From Candidatus Entotheonellaceae bacterium (lineage in GTDB: Bacteria; Tectomicrobia; Entotheonellia; Entotheonellales; Entotheonellaceae), in the NCBI GenBank assembly GCA_965238075.1, contig OZ250173.1:3168001-3232000 (forward strand): a stretch of DNA of 64,000 nt, given 5' to 3'. The position numbers were made by a program, and so were the translations under genes. Within the stretch, counting starts at the first letter, position 1; each line of letters opens with the position of its first letter. Positions 1 through 64,000 of this stretch are shown one piece after another. A model generated the notes under the pieces. That model saw only the letters and a program-made list of their open reading frames with translations, did no database searches and was not told where the DNA came from.

Positions 1-466
1 CGGCCGTCTTGGCGCGCGCCCTCAGCGTTACCAATTCATTGTCGTACGTGGTAATGGTCGACTTGAGTTGCTGCACCTTTCCTTGCAACTGGATGACCAT
101 GTTGTTTTGATGTTCGGCGTCCTTGGACAACGCCGCGGCGCGTTCACTGGCCGTCTCCCGTTGCGTCAGGGCTTGCGTTGCCAAGCGTTCCGCCTCAGCC
201 GCGTCGAGTTGACCGTCGTTCCCCCGTTGCAAAAGCAGCATGGCCTTGCGTTCGTACTCTCCGGACTGTCGTTTGGCGTCCTCCGACTCCTTGCCCAAGC
301 GAATCGCAATTCCTTTGACCTCTGCCAGCCCTTGCATGGCGCCTTGTAGATCAGTCTTAAGGTCACGGATGCCCTGCTCGGTCAGCTTGATCGGGTCTTC
401 GAGCTTGTCAACGATGTTATGGGCCTGCGCCTGCCCTACCTTGAATAGCCTGGCGAAAATACTCAT
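1..466 (-). CDS. PspA/IM30 family protein (runs off the left edge)
   Basis: Hand translation from ATG at 466: MSIFARLFKVGQAQAHNIVDKLEDPIKLTEQGIRDLKTDLQGAMQGLAEVKG..., the typical PspA N-terminus (KLEDP) followed by coiled coil. Not in the ORF track. Confidence 0.85.
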   Translation of the reverse strand, partial: MSIFARLFKVGQAQAHNIVDKLEDPIKLTEQGIRDLKTDLQGAMQGLAEVKGIAIRLGKESEDAKRQSGEYERKAMLLLQRGNDGQLDAAEAERLATQALTQRETASERAAALSKDAEHQNNMVIQLQGKVQQLKSTITTYDNELVTLRARAKTA

Positions 467-489
467 GACGTGATCTCCCCGTGTTGACG

Positions 490-882
490 CTACTGATGGC
501 TGAACCCAATCAGTTCCGCGGCGTTTTCAGCCAAGGCCAGACTCAGGGCCTCAACCGTGCCTTCCACCTCATTCAGGTCGAGATTGGCAAGCTGCAACGT
601 ATCCCGAAACAGCACCCGCCTGCCCTCTTCGTCCAGGACAAACGCCCCATGGACCAGGGTGCGATTCATCTGCAGCAAGCGCTTGAACATGTCGCCAGGA
701 TGCCCCGGAACTTCCATGATCAGCTGCTCAAAAATCAGCACCGGGTCCTCGCAATCGATTACCAGGTTCTTGATCCCGCGTTCTTCGTCATCGACCACGA
801 GAATGCCCTCCGGTGGATCCTCGTTCACGATGGAAAGCTGAAGCTCCTGCACGAACGCTCTAACGTCGTCAAAATCAGCCAT
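490..882 (-). CDS. YbjN/YjfI-like (CesT-type chaperone fold) protein
   Basis: Acidic 130-aa protein with LLQMNRTLVHGAFVLD...FRDTLQLANLDLNE; lies directly upstream of the pspA homolog, as yjfI does for yjfJ. Confidence 0.7.
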   Translation of the reverse strand: MADFDDVRAFVQELQLSIVNEDPPEGILVVDDEERGIKNLVIDCEDPVLIFEQLIMEVPGHPGDMFKRLLQMNRTLVHGAFVLDEEGRRVLFRDTLQLANLDLNEVEGTVEALSLALAENAAELIGFSHQ

Positions 883-984
883 CAAAAATCCCCTCTCAAC
901 CTACGGTTGTCGCCAACCTGCTTCTACGCAAATCGAAAGTGCAATTGTAACAAAAGGTACCGCCACAGACGGCTTTGGCTGGGG

Positions 985-3855
985 TTATTCAGACGCGACG
1001 GCCTCCCACAGCACCTCAACCAGATGGCGTGCCGTTCGACCGGTCGCATGATGGATTTGCTGCCGGCACGAAATGCCGTCCGCCACGATCTCCACGTCAG
1101 GCTCGGCGCCCTCTACCGCCGGGAACAGGCGCTGCCTGCCGATGTCCATCGACAGGTCGTAATGCTCCGCCTCGTAGCCGAACGAGCCGGCCATGCCGCA
1201 GCAGCCCGAGGCAATTTCTTCCACCTCGTAGCCCGACGGCAGCCGCAACAGGGCCAGCGTCGGCGCCGTGCCGACCAGCGCTTTCTGATGACAATGGCCA
1301 TGCAACAACAGACGCTTGGGGGCATCGGTGAACGTGAGGTCCAGTTCATCGCGTTGCTGAAGCTGATGGAGAAACTCGTCGATGCTGATGGCGTGATCCG
1401 CCACCAGTTGGGCATCAGGTCCGGGTACCAGATCCAGGTAGTCGTCCCGCAGCGTCAGGATGCAACTGGGCTCGACACCGATGATCGGCATGCCTTGCCG
1501 CGCATAGGGCGCCAGCAGGGCGATGTTGTAGCGGGCATATTCGCGGGCCTGCTCCAGGCGGCCCTTGGAAATCGCCGGACGGCCGCAGCATTTGCGCGCG
1601 ACCAGCAAGACCTCGTAACCGGCGGCCTGCAGCAGATTTGTGGCGGCTTGGCCAACCTCGGGCTGATTGTATTCCATAAACGTATCGTGAAACAGCACGA
1701 CTGTGCCCCGCTTGCCATTGCGGATCTGGGGCTGCTGGGCGTGGAACCAACTGCTGAACGTCTCGGACGCGAATGCCGGCAGCGTCCTCTGCGCAGCCAA
1801 CCCGAGACGCCCTTGCAGCCATTTGGCCAACGGCTGCCGGGCCAGCCGGTTCGAGACCGGCGCCAAGAGATGCCCGAGCCGGTTTACCGTCGCGATGTTG
1901 GCGAAAATTCTTGACCGCAGCGGCATGCCGTGGCGAGCGTAGTAGTGGCTCAGCATCTCATACTTCAACTTGGCCATATCCACGTTCGAGGGGCATTCCG
2001 TCTTGCATGCCTTGCATTCGAGGCACAGGTCGAGCGTGTCGTACATGGCCTTGCTGGTGAATGCCTCTTGCGGCACGCGGCCGGAGAGCACTGCCCGCAG
2101 GGCATTGGCGCGCCCGCGGGTTGAGTGCATCTCGTCGCGTGTGGCCATATACGACGGGCACATCGTTCCCTCGCTGAGTTTGCGACAGGCACCGTTGCCG
2201 TTGCACATGTCGATGGCGGTGGCAAACCCGCCGTCACGGGTGAAGTCGAGGTTGGTTTTGAATTCAATGGCGCGGTACGCCGGCCCGTGGCGCAGGTTTT
2301 CCGTCGGCGCCGGTCCGTCCACCACCTTGCCGGGATTCATGCGGTTGTCCGGGTCAAAGGCGCGTTTTACGTCTTTGAACGCTTTGTAGAGTGTCGGGCC
2401 GAAATGCTTCTCGTTGAGCCAACTGCGGGCCAGGCCGTCGCCATGCTCGCCGCTCATGCAGCCGCCGAATTCGATGACGAGGTCGCTGATCTCACGCATC
2501 ATGTCAACCATCTTGTCGACACCGTCCTGGTTCTTGAGATCGATGCCGGGCCGAATGTGCAGGCAACCGACGCTGGAATGGCCGTAATAGCCGGCGGTGG
2601 TGTCGTGGTCGGCGATGACCTGGCGGAAGCGCCGCAGGAATTCCGGCAGCTTGGCCGGGTCGACCGCGGTGTCCTCGACGAACGCGACGGGCTTGCGCGC
2701 CTCGCGGGTACCCATCAGAATCCCCAGGCCCGCCTTGCGCATTTTCCAGACGTCGGCCTGCGCCGGCGCCGTCAATGCGGGTGAATAGGCGTAGCCCCAC
2801 TTCTGCCGCCGCAGACTTGCTTCCAGTTGTTCAACCTTGTCGGCGACCTCCTGCGGCGAGTCGCCATAAAACTCTGCGATGACCAGGGCATCCGGTTCTC
2901 CCTGCAGGAAAGGCAGCCGTCCGGCGAATTCCTTGGCGGCGCGGGCGCCCTCCACGATCTTCCGGTCGACCATTTCGATGGCCGACGGCTCGTAGGGCAG
3001 AATCGCTTCGGTGGCTTCTACCGCCGCAATCAGGTCGTCGAAATGGGTGACCAATACGGCCGTGGCCTGCGGCCGAGGCATGATGCGCACCTTGGCGGCC
3101 GTGATCACGGCCAGCGTGCCCTCCGAGCCGACGACCATCTTGGCGAGATTCGTTGGCGCGTCGGTGATGAACTCGTCCAGGTTGTAGCCGCTTACCCGGC
3201 GCAGCAGCTTCGGATAGCGTTCCAAAACGGCGTCCCGGTTGTCCTGGGCGATGCGTAACACGTCTCGATAGATACCGGCTTCCAGCGTGTCCTCACGGAT
3301 GATCTGCTCAACGACCGCTTTCTCGACGGGTTTGAACAGCGCCGTGCTGGCATCGGAGAGCACCACCTTGAGTTCGAGGACGTGGTCGATTGTCTTGCCG
3401 TAGAGAATGGAACGCGCGCCGGCCGAGTTGTTGCCGATCATCCCGCCTATGGTGGCGCGGCTGCTGGTCGAGGTATCGGGCCCGAATAAAAACCCATGTG
3501 GCCGCAGGTAGGCATTGAGCTGATCCTGCACCACACCCGGTTGCACCCACGCCCACTGCTCCTCGGTGTTCAGCTCCAGCACTTGGTGCATGTAATTGGA
3601 CATGTCGAGAATGACCGCCCGGCCCACGCTCTGCCCAGCCAGCGCCGTGCCGCCGCCGCGCGGCAACACCGGAACGCCATGCTGCAGGGCCACTCGCACC
3701 GTCGCCTCGACGTCATCGGCGTGGCGGGGTATCACCACGCCCAACGGCTCGATCTGGTAAATGCTGGCGTCGGTGCTGTACAGCAGGCGGGTGAACGTGT
3801 CGAAACGCACCTGCCCGTCGATGTGTTTCTCCAAGTCCCGGCGTAATTCGTCCAT
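985..3855 (-). CDS. FAD-linked oxidase / Fe-S-binding oxidoreductase (YdiJ/GlcD-GlpC fusion type)
   Basis: YSTDASIY, RGGGT, GEHGDG and NPGK FAD-oxidase motifs; CNGNGAC and CLECKACKTECP ferredoxin motifs; CCG domains. Start moved to MDELRR. Confidence 0.9.
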   Translation of the reverse strand: MDELRRDLEKHIDGQVRFDTFTRLLYSTDASIYQIEPLGVVIPRHADDVEATVRVALQHGVPVLPRGGGTALAGQSVGRAVILDMSNYMHQVLELNTEEQWAWVQPGVVQDQLNAYLRPHGFLFGPDTSTSSRATIGGMIGNNSAGARSILYGKTIDHVLELKVVLSDASTALFKPVEKAVVEQIIREDTLEAGIYRDVLRIAQDNRDAVLERYPKLLRRVSGYNLDEFITDAPTNLAKMVVGSEGTLAVITAAKVRIMPRPQATAVLVTHFDDLIAAVEATEAILPYEPSAIEMVDRKIVEGARAAKEFAGRLPFLQGEPDALVIAEFYGDSPQEVADKVEQLEASLRRQKWGYAYSPALTAPAQADVWKMRKAGLGILMGTREARKPVAFVEDTAVDPAKLPEFLRRFRQVIADHDTTAGYYGHSSVGCLHIRPGIDLKNQDGVDKMVDMMREISDLVIEFGGCMSGEHGDGLARSWLNEKHFGPTLYKAFKDVKRAFDPDNRMNPGKVVDGPAPTENLRHGPAYRAIEFKTNLDFTRDGGFATAIDMCNGNGACRKLSEGTMCPSYMATRDEMHSTRGRANALRAVLSGRVPQEAFTSKAMYDTLDLCLECKACKTECPSNVDMAKLKYEMLSHYYARHGMPLRSRIFANIATVNRLGHLLAPVSNRLARQPLAKWLQGRLGLAAQRTLPAFASETFSSWFHAQQPQIRNGKRGTVVLFHDTFMEYNQPEVGQAATNLLQAAGYEVLLVARKCCGRPAISKGRLEQAREYARYNIALLAPYARQGMPIIGVEPSCILTLRDDYLDLVPGPDAQLVADHAISIDEFLHQLQQRDELDLTFTDAPKRLLLHGHCHQKALVGTAPTLALLRLPSGYEVEEIASGCCGMAGSFGYEAEHYDLSMDIGRQRLFPAVEGAEPDVEIVADGISCRQQIHHATGRTARHLVEVLWEAVASE

Positions 3856-3907
3856 ATCCCTCTGTCCTCGCGATAAAATGCGTTGTCGATCAGCGCGTCC
3901 TGGGCGG

Positions 3908-3936
3908 TTGCAAGTACAATAGGCATGCCGTAGGAT
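3908..3936 (+). promoter_or_regulatory. sigma70-type promoter for the lysW operon
   Basis: TTGCAA-17 bp-TAGGAT, about 60 nt upstream of lysW. Confidence 0.5.
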
Positions 3937-3994
3937 TTTCGTCGCCTTTGAGCGTAGAACCTGAACCATAGCATATTGTTGAGGGAGAAAAAAA

Positions 3995-4159
3995 ATGACA
4001 TCGTGCCCGGAATGTGAAGCGGATGTCCCAGTGGACAACAATCTTGAGACAGGCGAAATCATCCTGTGCGAGGAGTGCGGCGCCGAGCTGGAAGTGATCA
4101 GCGAAGACCCGCTGAAACTTGCCCTGGCGCCCGACGAAGAAGAAGACTGGGGAGAATAG
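3995..4159 (+). CDS. lysW: Amino-group carrier protein LysW (54 aa)
   Basis: Hand translation MTSCPECEADVPVDNNLETGEIILCEECGAELEVISEDPLKLALAPDEEEDWGE: two CxxC, C-terminal EDWGE, GGGAG RBS. Below the ORF-track size cutoff. Confidence 0.97.
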   Translation: MTSCPECEADVPVDNNLETGEIILCEECGAELEVISEDPLKLALAPDEEEDWGE

Positions 4160-4168
4160 GACGCACAC

Positions 4169-5014
4169 ATGCTTGTTGGGATACTGTGTTCTCGCATCCG
4201 GGTTGAGGAAAAGCTCTTGTTTGAGGCGCTCAAAGCCCATGGCACGGCCTACGAAAAACTCGATGATCGGACCTTGATTTTCGACCTGCACGATCCCGCC
4301 CCATTCCGCAAATACGACCTCATCCTCGAACGTGCCATCAACCACTCGCGCGCCTACTACGCCCTCCACATGCTCAACGACTGGGGCATCAAGACCATCA
4401 ACACCGCCCACACCGCCCGCGTCTGCGGCGACAAGCTCCTCACCACGCAGGCACTACGGCAGTACAACCTGCCGGTGCCCCGCAACTTGGTCGCCTTTAC
4501 CCCGGAATCGGCTCTGGAGGCCATCGAACAACTTGGCTATCCCGTCGTTCTCAAGCCCTGCGTCGGTTCGTGGGGTCGCTTGGTGGCGAAGATCAACGAC
4601 CGGCAGGCGGCGGAGGCGATACTTGAGCACAAGCAGATTCTGGGGTCGTATCACCATTCGATCTACTACATACAGGAATATGTCGACAAGCCGGGCTACG
4701 ACATTCGCTCTTTTGTCGTCGGCGACGAAACGATCTGCGCCATCTACCGTACCTCCGACCACTGGATCACCAACACGGCTCTGGGCGGCAAGGCGTCGAA
4801 CTGCCCCGTCACGCCGGAGATTGATGCGCTGTCGCGCGCTGCGGCGAAGGCCGTCGGCGGCGGCATGCTGGCGGTCGACCTGCTGGAAACACCAGACGGC
4901 CTGTGGGTGAACGAGGTCAACTACACCATGGAGTTTCGCAACAGCATCGACACGACCGGCGTCGACATCCCGCGCAAGATGGTCGAGTACATTCGCCAAG
5001 AGGCTTCGGCATGA
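4169..5014 (+). CDS. lysX: Alpha-aminoadipate--LysW ligase (RimK/ATP-grasp family)
   Basis: [31 protein letters not shown]; immediately follows lysW. Confidence 0.93.
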
Positions 5015-6060
5015 GCCGCCTTAGGGTTGCCGTGGCGGGAGGCTCGGGCTACATCGGCGGCGAGTTGGTGCGGCTGCTCCTACAGCATCCGGCGGTGGAG
5101 CTGACGCAGGTCACCTCGGAAAGCCAGCGGGGTAAATTCCTGCACCAGGTACATCCCAACCTGCGCCAGCAGACACGCCTTAAATTCATACGCATGGACG
5201 AGTTGCAGGGTTGCGACATTCTCTTCTTCGCCCTCCCCCACGGCATGACCCAAAGCCGTCTGGAAACCCTGCAAGCGCTGAGCGACCGAATTATCGATCT
5301 GAGCAGCGACTTCCGGTTGCGCGACCCGCTGCTGTACAAGACCTGGTATGGGCACGATCATGCCTGTCCGGAACGATTGTCGTCATTCGTCTACGGCATT
5401 CCCGAACTGCACCGCGACGCCATCGCCGCCGCGACCCACGTCAGCGGCGCGGGCTGTCTGGCCACCGCCACCCTGCTCGGCCTTTATCCCCTTGCCCGTG
5501 CCGGCCTGCTGGCCCCGGAGGCGCCGATTGTCGTCGAAGCCAAGGTCGGCTCCTCGGCTTCCGGCAACAAGCCCAGCCTCGCCTCGCATCACCCGGAACG
5601 GCACGGCGCCGTGCGTTCCTTCAAGCCCACGGGTCACCGCCACACCGCCGAAATCATCCAGGAGTTGAGCGGCAGCACACCGCTGTCGGTTCACTTTTCG
5701 GCAACCGCCATTGAGATGGTGCGCGGCGTACTGACCACCTCACACGTTTTCCTGGACCCGCCGCTGCGCGAGAATGATATCCGCAGCCTGTATCGCGAGG
5801 CCTACAAGGACGAGCCGTTCATACGCCTCGTGAAGGAAAAACAGGGGGCGTACCGCTACCCGGAGCCGAAAATCCTCAGTGGTTCCAATTTCTGCGACGT
5901 CGGCTTTGAGAGTGACCCGCACAGTGGCCGCGTGGTCGTCATCTCCGCCCTGGACAATCTCGTCAAGGGCGGCGCCGGCAACGGCGTTCAGGCGATGAAC
6001 TGCATGCTGAGTCTTGAGGAAACCACCGGGCTGACCTTTCCCGGGCTGCATCCGGTATGA
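5011..6060 (+). CDS. lysY: LysW-aminoadipyl-phosphate reductase (ArgC family)
   Basis: [35 protein letters not shown] overlap with lysX. Confidence 0.92.
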
Positions 6061-6166
6061 GGGGTGGCGGAGCGGACCGATTGGTTTTTTTACGGCAGCA
6101 ACGAGATGGGTTTCCGATGTTGCTTTGCATCCAAGCGCACAGATGCCAAGAGAGGAGCTTTCTGCG

Positions 6167-6358
6167 ATGCAAACCGTAAAGTTCGTCTATTGGGAAGAGG
6201 ACGGAGCGTGGATTGGCTATCTCCAGGATTACCCCGATTATTGGACCCAAGGTGAGATGCTGGATGATCTCCGGGAACACCTGCGGGACATTTATAACGA
6301 CGTGACCAACGGGGAGTTGACTGGCATCTGTAAGTTCGATGAACTAGTCGTGCCATGA
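6167..6358 (+). CDS. Short HicB-like antitoxin
   Basis: WIGYLQDYPDYWTQGEMLDDLREHL resembles short HicB proteins; AGAGGAG RBS. Confidence 0.7.
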   Translation: MQTVKFVYWEEDGAWIGYLQDYPDYWTQGEMLDDLREHLRDIYNDVTNGELTGICKFDELVVP

Positions 6359-6446
6359 AACGAGTCGATCCGCTTCGGCCAACGCGGGAATCGCTCGGTT
6401 GCCAGGTGGTAGATGATATTATTCGCCCTGCTAGGGAAAGGAGTAG

Positions 6447-6749
6447 ATGGGAGTGAAACGGCCAAACGAGTGCAGGGACATGCAGGACATTCGCACGGAG
6501 ATTGACAGAATCGATAGAGAGGTCATCGCGCTGATTGGCCAGCGCTTTCAATATGTGCAGGCTGCGGCACCGTTCAAAACGAGCGAAGCGACCGTAAGGG
6601 CTCCAGGACGTTTCCAGGCGATGCTACAGCGACGCAGACGCTGGGCGGAAGAAGAAGGTCGCGCTCCAGATGCCATTGAAAAAATGTACAGTGACCTTGT
6701 GAACTACTTTGTTGAGGAAGAATTGAGGACGTGGAAGAAAGAGGCCTGA
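6447..6749 (+). CDS. Isochorismate-pyruvate lyase / AroQ chorismate mutase (PchB-like)
   Basis: DIRTEIDRIDREVIALIGQRFQYVQAAAPFK...APGRFQAMLQRRRRWAEEEG pattern. Confidence 0.8.
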   Translation: MGVKRPNECRDMQDIRTEIDRIDREVIALIGQRFQYVQAAAPFKTSEATVRAPGRFQAMLQRRRRWAEEEGRAPDAIEKMYSDLVNYFVEEELRTWKKEA

Positions 6750-6848
6750 GGGGAGTATCCCTAACACAACGCAGCGTTGGGGTTGACCACGAGCGGCTGT
6801 CCTCATCTTGCGTTGTACTAAATCTCATTTTGCGATACTGTCCATTCC

Positions 6849-7136
6849 ATGCACGTTATCTCTCGCAAAGCGCTACGTGAATTTTGGCAACAGCACTCCG
6901 ACAGCGAAAGCGCCCTTTCTCGCTGGTTTAAAATCATGCAACGCAGTGACTTCAACAGTTTTGATGCCTTGCGTATGACCTTCCCATCCGCCGACAAGGT
7001 GGGAGACTTGATCGTATTCAACATTGGAGGCAACAAATATCGCCTCATCTCGTCCGTCCATTTCAATCGCGGCAAGGTGTACATTCGTCACTTGCTCACC
7101 CACCGTGACTACGAACGAGAAACGTGGAAACGATGA
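6849..7136 (+). CDS. higB: HigB toxin
   Basis: MHVISRKALREFW...FPSADKVG...FNIGGNKYRLI...LTHRDY. Confidence 0.9.
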   Translation: MHVISRKALREFWQQHSDSESALSRWFKIMQRSDFNSFDALRMTFPSADKVGDLIVFNIGGNKYRLISSVHFNRGKVYIRHLLTHRDYERETWKR

Positions 7137-7531
7137 CCGCTATCACACAAGACATTCATAACCACTGGCCCGCGATTAGCCCGCTCTTGGCCGTTCGTAA
7201 TGAGCAAGAATACGACTTGGCCGTCGAACGGCTCAACGGCCTGCTTGATGAAATCGGCACCAACGAGCAGCACCCCCTTTACGCGCTGTTGGATATCCTG
7301 GGCACTGTGCTCCATGCCTATGAGGAAAAATACCATCCCATGCCGGAGTGTAGTGGGGCGACCATGCTTAGCTTCCTTATGGACGAACACGGCCTGACCC
7401 AATCAGACCTGCCAGAGGTCGGTTCGCAAGGGGTCGTCTCGGAAATCCTGCATGGTAAGCGCGAACTGAATGTCAGGCAGATTCGAGCCTTGGCAAAACG
7501 GTTTAACGTATCGCCAGCGGTGTTCATTTAG
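7124..7531 (+). CDS. higA: HigA antitoxin (HTH)
   Basis: LMDEHGLTQSDLPEVGSQGVVSEILHGKRELN HTH; overlaps higB. Confidence 0.9.
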   Translation: METMTAITQDIHNHWPAISPLLAVRNEQEYDLAVERLNGLLDEIGTNEQHPLYALLDILGTVLHAYEEKYHPMPECSGATMLSFLMDEHGLTQSDLPEVGSQGVVSEILHGKRELNVRQIRALAKRFNVSPAVFI

Positions 7532-7554
7532 GTTCCCTTCCTTAAGGAAACGTC

Positions 7555-8358
7555 ATGCTCGTTGTAAAAGTCGGCGGCGGCGAGGGCATTCCCATCGATG
7601 CCGTTTGCCAGGACGTGCGGGATCTCACGCAACAGGGTGAGCGGCTGATTCTCGTGCATGGTGCCAGCCATGAGACGAACGTGCTCTCCGCGGCTCTGGG
7701 CAAACCGCCGCGTTTCGTCACCTCGATTTCGGGCATGCAGAGCCGCTACACCGACCGCGAGACGCTGATGCTGTTTTGCATGGCCTACGTTGGCAAGCTG
7801 AACAAGCTGTTCGTCGAGCGCCTGCAGCAGCTTGGGGTCAACGCCGTCGGACTGTGCGGGGCCGATGGCCGCAGCATGGAAGGCACGCGCAAGGCGGCCA
7901 TCAAGGTCGTCGAAGACGGCAAACGCCGGGTGCTGCGCGACGACTTCACGGGGCGCGTCGAGCGGGTCAACATCGGCCTGCTCACCCTGCTTCTGGACAA
8001 CGGCTACACGCCGGTGCTGTGCCCGCCTGCGTTGAGTTACGAAAGCGAGATCATCAACGTCGACGGCGACCGCGCTGCCGCCGTTCTGGCGGTTGCCTGC
8101 AAGGCTGAAACCCTGGTCCTGTTGTCCAACGTGCCGGGCCTGCTGCGCGACCTCGACGCCGCCGATTCACTTGTCCGGTGCGTTGAACGAGACCAGCTTG
8201 AGGCTGCCATGGATATCGCCCAGGGACGCATGAAAAAGAAGATCATGGGCGCGAGAGAGGCGCTGGAAGGCGGGGTCGGCACGGTCATTCTGGGCGACGC
8301 CCGATTGGATCAACCCATCCGGCGGGCGCTGCAGGAGTGCGGCACGGTATTGCGTTGA
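7555..8358 (+). CDS. lysZ: LysW-aminoadipate kinase (ArgB family)
   Basis: VVKVGG, VHGAS, SRYTD, NVDGDRAAA, GRMKKK. Confidence 0.92.
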   Translation: MLVVKVGGGEGIPIDAVCQDVRDLTQQGERLILVHGASHETNVLSAALGKPPRFVTSISGMQSRYTDRETLMLFCMAYVGKLNKLFVERLQQLGVNAVGLCGADGRSMEGTRKAAIKVVEDGKRRVLRDDFTGRVERVNIGLLTLLLDNGYTPVLCPPALSYESEIINVDGDRAAAVLAVACKAETLVLLSNVPGLLRDLDAADSLVRCVERDQLEAAMDIAQGRMKKKIMGAREALEGGVGTVILGDARLDQPIRRALQECGTVLR

Positions 8359-8369
8359 GGGGAATGGAC

Positions 8370-9548
8370 ATGATGGACCGGGTGCAGGACATTGAGGAAC
8401 GCTATTCAACCGGCGTGTACGCCAAGCGCGGCGTGACGATCGTGCGCGGCGAGGGCACCCGCCTGTGGGACGCCGAGGGCACTGAATACATTGACTGCGC
8501 CAGCGGTATGGGCGTGGCCAGCGTCGGGCACGCGCATCCCAGGGTGGCGGAAGCGCTGGCCCAACAGGCGCGGACGCTCATTACCTGCCCCGAGTTGTTT
8601 TACAACGACCGCCGCGCTGATCTGCTGGAGAAGCTGGCTGCCGTCACCCCACCTGGCCTCGATCGCATCTTTTTATGCAACTCCGGTACCGAGGCGATTG
8701 AAGGCGCCCTGAAATTCGCTCGTGCCAGCACGGGAAAGAACGGCGTCGTGGCCGCCACCCGGGGTTACCACGGCCGCACCCTGGGTGCCTTGGCGGCAAC
8801 CTGGGACCCGAAGCATCGCGAGGTGGCCAGCCTGTTGCCCGAGGGCTATCGGCACGTGCCCTACGATAAGCTGTCGGCCCTTGAGGAGGCGTTGGACGAC
8901 GATACCGCCGCGGTTCTCCTGGAGGTTGTGCAGGGCGAAGGCGGCGTGCGTCCGGCGAGCGCGGACTACTTGCAGGGCGCCCAGACGCTTTGTCGCCACC
9001 GGGGCGTTCTGTTGATCATCGACGAAGTCCAGACGGGCTTCGGACGCACCGGGAGGTTCTTCGCCTGCGACCATTACGGCCTGGAACCGGATATTCTCGC
9101 CATGGCCAAAGCGATGGCCGGCGGGCTGCCCATGGGGGCCTTCGCCATCAGCGAACGGGTCGGTCAAATGCCAAAGGGGCTGCACAGCTCGACGTTCGGC
9201 GGCAATCCCCTCGCCTGCGCCGTCGCTGCCGCCGTGATCGACATCCTGCAGGAGCAGCGCCTGCCCGAGCACGCCGCGGAGACCGGTCGATACTTTGCAG
9301 ACAGCCTGCGCGCCATGCAGGCGCCCCAGGTGCGCGCCGTGCGCGGTCTCGGCCTCATGATTGGCATGGAACTGAAAGAGAAAGTCGCGCCGCATTTGCG
9401 CGCCCTGATGGCGCGCGGCGTACTGGCGTTGGCGGCCGGCGCCACGGTGCTGCGGTTTTTGCCGCCCCTGACGATCAGCCGCGACGAGGTCGATATGGTG
9501 GTAACGCAGGTGGCGGACGTTCTCGGCGCTGGGAAGGGACAGAAATAA
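8370..9548 (+). CDS. lysJ: LysW-aminoadipate-semialdehyde transaminase (class III PLP enzyme)
   Basis: [38 protein letters not shown]; start could be 8364-8373. Confidence 0.9.
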
Positions 9549-10933
9549 TGAGACGCACGCGGGTTCTCGAAGCGCTGAACAGCGCGCAGGCAAGCGACGC
9601 CATTCTGGTCAAGGGTTGGGTGCGAACCCGGCGCGATGCGAAGGGATTGTCGTTTCTGGAACTCAATGACGGCTCGTGCCTGAAGAATCTGCAGGTCATT
9701 GTCGATGCCGTCACGCCCGCTGCCGCGGCCCTGGAAACGGTCACCACCGGCGCCGCGGTCGAGGTCGAGGGTGCGCTGGTCGCATCGCCCGGCAAAAACC
9801 AGCAGTGGGAAGTACACGCCAATGCCCTTCAGCTGCTGGGCGGCGCCGACCCGGAGTCCTACCCGCTGCAGAAAAAGCGTCACTCCGACGAGTTTCTGCG
9901 TTCCATCGCCCATCTCCGCCCCCGCACCAACAAGTACGGCGCCCTGTTCCGTATCCGTTCCGAAACGGCTTTCGCCGTGCACCAGTTCTTCCGCCAACGC
10001 GGCTTTCACCACCTGCACGCTCCCATCATTACCGGCTCGGACTGCGAGGGCGCCGGTGAGATGTTCCGGGTCACCACCCTGCCCTTTTCGCCGCCGCCCG
10101 GTGCCCCTGAGCGCCCCGGCGTGGCCGACGACTTTTTCGGCAAGGAAGCCAATCTGACCGTGTCCGGGCAACTGGAGGCCGAGTTGTTCGCCTGCGCCTT
10201 GGGCAACGTGTACACCTTTGGGCCGACGTTCCGGGCGGAAAATTCCAACACCCCGCGGCACGCCGCCGAGTTCTGGATGATCGAGCCGGAAATGGCTTTT
10301 GCCGATCTGGAAGATGATATGGACCTGGGCGAGGACTTGGTGCGGGGCTTGGTGAACCACGTCCTGGAGCATTGCGCCGCTGATCTGGAGTTGTTTGCCC
10401 GCTTTGTCGATCCCGACCTGATGGCGAACCTGCGCACCATCGCCGAGGAGTCCTACGTGCGCATGCCGTACACCGAGGCTATCGCCGTCCTGCAACGTTC
10501 GGGCAAGTCGTTCCAGTTTCCGGTCGCCTATGGGGTGGACTTGCAGACCGAGCACGAGCGCTATCTGACGGAGGAACACTGCAAGAAGCCGGTCATGGTG
10601 TACAACTACCCCAAGGAAATTAAATCCTTTTATATGCGGCTGAACGACGACGGCCAGACGGTGGCGGCCATGGATCTGCTGGTGCCGCGCATCGGTGAGC
10701 TCATTGGGGGTAGTCAGCGTGAGGAGCGTCTGGAGGTGCTCGAACGGCGCCTCGGCGAGTTTGACCTGCGGCCGCAGGATTATTGGTGGTATCTGGACAT
10801 ACGACGTTTCGGCACGGCCCCGCACGCCGGCTTCGGGCTGGGCTTTGAGCGTTTGCTGATGATGGTCACCGGCGTTACGAATATCCGCGACGTCATCCCC
10901 TTTCCCCGTACGCCTAAGCACCTGGAATTTTAA
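9548..10933 (+). CDS. asnS: Asparagine--tRNA ligase
   Basis: [50 protein letters not shown] overlap with lysJ. Confidence 0.96.
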
Positions 10934-10978
10934 TTCGACCCCGGCAAGCGACGAAGCTTCGTCGCTCCGGCGAAAGAA

Positions 10979-11080
10979 CGTCACCCCGGACCCCGGATCA
11001 AGTCCGGGGCAGGCTTTGATCCGGGGTCCAGGTATTCGGTGGCACAAGGGTCGCTGGATTCCGGAATTCGCCGGAATGAA
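10979..11080. repeat. Palindromic intergenic repeat, family A (CGTCAC...GTCCAG...CTGGATTCCGG...CCGGAATGA)
   Basis: Nested inverted repeats between convergent asnS and clpA; related copies at 15160-16291 (split by IS30) and 58177-58278. Confidence 0.75.
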
Positions 11081-11135
11081 CAGCAGCATGCCTCGACGCC
11101 ATATCGTTCAGATTCTTCCCTGACCAAGCGGGGCC

Positions 11136-13424
11136 CTACGACGCACGAAACGCCAGCACCAAGTCGTTCTTCCTGACCTTGACGACCGCTCGGCCCCCCT
11201 CTTGCAGGTCCCCGAACAGAATCGCTTCAGACAACGACTCCGTGATGCGCTGCTGGATCAAACGGGCCATCGGGCGCGCACCATGGAAACGGTCAAAACC
11301 CTCCTGTGCCAGCCAGCGCCGCGCCGCGTCTGTCAGCTGCAGGCTCACCTGCTTGTCTTCAAGCTTGCCTCGCAGCTCGTCGACAAACTTATCAACGACA
11401 CGCTCCACGTCTGCCATGGTGAGGGCGTTGAACTGAACCCAGGCGTCGAGGCGATTGCGAAACTCGGGGCTGAAAGTGCGTTCGATGGCAGTCTTGGCCT
11501 TCGCCGCCGCTGCACCCGGGTCGCTGTCGCCACGTTTCGCGCCTGTGGCACGAAAGCCGATCTCTTCGCTGGCGATTTCACGCCCTCCGGCGTTCGTGGT
11601 CATGATGACGACGACGTTGCGGAAGTCCGCCTTCTTGCCGTTGTTGTCCGTCAGGGTGGCGTGGTCCATCACCTGCAACAGCAGGTTGAACACGTCGGGA
11701 TGCGCCTTCTCGATTTCGTCCAATACCAGAACGGCGTGCGGCGTTTTGACCACGGCGTCGGTCAACAGCCCGCCTTGATCGAACCCCACATAACCCGGCG
11801 GCGCCCCGATCAACCGCGACACGGTGTGTTTCTCCATGTACTCGCTCATGTCGAAGCGAAGGAAGTTTACGCCGAGCACCCGGGCGAGCTGTCTGGCGAG
11901 TTCGGTCTTTCCCACCCCGGTCGGGCCCGCAAACAGAAACGAGCCGATCGGCTTCGTGGCCGCGCCCAGCCCGGAACGCGACAGTTTCACCGCCTTGACG
12001 ACCCGCTCGATGGCGTGGTTCTGCCCATAAATGACGCCTTTCAGCGCCTTATCCAGATTGGCCAAGCGGTCTTTGTCCGAACTCGAAACGGAACGCGCGG
12101 GAATTCTGGCCATGTCGGCCACCACCCGCTCAATATCAGGCACGGTGATCTGTCTGCCAACCCGCTCGTCCTCGGGCAGTAGTTTCACCGCCGCGCCCGC
12201 CTCGTCAATCACGTCGATGGCCTTGTCCGGCAGGAAACGATCGCTGATGTGCTTGGCGGACAACTCAGCCGCTGCTGCAAGGGCCGCATCGTTGTACGTG
12301 ATGCCGTGATGGGTCTCGTAATAGCCCCGCAGCCCCTGCAGGATGCGTTGGGTATCGGCCACGGAAGGTTCGTCGATGTCGATCTTTTGGAACCGCCGGC
12401 CGAGGGCCTTATCGCGTTCGAAAGAGGCTTTGTATTCGGGAAAGGTGGTCGAGCCGATGCACCGCAGTTCCCCGCCGGCCAGGGCCGGCTTGAGCAGGTT
12501 CGAGGCGTCCATCATGCCGCCCTCAACCGCTCCGGCGCGTACGATGGTGTGGATTTCGTCGATGAACAGGATCGCTCCCGGCTTCTCGCGCAGCGCTTTG
12601 ATGACGGCCTTGAGGCGCTGTTCGAACTGGCCTCGGTACTGGGCTCCGGCGATGAGCGCTCCCAAATCCAGGGCGTAAACCTCGGTGTTGCGCAGGGCTT
12701 CCGGGACCTCGCCGCGCTGAATTCTGAGGGCTAGGCCCTCGGCGACGGCCGTTTTGCCGACGCCCGGCTCGCCGACGTACACCGGGTTGTTCTTGCGGCG
12801 GCGGCACAAGACCTGGATGGTGCGTCTGATCTCCGCCTCGCGCCCGATGAGCGGGTCGATGCCGTCATTCTCGGCCAGCTCGATCAGATTGACCGTGAAG
12901 GCGGCCAACGGATCACGCGCCGGGCGCGCCGCGCCAGTCTCGCCGCCGGGGGTTGCGGGGTCCTCCGTTCTGTCGTCTTCATCCGCGAAGCCGCGTTTTG
13001 AAATGCCGTGCGAAATATAGTTCAGAACGTCCAACTTGCTGATGCCCTGCTTCTGCAGCAGATAAACGGCGTGCGAGCGTGTCTCTTGAAACATCGCAGC
13101 CAGCACGTTGCCGCCGTCGATTGCCGGCTGGCCCGAGCCCTGCGCCTGCAGTAACGCGCGCTGCAGGACGCGCTCGAATGACGCTGTCGGCTGCGGCGCC
13201 GCATTCACCCCGCGCGGCAGCGCTTGCAGGTGCTCCGCCATGAACGCGTCCAGGGCGCTCCTGATCTGCGCGATGTCGCCGCCGCAGTTGTGAATCACGT
13301 CGTTGCTGGTTGGATCATCCAGCAGCGCGTGCAGGACGTGTTCCAGCGTGATGTATTCGTGGCGCTGGTGCGCGGCCGCATGGCTGGCCTCGCTGAGCGA
13401 CCGTTGCAAGTCTCGTGTCAACAT
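11136..13424 (-). CDS. clpA: ATP-dependent Clp protease ATP-binding subunit ClpA
   Basis: Clp N domain; two Walker A motifs ([16 protein letters not shown]); RFDMSEYME; no ClpB middle coiled coil; next to clpS. Confidence 0.96.
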
Positions 13425-13461
13425 GGTGCGATCACCCGTACGCCGCTTCCGGCAATCATGG

Positions 13462-13788
13462 CTACTCCTGTTCGAGGGTGCACAGCAGGGGGAAATCCTC
13501 TGCTCCGGCGAGTTCCGCGACCCTGTTCACCTTGGCCTCGGCGATTTCATACGTATAGACACCCGCCACGCCGACGCCCTGATGATGCACCGCGAGCATG
13601 ATCTGCAGGGCCTCCGGCTCCGGGCGGTGAAACACCTGGAGCAGAATGTCGACCACGAACTCCATGGTTGTGAAGTCGTCGTTGTGCAGCAGGACCTTGA
13701 ACAAGGGCGGTTTTTCGATCTGCTTGGCAGTCTCGGCGAGCGTCCCGACGCCGTGGCCGGGCGTGTTGTCTTCTTCCCAGTCCGGCAT
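13462..13788 (-). CDS. clpS: Clp protease adaptor ClpS
   Basis: FKVLLHNDDFTTMEFVV...IMLAVHHQG...FPLLCTLE; GGAGG RBS. Confidence 0.96.
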   Translation of the reverse strand: MPDWEEDNTPGHGVGTLAETAKQIEKPPLFKVLLHNDDFTTMEFVVDILLQVFHRPEPEALQIMLAVHHQGVGVAGVYTYEIAEAKVNRVAELAGAEDFPLLCTLEQE

Positions 13789-13919
13789 GATCAAACCTCC
13801 AGGTCTTGGCGATCGACGACGGAAATTCTTGCAGGCGCGCAGCAAAATTTCAACCGCCGGGACCCCATGCTATGATGCCGCGCTTGCCATCGAAACCCCT
13901 CAATTGAAGGAGGCGCGAC

Positions 13920-14858
13920 ATGCGGTTTGGCCTGGGATTGCCCCACAGCGGGGACGGCGTTCAGGGCGCCAAAATCATCGAGTTTGCCCAACGCGCCGAG
14001 GCGCTTGGCTTTGAATCGCTGTGGTGCGGCGACCATATTCTACTGCCCACCGCCGGCACCAACCAGTATCCCTATACGGCTGACGGCTCATTTCCTCGCG
14101 ATGCGAGCGTCGGCTTCCTGGAAACCCTCAGCGTGCTGTGCTACGTGGCCGCGGTTACCGAACGCATCCGCCTGGGCAGCACGGTCATCATTCTGCCCTA
14201 CCGCAACCCCATCGTGCAGGCCAAGGTGTTTGCCACCCTGGACGTGCTGAGCGGCGGGCGGGCGATCTGCGGGGTTGGCGTCGGCTGGCTCGAAAAGGAG
14301 TTCCAAAGCCTCGGAGTTCCATACGCCGAACGCGGGCCCATGAGCGACGAATTCCTCCGCATCTTCCACACGTTATGGAACGACGAGCACCCGGAATTTC
14401 ACGGCAAATTCTATCAGTTCGATGGCATGCAGTTTCAGCCCAAGCCGGTCCAGAATCCCCTGCCCATCTGGGTCGGCGGCCATAGCCGGCGCGCCATCCG
14501 ACGCACCATCGCGTACGGCCAGGCCTGGCACCCGACGCGCCAGACACCCGCCTACGTACTCGAACACCTCCCTTATTTGCGCGAAGAGGCGGAACGCGCC
14601 GGCCGCGACCCGGACGGCATCACCATTTCCCTCAAGCGCAGTCTCCACATCACCGACATCGGCCCGACCGGCGAGGCTGCCTTCCGCTCCGGCAACGCTC
14701 TGATCGGCACCACGCAGGACATTATTGACGATGCCCGCCGCTGCCAGGACATGGGTATTCACCAACTCACCTACGACTTTCGCACCGACGACGTCGCGCA
14801 GCAAATCGCCATCATCGAGCAGGTCGCCGACCGTGTGATGCCAACCGTAGCGGCGTGA
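13920..14858 (+). CDS. LLM-class, probably F420-dependent, oxidoreductase
   Basis: GFESLWCGDH, RIRLGSTV, LDVLSGGR, GVGVGW, PIWVGG; F420 biosynthesis genes occur in the window. Confidence 0.85.
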   Translation: MRFGLGLPHSGDGVQGAKIIEFAQRAEALGFESLWCGDHILLPTAGTNQYPYTADGSFPRDASVGFLETLSVLCYVAAVTERIRLGSTVIILPYRNPIVQAKVFATLDVLSGGRAICGVGVGWLEKEFQSLGVPYAERGPMSDEFLRIFHTLWNDEHPEFHGKFYQFDGMQFQPKPVQNPLPIWVGGHSRRAIRRTIAYGQAWHPTRQTPAYVLEHLPYLREEAERAGRDPDGITISLKRSLHITDIGPTGEAAFRSGNALIGTTQDIIDDARRCQDMGIHQLTYDFRTDDVAQQIAIIEQVADRVMPTVAA

Positions 14859-15236
14859 TCCGGCCGTTACGAGATCCTCCCCTCTGCGCGACCTGTCGCT
14901 GTCGGCATTTACGTAGTTTCACTATGTGGCGTAAAATAATATGTTGTGTGCCACATATTGAAATTGCCGAAATGTGAGCCATGAATGGCAAACAACTCGC
15001 GCCTTGCATGCCGGCGTTCAGATGGGGTCCTCGTCGCTTTTGTTTGGTGGGAGCGAAGGGTCTCCTTTCGCAGTAACCGCCGTCGGCCTTACCGGTGGCC
15101 ACGCACAAAAGGAATACAATTCACCAAGCCGTAATCTTAGGAATGATGAGTCGTCGATCCGTCACTCCAGTGGAAGCCGGGGTCCAGGTTCTTCGGTAGC
15201 CAGGAGCCCGTCCCGGCCTCGGGGCAGTGGATTCCC

Positions 15237-16266
15237 TAGAATCACAAACGAAGTGCAACACTTTGTTAAGGTGTTGCCATGGGACTTTGCTACACACACC
15301 TCAACATCGAGGAGCGATGTCACATTGCCCGATTACGTACCGAGGGACACTCAGTGCGCCAAATCGCGGCAAGTCTGGATCGCACGCCATCAACCCTTAG
15401 TCGGGAGCTGAAACGCAATGGCTCAAAGACCCGCGGCTACCAGCCCCGCTATGCCGACCAGCAAGCACGCGCCAGGCGTTGGCGCGGCTCAAAGCTTGAG
15501 CGCGATGCAGCCCTGCGACACCGCGTCCTGGCCTGCCTCAAGCTCGGCTGGTCGCCCCAACAGGTGGCCGGCAGGCTCGCCCGCGAGGCCACCAAGTGCC
15601 TTATGTCATACGAGACCATCTACCGCTTCATCTATGCCCAACTCGCCCGCAAGAACGACTACGCCTGGCGCCACTATCTGCCCTTTGCCAAATCGAAACG
15701 CGGCAGACGGCGGCGCAAAGGCCGCAGTCCGGCGTCCTTCATCAAACTCAGACGACCCCTGGCGGAGCGTCCGACCGAGGTCGCTGAGCGCCGCACACCC
15801 GGACACTGGGAGGCCGACCTGATGCTGTTCAGGACTTATGGACAAGCGATTCTGACTTTGCACGAGCGCCAGTCGCGCCTGCTCATCGCAGCCAGGGCGC
15901 CCGGCAAAGCCGCCGCTCCCATCGCCAAGGCCATGAGAGGTCTCCTGGGCTCCTTGCCGTCTGAGTGGCGGCAAACGGTCACCTTCGACAACGGCACGGA
16001 GTTCGCCAGACATTACCGACTCCATGACCTCGGTATCGAGACCTTTTTCTGCGACGCGCATGCGCCGTGGCAAAAGGGTGGTGTGGAAAACGCCATCGGT
16101 CGCATGCGTCGCAGCTTGCCCCGCAAGAGCGATCTGACGGGCTTGTCAGAGGAGCGCTTTACGGAACGGGTGCAGGCGTACAACAATACGCCTCGCAAAT
16201 GTCTCGGTTACCAAACGCCAGCCGAGACCTTCTGGAAACACGTGTTGCACTTGAAATGTGAATCTA
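15237..16266 (+). mobile_element. IS30-family insertion sequence
   Basis: Imperfect 25-bp terminal inverted repeats TAGAATCACAAACGAAGTGCAACAC (15237-15261) and GTGTTGCACTTGAAATGTGAATCTA (16242-16266), 20/25 match; exact ends uncertain by 1-3 bp. Confidence 0.9.
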
Positions 16267-16289
16267 CCCTCCGGCATGCGCCGGAGTGA
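15279..16289 (+). CDS. IS30 transposase
   Basis: N-terminal HTH (STLSRELKRN), GHWEADL, TFDNGTEF, PWQKGGVEN, PRKCLGYQTP; stop codon lies outside the right IR. Confidence 0.95.
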   Translation: MGLCYTHLNIEERCHIARLRTEGHSVRQIAASLDRTPSTLSRELKRNGSKTRGYQPRYADQQARARRWRGSKLERDAALRHRVLACLKLGWSPQQVAGRLAREATKCLMSYETIYRFIYAQLARKNDYAWRHYLPFAKSKRGRRRRKGRSPASFIKLRRPLAERPTEVAERRTPGHWEADLMLFRTYGQAILTLHERQSRLLIAARAPGKAAAPIAKAMRGLLGSLPSEWRQTVTFDNGTEFARHYRLHDLGIETFFCDAHAPWQKGGVENAIGRMRRSLPRKSDLTGLSEERFTERVQAYNNTPRKCLGYQTPAETFWKHVLHLKCESTLRHAPE

Positions 16290-16500
16290 CGACTTGGAGG
16301 CATTGGCCGCGCCGCCCTTTTCGATTAGGTACGGAATGTTCTAGTGCCCTATCGGTGGCTCTGGAGACCATTTTGTTGGCACGATGGAGCGCCTCGGGAA
16401 AGAATTGAACAATCGTTGCGCGGAGGCAGGGAGCGGATAGCTGGAAAGGGATGTCGGCGTGGAAAATATTATTATGCCTTGTATGGCGTATAAAATAAAG

Positions 16501-17634
16501 TTATGTGTCATACAATGAGCGAATATCGGAATCCTTTTCTGCAAGGCTGAGCAGGCCGGAAAAGCCGAGCAACGCTGGCCGGCGTCCATTGGCGGCTCGG
16601 ATCTCCTGCAGAATCCCTTCCTCCATCAGCGTGCCGAGTAACCGGTGCGCAGTCCGCTTGGGCACTCCCGCCGCGGTGGTGAAGTCCGAGCTGCGCACGA
16701 CCGGGTGGCCGAATAACCATGTCAGGGCATCAACGGTATTTGGAGAACGGGTGATGACGGAGAAGTGGCGGGTGGTCCGATCATAGAGATCAAAGATCTC
16801 CTGTGCTTTTGCCAAGTTGTCTTCCGCCTGCATTCGTAATGCTTCGAGAAAATAGCGGCACCAGCTTGTCCAGTCGCCGTCGCGGAAAATCGCCAACAAT
16901 CCGTCGTAATACAGGTCGCGTCGTTCCTCGAGGTAGGCGCTGATATAGAAGACCGGCCGCCGAATCATTCCCTGATGCCACAGAAACAGGGGCACAAGCA
17001 TGCGCCCAAGGCGTCCGTTGCCTTCTGCAAACGGATGCAACGCTTCGAATTCCGCGTGCAAAATGGCAAGCTGAATCAGGCGATCCGGCACCGCTTCGTG
17101 AATGTAGCGCTCCCATCTGGCAACACCATCCGGCAACTCGACTGCGTCGATGGGGACGTAGGCGTCCCTCTCGACCGAGGTACCGGGACGTCCGACTCGG
17201 CCAGGGCCGCGTCGCAGTTCGCCGGGCGCTTGTTCGGTTCGTTGGGTGCCGCGCAGCAGCGTTCGGTGGGCCGCGCGGATGACACCCAAGCAGAGTGGCA
17301 ACTCCGCCAGCATTTGTTCCGCCCGGTGTAGTGCCAAGTGATAATTCAGCGTCTGTTCAACGTCGCGGCGCAATGCCGGCGAATCGACTTTCTGCCCGGC
17401 TTCGAATTCGAGCACCTCACCCAGAGTCGCCCGTCCGCCATCCATGCGTGAGGAGATAACAGCTTCCCGGAGCGATAGAAGGGTCAGCAGATTATCGGGA
17501 TCTGAAAAAGCGGCAAGCAATCCATCATAGCGTGCCACAGAAGCGGATGCAGGGCCGATGAGCGGGATCAACTGTGCCCAATCCAGGCAATCTTGAGGCG
17601 GAAAAGCCCCTGGCCGGTAGTGAATGGGTGGCAT
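16501..17634 (-). CDS. Fic family protein with C-terminal HTH
   Basis: HPFAEGNGRLGR Fic motif. Confidence 0.9.
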   Translation of the reverse strand: MPPIHYRPGAFPPQDCLDWAQLIPLIGPASASVARYDGLLAAFSDPDNLLTLLSLREAVISSRMDGGRATLGEVLEFEAGQKVDSPALRRDVEQTLNYHLALHRAEQMLAELPLCLGVIRAAHRTLLRGTQRTEQAPGELRRGPGRVGRPGTSVERDAYVPIDAVELPDGVARWERYIHEAVPDRLIQLAILHAEFEALHPFAEGNGRLGRMLVPLFLWHQGMIRRPVFYISAYLEERRDLYYDGLLAIFRDGDWTSWCRYFLEALRMQAEDNLAKAQEIFDLYDRTTRHFSVITRSPNTVDALTWLFGHPVVRSSDFTTAAGVPKRTAHRLLGTLMEEGILQEIRAANGRRPALLGFSGLLSLAEKDSDIRSLYDT

Positions 17635-17664
17635 CGGGTTTCTTCTTCGAGAATTGGTTGGCGG

Positions 17665-20016
17665 CTACACGTCTTCAGTTTTTACCACCGCCTTGCCGTA
17701 AAGGTCGGCAATGGCGTCCTCAGTATAGCCAACTTCCCGAAGCATGTCCCGTGTGTGCTGACCCAGCAGGGGGGTGGATTTGCCGGGCACGGCGGGGGTG
17801 TTGCCGAATTGCACGTAATGCCCCGCAACTAGCATGTGGCCAACAACGGGGTGGTCGTATGCCAAAACCATTCGATTGTCGGTGGCATGCGGGTCGTCGA
17901 GAAAAACTTCGCTGTCGCCGCCAACAACGGGGGAGCAAGGGATGTTTGCGGACTGTAGCCGCTTCACGGCCTCCGTCAGGCACAGGTCGGCGAAACGCTG
18001 GGCCAGGGCGTCGGCCGGCGGGGCCACACTGGGGTGCCCCTCCCCTCCCCCTGTTAAACCGCTTGGTTGCTCCGTGCTCGCCTCGCAACCCAAGGTTTCG
18101 CACAGGGCTTGCCGGGCGGCGGGTGCATCCGCGGCAACATACAGCCAGCCATCCTTTACTTCATACAGGCGATGAAACGCCGTCAGGCCGTACTGGCCCT
18201 TGTCAGCCAGGGGACGCGCGGGTTTGCCCTCGTAGCGCGTGAACCACTCGGAGGTGAGCATGATGCCGCCGTTGAGCAGGTTGGTATCGACGCGCTGCAC
18301 CTGGCCGGTGCGCTCGCGGACGAACAGGGCCAGGATGGTGCCGTACGCGCCCATCGCACCGGCGGTGTAATCGGTGGGTGCCAGTTGGGCGGGGAAAACG
18401 GGTGGGTTTTCGGCACCGCCTTGGGCGCGTGACAGGCCCATGAGGGCTTGCGACAGCGGATCAATGCCGGGCCGATGGGCGTAGGGACCCGTGGCGCCGA
18501 ATCCGGTCACGTGCGTTTCGATCAGGCGCGGGTTCAATTCTCGCAAGTTATCCGGCCCCAAGCCCATACGCGCCGTGGCGCCGGGGCGCAGGTTGGCCAG
18601 CATGACGTCCGCAGTCGCCGCCACTTTCTGCGCCACGGTCTTGCCGTCCGGCTCGCGCGTGTTGAGACAGAGGGAACGTTTGTTGATGTTGACGTTGAAG
18701 AAATACGTGCGGCCAAGGGGGCGCGAAATGTCGCCGGCGTGGGGCTCCACTTTGATGACATCGGCGCCCAGGTCGGCAAGCAGGCGCCCGGCGATGGGGC
18801 CGGCGATCAGATTGGTGATCTCCAATACCCTGACCCCTTGCAGGGGCAGGTCGAATTCCGTTTCGGGCAACGGGGCGGACGATACAGCCGCCGGGGTTGC
18901 CGCATCCTCGGGTAGGTCGGATGACAACGTATCAGGCAGTGTGCGCGGCCCCTGAATCCGTCCGGGCGTCTGCGAAAGTTGAACGGGCACGCCCATTTGT
19001 GCCAGCGACCCGACCTCGGGGTCCGTCAGCGTCTCGACCATGCCGTTAGCCTGCACCTGCGGATCGTTCAAGCCCTCTTCAGTGGTCCGCGCCAGGGCGT
19101 ATGGCACGTCGGCGTCCTCGAAGCAGTTGGCCCAGTGGGCGTATGGCTGCGCCACGACCGCGTCGGCAATGCGTGCCCGCAGGTCGAGGTCGGCCTCCGG
19201 GGACACCGGGATTTGCCCGCCGCCGTATCGCGGGTCGTCGAGTACGTCAGCAATGCCCATGACCCTCGCCGCGGTTTGGATGAAGCCGAGGTGCACGCAG
19301 CCCAGTTGCACCCAATTGCCGTCGGCGCAGGCGTAAACGCTGTAAAACGGCCCGCTGCCGGCCGGGTGGGTCTGAAAGGGCCGCGGTTCCAGGTTCTGCG
19401 CCACCACTTTGGGTTGATACAGCAGGGACCCCGCCATCAGGGACGTTTCCACGGTCCGTCCTCTACCCGTCTTCTCTCTGGCCAGCAAGGCCGCCGCAGT
19501 GCCGATGGCGGCGAAGAGCGCCGCTCCGACGCTGGGCAGCGGGTGCACCACGTGCACGGGCCCGGGGCGATAACCGGGCATGGTGTCCAGGATGCCCATG
19601 CGTGCCATCACGAGTTCGTCGATTGCCGGTTCGTCTTTAAGCGGGCCGTGCTTGCCGTATGCGGTGATGGAGCAGTGAACCAGTCGGGGATTGAGGGCGG
19701 CGAGCCAATCAGGCCGCACCAGAGCTTGCTGGTCGGATGAAGGCGGGAAGTCTTCGAGCACAACGTCGGCACTGCGGATCAGGTGTTCATAGGCCGCGGC
19801 CTGCGGCTGTGCCGAGGTGACTTGAGAGAAGTCCAACCGGCGGCATGCCTTGCCGCGGTCCCAAACCAGGTAGCCGCCGCGCCGCGTGGCTGGCGCCTCG
19901 CTGTCGAGCAGCCGGATGACCCGGGCGCCGTGGTCGCAAAGAAACATGCCGGCCATGGCCCCTGCCGGATTGTGGCTCAGTTCCAACACCGTGATGCCAT
20001 CCAACGCGCTCGCCAT
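17665..20016 (-). CDS. Tandem two-domain class III CoA-transferase (CaiB/BaiF)
   Basis: Two CaiB repeats (LDGITVLEL...GARVIR; LQGVRVLEI...LADLGADVIKVEP...NINKRS), C-terminal PLLGQHT. Confidence 0.9.
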   Translation of the reverse strand: MASALDGITVLELSHNPAGAMAGMFLCDHGARVIRLLDSEAPATRRGGYLVWDRGKACRRLDFSQVTSAQPQAAAYEHLIRSADVVLEDFPPSSDQQALVRPDWLAALNPRLVHCSITAYGKHGPLKDEPAIDELVMARMGILDTMPGYRPGPVHVVHPLPSVGAALFAAIGTAAALLAREKTGRGRTVETSLMAGSLLYQPKVVAQNLEPRPFQTHPAGSGPFYSVYACADGNWVQLGCVHLGFIQTAARVMGIADVLDDPRYGGGQIPVSPEADLDLRARIADAVVAQPYAHWANCFEDADVPYALARTTEEGLNDPQVQANGMVETLTDPEVGSLAQMGVPVQLSQTPGRIQGPRTLPDTLSSDLPEDAATPAAVSSAPLPETEFDLPLQGVRVLEITNLIAGPIAGRLLADLGADVIKVEPHAGDISRPLGRTYFFNVNINKRSLCLNTREPDGKTVAQKVAATADVMLANLRPGATARMGLGPDNLRELNPRLIETHVTGFGATGPYAHRPGIDPLSQALMGLSRAQGGAENPPVFPAQLAPTDYTAGAMGAYGTILALFVRERTGQVQRVDTNLLNGGIMLTSEWFTRYEGKPARPLADKGQYGLTAFHRLYEVKDGWLYVAADAPAARQALCETLGCEASTEQPSGLTGGGEGHPSVAPPADALAQRFADLCLTEAVKRLQSANIPCSPVVGGDSEVFLDDPHATDNRMVLAYDHPVVGHMLVAGHYVQFGNTPAVPGKSTPLLGQHTRDMLREVGYTEDAIADLYGKAVVKTEDV

Positions 20017-20160
20017 GTGTGTCCTGTCTCCCGCATCGTGCTTGCGTATTGAAAATTGGTTTGATTCCTAAAGCGGCTCATTGTCGACGCTTAGGAATTG
20101 GGGTGTCAAGGATTTCCGGCGTGGGGCCTTGGGCCTGCGGAAGTCCCCCGATGGCTTCGT

Positions 20161-20178
20161 GTTATATTTTCCTATAAC
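20161..20178. promoter_or_regulatory. Palindromic operator of the pemIK-type module
   Basis: GTTATATTTTCCTATAAC, an 18-bp GTTATA/TATAAC dyad 50 nt upstream of the antitoxin; resembles kis-kid operator palindromes. Confidence 0.6.
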
Positions 20179-20227
20179 CTGCCTCTATTATTCGTGTACA
20201 TGACGTCCCGTACAGGAGAGCAATCCC

Positions 20228-20485
20228 ATGCGTACAACGACGCTTCGCAAGGTTGGCGGTTCGGTTATGCTGGCGGTGCCACCGGCTTTTCTCGATCTGC
20301 TGCATCTGCGGGCAGGTGCCGCGGTCGGCATCGGCGTGGAAGGGAATCGCCTGGTGGTTGAAGCAAATCCGCGGCCACGCTATCGCCTGGATGACCTCCT
20401 CGACCAATGTGGCACGGCAGGCGAGAGAAACGCTGAAGACCGGGAATGGCTTGATGCCAAGCCGGTCGGCGATGAACTGCTGTAA
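20228..20485 (+). CDS. pemI: AbrB/MazE-family antitoxin (PemI/Kis-like)
   Basis: LRKVGGSVMLAVPP...RYRLDDLLDQC...REWLDA, close to Kis. Confidence 0.88.
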   Translation: MRTTTLRKVGGSVMLAVPPAFLDLLHLRAGAAVGIGVEGNRLVVEANPRPRYRLDDLLDQCGTAGERNAEDREWLDAKPVGDELL

Positions 20486-20817
20486 TGGAGTGCGGTGATA
20501 TTTATCTGGTATCCCTGGACCCGACTTCCGGGCATGAACAACAGGGCCAACAGCCTGTGCTGACTGTGTCGCCAGGGCGCTTCAATCGGCTGACAGGCAC
20601 GCCGATTGTGTTGCCGATTACCCGGGGTGGCGCGTTCGTCCGCATGGCTGGTTTTGCCGTGTCGCTTGAGGGGGCGGGAATACGGACAACCGGCGTGATT
20701 CGGTGCGATCAACCTCGTGCCCTTGATCTTGCCTCACGTCATGCCCGCATGCTGGAGCGTATTCCGGCTGTGCTCATGGAGGAGATGCTGGCGAAGGTCG
20801 TCACACTTTTCGAGTGA
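20485..20817 (+). CDS. pemK: PemK/MazF-family toxin (Kid-like)
   Basis: LVSLDPTSGHEQQG...AGFAVSLEGAGIRTTGVIRCDQPR; TAATG coupling to the antitoxin. Confidence 0.88.
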   Translation: MECGDIYLVSLDPTSGHEQQGQQPVLTVSPGRFNRLTGTPIVLPITRGGAFVRMAGFAVSLEGAGIRTTGVIRCDQPRALDLASRHARMLERIPAVLMEEMLAKVVTLFE

Positions 20818-20854
20818 GCAGCCCGTTCCATTCGTCTGGCTGTGGAGGAGCAAG

Positions 20855-23263
20855 ATGTCACAGGGGTTGCTGCCCGGCGTCAGGGTGCTGGAATTGGGTG
20901 AGCAGGTCAGCGCATCCTATTGCGGCAAGATACTGGCCCTCATGGGTGCCGAGGTCATCAAGGTGGAGCCGCCCGCAGGCGATGCGGCGCGGCATGCGGG
21001 GCCGTTTCCGGGCGACCTGTTGCACGCCGAGAAGAGCGGCCTGTTTCTGGCCCTGAACCTGAACAAGTACGGCATCACCCTGGACCTGACGCTGCCGAAA
21101 GACCGGCAGCGGCTCAGAGACTTGGCGCGCACCGCCACCGTCGTCATCCAAGATCTTCCAAATGTAAGGCTCGCCGGGTCGGAGTTGGACGGCGAGACGC
21201 TGCGGCAGGACAACCCCGGCCTGATCCTCACCTCTATCTCCCCTTTCGGTTCTTGGGGTCCCTACGAACATTTCAAGGCATCTGATCTGGTTCTGTTCCA
21301 CATGAGCGGCCAGGCACCCGGCATGCTAGGGCCGGTGGCGGACGGCGATGCGCAGCCGCCGATTCGCGCCGGCGGGCATCAAGCCGAGTTTGTAGCTGGC
21401 CTGGCTGCGGCCACGGCGACGTTGATGGCCTTGTACCGCCGGCGGCTGACTGGCGTGGGCTGCCGCGTCGAGGTTTCGGCGTTTGAGGCCATGGTCACGC
21501 AATTGATCAGCGCCTTGGCCAACTGCGCCTTCGACAAACCACCACCGCAGCGGGTTGTGCCGGACAGTAAGGATTCTGAGACCACAGCCCCGGTCGCTTC
21601 GGTGGGCGGGGTGCTGCCGTGCCGCGACGGCTATGTCGCCATTTCGCCGCGCGAGGACGCGCAATGGGCGCGTTGGGTCGAACTGATGGGGCGGCCGGCG
21701 TGGGCTGAGGAGCCGCGTTTCCAAACCCGCGAGGGCCGAGAGCGGCATTTCCGGCAGCTATGGCAGCTTGTGGGGCAGTGGACCCGAACCCGCGCCAAGC
21801 ACGACGTCGCCCGCTGGGGGCAGGAACGCCGCATCCCCTGCTTTCCGGTCAATACGGTGCGAGATTTGTTCAACGACGCCCATCTGAAATTCCGCCGGTT
21901 TTTCAACGACGTCGAACACCCGGTTGCCGGACGCCTGAGGTATCCCGGCGTGCCGTATCGGTTTTCCCACCTGACGCTGCCCTTGAACGCCCGCCCGGCG
22001 CCGCGGTTGGGCGAACATAACGAGCGTTTTCTTGGCCAGTCTCCCACCCCGGCGTCTGCCCCAATCAAAGACCGCACGGATGAGCCGTCGTCAGACCGGC
22101 TGCCGCTGCACGGCGTCCGGGTGGTCGACCTGAGCTGGATCATTGCCGGTCCGACTGCGGCGCGCTTCCTGGCCATGATGGGTGCCGAGGTCATCAAGAT
22201 CGGCAGCGCCAGACGCCCGGACCCGTCGATCCGCGGCGCGCCGTTTCAAGCGTACAATCAGTCGAAACGCTCCTGCGCTCTGAACCTCGCCACGCCCGCC
22301 GGACTGCGCCTCGCCAAGCAATTGATTGGGCTGAGCGACGTGGTCATCGAGAATTTCGCCGCCGGCGTCATCGAGCGCCTTGGGCTGGGCTACGACGTGC
22401 TGCGGGCGATCAAGCCCGACCTCATCATGGTGTCGTCGTCGGGCACCGGGCACAGCGGGCCGGACAAGGACTACGTGGCCTACGGCAGCCTCCTGCAATA
22501 CTATACGGGCTGGAATTCCATCTCCGGCTATCCCGATGGCGAACCCATCAAGGGCGGCCTGTGGGCCGACCCGTGGGTAGGGCTGGAATTGGCCATGGTG
22601 ATCGCGGCGGCGCTTAACCATCGCGTCGTGACCGGCGAGGGGCAGTACGTGGACTATTCGATGGCGGAAGCTTTGACCGCCTGCCTGCCTGAGGCGCTGC
22701 TTGATTTCCAGATGAACGCCCGCGAGCGGCGGCCGACGGCCAACGCCGATGACGTTTATGCCCCTCATAACGTGTATCGCTGCAACGGGCCGGACCGCTG
22801 GATTGCCATCGCCGTAACGCATGACGCGGAATGGCGGGCGCTGTGCGGGGTCATTGGGCGTCCCGATTTGGCCGCGGTGCCGGGCCTCGCCACCGCCGCG
22901 GGCCGCAGGGCGCATCAAGACGAAATCGACGCGGCCATCACGGCGTGGACGAAAGACCAGGACGACGACGAGGCCATGCACCGTTTGCAACAAGCCGGTG
23001 TGCCGGCGGGGCCGTTCCTGGAACCGTCACGGCTCTTCCACGATCCGCATCTGCGTCAGGGCGGCTATTTTACCCGCCTGCAGACCCACGACGGCATCTG
23101 GCGGGACTTGCCGGGCATCGGCTGGCGCTTCGACGGCGGCCCGGCGCCCTATCTGACCCCGGCGCCCGTCCTGGGGCAGGACAACGACACCATTTATCGA
23201 GATCTCCTGGGGTTGTCCGAGGCGGAAATCGCCCGGCTGGTAGAAGAACACGGTATCTATTGA
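20855..23263 (+). CDS. Tandem two-domain class III CoA-transferase (CaiB/BaiF)
   Basis: Two CaiB repeats (GAEVIKVEP...NLNKYG...APRLGEHN; PLHGVRVVDLS...ENFAAGV...APVLGQDN); GGAGGAG RBS. Confidence 0.9.
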   Translation: MSQGLLPGVRVLELGEQVSASYCGKILALMGAEVIKVEPPAGDAARHAGPFPGDLLHAEKSGLFLALNLNKYGITLDLTLPKDRQRLRDLARTATVVIQDLPNVRLAGSELDGETLRQDNPGLILTSISPFGSWGPYEHFKASDLVLFHMSGQAPGMLGPVADGDAQPPIRAGGHQAEFVAGLAAATATLMALYRRRLTGVGCRVEVSAFEAMVTQLISALANCAFDKPPPQRVVPDSKDSETTAPVASVGGVLPCRDGYVAISPREDAQWARWVELMGRPAWAEEPRFQTREGRERHFRQLWQLVGQWTRTRAKHDVARWGQERRIPCFPVNTVRDLFNDAHLKFRRFFNDVEHPVAGRLRYPGVPYRFSHLTLPLNARPAPRLGEHNERFLGQSPTPASAPIKDRTDEPSSDRLPLHGVRVVDLSWIIAGPTAARFLAMMGAEVIKIGSARRPDPSIRGAPFQAYNQSKRSCALNLATPAGLRLAKQLIGLSDVVIENFAAGVIERLGLGYDVLRAIKPDLIMVSSSGTGHSGPDKDYVAYGSLLQYYTGWNSISGYPDGEPIKGGLWADPWVGLELAMVIAAALNHRVVTGEGQYVDYSMAEALTACLPEALLDFQMNARERRPTANADDVYAPHNVYRCNGPDRWIAIAVTHDAEWRALCGVIGRPDLAAVPGLATAAGRRAHQDEIDAAITAWTKDQDDDEAMHRLQQAGVPAGPFLEPSRLFHDPHLRQGGYFTRLQTHDGIWRDLPGIGWRFDGGPAPYLTPAPVLGQDNDTIYRDLLGLSEAEIARLVEEHGIY

Positions 23264-23280
23264 AACGGAGCGGCACCCAC

Positions 23281-24198
23281 ATGACCGTCACGTATGAGAA
23301 AAAAGCCCATATCGCAACTATCACCATCAACAACCCCGACAAGGGCAACATCCTCGACCGGCAGACCTCGGCCGACATCGCCGCGGTTTGGCAGGACGTG
23401 TGGGACGACGACGACGTGCGCGTGGCCATCCTCACCGGCGCCGGCGAGCGGCACTTCTGCGCCGGGCACAATCTGGCAACGCGGCCCGACATCACGCCGG
23501 AGGAGCGCGAGCGGGTGCGCGCCGAGAATATCTTCTGGCCGCCCTCGGGAACGGTCAACGGTGCCAAGATAGGCGCCGACGGACGTCTGGGCGATCACTA
23601 TCCGCAGATCTGGAAGCCCGTCATCGGCGCCATCAACGGCTGGGCGGCAGGCGCCGGTTTCTACCTGATGCTGACCTCGACCGACATCCGTCTCGCCTGC
23701 GCCGAGCACGCGCGGTTCAAATTCGCACTGCTCAGCCAGGGCTGGGTCGGCAACGGCCCCGGGGCTACCTACCTCACCCGCCAGATTGCTTACGCCGACG
23801 CCATGCGCATCCTGCTGACCGATGAGCCGTTCGACGCCCGCGAGGCCCTGCGCATCAACCTGATCAATGAGGTGGTTGCCCATGACCGCCTGATGGAACG
23901 CGCGGAGGAAATCGCCCGGCACGTCGCCAGCTTGCCGCCCGTGGCCGTGCGCATGATGAAGGAATTCGCCATCCGATTCCGCGACATGCCCATCACCGAG
24001 GCGTGGCGCGTCCAAACCCTGATGAACACCCTGCTGACCCAACTCACCACCGACGGCGACGAAGGCCGTCAAGCCTTCCTCGAAAAACGCCCGCCCCAAT
24101 TCACCGGCGGCCTGCGCCAAAAAGGCGAGCCGTTTCCCGACGTCGATGCCGAGCAACGCGCCCGCCTCGACGAGGTGCGACGCGAATTGTTGGGGTGA
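23281..24198 (+). CDS. Enoyl-CoA hydratase/isomerase family protein
   Basis: LTGAGERHFCAGHN, WKPVIGAINGWAAGAG, AFLEKRPP. Confidence 0.85.
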   Translation: MTVTYEKKAHIATITINNPDKGNILDRQTSADIAAVWQDVWDDDDVRVAILTGAGERHFCAGHNLATRPDITPEERERVRAENIFWPPSGTVNGAKIGADGRLGDHYPQIWKPVIGAINGWAAGAGFYLMLTSTDIRLACAEHARFKFALLSQGWVGNGPGATYLTRQIAYADAMRILLTDEPFDAREALRINLINEVVAHDRLMERAEEIARHVASLPPVAVRMMKEFAIRFRDMPITEAWRVQTLMNTLLTQLTTDGDEGRQAFLEKRPPQFTGGLRQKGEPFPDVDAEQRARLDEVRRELLG

Positions 24199-24220
24199 GA
24201 GCGGGGAAAGAGGAGATCGC

Positions 24221-24538
24221 GTGCCACTGAACGAAGCCGACACCTGCCGCAGGTTCGTCGTCCCCAAGCTCCTGGGCATGACGCGAATTGGCCCGCCCGC
24301 TCCGTTGGCTCGTTGGCTGCGAGCGCCGTTGCGAGAAGTTGAGACGGCTTATCGCAGGGCTATCGACCTGTTGCCTGAAGAACCGAGATTCGTCCGGGAG
24401 CTGGGGAGGATATTGGCATCACGCGGATTATTGCCACGGAATGAGCGGTGCGGTAGGACATTGCTGGGGCCGCAGAACAAGATTTTGTCAGACAATTGTG
24501 AATCAAAGTTCAAGAATATCATGAAAATTTCGCTTTAA
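24221..24538 (+). pseudogene. Chimeric remnant: type I R-M HsdR-like N-terminus plus TPR-like fragment
   Basis: GTG start after AGGAG; LNEADTCRRFVVPKL resembles EcoEI-type HsdR starts, then AYRRAIDLLPEEPRFVRELGRIL is TPR-like; far too short for either. Confidence 0.45.
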
Positions 24539-24970
24539 CATAGACAAGATTCAAGACGTCTTATTGTAGGACTATCGATATTTTCAATGAGGAAGTGATG
24601 TCACACGGCCTTGAGGAGTTGGCGTGACGACGTTTTCCCCAAAGGGTCATTCACGCGAAAGCGGCAATCCACTTCATGCCGGGTCAAGCCCGGCATGAAG
24701 TGGAGAGAGGGTCTATACGCCATTAGACGATGGCGTTCTGGCTGATCGCCCAGGGATGTGACGACGGCAGGAGTTGTCGAGCAGAAAGGTGACAATTGCC
24801 GAAAGTTAGGAGCCAAAGTTCAGAACAAATCTCATAAATTCGTTTTAACACGAGCGCGTTGGATGCTCAGAAATTAACGGCACTTCTAAAGAACGATTCC
24901 CGTTGCCTTGCAACGCGCTTGCCTTGACGAGGTGTGGCGACACCTCTTTGGGTAATCCAACTAACAGCTT

Positions 24971-25729
24971 CTACTGTGCAACCCAGCCACCATCCACGAC
25001 GACCTCAGTGCCTGTGACGTAGCGGGACTCATCGGAGGCCAGGTAGAGGACGGCGTATGCGACGTCATCAGGCTGGCCGAATCTTCCGAGAGGTATCCGC
25101 GACAGCATGAGGTTGTAGGCTTCGGGGTCGGACCGTCGCCCCTCGGTCATGGGTGTGACAATCGGACCGGGATGAACAGAGTTGACCCGTATGCCCTCTC
25201 TGGCGTATTGGACAGCGGTCGCCTTGGTAAAGATACGCACTGCGCCCTTGGACGCCTGATATTGGGGGGTGCTGTTGTCTGTGCCCACCAGCCCCAGCTG
25301 GGAGGAGATGTTGATGATGGAGCCGCCTCCTGCCTTGCGCATCCCCGGTATGGCGGCCTTTGTGCCCAGAAATACGCCCGTGCTGTTGACGGCCATTACC
25401 CTGTCCCAGTCTGCCAGGGAGGTTTCTTCTACCAAGCTGCTAACGCCGCCGATGCCGGCGTTGTTGACCAGGATGTCCAGCCTGCCGAAGCGGGATGCGG
25501 TGACGGCGATGGCTTCTTGCCAATTGGCCTCGCTGGTCACGTCCAGGTGAATGAAGACGCAGGCGCCGCCGGTTTCGTTAATCTCCGCTTCCACCTGGCG
25601 GCCATCGTCGTCCAGGACGTCGCCAATGGCGACCTTGGCGCCTTCCTTGGCGAACAGCCGTGCCTCGGCGGCGCCCATGCCGCGAGCGCCGCCACTGATG
25701 AATGCTACCTTCCCGTCGAGTCTGCCCAT
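24971..25729 (-). CDS. Classical SDR oxidoreductase
   Basis: [25 protein letters not shown]. Confidence 0.92.
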
Positions 25730-25779
25730 TGTGAACCTCCTAAAGGAAAGCGCCTAGTCGTATCCGTTCGGAGTCCTGC

Positions 25780-26322
25780 TCAGCTTTGCAGCAACGCCAC
25801 TCGGGTAGCCTCATAACCGGAGTCGTTTTCAATCACGTCCACTTCCACGGCGGTGCCTTCGTTGATCATCTCGAAGGCGTCGCCCACGACGACGTTGCGC
25901 AGGAAGTGAATTTCTTCGTCGGCGCCGATATCGACGTAGCCGTAGCCCTGTTCAGGAGCGACGTGGACGACTTGCCCGGAAAGCCGAGGTCCTGATTTGG
26001 CGGCTTTCAGACGCTGCTTGTCCAGCCCGCGGCGTTTGCTGCGAAAATCGGACAACTCGCGCGTCAGGGCCTGCAAGGCGTTGTGGATGGCATCGTCGAC
26101 GTCTTTGCCGATTTTGGATGCCTGGATAAGCTTGCGGCGCGCCATGGAGAGCATGAAGCGGGCTTCGTCGCTGCCGTGCTGGTGGTGCGTGCTCTTCACT
26201 AAGGTCACGCGCGCGTGGATGATGTCGTTGTGTCGGGCGTTGAGTTTCTCCAGCGAGGACGTGATCGTGGCTCGCAGGTCGTCATAGATGTCGAAGTGTT
26301 GCGTGTCGATATGGATATCCAT
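25780..26322 (-). CDS. HPF/RaiA-like domain fused to a cold-shock domain
   Basis: N-terminal S30EA-like region (THHQHG; DVDDAIHNA) and C-terminal CSD (QGYGYV...EIHFLRNVV...GTAVEV). Confidence 0.7.
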   Translation of the reverse strand: MDIHIDTQHFDIYDDLRATITSSLEKLNARHNDIIHARVTLVKSTHHQHGSDEARFMLSMARRKLIQASKIGKDVDDAIHNALQALTRELSDFRSKRRGLDKQRLKAAKSGPRLSGQVVHVAPEQGYGYVDIGADEEIHFLRNVVVGDAFEMINEGTAVEVDVIENDSGYEATRVALLQS

Positions 26323-26513
26323 TTGTGTACCTCCTTACCTCGTATGGGGTAATGGCGTCGGCAGGTCTTCCGGCGCCTGTAAGAATCATTGTACCCCCTA
26401 CCCGACGCCGCGTCAGCATGGCTTGCGAGGGGGTATGGGAGCATTTAGAATAGCGGCCCATTGAGAATTGCGGGAGGAGCCGGTTACGGAGAGCAGGATC
26501 GACAGGAGCGAGG

Positions 26514-27449
26514 ATGATCGTTGCGTTGGCAGGCGGCGTCGGGGCCGCCAAATTTTTGCGCGGCCTGGTTGATCTCGTGGACCCCGAAACGCTCACCATT
26601 GTCAGCAACACCGGCGATGATCTGCAACGTTTTGGCCTCCACATCAGCCCGGACGTCGATATCGTCGCTTACACGCTGGCCGGGTTGGTCGATGAGGAGC
26701 GCGGCTGGGGCATTCGCGGCGACACTTTCGAGGCCCTGGCGATGCTGCTGCGTTACGGCGAGGCGGGGTGGTTCAACCTCGGCGACCGCGACTTGGCGAC
26801 CCACATCCTGCGCACCGAACGCCTGCGCGCCGGCGAAAGTCTGACCGGCATCACCAAGTCCTTGTGCCAGGCCCTCAACGTCCGGTCGCGCATCCTGCCG
26901 ATGTGCGATCAAGCCGTTCCCACGCTGATTCGGACCCCTGCGGGGGTGTTTCATTTCCAGGAGTATCTGGTGCAGCGCGGCGGCCGGGAGGAGGTTCTGG
27001 ATGTCGTCTTCCAGGGCGTGGAGCAGGCCCGGCCGGCTCCCGGCATGTGCGCGGCGCTGGCGCAGGCCGAGGCAATTCTCATTTGCCCGAGCAATCCCAT
27101 TATCAGTATCGGCACGATTCTGGCCGTACCCGGCGTGCGTCAAGCCATCGTGGACAGTCCGGCTCCGGTCGTGGCGGTCAGTCCGATCGTCGCCGGGAAA
27201 ACACTGAAAGGCCCGGCGGACCTGATGCTTCGTGGTCTGGGGTTGGAGGTTTCGGCGTGTGGGGTAGCCCAGTATTATGGGGATCTGTTGCACGGGATGG
27301 TGATCGACACGCAGGACGCCGGCCTGCAGCCGCGCCTGGCCGACATGGGGTTGCGGGTTGAGGTGACGAACACGGTCATGCGCACCCGCGAAGACAAACG
27401 CGCGTTGGCGCAGACGGCGCTGACCCTGGCAAGGGCGTTATCCAAATGA
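26514..27449 (+). CDS. cofD: 2-phospho-L-lactate transferase (F420 biosynthesis)
   Basis: LAGGVGAAKF, NTGDD, ISPDVD, WFNLGDRDLATH, FQEY, PSNPIISI, KGPAD. Confidence 0.95.
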   Translation: MIVALAGGVGAAKFLRGLVDLVDPETLTIVSNTGDDLQRFGLHISPDVDIVAYTLAGLVDEERGWGIRGDTFEALAMLLRYGEAGWFNLGDRDLATHILRTERLRAGESLTGITKSLCQALNVRSRILPMCDQAVPTLIRTPAGVFHFQEYLVQRGGREEVLDVVFQGVEQARPAPGMCAALAQAEAILICPSNPIISIGTILAVPGVRQAIVDSPAPVVAVSPIVAGKTLKGPADLMLRGLGLEVSACGVAQYYGDLLHGMVIDTQDAGLQPRLADMGLRVEVTNTVMRTREDKRALAQTALTLARALSK

Positions 27450-28129
27450 CCTACGTTGTCATTCCCGCAAAAAACTTTCACGGCGCCAAGCAGCGTTTGG
27501 CGGGGCTGTTGCAGCCCCATGAACGCTCAGCGTTGGCACGGGCCACCCTGACCGACACGCTGACGGCGTGTGTGCAGGCGGAGGGGCTGGCGGGTATCGG
27601 CGTGGTGACCTGTGATCGTGAGGTGGCTGAACTGGCCGAGTCGCTGCGGGCGGAAGTGTTGTGGGAGGCCCAGGGGCGCGGGCAAAGCGAGGCCGTGGCC
27701 AGAGGCGGCCGGGAATGCCTGCGGCGAGGCATCCCTTCCATGCTGACCATGCCGGGCGATATTCCGCTGCTGATGGCCGCCGACGTAGAGGCGCTGGCGT
27801 TGGCTTCGCAGTCGGCGGCGCCAGTGGTCCTGGTTCCGAATCGCGAGGATACGGGGACGAATGCCCTGGTGCTGACGCCGCCAGATTGTCTGCCGGTGGC
27901 CTTCGGCGACGATAGCTTCCGGCGCCATCTACGGCTGTGCGCGGAACGCGACCTGGTTGTTGATGTGCGCCGCATGCCGCGGGTGGCGCTGGACATCGAC
28001 ACGCCGGAGGACTTGGCGGTGTTTGTGGCACAACGCGTTCCCAGCCATAGTTTGCAGGCGTTGACGGACCTTGGCGTTCTCGAACGCTGTGCAGCCGTGC
28101 CCTGCCCTGTTGTGAGTGACCCATCATGA
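27446..28129 (+). CDS. cofC: 2-phospho-L-lactate/PEP guanylyltransferase
   Basis: IPAK..GAKQRLA, PGDIP, GTNAL, FGDDSFRRH, DIDTPEDL. Confidence 0.93.
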   Translation: MTYVVIPAKNFHGAKQRLAGLLQPHERSALARATLTDTLTACVQAEGLAGIGVVTCDREVAELAESLRAEVLWEAQGRGQSEAVARGGRECLRRGIPSMLTMPGDIPLLMAADVEALALASQSAAPVVLVPNREDTGTNALVLTPPDCLPVAFGDDSFRRHLRLCAERDLVVDVRRMPRVALDIDTPEDLAVFVAQRVPSHSLQALTDLGVLERCAAVPCPVVSDPS

Positions 28130-28884
28130 CGGTTTCTGAAGTGCGGATTCTGAGTGTTCCGGGCATCCCCATCATTGTGCCGGGCGATGATCTGGCCGGC
28201 CTCATTCAGCAGGCAGCCGAGAACGCATCGCTGACGGTGCAAGACGGCGATATCGTGGTGGTGACCCAGAAAATCGTCTCCAAGGCCGAGGGGTGCCTGG
28301 TGTCGCTGGCTGATGTCACACCGTCGCCCCTGGCCGAGCAATTTGCCCGGCAGTGGGACAAGGACGCCCGGCAGGTCGAGGTGGTGCTGCAGGAATCGCG
28401 GCGTATCGTCAAGATGGACCGCGGGGTCATCATCGCCGAGACGCATCACGGTTTCATTTGCGCCAATGCCGGTGTTGACCGATCCAATATGGAGGGTGAC
28501 GACGTGGTTGCCGTGCTGCCGCCGGATCCGGATGCCTCGGCGCGTGCCATTCGTGACCACTTGCGGGAGCAAATGGGCGTGGAGGTCGCCGTGATCATCT
28601 CGGACACCTTCGGACGGCCCTGGCGCGAAGGTCTGGTCAACGTCGCTATTGGCCTCGCGGGTATGCAGGCCAACGTGGACTACACGGGCCAATACGACGC
28701 GCAGGGCTACGAACTGAAGGTGACGGCCCTGTCGGTAGCGGACGAATTGGCGGCGGCCGCCGAATTGGTGATGAACAAGCTGGACAACGTGCCGGTTGCC
28801 GTGATTCGAGGCTACGACTATCCGCGCGGCGACGGTGACCTGAGCCAGTTGATCCGTGATCCGGAGCGTGATTTGTTCCGTTGA
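28126..28884 (+). CDS. cofE: Coenzyme F420-0:L-glutamate ligase
   Basis: TQKIVSKAEG, CANAGVDRSN, SDTFGRPWR, ADELAAAAELVM. Confidence 0.95.
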   Translation: MTVSEVRILSVPGIPIIVPGDDLAGLIQQAAENASLTVQDGDIVVVTQKIVSKAEGCLVSLADVTPSPLAEQFARQWDKDARQVEVVLQESRRIVKMDRGVIIAETHHGFICANAGVDRSNMEGDDVVAVLPPDPDASARAIRDHLREQMGVEVAVIISDTFGRPWREGLVNVAIGLAGMQANVDYTGQYDAQGYELKVTALSVADELAAAAELVMNKLDNVPVAVIRGYDYPRGDGDLSQLIRDPERDLFR

Positions 28885-28900
28885 GAGAAAAGGAGTGCAT

Positions 28901-29548
28901 GTGATCGTAAGCATTTTGGGTGGGACGGGTGAGCAAGGTCCGGGAATGGCTTTGCGGTGGGCCAAGGCCGGTATTCAGGTTGTCATCGGCTCTCGGCAGC
29001 AGAGCAAGGCCGCGCAGGTGGCCGGCGAGTTGAACGAGGAATTGGGCGAGGCCTTGATCCGGGGCATGGCGAACCCGGAAGCGGCTGCGGCCGCTGAGGT
29101 CGTGGCCCTGACGGTGCCCTTTTCAGCCCACAAGAGCACGATCGAATCGGTCAAGGCGCACCTGAAAGGCAAAGTGTTCATCGATGTCTGCGTACCCCTG
29201 GACCCTGAGAATCCCCGCAAGATGCTGATGCCCCCGGCCGGCTCGGCGACCGAGGAGGCGCAGTCCCTTCTGGGTGACGGCGTGAAGGTTGTGGCCGCGT
29301 TTCAAAACGTCGCGGCGCACGAGCTGCGTCACCTCGATCATGGGATCAAGTGCGAGGTGCTGGTGTGCGGCAACGACCGGGAGGCGCGGCAAACGGTGAT
29401 CGGCTTGGTGAAGCAGATGGGGCTGCATCCGGTTGACGCCGGTCTGGCATACAACGCCCGCGTCGTGGAAAGCCTCACCGCCCTGCTGATCGGCCTCAAC
29501 ATCCGCAACAAAGTCAAGGGCAGCGGCATCCACATCACCGGCCTCTAG
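28901..29548 (+). CDS. npdG: NADPH-dependent F420 reductase
   Basis: GGTGEQG.G.ALRWA, GSR, GSATEEAQ, AAFQNV, VESLTALLIGLN; GTG start after AGGAG. Confidence 0.93.
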   Translation: MIVSILGGTGEQGPGMALRWAKAGIQVVIGSRQQSKAAQVAGELNEELGEALIRGMANPEAAAAAEVVALTVPFSAHKSTIESVKAHLKGKVFIDVCVPLDPENPRKMLMPPAGSATEEAQSLLGDGVKVVAAFQNVAAHELRHLDHGIKCEVLVCGNDREARQTVIGLVKQMGLHPVDAGLAYNARVVESLTALLIGLNIRNKVKGSGIHITGL

Positions 29549-29571
29549 CTCCGGGGGCCCGCCGCGGCGTA

Positions 29572-29580
29572 TGCTAAAAT
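29572..29580 (+). promoter_or_regulatory. Extended -10 element upstream of the tRNA
   Basis: TGCTAAAAT about 40 nt before the tRNA. Confidence 0.4.
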
Positions 29581-29621
29581 TTCTGCCTTTGCCCTGCCGG
29601 GTTTCAGGGCTGCCCTGTATT

Positions 29622-29695
29622 GCCCCCTTAGCTCAGTTGGATAGAGCATCGGACTTCTAATCCGAGGGTCAGAGGTTCAAATCCTCTAGGGGGTA
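29622..29695 (+). tRNA. tRNA-Arg (anticodon TCT)
   Basis: Acceptor stem GCCCCCT/AGGGGGT, D arm AGCTCAGTTGGATAGAGC, anticodon arm TCGGA-CTTCTAA-TCCGA, T arm GGTTCAAATCC; CCA not encoded. Confidence 0.96.
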
Positions 29696-29768
29696 CTGAA
29701 TCAGGCATGGCTTGCTGTCGTTTCCTATCTCCCTCATGCCTCGCGTTTTGTTCGCAGCGATTGCCGCC

Positions 29769-30089
29769 CTACTGCCGAACCGCCTGCACTCTGATGTGCA
29801 GACCTTCGCGCTCCCGCAGGTGACCGATAATCTCGAACAAGTTCCGGGCTTGCGGATTGCCCTTAGGCCCGAGCATGTGCATGAGGCTTTTGGACGACTT
29901 GGCCGTGCGCTCGCCGAGTTCCTTGAAGCCCATGGTGGCATTAATGTAGTTGCGCAGCATCGCCTTGCCGACATCCAAATCCCCCGCCAGCAGGCATTCG
30001 ATACTTTCCCTGAGCAGTTCTTCGCGAAAGGCCGCGTCCTGCTGAGCGCGCGCCCTTACCGTCTCCTTGAAATCTCGCGTCAACGTCAT
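29769..30089 (-). CDS. Putative addiction-module antidote (HTH)
   Basis: LTRDFKETVRAR...LRNYINATMGFKEL...KSLMHMLGPKGNP; overlaps the toxin gene. Confidence 0.8.
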   Translation of the reverse strand: MTLTRDFKETVRARAQQDAAFREELLRESIECLLAGDLDVGKAMLRNYINATMGFKELGERTAKSSKSLMHMLGPKGNPQARNLFEIIGHLREREGLHIRVQAVRQ

Positions 30090-30421
30090 GATTCTCCTAG
30101 CTGCCGCTTACGGCGCCTGTACCCCGCCCAAAGGCTCCTGGCGGTTTCGATATCCCTCTGCTGACGTACCTTGGTACCGCCCCCGAGCAGGATGACCAAA
30201 GTGTTTCCCTCTCTGCCGAAGTAGACCCGATAGCCGGGGCCGAAGTTTATCCGGTATTCAAAGACACCGACGCCAACACCCCGCACGTTGGAAAAGTTGC
30301 CTTGCTCCATCCGCGTGAGTGCCGTCGTTACCTTAGCCGCTGTGGTTGGGTCGAGTGCGACGAACCACTTGGCAAAGGGGCTGTTGCCTTCTTCGTCAAC
30401 GTACTCCCGGATTTCGACCAT
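30086..30421 (-). CDS. RelE/ParE-superfamily addiction-module killer protein
   Basis: SPFAKWF...GNFSNV..VG.GVFEYRINFGPGYRVYF...LLGGGTK..QQRDI. Confidence 0.88.
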   Translation of the reverse strand: MVEIREYVDEEGNSPFAKWFVALDPTTAAKVTTALTRMEQGNFSNVRGVGVGVFEYRINFGPGYRVYFGREGNTLVILLGGGTKVRQQRDIETARSLWAGYRRRKRQLGES

Positions 30422-30672
30422 TTCTAAATAGTAAGATATAAGTCACCAAATTAACAGGCCAGGGATTGGCGTCGGAAGATCGATGGGTGCGGCGACCCTG
30501 ATTGCGGCGTGACGAATCCTTCTTCCCAACTGTCTGGTATCCGCGTAATCCGGTCAACCCCGGTCGGGAAGAAGTACCGTTTGTATCGTGTTGGTTCCGG
30601 TAGAGCGGTTTGGGGAAAGGCTCGTTGGTGATTCTGAGCCGAGACATCAGAGGCAAGGAACAGGGGTGCATC

Positions 30673-31800
<1,128 letters not shown>

Positions 31801-31838
31801 AACGACGGGAGACCTGTTGCTTGCCCAGGAAGGCCGCG

Positions 31839-32561
31839 TCAGCCCCGGAGCAGGCGTGCCAACTGCTGTCGCTGCCAGGCCTCGGCCTGCTCAAAGTATG
31901 GGAATCGACGTTCATCACGACGAAACGCCGGGGTGTGGATCGACCAGCGGCCGTTGATGCGTTGCGATGGGTTGAGTTGGTGCAGCATTTCGTGGAACAC
32001 GACGTTCTCGACCACGTATCGCGGCACGAACGCCTGGTCCAACAGGGGGTGGATTCGGATCAGCCGCTCACTGGAATTGTAAGCCCCGAAGCGGATCGAC
32101 CGGCGCGGGCGCCTCGGCGGCCGGCGGCCCCAGGTAATGCGTGCCTGCACTCGGTTGCCAAAATAGTCGCGGTTCAACGCTTGGTAAATCGCCTCAAGGT
32201 CGAAATACTGCCCTCCAGATTGAAGTATGCGGGAATGGGTGCGGCGTTGGCGCTGGGGTTTCAGCAGGTGTTGGTGGCGTCGCACGTATTGCCGGAGGAT
32301 GGCGGACGCCCCGGCGTTCGTGCCACGGACATGGGCGACCAAAGCCCGCCACACGGCTTCAGGCGCCTGGCGAAACATTACCTGTATCCGCAGGTGATAG
32401 CCGGCGACGGCGTTGCCCTTGACCGAGACCATAACGGAACGGTTGTCGGTCCACACCAATGACACAGGCGCGGAAAGCCGCTGGCTGAGCCATAAGCGCC
32501 GTTCGTCATCCCCGCCCATTTGCCCTTCCCCTTGTAACCGGATTGGCGTCTTATCCGTCAT
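31839..32561 (-). CDS. SprT/YgjP-like zinc metallopeptidase
   Basis: LNRDYF...IRIHPLLD...VVFHEMLH...HTPAFR (HExxH plus distal His). Confidence 0.75.
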   Translation of the reverse strand: MTDKTPIRLQGEGQMGGDDERRLWLSQRLSAPVSLVWTDNRSVMVSVKGNAVAGYHLRIQVMFRQAPEAVWRALVAHVRGTNAGASAILRQYVRRHQHLLKPQRQRRTHSRILQSGGQYFDLEAIYQALNRDYFGNRVQARITWGRRPPRRPRRSIRFGAYNSSERLIRIHPLLDQAFVPRYVVENVVFHEMLHQLNPSQRINGRWSIHTPAFRRDERRFPYFEQAEAWQRQQLARLLRG

Positions 32562-33837
32562 CACGACTGAGTAAATCCAGACCGCACCTTTGGCACAGGG
32601 GCATTGCTTCCAGAAAATTTCCTGCCAGCGCAGGCTCTGTTGCCGGACGGTCGCACCACCAACACGGCTCCCCGTATTGATACAGCGCTTGGAGCAGGGC
32701 CATCAACTCTGGGTGGTCGCGCCGCCGTACCCTGCCCTTTTGCTCAAAACGCTGCCGCAGCGCCAGCAGTCGTCCCCGGCGGTGCTCACTCGAGCCCTCG
32801 AAGGCAAATTGCACGGCCTCGTGCTGACGCCTCGCAATGCGCCGCTGGCCGCGTTCGATGGTATAGGCCAGCAAAAACGGCACGGCGAAGACCGATACGA
32901 AGAAATAGAGGATGAGCCCCGCATAGGTGGCAAGACCGGTGCCAAAACGCCGCAACCCGGCGATGAATCGCTGGCCGGGTTCGTCGGTGGCGTCGCAGGC
33001 GTGAAGCGTTTGCATGTAATGTTCGGCCGCGCCGGGATTGAGGATGCCGGCGCCGAGGCTCCGGCCTGAGCCGGTGACCGGATCCGCCGTACGGGTGAGC
33101 GCTTTCAGGCCGGTCCGGGGTGTCGCGCAAGGCACATCCAGGAGGAGTTGTCCGAGCACCCCGGCCACCAGCGGACTGGCAAACGAGGTGCCGCTGGCCA
33201 TGCCCATCTGCAGCGGGCTTCTGACGAACTGCCAACCCGGCGCGCACAGGCTGATCCAGGGGCCGTGGTTGGAATAGGCTGCCTTTTTCCGGCTGTGTCG
33301 CGTGCTTGAACAGACGCCGACCACCTCCGGCAGTGCCGCGGGGTAAAAGGGTTCGTCCCGGTCGTCGTTGCCCGCCGCGGCGATGAAAATCAGACCGGCG
33401 TCCCGCAGCCGACGCACCTGCGTGTGCATGATCTCGTCATAGGCATAGCTACCCAGGCTGACGTTGACCAGGAGCGTCGTTTCGGCGTCGTACTGGCGGC
33501 TGAGGTCCCCGATATGTAGCAGCGCCTGCACGATGTTGCGGGCGCTGAGATCGCCGTGCAGGTTGATCGGCTGTGTCGTGCAGAGGGGGCATTGCCGTTG
33601 GATGACGCTGCGCACCTGCGCTCCATGCGCGTCGAAGGCGCCCTGCGTGTCCACCACGAAGATGACTACCTGTTGGCGCGTGGACGCCGCCCTTGCTGGC
33701 GTATCTTCATGGCGCGGTGCGGGCGGCGACAGCGGCACCCCGAAGAGGCCTGTGAGGGTAAGCCAGCCGGCGGCAATCACGGCGCCGTAGATAACCGTCC
33801 GCCGGTGCCGTTTGTAAGGGGCATCCTCCTCAGTCAT
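32551..33837 (-). CDS. Membrane-anchored S8 (subtilase) serine peptidase
   Basis: VVDT (Asp), HGAQV (His), AAAGND (oxyanion Asn), GTSFASP (Ser); hydrophobic segments near both ends. Confidence 0.8.
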   Translation of the reverse strand: MTEEDAPYKRHRRTVIYGAVIAAGWLTLTGLFGVPLSPPAPRHEDTPARAASTRQQVVIFVVDTQGAFDAHGAQVRSVIQRQCPLCTTQPINLHGDLSARNIVQALLHIGDLSRQYDAETTLLVNVSLGSYAYDEIMHTQVRRLRDAGLIFIAAAGNDDRDEPFYPAALPEVVGVCSSTRHSRKKAAYSNHGPWISLCAPGWQFVRSPLQMGMASGTSFASPLVAGVLGQLLLDVPCATPRTGLKALTRTADPVTGSGRSLGAGILNPGAAEHYMQTLHACDATDEPGQRFIAGLRRFGTGLATYAGLILYFFVSVFAVPFLLAYTIERGQRRIARRQHEAVQFAFEGSSEHRRGRLLALRQRFEQKGRVRRRDHPELMALLQALYQYGEPCWWCDRPATEPALAGNFLEAMPLCQRCGLDLLSRDDG

Positions 33838-33860
33838 GCCTGCATGTGGCGCTGGGTAGG

Positions 33861-34643
33861 CTAAACCACTGCGCCAGCTCCCCCATCGATGTTGACCGCG
33901 GTGCCGGTGATAAACGCGGCGCGGGCCGAGGCCAGGAACGCCACCAGGTCGGCGACATCTTCGGCCTCGCCGATGCGACCGACCGGCGTGCGCTTGCCAA
34001 CCTGCTCGTAATACGCTTCCAGGGAGATTTCCGGCGCCTCAAGCTGATGACGGCGCTCCCACTGGGCGCTTTTCAGAATGCCCAGGCAGATCGTATTCAC
34101 CAGGATATTCTCCGGGGCGTACTCGGTGGCCATGGATTTGGTCAGATTGATCCCGGCGGCGCGGCTGACGGAGGTGGGCAGGGTCTTCTGGCCCGGGGCT
34201 TTGCCGCCGATCGTTGTCATGTTGATGATGCGTCCGCCACCGCGCTGGCGCATGAACGGAATGGCGGCTTTGGAACAGCGGATGGTGCCGAACAGCTTGA
34301 TCTCCAGGTCCTCGCGCCACAGGTCGTCGTCCGCGTCCAGGAAGGCCTTGGCGCGCGAACCGCCGGCGTTGTTCACCAGGATGTCGATGCCGCCGTAGCG
34401 CTCGACGGTTTGGTTGATGAGATTGTTGACCTCTGCATCGCTGCACACGTCCGTCGGCACGGCCAGCACCTCAACGCCGGTTTGCGCCTTGATCATGCCG
34501 GCGGCCTCCTGCAGCACCTCCGGGCGACGCGCGCAGATGGCCACGTGGGCGCCTTCCTCACACAGCCGAACGGCCGATGCCCTGCCGATGCCTTCGCTGC
34601 CGCCAGTAATGATCGCCACCTTCCCTTCCAACCCGAGATCCAT
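33861..34643 (-). CDS. SDR oxidoreductase
   Basis: TGGSEGIG, NNAG; atypical TSVSR in place of YxxxK. Confidence 0.88.
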   Translation of the reverse strand: MDLGLEGKVAIITGGSEGIGRASAVRLCEEGAHVAICARRPEVLQEAAGMIKAQTGVEVLAVPTDVCSDAEVNNLINQTVERYGGIDILVNNAGGSRAKAFLDADDDLWREDLEIKLFGTIRCSKAAIPFMRQRGGGRIINMTTIGGKAPGQKTLPTSVSRAAGINLTKSMATEYAPENILVNTICLGILKSAQWERRHQLEAPEISLEAYYEQVGKRTPVGRIGEAEDVADLVAFLASARAAFITGTAVNIDGGAGAVV

Positions 34644-34665
34644 AACGTCTGTTCCTCATAACAAA

Positions 34666-34740
34666 TAGGTCGGATTAACCGCAGGCGTCATCCGACAATT
34701 CGGCTGTAAAGTCGGATTACGCTTCGCTAATCCGACCTAC
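34666..34740. repeat. GTAG-type REP doublet, family B (GTCGGATTA...TAATCCGACCTAC)
   Basis: Two inverted units, 34666-34697 and 34711-34740; further copies at 47132-47160, 56923-56942 (half) and 58311-58340. Confidence 0.8.
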
Positions 34741-34882
34741 CCTTTTGGTTGGCAAAGTATATCATGCCGGGTTGAACCGAATCGTGGCGCCGGGGGACTC
34801 CGGGGACGGGTGGGAAGCAACAAAAGCGGGGGCCGGAGGCCCGTGTGAACCCCCGGCGATTCTGCCATCTATACAGGCAGGT

Positions 34883-35965
34883 TTACGGCAATTGGTAACC
34901 TTCCTTGCCAACGCGGATGCGGTACAGGCTCTTGCCCGAGGTTACGTACAGCAGGTTGGCGTCGTCACCGCGGCCAAAGCCGACGTTGGTGGGCAATTCT
35001 TCACCCGTCGAGATGAAGGCCAATTCGTTGCCTTGCGGGTCGAGGACCTGCACACCGGCTTTCCACTCACAGCGCGACGCCACCCAGACGTTGCCGTCCA
35101 CGTCGGCCACCATGCCGTCGGGGCCGCTGCACGGCGGGTCGAGCTTGCCGTAGTCGATCAGCACGCGGCGGTTGCTCAGGTTGCCGTTGTCGTCCACGTC
35201 ATAAGCCTGCAGCAGGTGCGGGCCTACCACGGGGCTTTCGCCCTCCTTGAGGTTCTGGAATTCGAACCAGCCGTTGTCGTTGCTGACGATGTACATCGTC
35301 TTCTGGTCCGGGGAAATGAGGATGCCGTTGCACTTGGCGCAGTTGGCCGCCACGCGCGCCACGCTGCCGTCCGGGTCGAGCCGGTAGGCGGCATAGCCGT
35401 CCTGGAAGATGGGCTCGTGGCCCAAATAGCGCGGATCGGTGAAATAGATGCGCCCTTGTTCATCAATGGTGATGTCGTTGAGCGCGTTGTAGGGTCGGCC
35501 GTCATAGCGACCAGACAGAATATAGGTTTTGCCGGTCGCCATGTCGGTCTTGACCAGCATGCGGCCGCCGTAATCGGCGCCCAGGGCGGCGATCATGTTG
35601 CCGTCGCGGTCGAACTTGATGCCGTTCGACATGCCCGACGGACTGCGGAAGATCGACGTTTCGCCGGTGCCGGGATCGAGCTTCCAGATATTGCCTGCCT
35701 GCAGGTACTGCCCCGAGGGATCCTTGCAGAAGGCCGTGAAGGTGATGTCGCTGAAATAGATCATGCCGTCGTGACCGGCGGCGACGCCCTCGGTGAGCAT
35801 GCAGGCGCCATCGAAAATGCGGTCAAGACGCGCATCGGGCGAAACGAGCGCGGCGTCACCGGACGGCGCCGGGAAGCCCGGATCGTCGGCGAACGCGGCA
35901 GGGGAAATCACGAGCAGCGCGCCCAGCAGCGCGGCACCCCATTTGGCAAGCCGTAAGGTCTTCAT
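34883..35965 (-). CDS. Exported SMP-30/gluconolactonase family protein
   Basis: Signal peptide; TEG, YFSDI, SNG, NALND, YFTDP, PDGM, PTNVGFG. Confidence 0.9.
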   Translation of the reverse strand: MKTLRLAKWGAALLGALLVISPAAFADDPGFPAPSGDAALVSPDARLDRIFDGACMLTEGVAAGHDGMIYFSDITFTAFCKDPSGQYLQAGNIWKLDPGTGETSIFRSPSGMSNGIKFDRDGNMIAALGADYGGRMLVKTDMATGKTYILSGRYDGRPYNALNDITIDEQGRIYFTDPRYLGHEPIFQDGYAAYRLDPDGSVARVAANCAKCNGILISPDQKTMYIVSNDNGWFEFQNLKEGESPVVGPHLLQAYDVDDNGNLSNRRVLIDYGKLDPPCSGPDGMVADVDGNVWVASRCEWKAGVQVLDPQGNELAFISTGEELPTNVGFGRGDDANLLYVTSGKSLYRIRVGKEGYQLP

Positions 35966-36084
35966 CGTTCTCTCCTTTGCAGGGGGTCGAAATTCAGGAA
36001 TGCCTCAGCATGGTGGGAGTTGGCGCCCAAACGGGCCACTCCGGGAACGGAGGCGATTATAAATTTTACCTGTGTGATTATCAA

Positions 36085-36900
36085 TCAATGCATAACCAAG
36101 CCGCCGGCGACGTTGAGCGCAATGCCTGTCACGTTGTCGGCCTGGGCCAGGTAAACGACCGCCTGGCCGATGTCGTCGGGGGTCTGCGGACGACCCAGCG
36201 GCATGAGGGTTTCGGCGTACTTCCGGAAGGCGTCGTCGCGGTCCTCCCCCACCTGCTCGACGCGCTGCGGCAACAGGATGTCGAGCCACATGGCGGTGCC
36301 GAGAATGCCGGGACAGACCGCATTGACCGTGATGTTGTGCGGTGCCGCCTCGTGCGCCAGGGACTGCGTGAAGCCGACGACGGCGAACTTGGAGGCGCAG
36401 TAGGCCGACAGGCGGGCGTTGCCGCGCTTGCCGGCAATGGAGGCGGTGTTGATGATGCGGCCCTGGCGCCGCTCGATCATGCCGGGAAGCACCGCCTTGC
36501 ATCCTAAAAAGACCCCTTTGACGTTGACGTTCATGATGGCGTCCCACTGCGCTTCGGTGGTTTCGACGACGAGCCCGGTATCGATGACCCCGGCGTTGTT
36601 GCAAAGAATGTCGATAGGGCCGAGCTGCTGCGTGACGGTGGCCACCATGGCCTCCACCTGAGCCATGTCGGTCACGTCCGCGGGCACGCCGATGGCGCGG
36701 CCGCCGTGCGCCTTCAGACCCTCCACGGCCTGCATCACGTCGCGCTCGGCGGCGAACGCGTATCCCGCCGTGCCCTGGCTTGGGGTGTACAGATCGGCCA
36801 CGGCGACGTGCACGCCCTGACGCGCCAAAGCGTGGGCCATGCCAAGGCCGATGCCGCGGGCGCCGCCGGTCACGACGGCCACTTTATCTCTTAAATCCAT
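36085..36900 (-). CDS. SDR oxidoreductase (acetoin reductase-like)
   Basis: TGGARGIG, NNAG, YCASKFAVVG; start moved to MDLRDK. Confidence 0.9.
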   Translation of the reverse strand: MDLRDKVAVVTGGARGIGLGMAHALARQGVHVAVADLYTPSQGTAGYAFAAERDVMQAVEGLKAHGGRAIGVPADVTDMAQVEAMVATVTQQLGPIDILCNNAGVIDTGLVVETTEAQWDAIMNVNVKGVFLGCKAVLPGMIERRQGRIINTASIAGKRGNARLSAYCASKFAVVGFTQSLAHEAAPHNITVNAVCPGILGTAMWLDILLPQRVEQVGEDRDDAFRKYAETLMPLGRPQTPDDIGQAVVYLAQADNVTGIALNVAGGLVMH

Positions 36901-37240
36901 AGGATCGACGCTCCTCTGATGCCCTGTTAGGTACCGGTTAGGAAAAATCCGAATCAGTTGGCCAACACAAATCCGTTGCATCATATCACTCAGGGGCCCC
37001 AACCGGCTGGGCAGTACCCGGTTCACGGTCACACACGGGCTCGAGCACGCTCCAGGCTCGGTGAATCGGACGTTTACAAGACGCATCCCGGCCCGGTAAC
37101 CCAAACACCACAGGATTACGCCTGTGACGCCAGTCGCGCCGGCTGCAACGTCACACGGCGTTGCAACCCTGCCGTCCGGCGTCCGGAGGAAACATCCGCG
37201 GCGCCTCGTGTGTTGGCGAAAAATCAATGCGTTTCGACTT

Positions 37241-37256
37241 TGGCACAAAGATTGCT
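37241..37256 (+). promoter_or_regulatory. sigma54 (-24/-12) promoter of the hsp20 pair
   Basis: TGGCACAAAGATTGCT matches TGGCAC-N5-TTGCW with GG-N10-GC spacing. Confidence 0.7.
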
Positions 37257-37332
37257 ACCCTTTGGTGGGTGTGATTGGGGCGCCATGAGGCGCCCGACGC
37301 TAACCATCCCTTTCTGGATAAGGAATGCGACG

Positions 37333-37779
37333 ATGATAAAAGCTCCTGTGTGGAACGACATCGAAACCCTGTGGCATGAGATGGACAGAGCCTTCACCGG
37401 CCTCCGATTCACGCCGCCGGTGGCAGGCCTGGTGGATCATGCGTTCGGCAGTTATCCGTCGATCCGTTTGCACGAGGGCCCGGATGCTTTGTACGTCGAG
37501 GCCATGGTCCCCGGCGTCGATTCCGAGACCCTCGAGTTGTCCGTGGTCCGGCGTACCCTGACGCTGGCAGGCGAGAAACGGCCCCTGCATACGGACGCCG
37601 AACCGAAGGTGTTTCACCGTAAGGAGCGTTCGGAGGGTCGCTTCGAGCGCCGGTTCACCCTGCCGATGGAGGTGGACACGGACAAGGTAGGCGCCGAGTA
37701 CGCTGATGGCATGCTCAGGGTGACGCTGCCCAAATTGGGCCAGGATACGCCCAAGCAGATCAGCATCCGGACGGCGTAG
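37333..37779 (+). CDS. Hsp20/alpha-crystallin small heat-shock protein
   Basis: VPGVD...ERSEGRFERRFTLP...AEYADGMLRVTLPK...ISI. Confidence 0.93.
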   Translation: MIKAPVWNDIETLWHEMDRAFTGLRFTPPVAGLVDHAFGSYPSIRLHEGPDALYVEAMVPGVDSETLELSVVRRTLTLAGEKRPLHTDAEPKVFHRKERSEGRFERRFTLPMEVDTDKVGAEYADGMLRVTLPKLGQDTPKQISIRTA

Positions 37780-37834
37780 TGGCCGCGGCAGATCAACGGC
37801 TCAGCAGAGAAATCAACCAAGGAGGAAATTGAAC

Positions 37835-38233
37835 ATGAACGAGTCCAATGTCTCAGTTGCGGAAACGACCCAGGCAACGACTGCGGCACCGACGAACGGC
37901 CATGCCGAGCAGTATATGTCGCCGCCGGTGGACATTCACGAAACCGCGGACGGCTTCGTCCTCGCGGCGGACCTGCCAGGCGTGTCGCAGGACAACCTCG
38001 AGGTGAGCGTAGCCAACAACGTTCTCACCGTCAGGGGGCATGCGCCCCAGAATCTTCCTGGTAAAGCACGGTATCAGGAGTTTCAGTTGGCCTCGGTATT
38101 TCGCCAATTCAGACTCCATAACGCGCTTGATGCGGATCAGGTCGACGCCGAGCTCAAGGACGGCGTCCTGCAACTCCGTATTCCCAAAGCCAAGGCCGCG
38201 GTAGCCCGTCAGATCGAGGTCAAGGTTGCCTAG
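37835..38233 (+). CDS. Hsp20/alpha-crystallin small heat-shock protein
   Basis: PPVDIHE...ADLPGV...AELKDGVLQLRIPK...IEV; GGAGG RBS. Confidence 0.93.
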   Translation: MNESNVSVAETTQATTAAPTNGHAEQYMSPPVDIHETADGFVLAADLPGVSQDNLEVSVANNVLTVRGHAPQNLPGKARYQEFQLASVFRQFRLHNALDADQVDAELKDGVLQLRIPKAKAAVARQIEVKVA

Positions 38234-38248
38234 CTGACGGCAGGCGAC

Positions 38249-38281
38249 TTCCCGTGCAGGGTCTCACACCCTGCACGGGAG
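38249..38281 (+). terminator. Hairpin after the hsp20 operon
   Basis: TCCCGTGCAGGGT-CTCAC-ACCCTGCACGGGA, 13-bp stem; no U tract. Confidence 0.45.
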
Positions 38282-38343
38282 TCACGCATCCGATCCTTCC
38301 CGTTCCCCAAGCCCGACACATCCCTCTCCTGTCTTTCCTATCC

Positions 38344-38372
38344 TTGCACCGGCCTGCTGGCCCCACTAAAAT
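38344..38372 (+). promoter_or_regulatory. sigma70-type promoter of the carbonic anhydrase gene
   Basis: TTGCAC-17 bp-TAAAAT. Confidence 0.55.
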
Positions 38373-38463
38373 GGCCCCACTTTTGGGTTCTTCTCATGCT
38401 GGGTTTCGTCCTCACGCCAACTTTCTCCAGCCGAGGAGAGAGGAAGCAAAATCGGGAGCCGAT

Positions 38464-38955
38464 ATGTCATCCACTGATACCTTTCTGGCCAACAACGCCC
38501 GTTACGCCGAACAGTTTCAAAAGCAGAACACCCCCTTGCCGCCCGGTAAGCAGACCGCCATCGTCGCCTGCATGGATGCCCGGCTCGAAACGGGTCGCAT
38601 GCTCGGTCTCGAAGAAGGCGATGCCCACGTGATCCGCAACGCCGGTGGTGTTGTCACCGATGACGTGTTGCGCTCCCTCGTCATTTCGCAGCGCCTGCTT
38701 GGCACTCGGGAAATCATCCTCATTCACCACACCGACTGCGGCATGCTGACCTTCAAGGACGACGAGGTGAAAGCCGGGATCGAAGCCGACACCGGCCTGC
38801 GCCCGTCATTCGCGCTGGAGGCGTTTTCGAATCTCGAGGACGACGTGCGGCAGTCCGTGCGCCGCATCCAGACCTGCCCCTTCATTCCGGTGAAGGACCA
38901 CATTCGCGGTTTCGTCTACGACGTCGAGACCGGCCACTTGAACGAAGTAACCTGA
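38464..38955 (+). CDS. Beta-class carbonic anhydrase
   Basis: CMDAR, IRNAGG, HHTDCG zinc ligands, GFVYDVETG. Confidence 0.94.
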   Translation: MSSTDTFLANNARYAEQFQKQNTPLPPGKQTAIVACMDARLETGRMLGLEEGDAHVIRNAGGVVTDDVLRSLVISQRLLGTREIILIHHTDCGMLTFKDDEVKAGIEADTGLRPSFALEAFSNLEDDVRQSVRRIQTCPFIPVKDHIRGFVYDVETGHLNEVT

Positions 38956-39044
38956 CAGGGTGCGCTCTCCGGCGCCCTGCGCCGGCCGATACGTTGCCAA
39001 TGGCACCGTTCCCGAAAACTCAGCCCATATAGGAAAGCTTGTTT

Positions 39045-39494
39045 ATGAAGCCCCTGCGTCTCGCTCTTGCCTTGTTTGCCGCTATGTTTCTGTGGAATGG
39101 TGCCGTTGTTCACGCCACCGCAACGGACCCGGATTGCGCCTCCGAAGAGGACAAGGTCCCTTGCCTGGCGATAAAAGGCGACCCAATGGCCATGTATATG
39201 ATGGGAAGACGCGCCTATGACGCCGGCCGCATATCCGGGGATTTGACGGAGGCGCTGGCGTGGGGGCGCAAGGTGGTCGAGATGAGACGGCACACCGGCG
39301 GGCAGTTGCTGAAAATGGTGTATTTGCAGCTGGGCGGGGGTGTGCACCGTGACTATGTGCAGGCCCACGTCTGGCTGCGCGAAGCCATCGACAGTGCCGA
39401 GGCGAACCTGTACCTGATTCCATGGCTGGAACGGCTGGAGGCGAAGATGGAGCCGGAGGAGATTGAAAGGGCCAAGCAACTGGCGGCCAACTGA
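39045..39494 (+). CDS. Exported protein with degenerate Sel1-like repeats
   Basis: Signal peptide; GDPMAMYMMG...DLTEALAW...GVHRDYVQAHVW...EIERAKQLA. Confidence 0.6.
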   Translation: MKPLRLALALFAAMFLWNGAVVHATATDPDCASEEDKVPCLAIKGDPMAMYMMGRRAYDAGRISGDLTEALAWGRKVVEMRRHTGGQLLKMVYLQLGGGVHRDYVQAHVWLREAIDSAEANLYLIPWLERLEAKMEPEEIERAKQLAAN

Positions 39495-39521
39495 GAAATT
39501 ACCTGCCGCCGGGAGGAAGAC

Positions 39522-39884
39522 CTACGGTTTGGCTTTGAATTGCGCCTGGATGAACTTGGCCACGACTTCAATTTCGCGCTTACTCAAGATCGGCTTGAAC
39601 GTGGGCATGCCTTTGTTCCGCCGGCCGTTGGTGATGACGGCCACGATTTCTTCGTGATTGAGCTGGGTGTCCCGCAGATTCGCCGCGTACCCGCCGTAGC
39701 TGGGTCCGCCGCTGCCGTCCTGTTTGTGGCACGGTACGCATCTTGCGTACAGCCTTTTCCCTTTCCTCATGTCAGCAATTGCGTCGGCCTCTGAGGTCTG
39801 GGACATCGCCACGCCGGGCAAGATGACGCACAAAATAAGCAACAAGCCGAATACCCCAAACCCAATTCTTCCCGTCACATCCAT
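39522..39884 (-). CDS. Monoheme class I cytochrome c
   Basis: Signal peptide, CVPCH, GMPTF axial Met; directly downstream of the PQQ dehydrogenase. Confidence 0.88.
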   Translation of the reverse strand: MDVTGRIGFGVFGLLLILCVILPGVAMSQTSEADAIADMRKGKRLYARCVPCHKQDGSGGPSYGGYAANLRDTQLNHEEIVAVITNGRRNKGMPTFKPILSKREIEVVAKFIQAQFKAKP

Positions 39885-40027
39885 TCCAAATTTTCCGCCT
39901 ATCAGCATGTTCGTTGCCTGAGAAAGTGGGTCGGATTCAGTGTGTGTCCGGTTGGCTGTCAGAGGTGGGTGCGTGCGAAATGAGACGGGTGAACCGGGAA
40001 TACCGGTCCACCCGTCCGGTTCGAGGG

Positions 40028-41866
40028 TTACAGAGAGAAGACGTACAGGACGTTACTGGGAACGGCCTTCTTCAGCTCGGGCGTCGAGTCCGTGAACCAC
40101 TGCGGCCAGGCGCCGCCCAGGCCCACTTCGATGGCGATGTACTGCTTGCCGCCGGCCAGGAACGACATCGGTGGTGCGTTGATGCCCGCGCCGGCCTCAA
40201 ACCGCCACAGTTCCTGCAGCGTGTCGGCGTCCAGCGCCACCACGCCGCCGTCCGCGAGGCCGGTAAAGACGAGACCGCCCGCCGTGGCCATCAAGCCGCC
40301 CAGCAGCGGGAACTTGGTTTCCCACTTGCCGCGCACGGCGCCCGTGGAAACGTCGATGGCCGTTACGCTACCGGTGATACGGCCGGATGCCGGGTCATCG
40401 AAGGTGAAATACGGGGCGCCGCCGAGAAACCAATTACGGCTAGCCGGGTCCCAATTTTTCGGGGCGACCTGGGCGAACGCCTTGTTGCAGCTTTCGATGA
40501 CGGGGATGTAATACAACCCGGTGTGCGGGCTGTAAGCCGTGGGGGGCCAATTCTTGCCGCCCGTGTGGGCTGGGCAGGAAATCCCCTCGACCGCGCCGCG
40601 CTCGCCCTCTTCCGTGACCCCGCCGCGTCCGGCCGCGGTGCCGGGCACGTAGGTCTGGACGTCCGTGTTGGGATCGTAAGAGGCCGGCCGACCGTTCTCG
40701 TCCAGTCCTTTCGTCCAGTTCAGCTTCTTCACGAACTGGGTGCCCCAGACGAACTTGCCGTTGGTGCGATCCAGCGCGTAGGCGAAGCCATTGCGATTGG
40801 AGTGCAGTGTGGCGCGCACGTACTGGCCGTTGATGTTGGTATCAACGAAGGTATTCTCCGCGATGGAGTCGAAATCGTAGGGATCATTCGGCGTGTGCTG
40901 GAATCCCCACAGGAACTTGCCGGTATCCGCGTCCAGGGCGATGGTGCTGTCGGTCCATAGGTTGTCGCCCGGGCGATACGCGTTATCCCAGTCCGGCCCA
41001 GGGTTGGCCGTGCCCCAAACCACGATGTTGAGCTCGGGATCGTAAGAACCCGTCACCCAGGTGGAGCCGCCGCCGGTCTGCCAGGCGCCGTAATCGTCCT
41101 TCCAGGTTTCATGACCCGGCTCGCCCGGCCCCGGGATGGTGTGGGTGCGCCAGATTTCCTTGCCGGTGTTCACGTCCAGCGCGGCGATCCAGCCGCGGAC
41201 GCCAAACTCGGCGCCGGCCATACCGGTCAGCACCATGTCCTTCACGATGAGCGGGGCGCCGGTCATAACCTCGGCGATACCGGGGTCAGCCACCTGGGTT
41301 TCCCACAGCAGACTGCCGTCGTTCTTGTTCAAGGCGAAAACGCGGCCGTCGATCACGATGCCCAAAACCTTGTCGCCGTGCAAAGCGACGCCGCGGTTGT
41401 TGATGCCGCAGCAGGTGACGCTGGGCGCGTAGTCTTTGTCAGCCTCGGGGTTGTGCTTCCACATCAGCACGGGCTTGCCGCCGCGCACGTCCAGCTTGGT
41501 GATCACACCCCAGCCGGTGGTCAGGTACAGGAAGCCGTCTTCTGCTATTGGCGTGCCTTCCAGGCCGGAGAACGGGAAGACGACCGGCGCGGTGCCGCCG
41601 CCCTGGATGTCGCCCATGGCCCACGCGAAGGCGACCTTCAGGTCGGCGACGTTAGACTTGTTGATCTGCGTGAGGCCGGAGAATCGATGGGCCTCATAGT
41701 TGCCGTGATGATTGATCCAGTTGCCGGGCTCATTTTCGCTGTTGACCAGGCGCTCGTGCGTCACGTTTCCCGCCAGGGCCGTCATGGCGAAAACAGTCAA
41801 GCCGAGCAACACGGCCAAGGCGCCGCGATAGGACAATTTACAAACGATGTTCCTCGTTCCCTCCAC
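40028..41866 (-). CDS. PQQ-dependent alcohol dehydrogenase (methanol/ethanol family)
   Basis: RFSGLTQINKSNV, CCGINNRG vicinal cysteines, GAEFGVRG, GTANPGP, DPYDFD, GGKNWPP; start uncertain. Confidence 0.92.
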   Translation of the reverse strand: MEGTRNIVCKLSYRGALAVLLGLTVFAMTALAGNVTHERLVNSENEPGNWINHHGNYEAHRFSGLTQINKSNVADLKVAFAWAMGDIQGGGTAPVVFPFSGLEGTPIAEDGFLYLTTGWGVITKLDVRGGKPVLMWKHNPEADKDYAPSVTCCGINNRGVALHGDKVLGIVIDGRVFALNKNDGSLLWETQVADPGIAEVMTGAPLIVKDMVLTGMAGAEFGVRGWIAALDVNTGKEIWRTHTIPGPGEPGHETWKDDYGAWQTGGGSTWVTGSYDPELNIVVWGTANPGPDWDNAYRPGDNLWTDSTIALDADTGKFLWGFQHTPNDPYDFDSIAENTFVDTNINGQYVRATLHSNRNGFAYALDRTNGKFVWGTQFVKKLNWTKGLDENGRPASYDPNTDVQTYVPGTAAGRGGVTEEGERGAVEGISCPAHTGGKNWPPTAYSPHTGLYYIPVIESCNKAFAQVAPKNWDPASRNWFLGGAPYFTFDDPASGRITGSVTAIDVSTGAVRGKWETKFPLLGGLMATAGGLVFTGLADGGVVALDADTLQELWRFEAGAGINAPPMSFLAGGKQYIAIEVGLGGAWPQWFTDSTPELKKAVPSNVLYVFSL

Positions 41867-42120
41867 TGTTTAACCATACATGTTCTGCCGGACGCCGCGT
41901 GAGGCATGGTCGTCACTGCCAGCCAGCCGTAACCCTTTGTCCGCAGAGCAAACGAGCGGGGATTCCATCCGAATTGCCGCCGAAATGCCATGAGAGCCGC
42001 CGGCCCTTGGTATCATGCCCTCTGCGGGCGTTGCTTCAAGGTGTCTTGCACTATGTATAATGAAAGACATAGGCACTGCTGCACAGCTACGAGCTGTATA
42101 AACGATAAAGGAGGCGCAAT

Positions 42121-43296
42121 ATGTGGCTGCCGGAGCGCATGAAGTTTGGCATCTTTCTCGGCCCCTTCCACCGCGTGGGGGAAAACCCGACCCTTGCCAT
42201 GGACCGCGATCTCGAGTTGATCCAGTGGCTCGACTACCTGGGTTTTGACGAAGCGTGGGTCGGCGAGCACCACAGCGCGGGCTGGGAAATCATCTCCTCT
42301 CCCGAGATATTCATCGCCGTGGCGGCAGATCGCACGCGCTACATCAAGCTCGGCACCGGGGTCATCAGCCTGCCCTACCACCACCCGTTCATGGTGGCCA
42401 ATCGCATGGTGCAGCTTGATCACATGACGCATGGCCGCGTGATGCTGGGCGTGGGGCCGGGGGCGCTGCCCGGCGATGCCTACATGATGGGCATTGACGC
42501 CACGACGCAGCGGGCGCGCATGGACGAGGCGATGGGCATTATTCTGCGGCTGTTCACCGAGACGGAACCCCTGACGTACAAGAGCGACTGGTTTGAGCTC
42601 CATGAGGCGCTTCTGCAGATCCGCCCTTACCAAAGGCCGTATATGCCGCTTGCCGTCGCCTCCGTGCAGTCGCCGGCCGGGGTGGCGCTGGCCGGCAAGT
42701 ACGGCGCCGCGGTTCTGACCATCACGACACCGCGCGACCCCTCTGCCGGCGGCGCCGACCTGAAGGGGCTCTGGACAATCGCCGAGCAGTCGGCTGCCGA
42801 GCACGGCCAGGAGGTGGACCGCGCGGACTGGCGGCTGGTCCTGCCCGTGCATCTGGCCGAAACCCGCAAGGAGGCGCTGGACCAGGCACGTCTCGGGGCC
42901 GGGCACTACCAGCGGGAGTATTTCGAGAGGACCATGGGGCGCGCGCAGATGATCGACGGCCCTTTGGATAAGGTGATCGACGGCATGGTCGAACGCGGCG
43001 CCTGGATCGTGGGAACGCCGGACGACTGCGTGGCCGGCATCAAGCGCCTGGCGGAGCAAAGCGACGGCTTTGGCGGGCTTCTGGTGCAAACGGTCGATTG
43101 GGCGCCGCGCGAGGCGATGCTGCACAGCTACGAGCTGCTGGCGCGTTACGTCATGCCGCAGTTCCAGGGAAGCGCGGCAGGCACCGCGGCCTCAAATACC
43201 TGGGCTTATGACCGGCGCGAGGTGCTCATGGCGGGGCGCACGCGGGCCCTCGACCACGCCCGCCAATTGTACGCGCAACGGCACGCTGTTTCATAG
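42121..43296 (+). CDS. LLM-class flavin-dependent oxidoreductase (LimB-like)
   Basis: GFDEAWVGEHHS, LGTGVISLPYHHP, LDHMTHGRVMLGVGPG. Confidence 0.9.
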   Translation: MWLPERMKFGIFLGPFHRVGENPTLAMDRDLELIQWLDYLGFDEAWVGEHHSAGWEIISSPEIFIAVAADRTRYIKLGTGVISLPYHHPFMVANRMVQLDHMTHGRVMLGVGPGALPGDAYMMGIDATTQRARMDEAMGIILRLFTETEPLTYKSDWFELHEALLQIRPYQRPYMPLAVASVQSPAGVALAGKYGAAVLTITTPRDPSAGGADLKGLWTIAEQSAAEHGQEVDRADWRLVLPVHLAETRKEALDQARLGAGHYQREYFERTMGRAQMIDGPLDKVIDGMVERGAWIVGTPDDCVAGIKRLAEQSDGFGGLLVQTVDWAPREAMLHSYELLARYVMPQFQGSAAGTAASNTWAYDRREVLMAGRTRALDHARQLYAQRHAVS

Positions 43297-43394
43297 CCGC
43301 GCACCATTTTGCTCCTCTTAATTGAACAAATACATAATTTGCACGGCATTGTGTTATGATACACAATTCATTGTTAAATAGGAGGAGGGCCAGT

Positions 43395-43658
43395 ATGACG
43401 AACGTTTACGTTGGTAATTTGCCGTTCAGTACGACCGAGGAAGAAATACGCAACATGTTCAGTGCTTATGGAGCCGTGGACAACGTCAGTTTGATCACGG
43501 ACCGGGAAACCGGGCGACTTCGGGGATTTGGATTCGTCGAGATGTCGGACGGTGCGGATGAGGCCATTGCTGCTCTTAATCAAACCGAAGTCGGTGGCAG
43601 ACGCTTGGTCGTGAATCTCGCCAAGCCGCGGGAGGAACGCCGTCCGCGGCGCTGGTAG
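43395..43658 (+). CDS. RRM RNA-binding protein
   Basis: RNP2 VYVGNL, RNP1 RGFGFVEM; GGAGG RBS. Confidence 0.94.
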   Translation: MTNVYVGNLPFSTTEEEIRNMFSAYGAVDNVSLITDRETGRLRGFGFVEMSDGADEAIAALNQTEVGGRRLVVNLAKPREERRPRRW

Positions 43659-43802
43659 CTTTGGGGCCTTCATCGGCCCTGGAATCGCGTCTCTCGGCAC
43701 CCCCGTTAAAGGTACCAGTTTTGACCTTGACCCTCGGCCAGGTCGTGTGTTAACAGTCTCCGAGTTAATGACATTTCACACTCTTCACCAAGTAAAGCGC
43801 TG

Positions 43803-43919
43803 ATGAACTTCGGCTCGACGGTTATCCAAGGTATTTCTCCCCACTGCACCCACTGCACCGGCGGTGCGTGCTGTAGCTACGAAGGCCACAATACCTTCAG
43901 ACGGGGGAGATTCGGATAA
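43803..43919 (+). CDS. Putative Cys-rich leader peptide (38 aa)
   Basis: Hand translation MNFGSTVIQGISPHCTHCTGGACCSYEGHNTFRRGRFG: 4 Cys in 10 codons, upstream of a terminator and the sulfite reductase; weak RBS. Confidence 0.6.
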   Translation: MNFGSTVIQGISPHCTHCTGGACCSYEGHNTFRRGRFG

Positions 43920-43958
43920 GCAACGTCTATTAGAAACCGATTTTTCAGGCGACATGCC

Positions 43959-43996
43959 AAGCCCACTCCCTGTTTGCAGGTGAGTGGGCTTTTTTT
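43959..43996 (+). terminator. Intrinsic terminator (probable attenuator) 70 nt upstream of the sulfite reductase
   Basis: AAGCCCACTCCCTG-TTTG-CAGG(T)GAGTGGGCTT stem ending in a T7 run. Confidence 0.85.
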
Positions 43997-44065
43997 GTTT
44001 CTACACGGCGCCGCAAAGCCGGCGCATAGCACCCCGCGACATCGACACGGTAAGGAAAATAGCCA

Positions 44066-46318
44066 ATGAGCGCTACCACCTGGAAGGAATGCCTGCAGGG
44101 TCGCCTGCCGGCGGCCTTGGAAGAGGAAATCGGCATTTTCGAGACGCAATTGACGTTGAAGCGTCAGGACAAGATTGACGACAAGATTTTTGCCGAGACG
44201 CGCCTGCGGCGCGGGGTCTATGGACAGCGCTATGACAATGGACAGCGCCACGACGGCGTGGAAACGCGGCCGTTGAGTTATCCCTGCGAGGGTCTCACCA
44301 AGGGACCGCAAACGGTGTGGGACGCGCCCGGCATGCAGCGCATCAAGATTCCCTTTGGCGGCCTCAACGCCGAGCAAATGGAGACGCTGGCCGACTTGGC
44401 CGAGGAGTACTCTGACGCCATCTGTCACGTCACCACCCGGCAGGATTTTCAACTCCACTTTGTGCACATCGACGATACCCCCGATCTCATGCGGCGCCTG
44501 GCCGCGGTGGGCATCACCACACAGGAAGCTTGCGGCAACGTGGTGCGCAACGTCACCGCCTGCCCCCTGGCCGGCGTTTGCAGCGACGAGAGCTTCGACG
44601 TCACGCCCTACGCCCACGCCTTGACGTATTTCCTCCTGAATCACAAGGATGCCCAGGATTTTGGCCGCAAGTTCAAGATCGCGTTTTCGGGCTGCACCGA
44701 CCACGCCTGCGGCTTGGCCAACATGCACGATCTCGGCCTCATTGCCAAAACGAGGGTGGAAAACGGCCAGTCTAGGCGCGGTTTCACCTTCTACGTTGGC
44801 GGCGGCTTGGGGGCCGTACCGCATCAGGCGCAGGTACTGGACGATTTTGTTGCAGAGGAAGAGATTCTGCCGTTGGCCCAGGCGGTCTGCCGGGTCTTCG
44901 CGCGGCTGGGCGAAAAGAAGAACCGCGCGCGGGCGCGCCTGAAATTTCTGGTGGCCAAGTTGGGCATTGAGGAATTTCGGCGGCTGGTGCTGGAAGCGCG
45001 CGCGATTCTGCCTCAGGACGAGCGCTGGACGCTCTACATGGACAACCTCGGCGTCACGGATGAAGCCCCCGCGCGGCCGGCTGGCGCCCTGCCGGAGGAA
45101 CCGCATCCCGAAGGGTTTGCCGACTGGATGGCGAGCAACGTCATGTTCCAGAGCCAACCCGGCTACGCCGTGGCGACCGTCTGTCTGCCCATGGGCGACC
45201 TCACCTCCGAGCAGATGCGCACCCTGGCCGACATCACACGGCGCTACAACGGCGGCCGCGCCCGCACCACGGTTGAGCAGAACATCGTGCTGCGTTGGAT
45301 CAGTCAGGCCGACCTCCCCGGCCTCTATACCGACCTTGCGGCGGTCGGCTTGGCGGAATCCGGGGCTTCCACCCTGCGCGACATCACTGCCTGCCCGGGC
45401 ACGGACACCTGCAAGCTCGGCATTTCGTCGTCCCGCGGTTTGGCGGCAGAACTGCGCCAGCGGGCGTCGGCGTGCAACGGCCAGCTCGACCCGTCCGTGA
45501 AGGACCTGAAGATCAAGATCAGCGGATGCTTCAACTCCTGCGGTCAGCATCACGTGGCCGACATTGGTTTCTACGGCGTCAGCCGCAAGTCGGACAACCA
45601 CGCGGTGCCGCACTTTCAGGTGGTGCTTGGCGGTCAGTGGACCGAGAACGCCGCCGCCTATGGCCTGGCCACCGTGGCGGTGCCGTCAAAGCGCGTGCCG
45701 GAGGCGGTGGATCGCATTACGGACTTCTACGTGGCGGAGCGGGAGCCAGAGGAAAGTTTTCAGGCTTTTATCAAGCGCACCGGTAAGGCCAAAATCCGCG
45801 CGCTCCTTCAGGATCTGACGAAGGTGCCGGCGTATGCCGAGGACAGTTCTCACTATTCCGATTGGGGCGACCCGCGCGAATACAGCCTTGGCGACATGGG
45901 CGTTGGCGAGTGCGCCGGTGAGGTTGTGTCGTTGACCGAATTTGGGCTGGCCAGCAGCGAGCGGCAGGTCTTCGAGGCGCAGGTGGACCTGGACAACCGG
46001 GACTTTCCCAAGGCATCGCAAACGGCTTTCCAGGCCATGCTGGAGGCGGCCAAGGCCCTCATTCAGGTCTACAACATCGACGTCATCAACGATGCGGACC
46101 AGATCGTCGAGGAATTCCGGCGGCGTTTTTACGATACCGAGTTGTTCCATGACCCTTACGCCGGTCCCAAGTTCGCCAATTACCTGTTTCACGCCGCCAA
46201 CGGCGGCCGGGCCGATACCAGCCCGGCGGCGGTTCACCGGCGTATCGAGGAGGCCCAGCTTTTCATCGAGGCGGCCTATTCCTGCTACAGCCGTCTCGGT
46301 CAGCGGCAGCCGGTGTAA
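44066..46318 (+). CDS. Siroheme nitrite/sulfite reductase with C-terminal extension
   Basis: GVYGQR, TTRQDFQ, RNVTACP, RKFKIAFSGC, CPGTDTCKLG...SGCFNSCG siroheme/4Fe-4S ligands. Confidence 0.92.
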   Translation: MSATTWKECLQGRLPAALEEEIGIFETQLTLKRQDKIDDKIFAETRLRRGVYGQRYDNGQRHDGVETRPLSYPCEGLTKGPQTVWDAPGMQRIKIPFGGLNAEQMETLADLAEEYSDAICHVTTRQDFQLHFVHIDDTPDLMRRLAAVGITTQEACGNVVRNVTACPLAGVCSDESFDVTPYAHALTYFLLNHKDAQDFGRKFKIAFSGCTDHACGLANMHDLGLIAKTRVENGQSRRGFTFYVGGGLGAVPHQAQVLDDFVAEEEILPLAQAVCRVFARLGEKKNRARARLKFLVAKLGIEEFRRLVLEARAILPQDERWTLYMDNLGVTDEAPARPAGALPEEPHPEGFADWMASNVMFQSQPGYAVATVCLPMGDLTSEQMRTLADITRRYNGGRARTTVEQNIVLRWISQADLPGLYTDLAAVGLAESGASTLRDITACPGTDTCKLGISSSRGLAAELRQRASACNGQLDPSVKDLKIKISGCFNSCGQHHVADIGFYGVSRKSDNHAVPHFQVVLGGQWTENAAAYGLATVAVPSKRVPEAVDRITDFYVAEREPEESFQAFIKRTGKAKIRALLQDLTKVPAYAEDSSHYSDWGDPREYSLGDMGVGECAGEVVSLTEFGLASSERQVFEAQVDLDNRDFPKASQTAFQAMLEAAKALIQVYNIDVINDADQIVEEFRRRFYDTELFHDPYAGPKFANYLFHAANGGRADTSPAAVHRRIEEAQLFIEAAYSCYSRLGQRQPV

Positions 46319-46338
46319 TTCAGGAGGAAAGCAAGGCC

Positions 46339-46947
46339 ATGGAAAGTGTGAAGTACGACCTTAAATTGTTCCTCCAGGAACCCGCCGAGGTCGATCTGCA
46401 AGACTTCATCCCCGTCTTTCACGACTGGATTCAACACCAGTGCCTCGACGAGTTGCTCATTGACGTCGTGGATTATCGGCACGTTCACAACGGACCGGGG
46501 GTGATGCTGATCGCCCACGACGCGCATTACGCGATGGATATGGCCGATGGCCGCATGGGCCTCCTATACAGCCGTCGGCGCGAAACCCACCCTACCCGAA
46601 ACGCGATACAAAGCGTGACGGAGCGTCTGCAATCTGTCGTGCAATGTGCCCTGACGGCGTGTCAACTTCTGGAAGCGGAACCGTCTCTGCAAGGCCGTCT
46701 GAGGTTCCGTACCGATGAGCTGCTGTTACGGGTAAACGACCGCTTGGTATCCCCTGTCCCCGCGGCTTTCGACGACCTGCAGGCGCACTTGGGACCGGTC
46801 CTGGAAAGGCTTTACCCGGACCATCAAGTGGAGATGGAGCGCTGCGGCGGGCCGATGTCCCGTTTGGCGGTGAAGATTACGGCTTCCGACGATACGGATA
46901 TGGGGAGGCTACACAGCCGGCTGGGTCACGATGAATTGTCGCTGTAG
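46339..46947 (+). CDS. Hypothetical protein co-transcribed with the reductase
   Basis: AGGAGG RBS, 20-nt gap; FIPVFHDWIQ...LLIDVVDYRHVHNGPGVMLIAH. Confidence 0.75.
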   Translation: MESVKYDLKLFLQEPAEVDLQDFIPVFHDWIQHQCLDELLIDVVDYRHVHNGPGVMLIAHDAHYAMDMADGRMGLLYSRRRETHPTRNAIQSVTERLQSVVQCALTACQLLEAEPSLQGRLRFRTDELLLRVNDRLVSPVPAAFDDLQAHLGPVLERLYPDHQVEMERCGGPMSRLAVKITASDDTDMGRLHSRLGHDELSL

Positions 46948-47131
46948 TTTCGTGGTTTGGGGTAACATCGCAAGTACTCTCTGAAGCGGTCGCACGGAGC
47001 ACCTCCATTCTCGGTTGTGTTGGCTAGCACAGCCCTAGAGTTGGAGGGCCCGTGTGGCTACCTCAAGAACACCAGTGCTGTTAGAAAGTCAAAGTTTTTG
47101 GCCGAATTCTCCCTTTGTCGTTTCACCATTA

Positions 47132-47160
47132 TCGGATTACGCTGCGCCAATCCGACCTAC
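47132..47160. repeat. REP family B copy
   Basis: TCGGATTACGCTGCGCCAATCCGACCTAC. Confidence 0.7.
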
Positions 47161-47215
47161 TCCATACGCGTTCACAGGAACCGGAGCGGACATTCCCCAC
47201 CCTAACGCAGAAGGA

Positions 47216-48806
47216 TCAATACGGATACGGCATCGGCCCGCACGGCACCTCGATGAGCGTCGGCGCCTCCACGGCCAGCGCCTCGCGGAGTTGCGCCTCG
47301 AGCTCTTCCGCGGTGGCGGCGCGAGCGCCGCGCACGCCGAATGCCTTGGCGAGCGTCATGAAATCCGGGTTGTGCAATTCGGAGCCGTAGACACGCCCCT
47401 GGAAGCGGTCGCGCTGGTCGCGCAGGACGTTGCCGAAGGCGCTGTCGTTGAAGACGATGACGACAGCGTTGATCTTCTGCTGCACCGCGGTGGCGAGTTC
47501 CTGGACGTTGTACATAAAGCCGCCGTCGCCGGAAATGGCGACCACCGCCTTATCGGGACAGGCGACTTTGGCGCCAAGGGCGGTGGGATAGGCGTAGCCC
47601 AGATTGCCGAAATACGAGGACGTCAAGAACGTGCCAGCGTGGTAAACCGGGAAATAGGCGCGGCTGTAATACCCCACCTGCGTCATGCCGCAGATGATAA
47701 TGCCATCCTCCGGCACGGCATTGCGGATGGCGCCGACGAACCCGGCGAGCGGCTGCAGCTGGGCGTGCTCGCTGGTGCGGCGGGCCTGCTTGACGGCGGC
47801 GATCTCCTGCTCGCGGCCCGACTGCGCCGGCATGAGGCCGCTGACCGCGTCGTAGAGGGCTTGCAGGGTTTTCTTCGCATCCCCGACCAGGCCGACTGTC
47901 TTCTCATAGTTGCGACCGATCTCTGACGGATCAACGTCGATCTGCACGACTGTCTGACCGCTGAGGATTTCGGGACTGGCCAGCCGCGTGCCTACCGCCA
48001 GCACCACGTCCGTCTGCTTCATGTAGTCACTGGTAATCGGGTCGTGCCGCAGCCGCAAGGCCCCGAGCGCCAAATCGTGGCGGTCCGATAGCGCCCCCTT
48101 GCCCTCGCTGGTCGTGAGGACCGGCGCCTGTAGGTACTCCGCCAGCCGTTGCAGCGCCGCGCCGGCCTGCGACGAAATAGCCCCGCCGCCCGCCAGAATC
48201 AGGGGTTTGCTGGCCCCCTTCAGCGTTTCGGCGCCCGCTTTAACGCGGTCGCTGCTGGCCGCTTCACGCTCGGGCTCGGCCGGATCGAGCAACTTGACGT
48301 CGGCAGTTTCGGCCAGCGTTTCCGGGGGAATCTCAATTTCCACCGGCCGCGGGCGGCCCGTCTTCAACTGGTAGAACGCCTCGTGCACCGCCTCCGGCAC
48401 TTCCTGCGCCTTCAGAATCCGCCGCGTCCACTTCGTTACCGGACGAATGGTGTCCAGCTGGTCATTCACCTCGTGCAGCATGCCCCGGTCCACGCCGATG
48501 AAGTCGCGCTGAATCTGCCCCGACACCACCAGGATGGGCGACGACGCCGAGTACGCCGTGCCGATGCCCGCCGAGGCGTTCTGCAGCCACCAGCGCCGTG
48601 CCAATGTCGCCGCTGGCGCGCGCGTAGCCGTCGGCCATGTAGGTGGTGGCCTGCTCGTGGCGCACCGGAATGAATCGGATATCCGCTTCGTCGTACAAGC
48701 CGTCGAGCAAGTGGTAGAGCTGCACGCCGGGCAGACCGAAAATGACCCGCACGCCTTCGCGGTGCAGCGATTTTGCCAGGGCTTGACCGCCGGTCATCTT
48801 AGACAT
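47216..48806 (-). pseudogene. Thiamine-diphosphate enzyme (acetolactate synthase-like), frameshifted near 48587
   Basis: N-terminal frame (IFGLPGVQ, RHEQ, MADGYARA, GTALV) switches to the frame carrying LQNASAG...GDGGF...FNDSAFG; the usual PGPG motif is missing at the junction. Confidence 0.8.
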
Positions 48807-49659
48807 AGGGCTTTTTCTCCTTGCTTAGCGCGTCGATGATCGCGCTGTAACCGTCTTGAAACGTGGGGTATCGGAACGGATAGCCGGAAGCCGCCAGACG
48901 GACGTTGCGGCAGCGCTTGTTGCTACGGCGGTTCGTTGAGGCCGCCACCAGGCGCGGCGGCGGCGTGTCCAGCACACCGGAGAGCCAGCGCAGCAGCGTG
49001 CCGCGCTCGACGGGCCGGTAATCGACCCCGATGTACAGCGGCGCCGGGTGGGCCAGGGCCGTCAGATGACGCAGCGCACCGACGCAGTCGTCACGGTGAA
49101 TGAGATTAAGGTAGACCGGCGGGCTGTCCTGATACGTCGCGTTGCCCTGCCGCAGGTTTTCGATCAGGCGCGTGCGCCCCGGCCCGTAGATGCCGGCCAG
49201 ACGCAACACGGTGGCGGCAAATTCGCTTTCCAAAAAGAGGCGCTCGCCCGCCAGCAAATGCCGCCCCCCGGCATGCAGCGGCTCCGCCGGGGTGTCTTCG
49301 TCCACCCACTCGCCGCGGCACTGCGCGTAAACCCCAGTGCTGGAGGTGAACATCACTCGGCGCGGACGCTGGCCTTGTTGCTGCAGCGCCTCCAACAAAT
49401 GGCGCGGGCCGTCGACGTATGCCGTTCGGTAGGCGGCCTCCGAACTGTCCGCCGCTGCGGCGGTGTAATACACGACGCCCAGACCCGGCGGCAGGCTGCG
49501 CAGCGTCTCGGCATCCGCCAGGTCGGCGGCCAGCGGCTGCACGGTGTCCGGCAATCCGGCGGGACGCCGCCGCAAGCCCCACACGGAATGCCCGTCGGCA
49601 GCCAGACGCACGCCCAGGGCGGTGCCGACGTAGCCGCAACCTGCTATCAGGATGTTCAT
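48799..49659 (-). CDS. Atypical SDR / NAD-dependent epimerase family protein
   Basis: AGCGYVG, SSTGVY, LRLAGIYGPGR, NLIHRDD, YPTFQDG. Confidence 0.88.
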   Translation of the reverse strand: MNILIAGCGYVGTALGVRLAADGHSVWGLRRRPAGLPDTVQPLAADLADAETLRSLPPGLGVVYYTAAAADSSEAAYRTAYVDGPRHLLEALQQQGQRPRRVMFTSSTGVYAQCRGEWVDEDTPAEPLHAGGRHLLAGERLFLESEFAATVLRLAGIYGPGRTRLIENLRQGNATYQDSPPVYLNLIHRDDCVGALRHLTALAHPAPLYIGVDYRPVERGTLLRWLSGVLDTPPPRLVAASTNRRSNKRCRNVRLAASGYPFRYPTFQDGYSAIIDALSKEKKPYV

Positions 49660-49783
49660 GCCGAATCCAGGTGAGAGACGAGGCCAGGGTTTCTTGCTGG
49701 TATAAATGATCCTATCGTAGCACGCCGCCCTAGGCTTCTGTAGCGGGAATCGGTGACGTGCCGCTCAGCGCTCAAGGACGAGG

Positions 49784-50800
49784 TCAGGCCGCGCAGAGGA
49801 AATCCCGGCCATCGACAAAGCCCATACGCCCAAGGACATCCCGAATCTCGCCCCTCGCCTGCTCACCGGCCACCGAGGCGATCAGCGGCCGCCGCGGCAG
49901 ACTCGGCAGCGCCGGCGGCGGGATGACCGGAGCGCCGTGAATCCGCTTGCCCAGTCGCCCAGGATGCAACTCGACGATGTGCGAGGGCGTCTTGCCATGC
50001 CGCAACAGGGCGCGCCGCAGCGCCTTGCCGGTACTGCCGTATCCCCACAACACGTAGGTATCCGCATCCGCCAGAAAGTAATCAGCGAGAAAGGCGGCCT
50101 TGCAGGCCGTGAAGCGGGCCAGATCGTAGGCCGGATGGGTGCGGGAAAGACGTTGCGGGGCGTCGCGCCAACTCAACAGCCGCTGCGGTACTACGCCTAC
50201 CCGCCAGCCGCGCGTCAGGGCGCGCAGCAGCAGATCGTAATCCTCCGGCCAGCCGCAGTCACGGTAGCCGAGGTCCATTAACAGGGCGCGGCGCATCATC
50301 AGCGTCGGGTGCGCCACCGGGCACTCGACGAAGGCGTCCTGCCGCACCCGGTCCGCCGAGTCCAGGCTGTTCAACCAACGCTCGTAAGAACGCCGGCCAG
50401 GGCGCATATGGCGACGCGGAAATAGGCGAACGTGGCACCCGACGGCAGCGAGTCGGGGATCGGCTCGCAGCGCCTGGATCTGCGCCGCCAAGCGGTGGCG
50501 GTGCATCAGGTCGTCGGCGTCCATGCGGGCGATCAGGGGCGCCCGGCACCGCTGCAGCCCGGTGTTCAGGGCGGCAACGATGCCGCGATGGGGCTTGCTG
50601 ACGATCTCGAAGCGCGGGTCCCCAGCGGCAACGTGGCGGGCGCACGTCAGGGTGTCGTCGTCCGAACCATCATCGACGACTACACAGTGCCAACGTTCCT
50701 CGCTCTGACGTTGCAGGCTACGCAGGCAGGCTGGCAGGGTTGGCGCGGCGTTCCAGGCTGGCAGCAGGATGGACACACGAGGATGGGATGCGGCCGTCAC
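49784..50800 (-). CDS. GT2 glycosyltransferase with a C-terminal Rossmann-like domain
   Basis: LLPAWN, VDDGS, RMDADD, HPT, EDY; GTG start overlaps the upstream stop. Confidence 0.88.
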   Translation of the reverse strand: MTAASHPRVSILLPAWNAAPTLPACLRSLQRQSEERWHCVVVDDGSDDDTLTCARHVAAGDPRFEIVSKPHRGIVAALNTGLQRCRAPLIARMDADDLMHRHRLAAQIQALRADPRLAAVGCHVRLFPRRHMRPGRRSYERWLNSLDSADRVRQDAFVECPVAHPTLMMRRALLMDLGYRDCGWPEDYDLLLRALTRGWRVGVVPQRLLSWRDAPQRLSRTHPAYDLARFTACKAAFLADYFLADADTYVLWGYGSTGKALRRALLRHGKTPSHIVELHPGRLGKRIHGAPVIPPPALPSLPRRPLIASVAGEQARGEIRDVLGRMGFVDGRDFLCAA

Positions 50801-51861
50801 GTCTTTCGCGCCGCCAGGCGCTCCTGCACGCTCTTGACGAGCAGCGGCCAAGCGATGGTGGCGTCGCACGGCACTTCGGCGAACCGTCCGCCCTCGTTGG
50901 GCGGCACGAATTTGCCCCACGAGACGCCCTCGGCATAGGTGCAGCCGGACAAGCCGCCCCAGTGCACCGGCTCGGGGCAGATGCGCACGCCGTACGTAAA
51001 GCGCCGGAAGGCGCCGCCGTGACCGATGCGTTTCTGGATGATTTCCAGATACGGGCCGACCTGCTGCCCCCAATTGCGGGGGACGCCGCCGCCGATGGTG
51101 AAAATGCCCAGCACCTCGCGGGGACGCAGGCATTCGGCGTAATGCTCCAGGTCCAGAAACGGGTCGAACGCAAAAGTCGGCTTGCCGGCAACACGCCGCT
51201 GACGGTTGTACAACGCGAAATCCAGCCCCAGCTCGGAATCGGTAAAGGCTGGCACGTAGACCGGCACCTGGCGCTTGCAGGCGCTTTGCAAAATGCCGCG
51301 CCCTGCCCCCTGCTCCAGCAGATAGGTGCCGATCAGACGGCTGATTTCGTGGCTGCTCAGGGTCTGGGCCGGGTCAACATTTTCCAGCACACGCACCAGG
51401 ATGTCGGAAATGTCGTCGAGGTTCTTTTCCAGCTCAAGGGTATCGTAGACGCGGTTATAGCCGCGGTAATACAACTCGCGGTCGTCCATGGTGGGATCGT
51501 ACTTGAAATGCGTGCGCCCGGCGGCTTCGACAAAGCCATGTGCCATGAGGGCGCCGGTGGACACCACGGCATCGAGCATGCGGTGTTCGATCATGTCGGA
51601 GAGCACCAGGCCCATTTTGGCGATGGTCATGGCGCCGGAGAATGTGCCCACCACGAAGCAGTCCGGATCGGCGACCATGTCGTACAGCACGTCGGCGGCC
51701 TCGCCGAGATTGCGCCCGCCAAAGGCCGTCTGGCTCATGGCCGCCACGAGGTCCGAGAAGCTCTCAACACTCGCCAAGTCGAGGGCTACGGTCGGGCGCA
51801 GTTGGTCCGAAAAACCGTCCCGCAGATCGGTACGGGGACCGGATGAGGAATCGGGCTGCAT
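50797..51861 (-). CDS. Deoxyhypusine synthase-like protein
   Basis: GYNRVYD, PAFTDSELG, IGGGVPRNW, GGLSGCTYAEGVSWGK, DATIAWPL. Confidence 0.9.
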   Translation of the reverse strand: MQPDSSSGPRTDLRDGFSDQLRPTVALDLASVESFSDLVAAMSQTAFGGRNLGEAADVLYDMVADPDCFVVGTFSGAMTIAKMGLVLSDMIEHRMLDAVVSTGALMAHGFVEAAGRTHFKYDPTMDDRELYYRGYNRVYDTLELEKNLDDISDILVRVLENVDPAQTLSSHEISRLIGTYLLEQGAGRGILQSACKRQVPVYVPAFTDSELGLDFALYNRQRRVAGKPTFAFDPFLDLEHYAECLRPREVLGIFTIGGGVPRNWGQQVGPYLEIIQKRIGHGGAFRRFTYGVRICPEPVHWGGLSGCTYAEGVSWGKFVPPNEGGRFAEVPCDATIAWPLLVKSVQERLAARKT

Positions 51862-51872
51862 GGGGGTCTCCT

Positions 51873-52814
51873 TCATGCCTGACCGGAGGCCGCTTCCCAG
51901 ATCAGATCGACAACGCGCTGCACGCCAGCGGTGGGCACTACGCCGCAGCCGCGGGCGGGACGGATGGTCCAATGATCGCCGCGGCAGGCAATCTCGATCC
52001 AGAAATCCTGTGTCAGGTCGGCCTCGGCGACGAGCACCGCGACCATGGCCCTGCGGCGCTCCGGGTCGTATAGAAAGTCTCGGCAGCGGACGGTAATCGG
52101 CGGGTGGCCGGCACAAAGCTTGCCGGCCCAAGGTAGTTCCAAGCTTTGAGGATCGAATCGGCCCACGCGGCGAGCCTGCACGTCAATCTCCTTCCTCAGC
52201 GGCACGGCGTGATGCGCGATTTTTTGCAGTCGCAGTTCATAAAACTCCCGCTGCCCGCCAGCCACCCACTTGCGTTCGTACTTGGTGCGAAAATGCGGCG
52301 CGATGACCCGCCAATCCCCCTCGAAGCCGCTGCCGGGAATTTGTTCCAACACCCAACGCAGGTAGGGCTCCTGGTCGGTAACGACGAGCACCTCCCCGTC
52401 CGGCTGCAGGCGGCTGTTGAGGAGCGTGAGGAAGGCGTGCGAAAACAGGCGATGCTTGGCGTGGCGCTCCTTCGGCCACGGGCACGGGAACAGGCTGTAG
52501 ACGCGCCGCAACGTGAGGGGCTCAAAGAGACGCTGTAGCGCCGGATGGGCGTCAACAAGTAACAAGCGAACGTTGGCGAGCCGCGATTTTGCAATGCGCC
52601 GCAGGGCGCGCTGCACCGGCGCCCACTCGATCTCGATACCGACGAAGTTCCGACCCGGTTGCTGCTGCGCCCGGCGCACCAGAAATTCACCGTTGCCAAA
52701 GCCGATTTCCACTTCCAGAGGGGCCTGCGAGCCGAACTGCCCTGGCCAGTCGATGGGACGCCCGACGTTCCGCCACAGCAGGAACGGTTTGAACGACAGG
52801 TACCGCGCTTTCAC
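51873..52814 (-). CDS. trmB: tRNA (guanine-N7)-methyltransferase with C-terminal extension
   Basis: EIGFGNG, GIE, FPCPWPKERHAKHRL, VTD, TKYERK. Confidence 0.9.
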   Translation of the reverse strand: MKARYLSFKPFLLWRNVGRPIDWPGQFGSQAPLEVEIGFGNGEFLVRRAQQQPGRNFVGIEIEWAPVQRALRRIAKSRLANVRLLLVDAHPALQRLFEPLTLRRVYSLFPCPWPKERHAKHRLFSHAFLTLLNSRLQPDGEVLVVTDQEPYLRWVLEQIPGSGFEGDWRVIAPHFRTKYERKWVAGGQREFYELRLQKIAHHAVPLRKEIDVQARRVGRFDPQSLELPWAGKLCAGHPPITVRCRDFLYDPERRRAMVAVLVAEADLTQDFWIEIACRGDHWTIRPARGCGVVPTAGVQRVVDLIWEAASGQA

Positions 52815-52835
52815 GTCCTCCCTTCCCGGTACCGC

Positions 52836-53924
52836 TTAGCCATGCCGTTTCTGAAACGCCGCCATGAAATCCGCCAGGGCGCGCACGGCCTCGACGGTCA
52901 CGGCGTTGTACAGGGAAACGCGGATGCCGCCGAGGGCTTGATGCCCTTTCAGACCCTGCAGTCCTTCTCCGGCGGCCTCGCTGACGAACAGGGCTGTCAA
53001 TTCCTCGTTCGGCAGGTGGAACGTGACGTTCATGTGCGAGCGGCTGCCCGGCTGCGCGTGGCCGCGGTAAAAGCCGCCGGAATCGTCGATGGCGCCGTAC
53101 AGCAACCCAGCCTTCTCGTCGTTGCGGGCCGCCACCGCCGCCATGCCGCCCTGCTCCAGTATGCGCCGGGCGACCAAGCCGACAATGTAGATGGCGAACA
53201 CCGGCGGCGTGTTCTGCAGCGAGTTGGTGGCGGCCATGCCGGCGTAGCTCAGCATCGTCGGCAGGTCGGAGCGGCAACGCTCCAACAGGTTCCGCCGGAT
53301 GACCACCAGGGTGACGCCGGCCGCCCCCATGTTCTTCTGGGCGCCGCCGTAGATGAGCCCGAAGCGCTTCAGATCGATGGGATAGCTCAGGATATCCGAC
53401 GACATGTCGCAGACTAGCGGCACCTCGCCCGCTTCGGGAACGGCGGCATATTGGGTGCCCATGATCGAGTTGTTGCTGGTGTAGTGCAGATAGGCGGCGT
53501 CCGGGAGCACTTGGTAATCGTCAGGTCCGGGCACGCGGTCGTGGCCGCTGGCGGCGCTGGACCATAGGGTGCGGGCGTCGCCTATCTTGCCGGCTTCCTC
53601 GCGGGCCGCCTCACCCCAGACGCCGGTCTCCAGGTAGGCGGCGTGCCTTCCCTGGGGCAGCAGATTCATCGGCACCAGCGCGAACTGCGTCTGCGCACCG
53701 CCGCCCATGAACAGAATGGCATGGTCGTCGCTGCCGCCAAACAACTCTCGCAGATCGGCGATGGCCTGTTGGTGAATCTCGTCGTACACCGGACCCCGGT
53801 GGCTGGTTTCCAGGATGGACATGCCGGTGCCGCCGAAATCGAGCAGGTCCGCCTGCACCTGCTGCAGGACGGGCAACGGCAGCGTCGCAGGCCCGGCATT
53901 GAAATTATAGACACGCGTCGTCAT
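52836..53924 (-). CDS. serC: Phosphoserine aminotransferase
   Basis: NFNAGPATLP, SHRG, DMSS, GAQKNMG, NTPP, GGIRVSLYNA. Confidence 0.95.
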   Translation of the reverse strand: MTTRVYNFNAGPATLPLPVLQQVQADLLDFGGTGMSILETSHRGPVYDEIHQQAIADLRELFGGSDDHAILFMGGGAQTQFALVPMNLLPQGRHAAYLETGVWGEAAREEAGKIGDARTLWSSAASGHDRVPGPDDYQVLPDAAYLHYTSNNSIMGTQYAAVPEAGEVPLVCDMSSDILSYPIDLKRFGLIYGGAQKNMGAAGVTLVVIRRNLLERCRSDLPTMLSYAGMAATNSLQNTPPVFAIYIVGLVARRILEQGGMAAVAARNDEKAGLLYGAIDDSGGFYRGHAQPGSRSHMNVTFHLPNEELTALFVSEAAGEGLQGLKGHQALGGIRVSLYNAVTVEAVRALADFMAAFQKRHG

Positions 53925-53935
53925 GACGCCCTCGC

Positions 53936-55129
53936 CTAGTGCAACAATTCCTGGATATTGGGCATCAGCGGCCGCACCGCCAGAGTCTTCAGGGCGAAAT
54001 TGCTGCCCTCGCCGACGCGGCACACGAACAGGTCGCGCTGATGGCGGGTGAGCCCGAATTCGTCGAGGCAGGCGACGCCGCCGCAGATTTCCATGGCCAG
54101 CGGCAGCAGCTCCGAGGCGCGCCGCGAGCACTCGATCTTGACCTTAGCCGCCGACTCGCGGCTCATATCGCCGGCCTCGTACTGGGCCACGCAGTGCATG
54201 AGCCAGGTGAGGCCCTGCTCCAGGGCGATGTCCATGTCGAGCAGCACGTCCTGCACGCGCTGAAAACGTCCGATAGGCAGATCGGCAAACTGCCGGCGCT
54301 CCTGTGCGTAGGCGCGGCAGGCGTCCAGTGCGAAGGCCAACGAGGCCAGTGCCAATGAAGCAATGAACAAGCGACCGCCGTTCAGCGTCGTCACCATCAC
54401 GCGGAAGCCCTCGTCCTCCTCGCCCAGCATGGCCGATTCCGGCACCTGAACGCCGTCCAGGGCGATAACGCCGGTGGAGGATTGCAGCCACACTTCCTTG
54501 CCGCCCATTTCGTGGTACGAGACGCTGGGATCATCCATCGGCACGATGAAGCAGGTGGAGCGGTGTCCGGGCGGGTTCTGCGGCCGGGTCATGGCATGCA
54601 CGACGACGTGGCTGGCCCATTTGGCGTTGGTGGACCAGCATTTTTCACCCTGCAAGCGCCAGCCGCCGGGAACGCGCGCGGCGGTGACTTGCGGATTGGC
54701 GGCGTCCGAGCCGCGGCCCGGCTCCGACAGGCCGAAGACGAACATGCGGCGGCCCGCCGCCAGGTCCGGGAGATGGGCTTGCTTCTGATCTTCGCGTCCG
54801 CACAACTGCAGCGGCTTGATGCCCAGACTGGCGGCGGCGCCCGGGGTGATGGCGACACTGTGGCTGTGGTAGCCCAGCGCCAGGCCCATCAGCACCAACT
54901 CCGTCTGCAAGCCACCCTGGCCGCCGTATTCTTCCGCAACCGTGAGGCCGAACAGTCCCAGATCCGCCATCGCCTGCACGGCCTTTTCGGGCACCAGGCA
55001 GCGTTGTCGTTCCCAGCTCAGCAAATGCGGCGCAATCTCCTGGTGCGCGAAGTCGCACACCGCCTGGTAGAACATGAGCCGCTCCGCCGCGACCAGGGGT
55101 TCCAGGTAAACGTCCATACGCCGCGACAT
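53936..55129 (-). CDS. Acyl-CoA dehydrogenase family protein
   Basis: EEYGGQG, FGLSEPGRGSD, GEKCWSTN, LNGGR, VGEGS. Confidence 0.9.
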   Translation of the reverse strand: MSRRMDVYLEPLVAAERLMFYQAVCDFAHQEIAPHLLSWERQRCLVPEKAVQAMADLGLFGLTVAEEYGGQGGLQTELVLMGLALGYHSHSVAITPGAAASLGIKPLQLCGREDQKQAHLPDLAAGRRMFVFGLSEPGRGSDAANPQVTAARVPGGWRLQGEKCWSTNAKWASHVVVHAMTRPQNPPGHRSTCFIVPMDDPSVSYHEMGGKEVWLQSSTGVIALDGVQVPESAMLGEEDEGFRVMVTTLNGGRLFIASLALASLAFALDACRAYAQERRQFADLPIGRFQRVQDVLLDMDIALEQGLTWLMHCVAQYEAGDMSRESAAKVKIECSRRASELLPLAMEICGGVACLDEFGLTRHQRDLFVCRVGEGSNFALKTLAVRPLMPNIQELLH

Positions 55130-55321
55130 GGCCATTCTCCTCAGTGGGTCCACCATATTTCCGTGCGCGCAACCGGGTACGTCAGCATGACCAAAACGGC
55201 CTTGCGAGTCAATACCGCCCGCTGTCGCCCCGTAGATTCCGCCAGGCAATCAGCGTATAGTGGCGCCCCAGCCAACCACAACCCGTTACCGGCCTCTGGC
55301 CACGCCTCGGAAAGGAAGCCG

Positions 55322-55738
55322 ATGGAACTTGAACGCCCCCTGCCAGCCCCGATAACCCCGGAAACCAAGCCGTTTTGGGACGGCCTGAAGGAAGGCAAGC
55401 TGCTGCTGCCCAGATGCGACGACACCGGCCAGGTCTTCTTCTACCCACGCGCCGTGTCGCCGTTCACCCACTCACGCAACATCTCCTGGATCGAAGCCAG
55501 CGGCAAGGGCACCCTGTATTCCTTTGAGATTCTCCACCGCCCGTTCGTGCGCGAGGTCAAGACCCCCCTGCCATACGTCCTTGCCATGGTGCAGCTCGAG
55601 GAGGGACCGCGCATGCTGTCCAACCTCATCAACGTCGAGCCCGACCCGCAGGCTATCCGTTGCGACATGCCGGTGGAAGTGGTGTTTCACAAGCTGAACG
55701 ACGACGTCACCCTTCCCCTGTTCCAGCCAGCCAGCTAA
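55322..55738 (+). CDS. DUF35 OB-fold protein (thiolase partner)
   Basis: KPFWDG, SGKGTLYSF, PYVLAMVQLEEGPRMLSNL; precedes the thiolase-like gene. Confidence 0.88.
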   Translation: MELERPLPAPITPETKPFWDGLKEGKLLLPRCDDTGQVFFYPRAVSPFTHSRNISWIEASGKGTLYSFEILHRPFVREVKTPLPYVLAMVQLEEGPRMLSNLINVEPDPQAIRCDMPVEVVFHKLNDDVTLPLFQPAS

Positions 55739-55774
55739 CACCCCGGTCGAAATCCGGCAGCAAGAGAGGTCGGT

Positions 55775-56920
55775 ATGAAAGGTTTAAGCAATTCCGTATG
55801 TATTGTCGGCGTGGACGAGAGCGACGCCATCGGCGTGCTGCCCAATACCAGCCAGTTGGCCCTGCACTTGGAAGCGATCAGCAACGCGGTGCGCGACGCC
55901 GGCCTGCAGGTGAGCGACGTGGACGGCATCTTCACCGCCGGCCAGCACTCCCCGGCGCTGCTTGGCGAGGCGTTGGGCATCACGCCGCGTTACGTCGACG
56001 GCACCAGCGTCGGCGGCTGCTCCTTCATGATCATGGTGGAGCACGCCATGTTGGCGCTGCACCACGGCCTGTGCGACGTGGCGGTGATCTCGCACGGCGA
56101 GAGCGGCAGGTCCGGCGTCGGCGTGACGCGCGGGCGCGATTCCAGCCTCAGCGGCCAGTTCGAGACCCCCTTCGGCTTCGGCGGCGCGCCGACGTATTTC
56201 GGCCTCATCACCACGCGCCACATGCACGAGTACGGCACCACCCTGGAGCAGTGGGCACAGGTGGCCGTGTCGACGCGGGCCTGGGCCGGGCTCAACCCCA
56301 AGGCCATGTACCGCGATCCGCTGACCGTCGAAGAGGTGCTGAACTCGCGGCCCATCTGCTACCCGCTCAACGTGCTGAACATCTGCCTGGTCACCGACGC
56401 CGGCGGCGCCGTGGTGCTCACCCGCGCCGACCGCGCCAAGGATTGCACCAAGAAGCCCGTGTACGTGCGCGGCACCGGCGAGGGCACGGAGCACGTCATG
56501 GTGACGCAGATGAAGGGTCTGCCGCTGAGCGAGGCGACGCGCATCTCCGGCAAGCGCGCCTTTGAAATGGCGGGCGTCAAGCCGGGCGACTTCGACCACG
56601 TGATGCTCTACGACGCCTTCACTTCCGGCCCGCCGATCATGCTCGAATCCCTCGGCATGTGCGAGCCCGGCGAGGGCGTCACCTTCTTCGAGGAAGGGCG
56701 TTCGACGCCCGGCGGCTCGCTGCCGATCAACACCAACGGCGGCGGCCTGTCGTACACCCACTCGGGAATGTACGGCATCTTCCCGATTCTGGAGGCCACC
56801 CGCCAGCTGCGCGGCGAGTGCGGCGCCCGCCAGGTGCCTAACGCCAGCCTATCGCTGGTCAACGGCATGGGCGGCATGCTCTCGGCCGCCGGCACCCTGG
56901 TGCTGTCGAACGTAGCGTAG
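55775..56920 (+). CDS. SCP2-type thiolase / lipid-transfer (Ltp2-like) protein
   Basis: VGGCS, LNPKA, VTDAGGA, LYDAFT, NTNGGGLSYTH. Confidence 0.88.
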   Translation: MKGLSNSVCIVGVDESDAIGVLPNTSQLALHLEAISNAVRDAGLQVSDVDGIFTAGQHSPALLGEALGITPRYVDGTSVGGCSFMIMVEHAMLALHHGLCDVAVISHGESGRSGVGVTRGRDSSLSGQFETPFGFGGAPTYFGLITTRHMHEYGTTLEQWAQVAVSTRAWAGLNPKAMYRDPLTVEEVLNSRPICYPLNVLNICLVTDAGGAVVLTRADRAKDCTKKPVYVRGTGEGTEHVMVTQMKGLPLSEATRISGKRAFEMAGVKPGDFDHVMLYDAFTSGPPIMLESLGMCEPGEGVTFFEEGRSTPGGSLPINTNGGGLSYTHSGMYGIFPILEATRQLRGECGARQVPNASLSLVNGMGGMLSAAGTLVLSNVA

Positions 56921-56977
56921 CGTAGCGCAGCGTAATCCGACATTCCCCAACCTGCAGCAAGTTCCGGAGGACCCGGG

Positions 56978-58153
56978 ATGGAGCCCATCGCTCTGGACCA
57001 ACTCACCGACATCGACTCGATGTTGACCGACGACGAACGCCTGACGCGCGACACGGTGCGGCAGTTCGTGGCGGAAAAATACCTGCCGATAGTCGGCGAG
57101 CACTTCGAGCAGCACACCTTCCCGGACCATCTGGTGCCGGAGATCGCCGCCCTCGGCCTGCTCGGCGCCAGTATCAAGGGCTACGGCTGCGCCGGGGTCA
57201 ACGCGGTCACCTATGGCCTCATCCTGCAGGAGTTGGAATACGGCGACAGCGGCCTGCGCAGCTTCGTATCGGTGCAAGGCTCGCTGGCCATGTACGCCAT
57301 CTACCGCTTCGGGTCCGAAGCGCAGCGGCAACACTGGCTGCCGCGCATGGCCAAGGGCGAGGCCATCGGCTGCTTCGGGCTGACGGAACCCGACTCCGGC
57401 TCCGACCCCGGCGCCATGCGCACCACGGCGCGCCCGGACGGCGACGCCTACGTGCTCAACGGCAGCAAGATGTGGATCACCAACTCCCCGGTGTGCGACG
57501 TGGCAGTGGTGTGGGCCAAGCTGGCGGCGGACGACCACCAAACGGTGCGCGGCTTTCTGGTCGAACGCGGCCCCCCCGGTTTCGACACCCCGTCCATCCT
57601 GCGCAAAATGTCCATGCGCGCCTCGCACACCGGCGAGATCGTGCTGTCGGACTGCCGCATTCCCAAGGAAAATATCCTGCCCGAATCGCGCGGTCTGGGC
57701 TCGCCCCTGGCCTGCCTCAACCAAGCGCGCTTCGGAGTCTCTTGGGGCGTCATGGGGGCGGCGCGGGCGTGCTTCGATTCGGCCTTGGCGTACAGCCGCA
57801 GCCGGGTACAGTTCGGCGTGCCGATCGGCGGCAAGCAGCTAATCCAGGAGCACCTGGTCGACATGGCAGTGGAGATCGCCAAAGGCCAGTTGATGAACGT
57901 CCACTTCGCCCGCCTCAAGGACAAGGACCGGCTGACGCCGTACCAGGTCAGCATGGCCAAGAAGAACAACGTGCGGCAGGCACTCGCCATCGCCCGCAAG
58001 GCGCGCTCGATCCACGGCGCCAGCGGTATCTCGCTGGAGCACGCGCCCATCCGGCACCTGCTCAACCTCGAATCGGTTTACACCTACGAGGGCACCGACG
58101 AGATTCACACCCTGGTCCTGGGCCGCGCGCTGACCGGGCTGGATGCTTTTTAG
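56978..58153 (+). CDS. Acyl-CoA dehydrogenase (glutaryl-CoA dehydrogenase-like)
   Basis: GDSGLRSFVSVQGSL, GCFGLTEPDSGSDP, KMWITN, NLESVYTYEGT. Confidence 0.92.
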   Translation: MEPIALDQLTDIDSMLTDDERLTRDTVRQFVAEKYLPIVGEHFEQHTFPDHLVPEIAALGLLGASIKGYGCAGVNAVTYGLILQELEYGDSGLRSFVSVQGSLAMYAIYRFGSEAQRQHWLPRMAKGEAIGCFGLTEPDSGSDPGAMRTTARPDGDAYVLNGSKMWITNSPVCDVAVVWAKLAADDHQTVRGFLVERGPPGFDTPSILRKMSMRASHTGEIVLSDCRIPKENILPESRGLGSPLACLNQARFGVSWGVMGAARACFDSALAYSRSRVQFGVPIGGKQLIQEHLVDMAVEIAKGQLMNVHFARLKDKDRLTPYQVSMAKKNNVRQALAIARKARSIHGASGISLEHAPIRHLLNLESVYTYEGTDEIHTLVLGRALTGLDAF

Positions 58154-58176
58154 ATGAGAAGACGAATCTTTGGGTA

Positions 58177-58278
58177 CGCCACTCTGGCGAAAGCCAGAGT
58201 CCAGAGGCTTCCGGGGGCTAAGAACCCGCCCTGGACTGGCCCGGGAGCGGTGGATTCCGGATCAAGCCGGGAATGACG
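58177..58278. repeat. Palindromic repeat family A copy
   Basis: CGCCACTCTGGCGAAAGCCAGAGTCCAG...TGGATTCCGGATCAAGCCGGGAATGACG. Confidence 0.7.
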
Positions 58279-58310
58279 ATTTGGGGGCTGGGCGGGCCGT
58301 TTCCATAATG

Positions 58311-58340
58311 AGGTCGGATTACGTCGTGCTAATCCGACCT
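58311..58340. repeat. REP family B copy
   Basis: AGGTCGGATTACGTCGTGCTAATCCGACCT. Confidence 0.75.
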
Positions 58341-58367
58341 CAAGCTTGACGCCTTGTGAGGACCTTA

Positions 58368-59288
58368 ATGTTCGTCACCTACCATCCGGGCTACGTCGTG
58401 GACATCGGCGCCGGACATCGCTTTCCGATGCAGAAATACGGCTTGGTATGTGAACGCCTGCTTGCCGAGGGCACCCTGTCGGCAGAATGGGTGGCGGCGC
58501 CCCAACCGGTGGCGACGGAAGACCTGCTGCTGGTGCACACACGCGACTACGTCACGCGATTTCTCGCCGGCGACATGACGGCCAAGGAGATGCAAACGCT
58601 GGGCTTTCCGTGGTCGGCGGCCTTGGCGCGGCGCGCGCGGCTGGCGGTGCACGGGACGATCACGGCTAGCCGGCTGGCGTGGCGCGACGGCCTGGCGGCG
58701 AATCTGGCGGGCGGTTCGCATCACGCGTTTGCGGATCACGGCGAGGGGTTCTCGGTGTTCAACGACATCGCCGTGGCCATCCGCGTCCTGCAGCGCGATC
58801 ATGGCTTGCAACGCGCCGCAGTGGTCGATTGCGACGTACATCAGGGCAACGGCACCGCGACCATCTTTGCGGATGATTCCAGCGTTTACACGTGTTCCCT
58901 GCACGGCGAGAAGAATTACCCGTTCGACAAACCGCCGAGCGACCTGGACGTGGCGCTGCCCGACGGCACCGGCGACGCCGCGTATCTGGAGGCTTTGGAC
59001 GCGGCCTTGCAAACCGTGCAGCGCGAGTTTCGCCCGCAGATGGTCTGGTACCTGGCAGGTGCCGATCCCTACGAAGGCGACCGGCTCGGGCGGCTGTCGC
59101 TGTCGCTGGACGGCCTGCGGCGGCGCGATGTCCGCGTGTTGTCCGCCTTTCGCAACGCTGATGTGCCGCTGGTTATCACCCTGGGCGGCGGTTACGCGCC
59201 TGAGATCGAGGCAATCGCTGAGGCGCACTGCCAGACGGTGCGCGCCGCTTGCCGGCTGGCCACGGGCCTGTCACTGGCCGGCGATTGA
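58368..59288 (+). CDS. Histone deacetylase family protein
   Basis: HRFPMQKY, GGSHHA, DCDVHQGNG, GAD...DRLG, GGGY. Confidence 0.93.
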   Translation: MFVTYHPGYVVDIGAGHRFPMQKYGLVCERLLAEGTLSAEWVAAPQPVATEDLLLVHTRDYVTRFLAGDMTAKEMQTLGFPWSAALARRARLAVHGTITASRLAWRDGLAANLAGGSHHAFADHGEGFSVFNDIAVAIRVLQRDHGLQRAAVVDCDVHQGNGTATIFADDSSVYTCSLHGEKNYPFDKPPSDLDVALPDGTGDAAYLEALDAALQTVQREFRPQMVWYLAGADPYEGDRLGRLSLSLDGLRRRDVRVLSAFRNADVPLVITLGGGYAPEIEAIAEAHCQTVRAACRLATGLSLAGD

Positions 59289-59318
59289 ATCAACCCGTAG
59301 GATCATGAGGAGAAGACG

Positions 59319-59972
59319 ATGATGATCGTTTCCGCCCCTACCAATCTGTTGATGATGACGGCCGGGCTGGCGCTCATGGTGCTGCTGTCGCGCAACGGCT
59401 CCGCCGAGCCGGTCAGCGAGGCCATCGCCATGCTGGAGACGGGCAAGACCGCCGAGCGGCGGCAGGCCGTCCTGAACCTCGCCCGCATCGGCGACCAGCG
59501 CGCCGCACAGCCCCTGGCCAAGGCGATGCACGACGCCGACCGCATGGTGCGCGAAACGTCGGCGCAGGCGCTGTGGCAGGTGTGGCACCGCTCCGGCGAC
59601 GACGAGGTGGACAGGCGCTTGCAGGCGGGCATCGGCGCCATGAACCGGCGCGCCTTGGACGAGGCCGTGAACATCTTCTCGGAAGTCATCGCCATGGCGC
59701 CCGACTTCGCCGAGGGCTACAACAAGCGCGCCACCGCCTACTACATGCAAGAGAGATACGAAGAGTCCCTGGAGGACTGCGACAAGACGCTGCAACTCAA
59801 CCCCATCCACTTCGGGGCGCTCAGCGGCTCGGGCCTGGTCTACCTGGGGCTGCGCAATCCGGTCAAGGCCCTGGAGTTGTTCAAGCGCGCCATCGTCGTC
59901 AATCCCAACATGCCGTCGGTCAAACAAAATATCGAGGACCTGACTCGCTACCTGCGGGATCAAACCACCTGA
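59319..59972 (+). CDS. HEAT plus TPR repeat protein
   Basis: HEAT-like repeat, WHRSGD, APDFAEGYNKRA, NPIHFGALSG. Confidence 0.8.
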   Translation: MMIVSAPTNLLMMTAGLALMVLLSRNGSAEPVSEAIAMLETGKTAERRQAVLNLARIGDQRAAQPLAKAMHDADRMVRETSAQALWQVWHRSGDDEVDRRLQAGIGAMNRRALDEAVNIFSEVIAMAPDFAEGYNKRATAYYMQERYEESLEDCDKTLQLNPIHFGALSGSGLVYLGLRNPVKALELFKRAIVVNPNMPSVKQNIEDLTRYLRDQTT

Positions 59973-59995
59973 CAATGCCCGGACAGGAGACCCAC

Positions 59996-60784
59996 ATGGC
60001 TGCCGATTGGCGAATGATTCGCCTGCACAAGGAAGGCCTGCTCGCAATCGTTTCGCTCACCAACCCGCCGCTGAACGTGCTGCACCCGCAGATGGTGGAA
60101 GAACTGGCGGTGTGTTTCGCCGGGTTGGCCGATGACCCGGAGGTGCTGGTGGCGATTATCACCGGCGCGGGTGAGCGGGCCTTTTGCGCCGGCTTCGACA
60201 TCAAGGAATTTCCGGGCCTTCTGGTGCCGGGCCGGGCCGAAAAGCTGGCCCAGCGGCTGCACGCCAGCCTGGGCGCCATCGAGAACCTGGGCAAGCCGAC
60301 GCTGGCGGCCGTCAATGGCTTGGCTCTGGGGGGTGGCCTGGAGGTCAGCATGGCCTGCGACATGCGCATCGTGGCGGCGAATGCGCAGATGGGACAGCCG
60401 GAGATCAAGCTGGGCCTGCTACCAGGAGCCGGCGGCACGCAGCGGCTGCCGCGCCTGGTCGGCGCCGGCATCGCCAAGGAGATCATGTTCACGGGCGATC
60501 CGATCAACGCCGCGGAGGCGCACCGGATCGGCCTGGCGAATCACGCGGTGCCGGCCGGCGAGGCCCTGTCGGCCGCCAAGGAGATTGGCAAACGCTTGAC
60601 GGAACGGCCAGGGGTGGCCCTGCGTTACATTCAGCAGGCGGTGCATCGCGGCTTGGGTACCACTCTGGCCGCGGGCCTACAGATCGAGGCGGACCTGTTC
60701 GCCAAGGTGTTCCAGACTGAGGACGCGCGCGAGGGCGTGGAGGCGTTCATCGGCAAGCGGGAGCCGCGTTTTCGACATCGGTAA
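59996..60784 (+). CDS. Enoyl-CoA hydratase (crotonase)
   Basis: AFCAGFDI, GGGLE, QPEIKLG, PGAGGTQRLPR; AGGAG RBS. Confidence 0.93.
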   Translation: MAADWRMIRLHKEGLLAIVSLTNPPLNVLHPQMVEELAVCFAGLADDPEVLVAIITGAGERAFCAGFDIKEFPGLLVPGRAEKLAQRLHASLGAIENLGKPTLAAVNGLALGGGLEVSMACDMRIVAANAQMGQPEIKLGLLPGAGGTQRLPRLVGAGIAKEIMFTGDPINAAEAHRIGLANHAVPAGEALSAAKEIGKRLTERPGVALRYIQQAVHRGLGTTLAAGLQIEADLFAKVFQTEDAREGVEAFIGKREPRFRHR

Positions 60785-60814
60785 GGTTCACTGAAGGACT
60801 GGGGAGGCGACCTG

Positions 60815-62065
60815 ATGCCGCTGTTTCGCTGGGGGATTGGACTGGCGGTGACCCTGCTTGCGCTGGCCGCGGCGCTGCTGTGGTGGCCGCAGCGAGCCGG
60901 CGAAGCCCAGTTGAGCGGCGACGTGGACGCCTTTCTGGAACGCCACTGGCGTCTGCCCGTGCTGCCGCAAGGCGACCCGCCGTCCGCTTACTCCCCCATT
61001 GAAGCGTCGCTGCATCCCAAGGAATGCGCGCTCTGTCACCGCCAGCAGTTCGAGGACTGGAAAACCAGCCTGCACAGCCGCAGCATGGGGCCAGGAATAT
61101 ACGGGCAACTCCTCAACATGGAGCGCAACAATCCCGCCACCTACACGGTCTGCGCCACCTGCCACACGCCGCTCAGCGAGCAGATTCCGCATTTGAAAGA
61201 AGGCTCCGAATACCGTCCGAACGAGGCATTCGACCCGGCGTTGCAAGAAGCGGGGCTGATCTGCGCCGGCTGTCACGTGCGGCAGCACGAGCGCTTCGGG
61301 CCGCCGCGCCGGCCAGAGCTTCCGACGCCGCCCGCCGAGGTGGTGCAGCCGCACGGCGGTTTCACGGCCACGACGGCGTTCCAGCGCTCCGAGTTCTGCA
61401 AGCCGTGCCACCAATTTGCCGAGGGTGCCTTCGCCCTCAACGGCAAGCTGCTCGAGAACACCTTTGCCGAGTGGCAGGCCAGCCCGTACGCCGAGGAAGG
61501 GGTGCAGTGCCAAGGCTGCCACATGCCGGACCGCCGCCACCTGTGGCGCGGTATCCAGGACCCGGACATGGTGCGGCAGGCGATAACGGTCAGCGTCTCG
61601 CCCCTGGCATCCGCCTACCGCCCGGGCGATGCTCTGCAAGCCACCATCACCGTGACGAACAGCGGCGCCGGGCACTACCTGCCGACCTACGTGACGCCGA
61701 AGATTTTCGTGCAGGGGGACTTGCTGGACACCGCCGGCGAGGTCATCGCCGACAGCTTTCAGGAAGCCGTTATCGGGCGCGAAATCGCCCTCAACCTGTC
61801 TCGGGAAATGTACGACACGCGCATCGCGCCCAAAGCGTCGCTGGATTTCGGCTACACGATGGCGCTGCCGGAAACCGCGGCCACGCTGCGGGTGCGAATC
61901 GTGGTGCACCCCGACCATTTCTACCAGCGGTTTTTCGAGGCGGTGCTGAAGAGAGATCGCGGCAGCCTGGGGAAGGCGCATCTGGAAGCGGCGCTGGAGA
62001 AGACGGCAACGTCGTCGTTTACCGTCTTCGAGCACCACGTCCCGGTGCCGATGGCTGGGAATTGA
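60815..62065 (+). CDS. Membrane-anchored pentaheme c-type cytochrome
   Basis: Five CxxCH motifs (CALCH, CATCH, CAGCH, CKPCH, CQGCH), GAGHYLPT, N-terminal TM segment. Confidence 0.88.
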   Translation: MPLFRWGIGLAVTLLALAAALLWWPQRAGEAQLSGDVDAFLERHWRLPVLPQGDPPSAYSPIEASLHPKECALCHRQQFEDWKTSLHSRSMGPGIYGQLLNMERNNPATYTVCATCHTPLSEQIPHLKEGSEYRPNEAFDPALQEAGLICAGCHVRQHERFGPPRRPELPTPPAEVVQPHGGFTATTAFQRSEFCKPCHQFAEGAFALNGKLLENTFAEWQASPYAEEGVQCQGCHMPDRRHLWRGIQDPDMVRQAITVSVSPLASAYRPGDALQATITVTNSGAGHYLPTYVTPKIFVQGDLLDTAGEVIADSFQEAVIGREIALNLSREMYDTRIAPKASLDFGYTMALPETAATLRVRIVVHPDHFYQRFFEAVLKRDRGSLGKAHLEAALEKTATSSFTVFEHHVPVPMAGN

Positions 62066-62079
62066 GAGACAAGGAATGG

Positions 62080-62123
62080 GCTTGCCCCCTCTCCCCTGGC
62101 GGGAGAGGGCTGGGGCGAGGGGG
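62080..62123. repeat. CCCTCTCCC/GGGAGAGGG palindromic element between convergent genes
   Basis: CCCTCTCCC-CTGGC-GGGAGAGGG followed by GGGGCGAGGGG; single copy in this window. Confidence 0.45.
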
Positions 62124-62137
62124 AAAGCCGAAATGAT

Positions 62138-62980
62138 TTAAAGCGATTCGGCGCACCGAAAACCCATCAAAATGTGCTTCAACTCCGACGGTCGGCCGTG
62201 CCGTGCCGCCGACCGCGTGACGCCGGGGAAATCGTCCCACGACCCGCCCTTCACCACGTACCTCGGCGGCTTCGCCTTGAACAGCGTCGCCGTCCACTCG
62301 AACACCTGCCCGGCCATGTCGAGCACGCCGTAAGGGCCCTGCCCGTTCGGGTAGCTGCCCACCGGTACCGTGTCGAACGGCCCGCCATCCTCGCTATTCA
62401 GCCGCGCGGCCTCGAATGTGTCGCCCCACGGAAAGTAGCGTCCGTCGATGCCGCGCGCCGCCTTTTCCCATTCCGCCTCGCTCGGCAACCGCGTCCCGCG
62501 CCAAGCGCAATAGGCGGCGGCATCGGCGTGGCTGACCAGCACCACGGGGTGCTGCTCGCGGCCCGCTGGCGGGAGCTCGTCGCGCCACAGGAATTTGACG
62601 ACCGTAGGGTAGCCGTGGACGAGCCGGTAACCGCGCCATATCGATTCGCTGACGAACGGCACACGGTACCCGGTTGCGGCAATGAACCGTGCGTAGTCGG
62701 CATTGGTCACCAGATTGCGGTCGATGCGATAAGCAGGCAGGTCCAGGCGACGGCGGGTTTCGACCTCGAACCAGCGCTGCCGACGCGCCACGGTGCTGCC
62801 GTGCAGCGTCTCATCCAGCCGATACCCGTATTCCCGCTCCTCGGGCGTGCTGCCCATCAGAAATTCCCCCGCCGGGATGATGGCCATCGGCGGCTGGCTG
62901 GACTGCCCGGCGTGACAGGCTGCGGTTAAATGACCCGCCAGTATGAGTGCAACCCACGACAGCGCGGTTCGTAGGCGCAT
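62138..62980 (-). CDS. FGE/SUMF1-domain exported protein (possible lipoprotein)
   Basis: FLMGS, VTNADY, HPVVLVS, RLPSEAEWEKAARG, DMAGQVFEW, GFRCA; TAAC lipobox-like motif. Confidence 0.88.
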   Translation of the reverse strand: MRLRTALSWVALILAGHLTAACHAGQSSQPPMAIIPAGEFLMGSTPEEREYGYRLDETLHGSTVARRQRWFEVETRRRLDLPAYRIDRNLVTNADYARFIAATGYRVPFVSESIWRGYRLVHGYPTVVKFLWRDELPPAGREQHPVVLVSHADAAAYCAWRGTRLPSEAEWEKAARGIDGRYFPWGDTFEAARLNSEDGGPFDTVPVGSYPNGQGPYGVLDMAGQVFEWTATLFKAKPPRYVVKGGSWDDFPGVTRSAARHGRPSELKHILMGFRCAESL

Positions 62981-62989
62981 GACGTGTCC

Positions 62990-63296
62990 CTCTCTTTCTT
63001 TCTTCTGACCGAAGTCGTTTCCTTCAAACAACTCCCAACGTAAACAAAACGCAATTTTCGATCGCCTCCAGAAGTTCCCTTACTGACGTGCCCTATTCTT
63101 CTCTGAAGACGTCTCTTATCCAGCACACGTATTTGATTGACAAAGCGCGACGGCAAAGAACCTCGTCGGAGGTCTGTCGTAAACGGGAGCGTTATGACCG
63201 TCGTGGTAAAGCGACTGATCAGGTCACGTTGGAAGGTCAGAACCGGCCGCGTTCCGCCCTGTTCCGAACCGCGAATTGGATCCAGTGCCGCTAACC
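62990..63296 (-). pseudogene. MazF/PemK toxin remnant
   Basis: WLAALDPIRGSEQGGTRPVL...LPFTT...NQIRVLDKRRL; lacks its own start, has an apparent internal deletion and a disrupted C-terminus. Boundaries approximate. Confidence 0.7.
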
Positions 63297-64000
63297 AGCC
63301 CTCCACCGCCGCCACCTTGCCACGCTGTTCGCATTCCGGCATTCCTTCCACTCGACCTTTCGCTTCGCCTTCGGTCCTACCCTTCGCCTCGCCTCTGGCC
63401 AGCAGTTCCTGTGCGTACGTCACGATCTCGCCTCGTTGCTCAAGCCCATGGCGCCGCAGCGCCCCTTCGTCGCCATCAGGTACAGGATGAAGCGGCGGAG
63501 TTCATCGACCCCACCGTCCGCATGCAACGATAAAGCTCAGCGTGCCGTCAAGTCCAGTGCCGCTTCCACGTGACGGTCAAACGCTACCATCATCAGTAAC
63601 TGAGTGATACGGCCCTTGACGCCGCCCGCAACCGCTTCCGGCTCCAGAGTCGTCTGGTCCAGCAGTTCGTGCGCGAACTTTGGAACCCATGGCCAGGACC
63701 GCGCGGCTTCGGGAAACAGATCGGCAAATTCAGTCGAATGGCTCCAGCCCCTTGGCCCGTAGTAAAACACCACCAGCACGATGGGCCGCAATTCGGAGGG
63801 TTCCGGGTCGTTGCGGAGGTCGGCCTCCCAGATGCGGCAGCAATACTTCAGCAGCCGAAAACGCATCCAGGGGTCCGGCGACGATTGGTGCTCGAAGAGC
63901 AGATACAGCGACACCGGCTGCCCGGTATCGGCAAGCTCGACGCGATAGAGCAGACAGGATTGGCTCTCGCGCAGGTCGTCAACAAGGAAAGTGCCATCGA
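63297..64000 (-). pseudogene. Rpn/YhgA-like recombination-promoting nuclease, disrupted (runs off the right edge)
   Basis: GTFLVDDLRESQSCLLY...LYLLFEHQSSPDPWMRFRLLKY; stop at 63537; detached C-terminal TYAQELLARGEAKGRTEG repeat region. Confidence 0.75.

Follow-up and report, generated by a model that had tools for sequence, protein, structure and literature searches.

Background

The gene for a 750-aa siroheme-type reductase in a Candidatus Entotheonellaceae bacterium is preceded, on the same strand, by a short cysteine-containing open reading frame (ORF) and a strong hairpin, which raises the question of whether expression of the enzyme is set by cysteine supply and, if so, by what means. 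Here we analyze this locus, which lies within a window of 64,000 nucleotides (contig OZ250173.1, positions 3,168,001 to 3,232,000; coordinates given below are those of the window unless stated otherwise, and the features from the promoter-like pair to the reductase gene are all on the + strand). A preliminary description had proposed a cysteine-sensing attenuator with the 1:2, 2:3, and 3:4 pairing logic of trp- and his-type leaders. Based on related loci in other genomes and on RNA folding models, we argue that the element is very probably a Cys-tRNA-sensing, ribosome-mediated (leader-peptide) terminator/antiterminator switch.

Classical attenuators (enterobacterial trp, his, leu, thr, ilv, and phe) place an intrinsic terminator behind a short translated leader that carries codons for the end-product; the RNA strand with which the leader closes has two alternative partners, one upstream (1:2) and one in the terminator arm (2:3). 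The arrest peptides TnaC, SecM, and SpeFL sense free ligands or force, and act mostly via Rho or translation rather than an intrinsic terminator. The uORF attenuation logic of the trp, his, leu, thr, ilv, and phe operons is summarised by Canestrari et al. (10.1101/834739), who state uORF-mediated attenuation for cysteine to be previously undescribed. The same paper describes the mycobacterial 'Cys ribulon', in which polycysteine leaderless sORFs act on translation: a Shine-Dalgarno sequence that was sequestered becomes free (Canestrari et al. 2020, 10.1101/834739). Candidate Cys leaders upstream of cys/cbs operons have also been reported in Mycobacterium, Propionibacterium acnes, and Bifidobacterium longum by Seliverstov et al. 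2005 (PMC1262725); according to that paper, these actinobacterial leaders are without conserved terminator hairpins, and Rho-dependent termination was proposed.

Methods

Further leaders were sought with scans anchored on the peptide motif and on the terminator, which were used in place of a genome-wide scan for Cys-rich frames, the latter being swamped by spurious frames in this 62% GC genome. The consensus for helix 1:2 was obtained using RNAalifold from an ungapped alignment of thirteen 117-nt ORFs. Constrained MFE folds were calculated for 25 leaders with terminators; each sequence was cut at the terminator loop, so that the 3' arm was missing, and was folded in three states: (i) no ribosome, (ii) a ribosome with the first C of the Cys-Cys pair (CC) in the A site, with pairing on its 3' side alone, and (iii) a ribosome at the stop codon. 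The terminator arm was counted as captured when at least 6 of 10 arm bases were paired with a partner 0-25 nt before the stop. Promoter-like sites were sought with a strict scan and with the loose pattern TTGAC(A/C)-N16-18-T(A/T)(A/G)(A/G)N(T/A/G).

Results and discussion

Organization of the leader, terminator, and reductase gene

The leader ORF (43803-43919; ATG 43803, TAA 43917-43919) encodes MNFGSTVIQGISPHCTHCTGGACCSYEGHNTFRRGRFG and ends 146 nt before the reductase gene (44066-46318). Its Cys codons begin at 43845, 43854, 43869, and 43872, the last two forming a TGC TGT pair (codons 23-24, 43869-43874) that is the putative stalling site. At 4 Cys in 38 codons the enrichment is modest, and the Shine-Dalgarno sequence of the leader is weak. 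In MFE folds the start codon is presented on a small hairpin (43799-43814, GCUGA / UCGGC), which has an equivalent of different letters (AUCGA / UCGAU) at the leader of genome G008.

The intrinsic terminator (43961-43996) consists of a stem at 43961-43989 followed by a T7 run at 43990-43996. The 5' arm (segment 3, 43961-43972), loop (43973-43976), and 3' arm (segment 4, 43977-43989, with a bulged U at 43981) form the hairpin GCCCACTCCCTG/TTTG/CAGG-T-GAGTGGGC, with a folding energy of -21.3 kcal/mol. From the end of the T-run to the reductase ATG (44066) is 70 nt. The 38-codon ORF with four Cys codons and the strong terminator 70 nt before the reductase gene, both put forward in the preliminary description, are thus present as proposed. 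The region 43780-44000 folds with z = -4.0, and none of 200 shuffles folded as well. A simple consensus terminator scan missed both this hairpin and that of a second leader described below, both being bulged; the absence of the window's hairpin is due to its one-base bulge. Among 305 terminator-like sites in the genome, nine have a short upstream ORF containing CC, and the strongest hairpins of these nine are those of the genome's two leaders. Searches of Rfam gave nothing at the gathering score for the whole window and six related loci, and nothing in a permissive search of 43000-44800, the best weak match having E of at least 2.4; the structure is thus without an Rfam match, a check that the preliminary description had proposed.

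A promoter-like pair precedes the leader (43727-43755; TTGACC 43727-43732, 17-nt spacer, TTAACA 43750-43755), its -10 element ending 47 nt before the leader ATG, from which a leadered mRNA with a 5' UTR of about 40 nt is predicted. The pair conforms to the loose pattern and is unlisted in the strict scan; pairs of this loose type end 36-51 nt before the leader start at 10 of 11 leaders from six genera. No promoter-like site was found by the strict scan between the terminator and the reductase (43997-44065), where a separate promoter would have spoken against attenuation. This interval does hold a conserved GC-rich hairpin lacking a U-tract (44008-44025), located between the terminator and the reductase ribosome binding site, for which RNAalifold across the six genomes of the genus gave 7 pairs, none with a compensatory change. 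The AAGGA of the reductase (44052-44056) begins 56 nt past the terminator and is unpaired with the leader in our folds.

The upstream neighbor is a gene for an RRM protein, which ends at 43658 and is followed by only a hairpin without a U-tract. At the second leader the upstream gene encodes a short-chain dehydrogenase instead, and as upstream genes vary between loci, the leader unit evidently travels with the downstream gene. Contigs from RNA libraries (4 runs from 2 studies; 43300-44900) bridge the terminator in three runs, and one ends at 44076; these contigs carry neither transcript ends nor levels and may derive from DNA, so they say nothing about attenuation.

A second leader precedes cysH

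A search of the genome with the terminator arm and the peptide motif returned exactly one further copy, and the motif TH.TGG.CC occurs in only two ORFs genome-wide. The paralogous leader ORF (3,040,653-3,040,775 of the single contig) encodes MTDISTTSYRFSSTSLCTHETGGACCRGTVCCVCQPRGCG and is followed by CCGCCCACTCCCTGCCGTAGGTGAGTGGGCGG and a T-run; 121 nt past its stop begins a PAPS/APS reductase gene (cysH), which passes NCBIfam cut-offs. Both leaders, that of the NIR_SIR reductase and that of the PAPS/APS reductase, are present in all six genomes of the genus, and the cysH leader is itself conserved (pS about 0.3, pN 0.01-0.04). Sequence comparison thus suggests that the paralogous leader controls cysH in the same way, in which case one signal would govern two unlinked steps of sulfate assimilation.

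The pairing with cysH bears on the identity of the 750-aa reductase, which matches the Pfam families NIR_SIR and NIR_SIR_ferr. Its best NCBIfam match is the NirA family, below cut-off, and no NCBIfam cut-off is reached. While these family models leave the enzyme unsettled, control shared with cysH makes sulfite a plausible substrate in preference to nitrite, as had been proposed from the leader, and the enzyme is probably an assimilatory sulfite reductase.

The leader peptide is conserved beyond its cysteines

The preliminary description singled out four Cys codons clustered at 43845-43874 in the leader. All four codons are present, but they are not equally retained: the second Cys (C18) is Gly in four of the six genomes of the genus, C15 is conserved within the genus, and only the C23-C24 pair is invariant across the family (14 of 14 aligned leaders). 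Leaders of the genus carry only 3-4 Cys codons. The peptide is also more than a carrier of these codons, for its non-Cys sequence is itself conserved. In the same 14 leaders T6, T16, T19, G20, G21, C23, and C24 are invariant and H17 nearly so, and the motif STIIQG-x7-THxTGGxCC recurs across genera and paralogs. The T-H-x-T-G-G-x-C-C spacing does not vary between the two paralogs or among the 12 true metagenome relatives.

Conservation operates at the amino acid level. Identity of the whole leader to those of the five other genomes of the genus is 83-95%, with differences at synonymous sites; over codons 2-26, the window's genome (G000) and its most distant congener (G004) differ with pS 0.46 and pN 0.03, 8 of 10 changes falling on the third base of a codon. 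Comparison of different genera gives pS 0.27-0.96 and pN 0.04-0.28, and the overall pN/pS of about 0.05-0.3 indicates purifying selection on the amino acids, with synonymous sites saturated between genera. Such selection on the codons implies that the leader ORF is translated and under selection as a reading frame. Conservation of non-cysteine residues as protein is unexpected in a simple codon counter, and as judged from these comparisons the conserved peptide may help or modulate stalling while still within the ribosome.

The C-terminal third of the peptide has no protein-level conservation. Both leaders of G004 have frameshifted ends, and the metagenome leaders L085 and L093 have early stops; in all of these the segment 2 RNA is preserved.

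Leaders and terminators in other genera and databases

A profile of the leader peptide matched 11 of the 17 species genomes of the phylum, all within one family. The preliminary description had suggested looking for Cys-rich uORFs ahead of orthologous reductases, and they were found throughout the genus and in G010, g3, and g5, with the same terminator in each except g3. In G010 the peptide MNHGSTIIQGISSRRTHQTGGMCCC... is followed by two tandem terminators ahead of the reductase ortholog. In genus g3 (3 genomes) the leader peptide, for example VNYGATIIQGISSRRTHRTGGYCCCR, likewise precedes the reductase ortholog; in these three genomes and in two metagenome relatives the peptide is kept and no such terminator was found. 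In genus g5 polycysteine leaders, MMFLSACLCATPCCCCCCACCCCAAGGGGAGRLSG and ...ALCCCCCCCCACCCCNTGGSG, stand in front of the reductase ortholog (77-78% identical); they have Cys runs of 6-8 and 12-13 Cys in all, and behind them lies a GCCCACT(C/T)CC...GGGGGTGGGC terminator as in the window. G006 carries a different NIR_SIR gene behind MMRLVLLPLPCCCCQGCCPCRQGGGVT and two tandem terminators. The counterpart of CC is CCC in most other genera. Some downstream genes do not look sulfur-related, namely a RimK-like ATP-grasp gene in G008, L086, and L088, and an unknown gene in G011. Among reductase homologues from the two other families of the phylum (G014, G015, and G016), no Cys leader was detected under the filter used.

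Five of the six genera in the family have kept the terminator, two of them in tandem copies. The pattern CCCACTYCC-N6-18-GTGGGY-N0-2-TTTT has 14 distinct sites in 11 of the 17 phylum genomes, all behind Cys leaders, and the reversed control pattern has no match in these 17 genomes. Across 15 terminators 97.6% of stem cells are paired, with slight covariation: 6 of 12 pairs never vary and 2 show double changes. This near-invariance could reflect a chain of constraints, in which the 5' arm must match both the 3' arm and segment 2, and segment 2 in turn must match segment 1, which encodes conserved residues.

Wider searches returned few relatives. A scan of one genome per species (185,579 species) gave 18 pattern matches, of which nine were confirmed; eight of these are labelled Entotheonella or Tectimicrobiota, and the ninth, in a MAG labelled Gammaproteobacteria, is the G008 contig. 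JGI metagenomes yielded 14 loci, 12 of which are true relatives; the other two, L095 and L096, match by chance within a long ORF. A search of 1.84 billion representative proteins gave five relatives of 38-50 aa, all with THQTGG, followed by xCC in four and by xGCC in one (P0004).

Alternative pairings of the leader RNA

Three strands are involved in the proposed switch. Segment 1, the 5' strand of the anti-antiterminator, comprises 43823-43827 and 43836-43842 in the RNAalifold consensus, the latter being TCTCCCC; segment 2 is a purine-rich strand at the end of the ORF (43898-43918), with CAGACGGGGGAGA at 43898-43910; and CTCCCTGTTTG (43966-43976) covers part of the terminator 5' arm and the loop. 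These three sequences lie where the preliminary description had placed them. Segment 2 can pair with segment 1 (via 43904-43910 and 43914-43918) or with the terminator 5' arm (via 43898-43909), and it falls within the footprint of a ribosome that has the stop codon in its A site.

Helix 1:2 consists of 12 pairs (43823-43827 with 43914-43918 and 43836-43842 with 43904-43910). Ninety-one percent of its cells are paired, as opposed to 47-58% when the partners are slid. The stems also covary, as the preliminary description had proposed checking: three pairs change on both sides (12 cells) and the covariation score was reached by none of 500 shuffles, although these double changes mostly split one genus from the rest and so represent few independent events. 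In one of the covarying pairs, the stop codon contributes its middle base (UAA/UGA) and codon 7 its third, synonymous base.

Pairing between segment 2 and the terminator arm is less distinctive. At -14.4 kcal/mol, the 2:3 duplex in the window's leader does not exceed in strength what mononucleotide shuffling of its G-rich strand gives (p = 0.16); the p values for 16 leaders lie between 0.01 and 0.72, and most are non-significant. Constrained folds nonetheless show the alternation that an attenuator would need. The folds form helix 1:2 when no ribosome is present. Capture of the arm was seen in 3 of 25 leaders in this state, in 22 of 25 with a ribosome at CC when its 3' side alone was allowed to pair, and in 1 of 25 with a ribosome at the stop codon, where the terminator arm is left free as the masking of segment 2 had been predicted to do; in 19 of 25 leaders all three states are as the attenuator model predicts. 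When pairs were allowed to span the stalled ribosome, the 2:3 switch appeared in just 8 of 25 leaders, the window's own included. The 1:2 / 2:3 / 3:4 logic of the preliminary description is thus reproduced in the folds of 19 leaders, and helix 1:2 covaries, but the window's own 2:3 duplex does not distinguish itself from shuffled sequence.

The geometry of stalling also differs in part from what had been proposed, namely that a ribosome stalled on the Cys codons masks segment 1. Helix 1:2 encloses the invariant CC in its loop, and with 27-32 nt separating segment 1 from this downstream pair, one stalled ribosome does not reach back over segment 1, so steric exclusion or a queued ribosome is needed. 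Direct masking of segment 1 would work at C15 only, a residue that is unconserved outside the genus.

Proposed mechanism

The transcript would start from the promoter about 75 nt upstream of the leader ORF, with the 38-codon leader as its first cistron. With no ribosome on the leader, or with one at the stop codon, segment 2 would be paired with segment 1 or covered; once it is blocked, the hairpin (43961-43989) and U-tract would form and transcription would terminate 70 nt before the reductase gene. When Cys-tRNA is scarce, a ribosome would stall with the Cys-Cys codons 43869-43874 in its decoding centre, and this ribosome, or those queued behind it, would hold segment 1 off segment 2. Segment 2 could then pair with the emerging terminator 5' arm, which would allow RNA polymerase to continue into the reductase gene. 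Of this model, the sequence features and predicted folds are shown; how it responds to cysteine and its individual kinetic steps are inferred. A cysteine-responsive attenuator, as first proposed for the window, nevertheless gains support from several sides: the paralogous leader at cysH, polycysteine leaders in sister genera, tandem terminators, covariation of helix 1:2, and the constrained folds. Several points weigh against it: the few Cys codons and the distance of CC from segment 1, a 2:3 duplex of ordinary strength, the lack of such a terminator in g3 and two metagenome relatives, downstream genes with no obvious link to sulfur, slight terminator covariation, few independent changes in helix 1:2, and a weak Shine-Dalgarno sequence.

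Other readings of the locus

The conservation of the peptide invites a reading in which the sequence-specific nascent chain itself arrests the ribosome at CC, perhaps sensing free cysteine or a sulfur metabolite in addition to Cys-tRNA, with terminator control as the output. Upstream of CC it is the peptide rather than the RNA that is conserved (pN/pS 0.05-0.3), the spacing of T-H-x-T-G-G-x-C-C is fixed in paralogs and metagenome relatives, and genus g3 keeps the peptide where the terminator is absent; all 22 residues before CC would presumably sit within the ribosomal tunnel. Against this, sister genera have the same genes behind polycysteine leaders that lack the THxTGG motif, which is therefore dispensable for control, and we regard arrest of this kind as distinctly unlikely. 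Slightly less improbable, in our estimate, is that STIIQG-x7-THxTGGxCC is a tunnel-acting regulatory peptide that sharpens cysteine sensing or binds free cysteine or a sulfur metabolite, feeding an interchangeable downstream platform. The range of such a platform (a single terminator, tandem terminators, or none) would follow from the same reading, and is likewise a doubtful proposition.

Purifying selection at the amino acid level across codons 2-26 could also be expected of a free-standing small Cys protein, either metal- or redox-active or a precursor of a modified peptide, that is merely co-expressed with the reductase and has no role in cis-regulation. Conservation of STIIQG...THxTGGxCC across genera and in the five database peptides is in keeping with such a protein, as is an ORF that has its own promoter-like site and strong terminator. 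However, several lineages have a frameshift or an early stop in the C-terminal third and yet keep its RNA, unrelated polycysteine ORFs replace the peptide in sister genera at the same place and before the same terminator, the stop codon covaries with codon 7 as RNA, and the terminator arm is complementary to the ORF end in 22 of 25 leaders. No modifying enzymes were found beside the leader ORF, and overall we consider this explanation very improbable.

That the hairpin is a constitutive terminator of the RRM gene or of a small RNA, with a separate reductase promoter and coincidental Cys codons, is scarcely credible, for although the RRM gene (end 43658) is followed by just one hairpin without a U-tract and the strict promoter scan lists no leader promoter, the leader and terminator recur behind other upstream genes (the dehydrogenase at the cysH leader, and others in other genera), the terminator sequence is found behind Cys leaders only, the strict scan gives no promoter-like site at 43997-44065, and the leader ORF is under purifying selection.

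Comparison with known leaders

Our preferred reading, a Cys-tRNA-sensing terminator/antiterminator switch, shares with classical attenuators a leader carrying end-product codons, an intrinsic terminator, and the 1:2 / 2:3 alternative. It departs from them in its amino acid, cysteine, and in having its regulatory codons looped out by helix 1:2 instead of embedded in segment 1. Outside these codons the peptide is strongly conserved, two unlinked genes each have a paralogous leader, and no Rfam leader family is matched. With TnaC, SecM, and SpeFL it has in common the conserved residues over about 20 positions before the stalling site, insofar as arrest, putative here, takes place.

As described by Canestrari et al. 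(10.1101/834739), the mycobacterial Cys ribulon resembles the present elements in that Cys codons in a short uORF report cysteine supply, several cysteine-metabolism loci have an ORF each, and some non-Cys residues are conserved in mycobacteria too. The mycobacterial elements lie on leaderless mRNA and have no intrinsic terminator, whereas a 5' UTR of about 40 nt is predicted here, together with a strong terminator. Their arrangement, according to the same paper, is a Cys tract that sequesters the downstream Shine-Dalgarno sequence with no terminator involved (10.1101/834739); in the window a terminator is present and the folds do not pair AAGGA with the leader. The leaders of Seliverstov et al. 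(PMC1262725) are similarly short ORFs ahead of cysteine biosynthesis genes, in their case with runs of Cys codons near the stop. The present leader differs from those in PMC1262725, as there described, in having a canonical intrinsic terminator and an alternative antiterminator. A full-text literature search, with most subscription journals outside its reach, returned no terminator-type cysteine attenuator; cysteine leaders in the searchable literature are from Actinobacteria only, and are without terminators. The traits that distinguish the present leaders are their phylum, a regulon split over two loci with paralogous leaders, a variable output module, and conservation of the peptide.

Conclusions

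The locus presents a full terminator/antiterminator design for cysteine in a small, uncultured, and little-studied phylum, whose relatives are labelled Candidatus Entotheonella or Tectimicrobiota. It would join an NIR_SIR reductase and cysH, which are unlinked, in one ribosome-read regulon, and so aids annotation of the reductase as a probable assimilatory sulfite reductase. While the mechanism is that of the textbook, conservation of the peptide is unusual for this cysteine version of it, and the leader, with its non-cysteine residues conserved as protein and unexpected in a simple codon counter, offers a testable candidate for a sensor based on peptide-assisted stalling.

Genes flanking the leader

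The gene that follows the cysteine-rich leader and its terminator (window 44066-46318) encodes a reductase of 750 aa with the Pfam domains NIR_SIR and NIR_SIR_ferr, matches that place it among the siroheme-type nitrite/sulfite reductases. It reached none of the NCBIfam equivalog cut-offs, the top score being that of the NirA family (283 bits vs a cut-off of 523), and the two ORFs 3' of it (46339-46947 and 47054-47926) matched no Pfam or NCBIfam family. Directly 5' of the leader lies a gene for an RRM-domain RNA-binding protein of 100 aa (43356-43658); since the hairpin at the end of this gene (43665-43682) carries no U-tract, its transcripts may continue into the leader.

Additional hairpins and repeats

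Between the terminator and the reductase gene's ribosome-binding site, a GC-rich hairpin without a U-tract (44008-44025) is conserved in all six genomes of the genus examined, with no compensatory changes, and a similar hairpin is found immediately 5' of the Shine-Dalgarno sequence in genus g3. Farther downstream, at 62087-62109, a match to the core sequence CTCACCCC-AACCCTCTCCC-N-CCAGGGGAGAGGGAGC identifies one copy (vs 0 expected by chance) of a short, GC-rich palindromic repeat resembling REP elements, of which more than 35 further copies are dispersed over both strands elsewhere in the genome.

Related arrangements in other genomes

In a genome from another family of the phylum (G016), a strong terminator-like hairpin with a T8 tract (locus L056, approximately 915-980) is located some 70 nt 5' of a NIR_SIR gene; no Cys-rich short ORF was found near it with the filter applied, and the region may represent a leader of a different type. 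The locus in genome G011 (L020, contig C209) carries a longer leader ORF variant of 56 codons (MNLNATVIQGISSHLTDQTGGTCCCW...), followed by a GCCCATTCCC terminator and an ORF of 206 aa listed as unknown, and in constrained folding this leader departs from the three-state logic of free RNA, ribosome stalled at Cys-Cys and ribosome at the stop codon. At three loci, representing one genus (L019, genome G008) and two metagenome contigs (L086 and L088), the leader peptide and terminator precede a gene for a RimK-like ATP-grasp ligase, with no reductase in that place. This ligase may share the leader control as an enzyme that consumes cysteine or ligates peptides.
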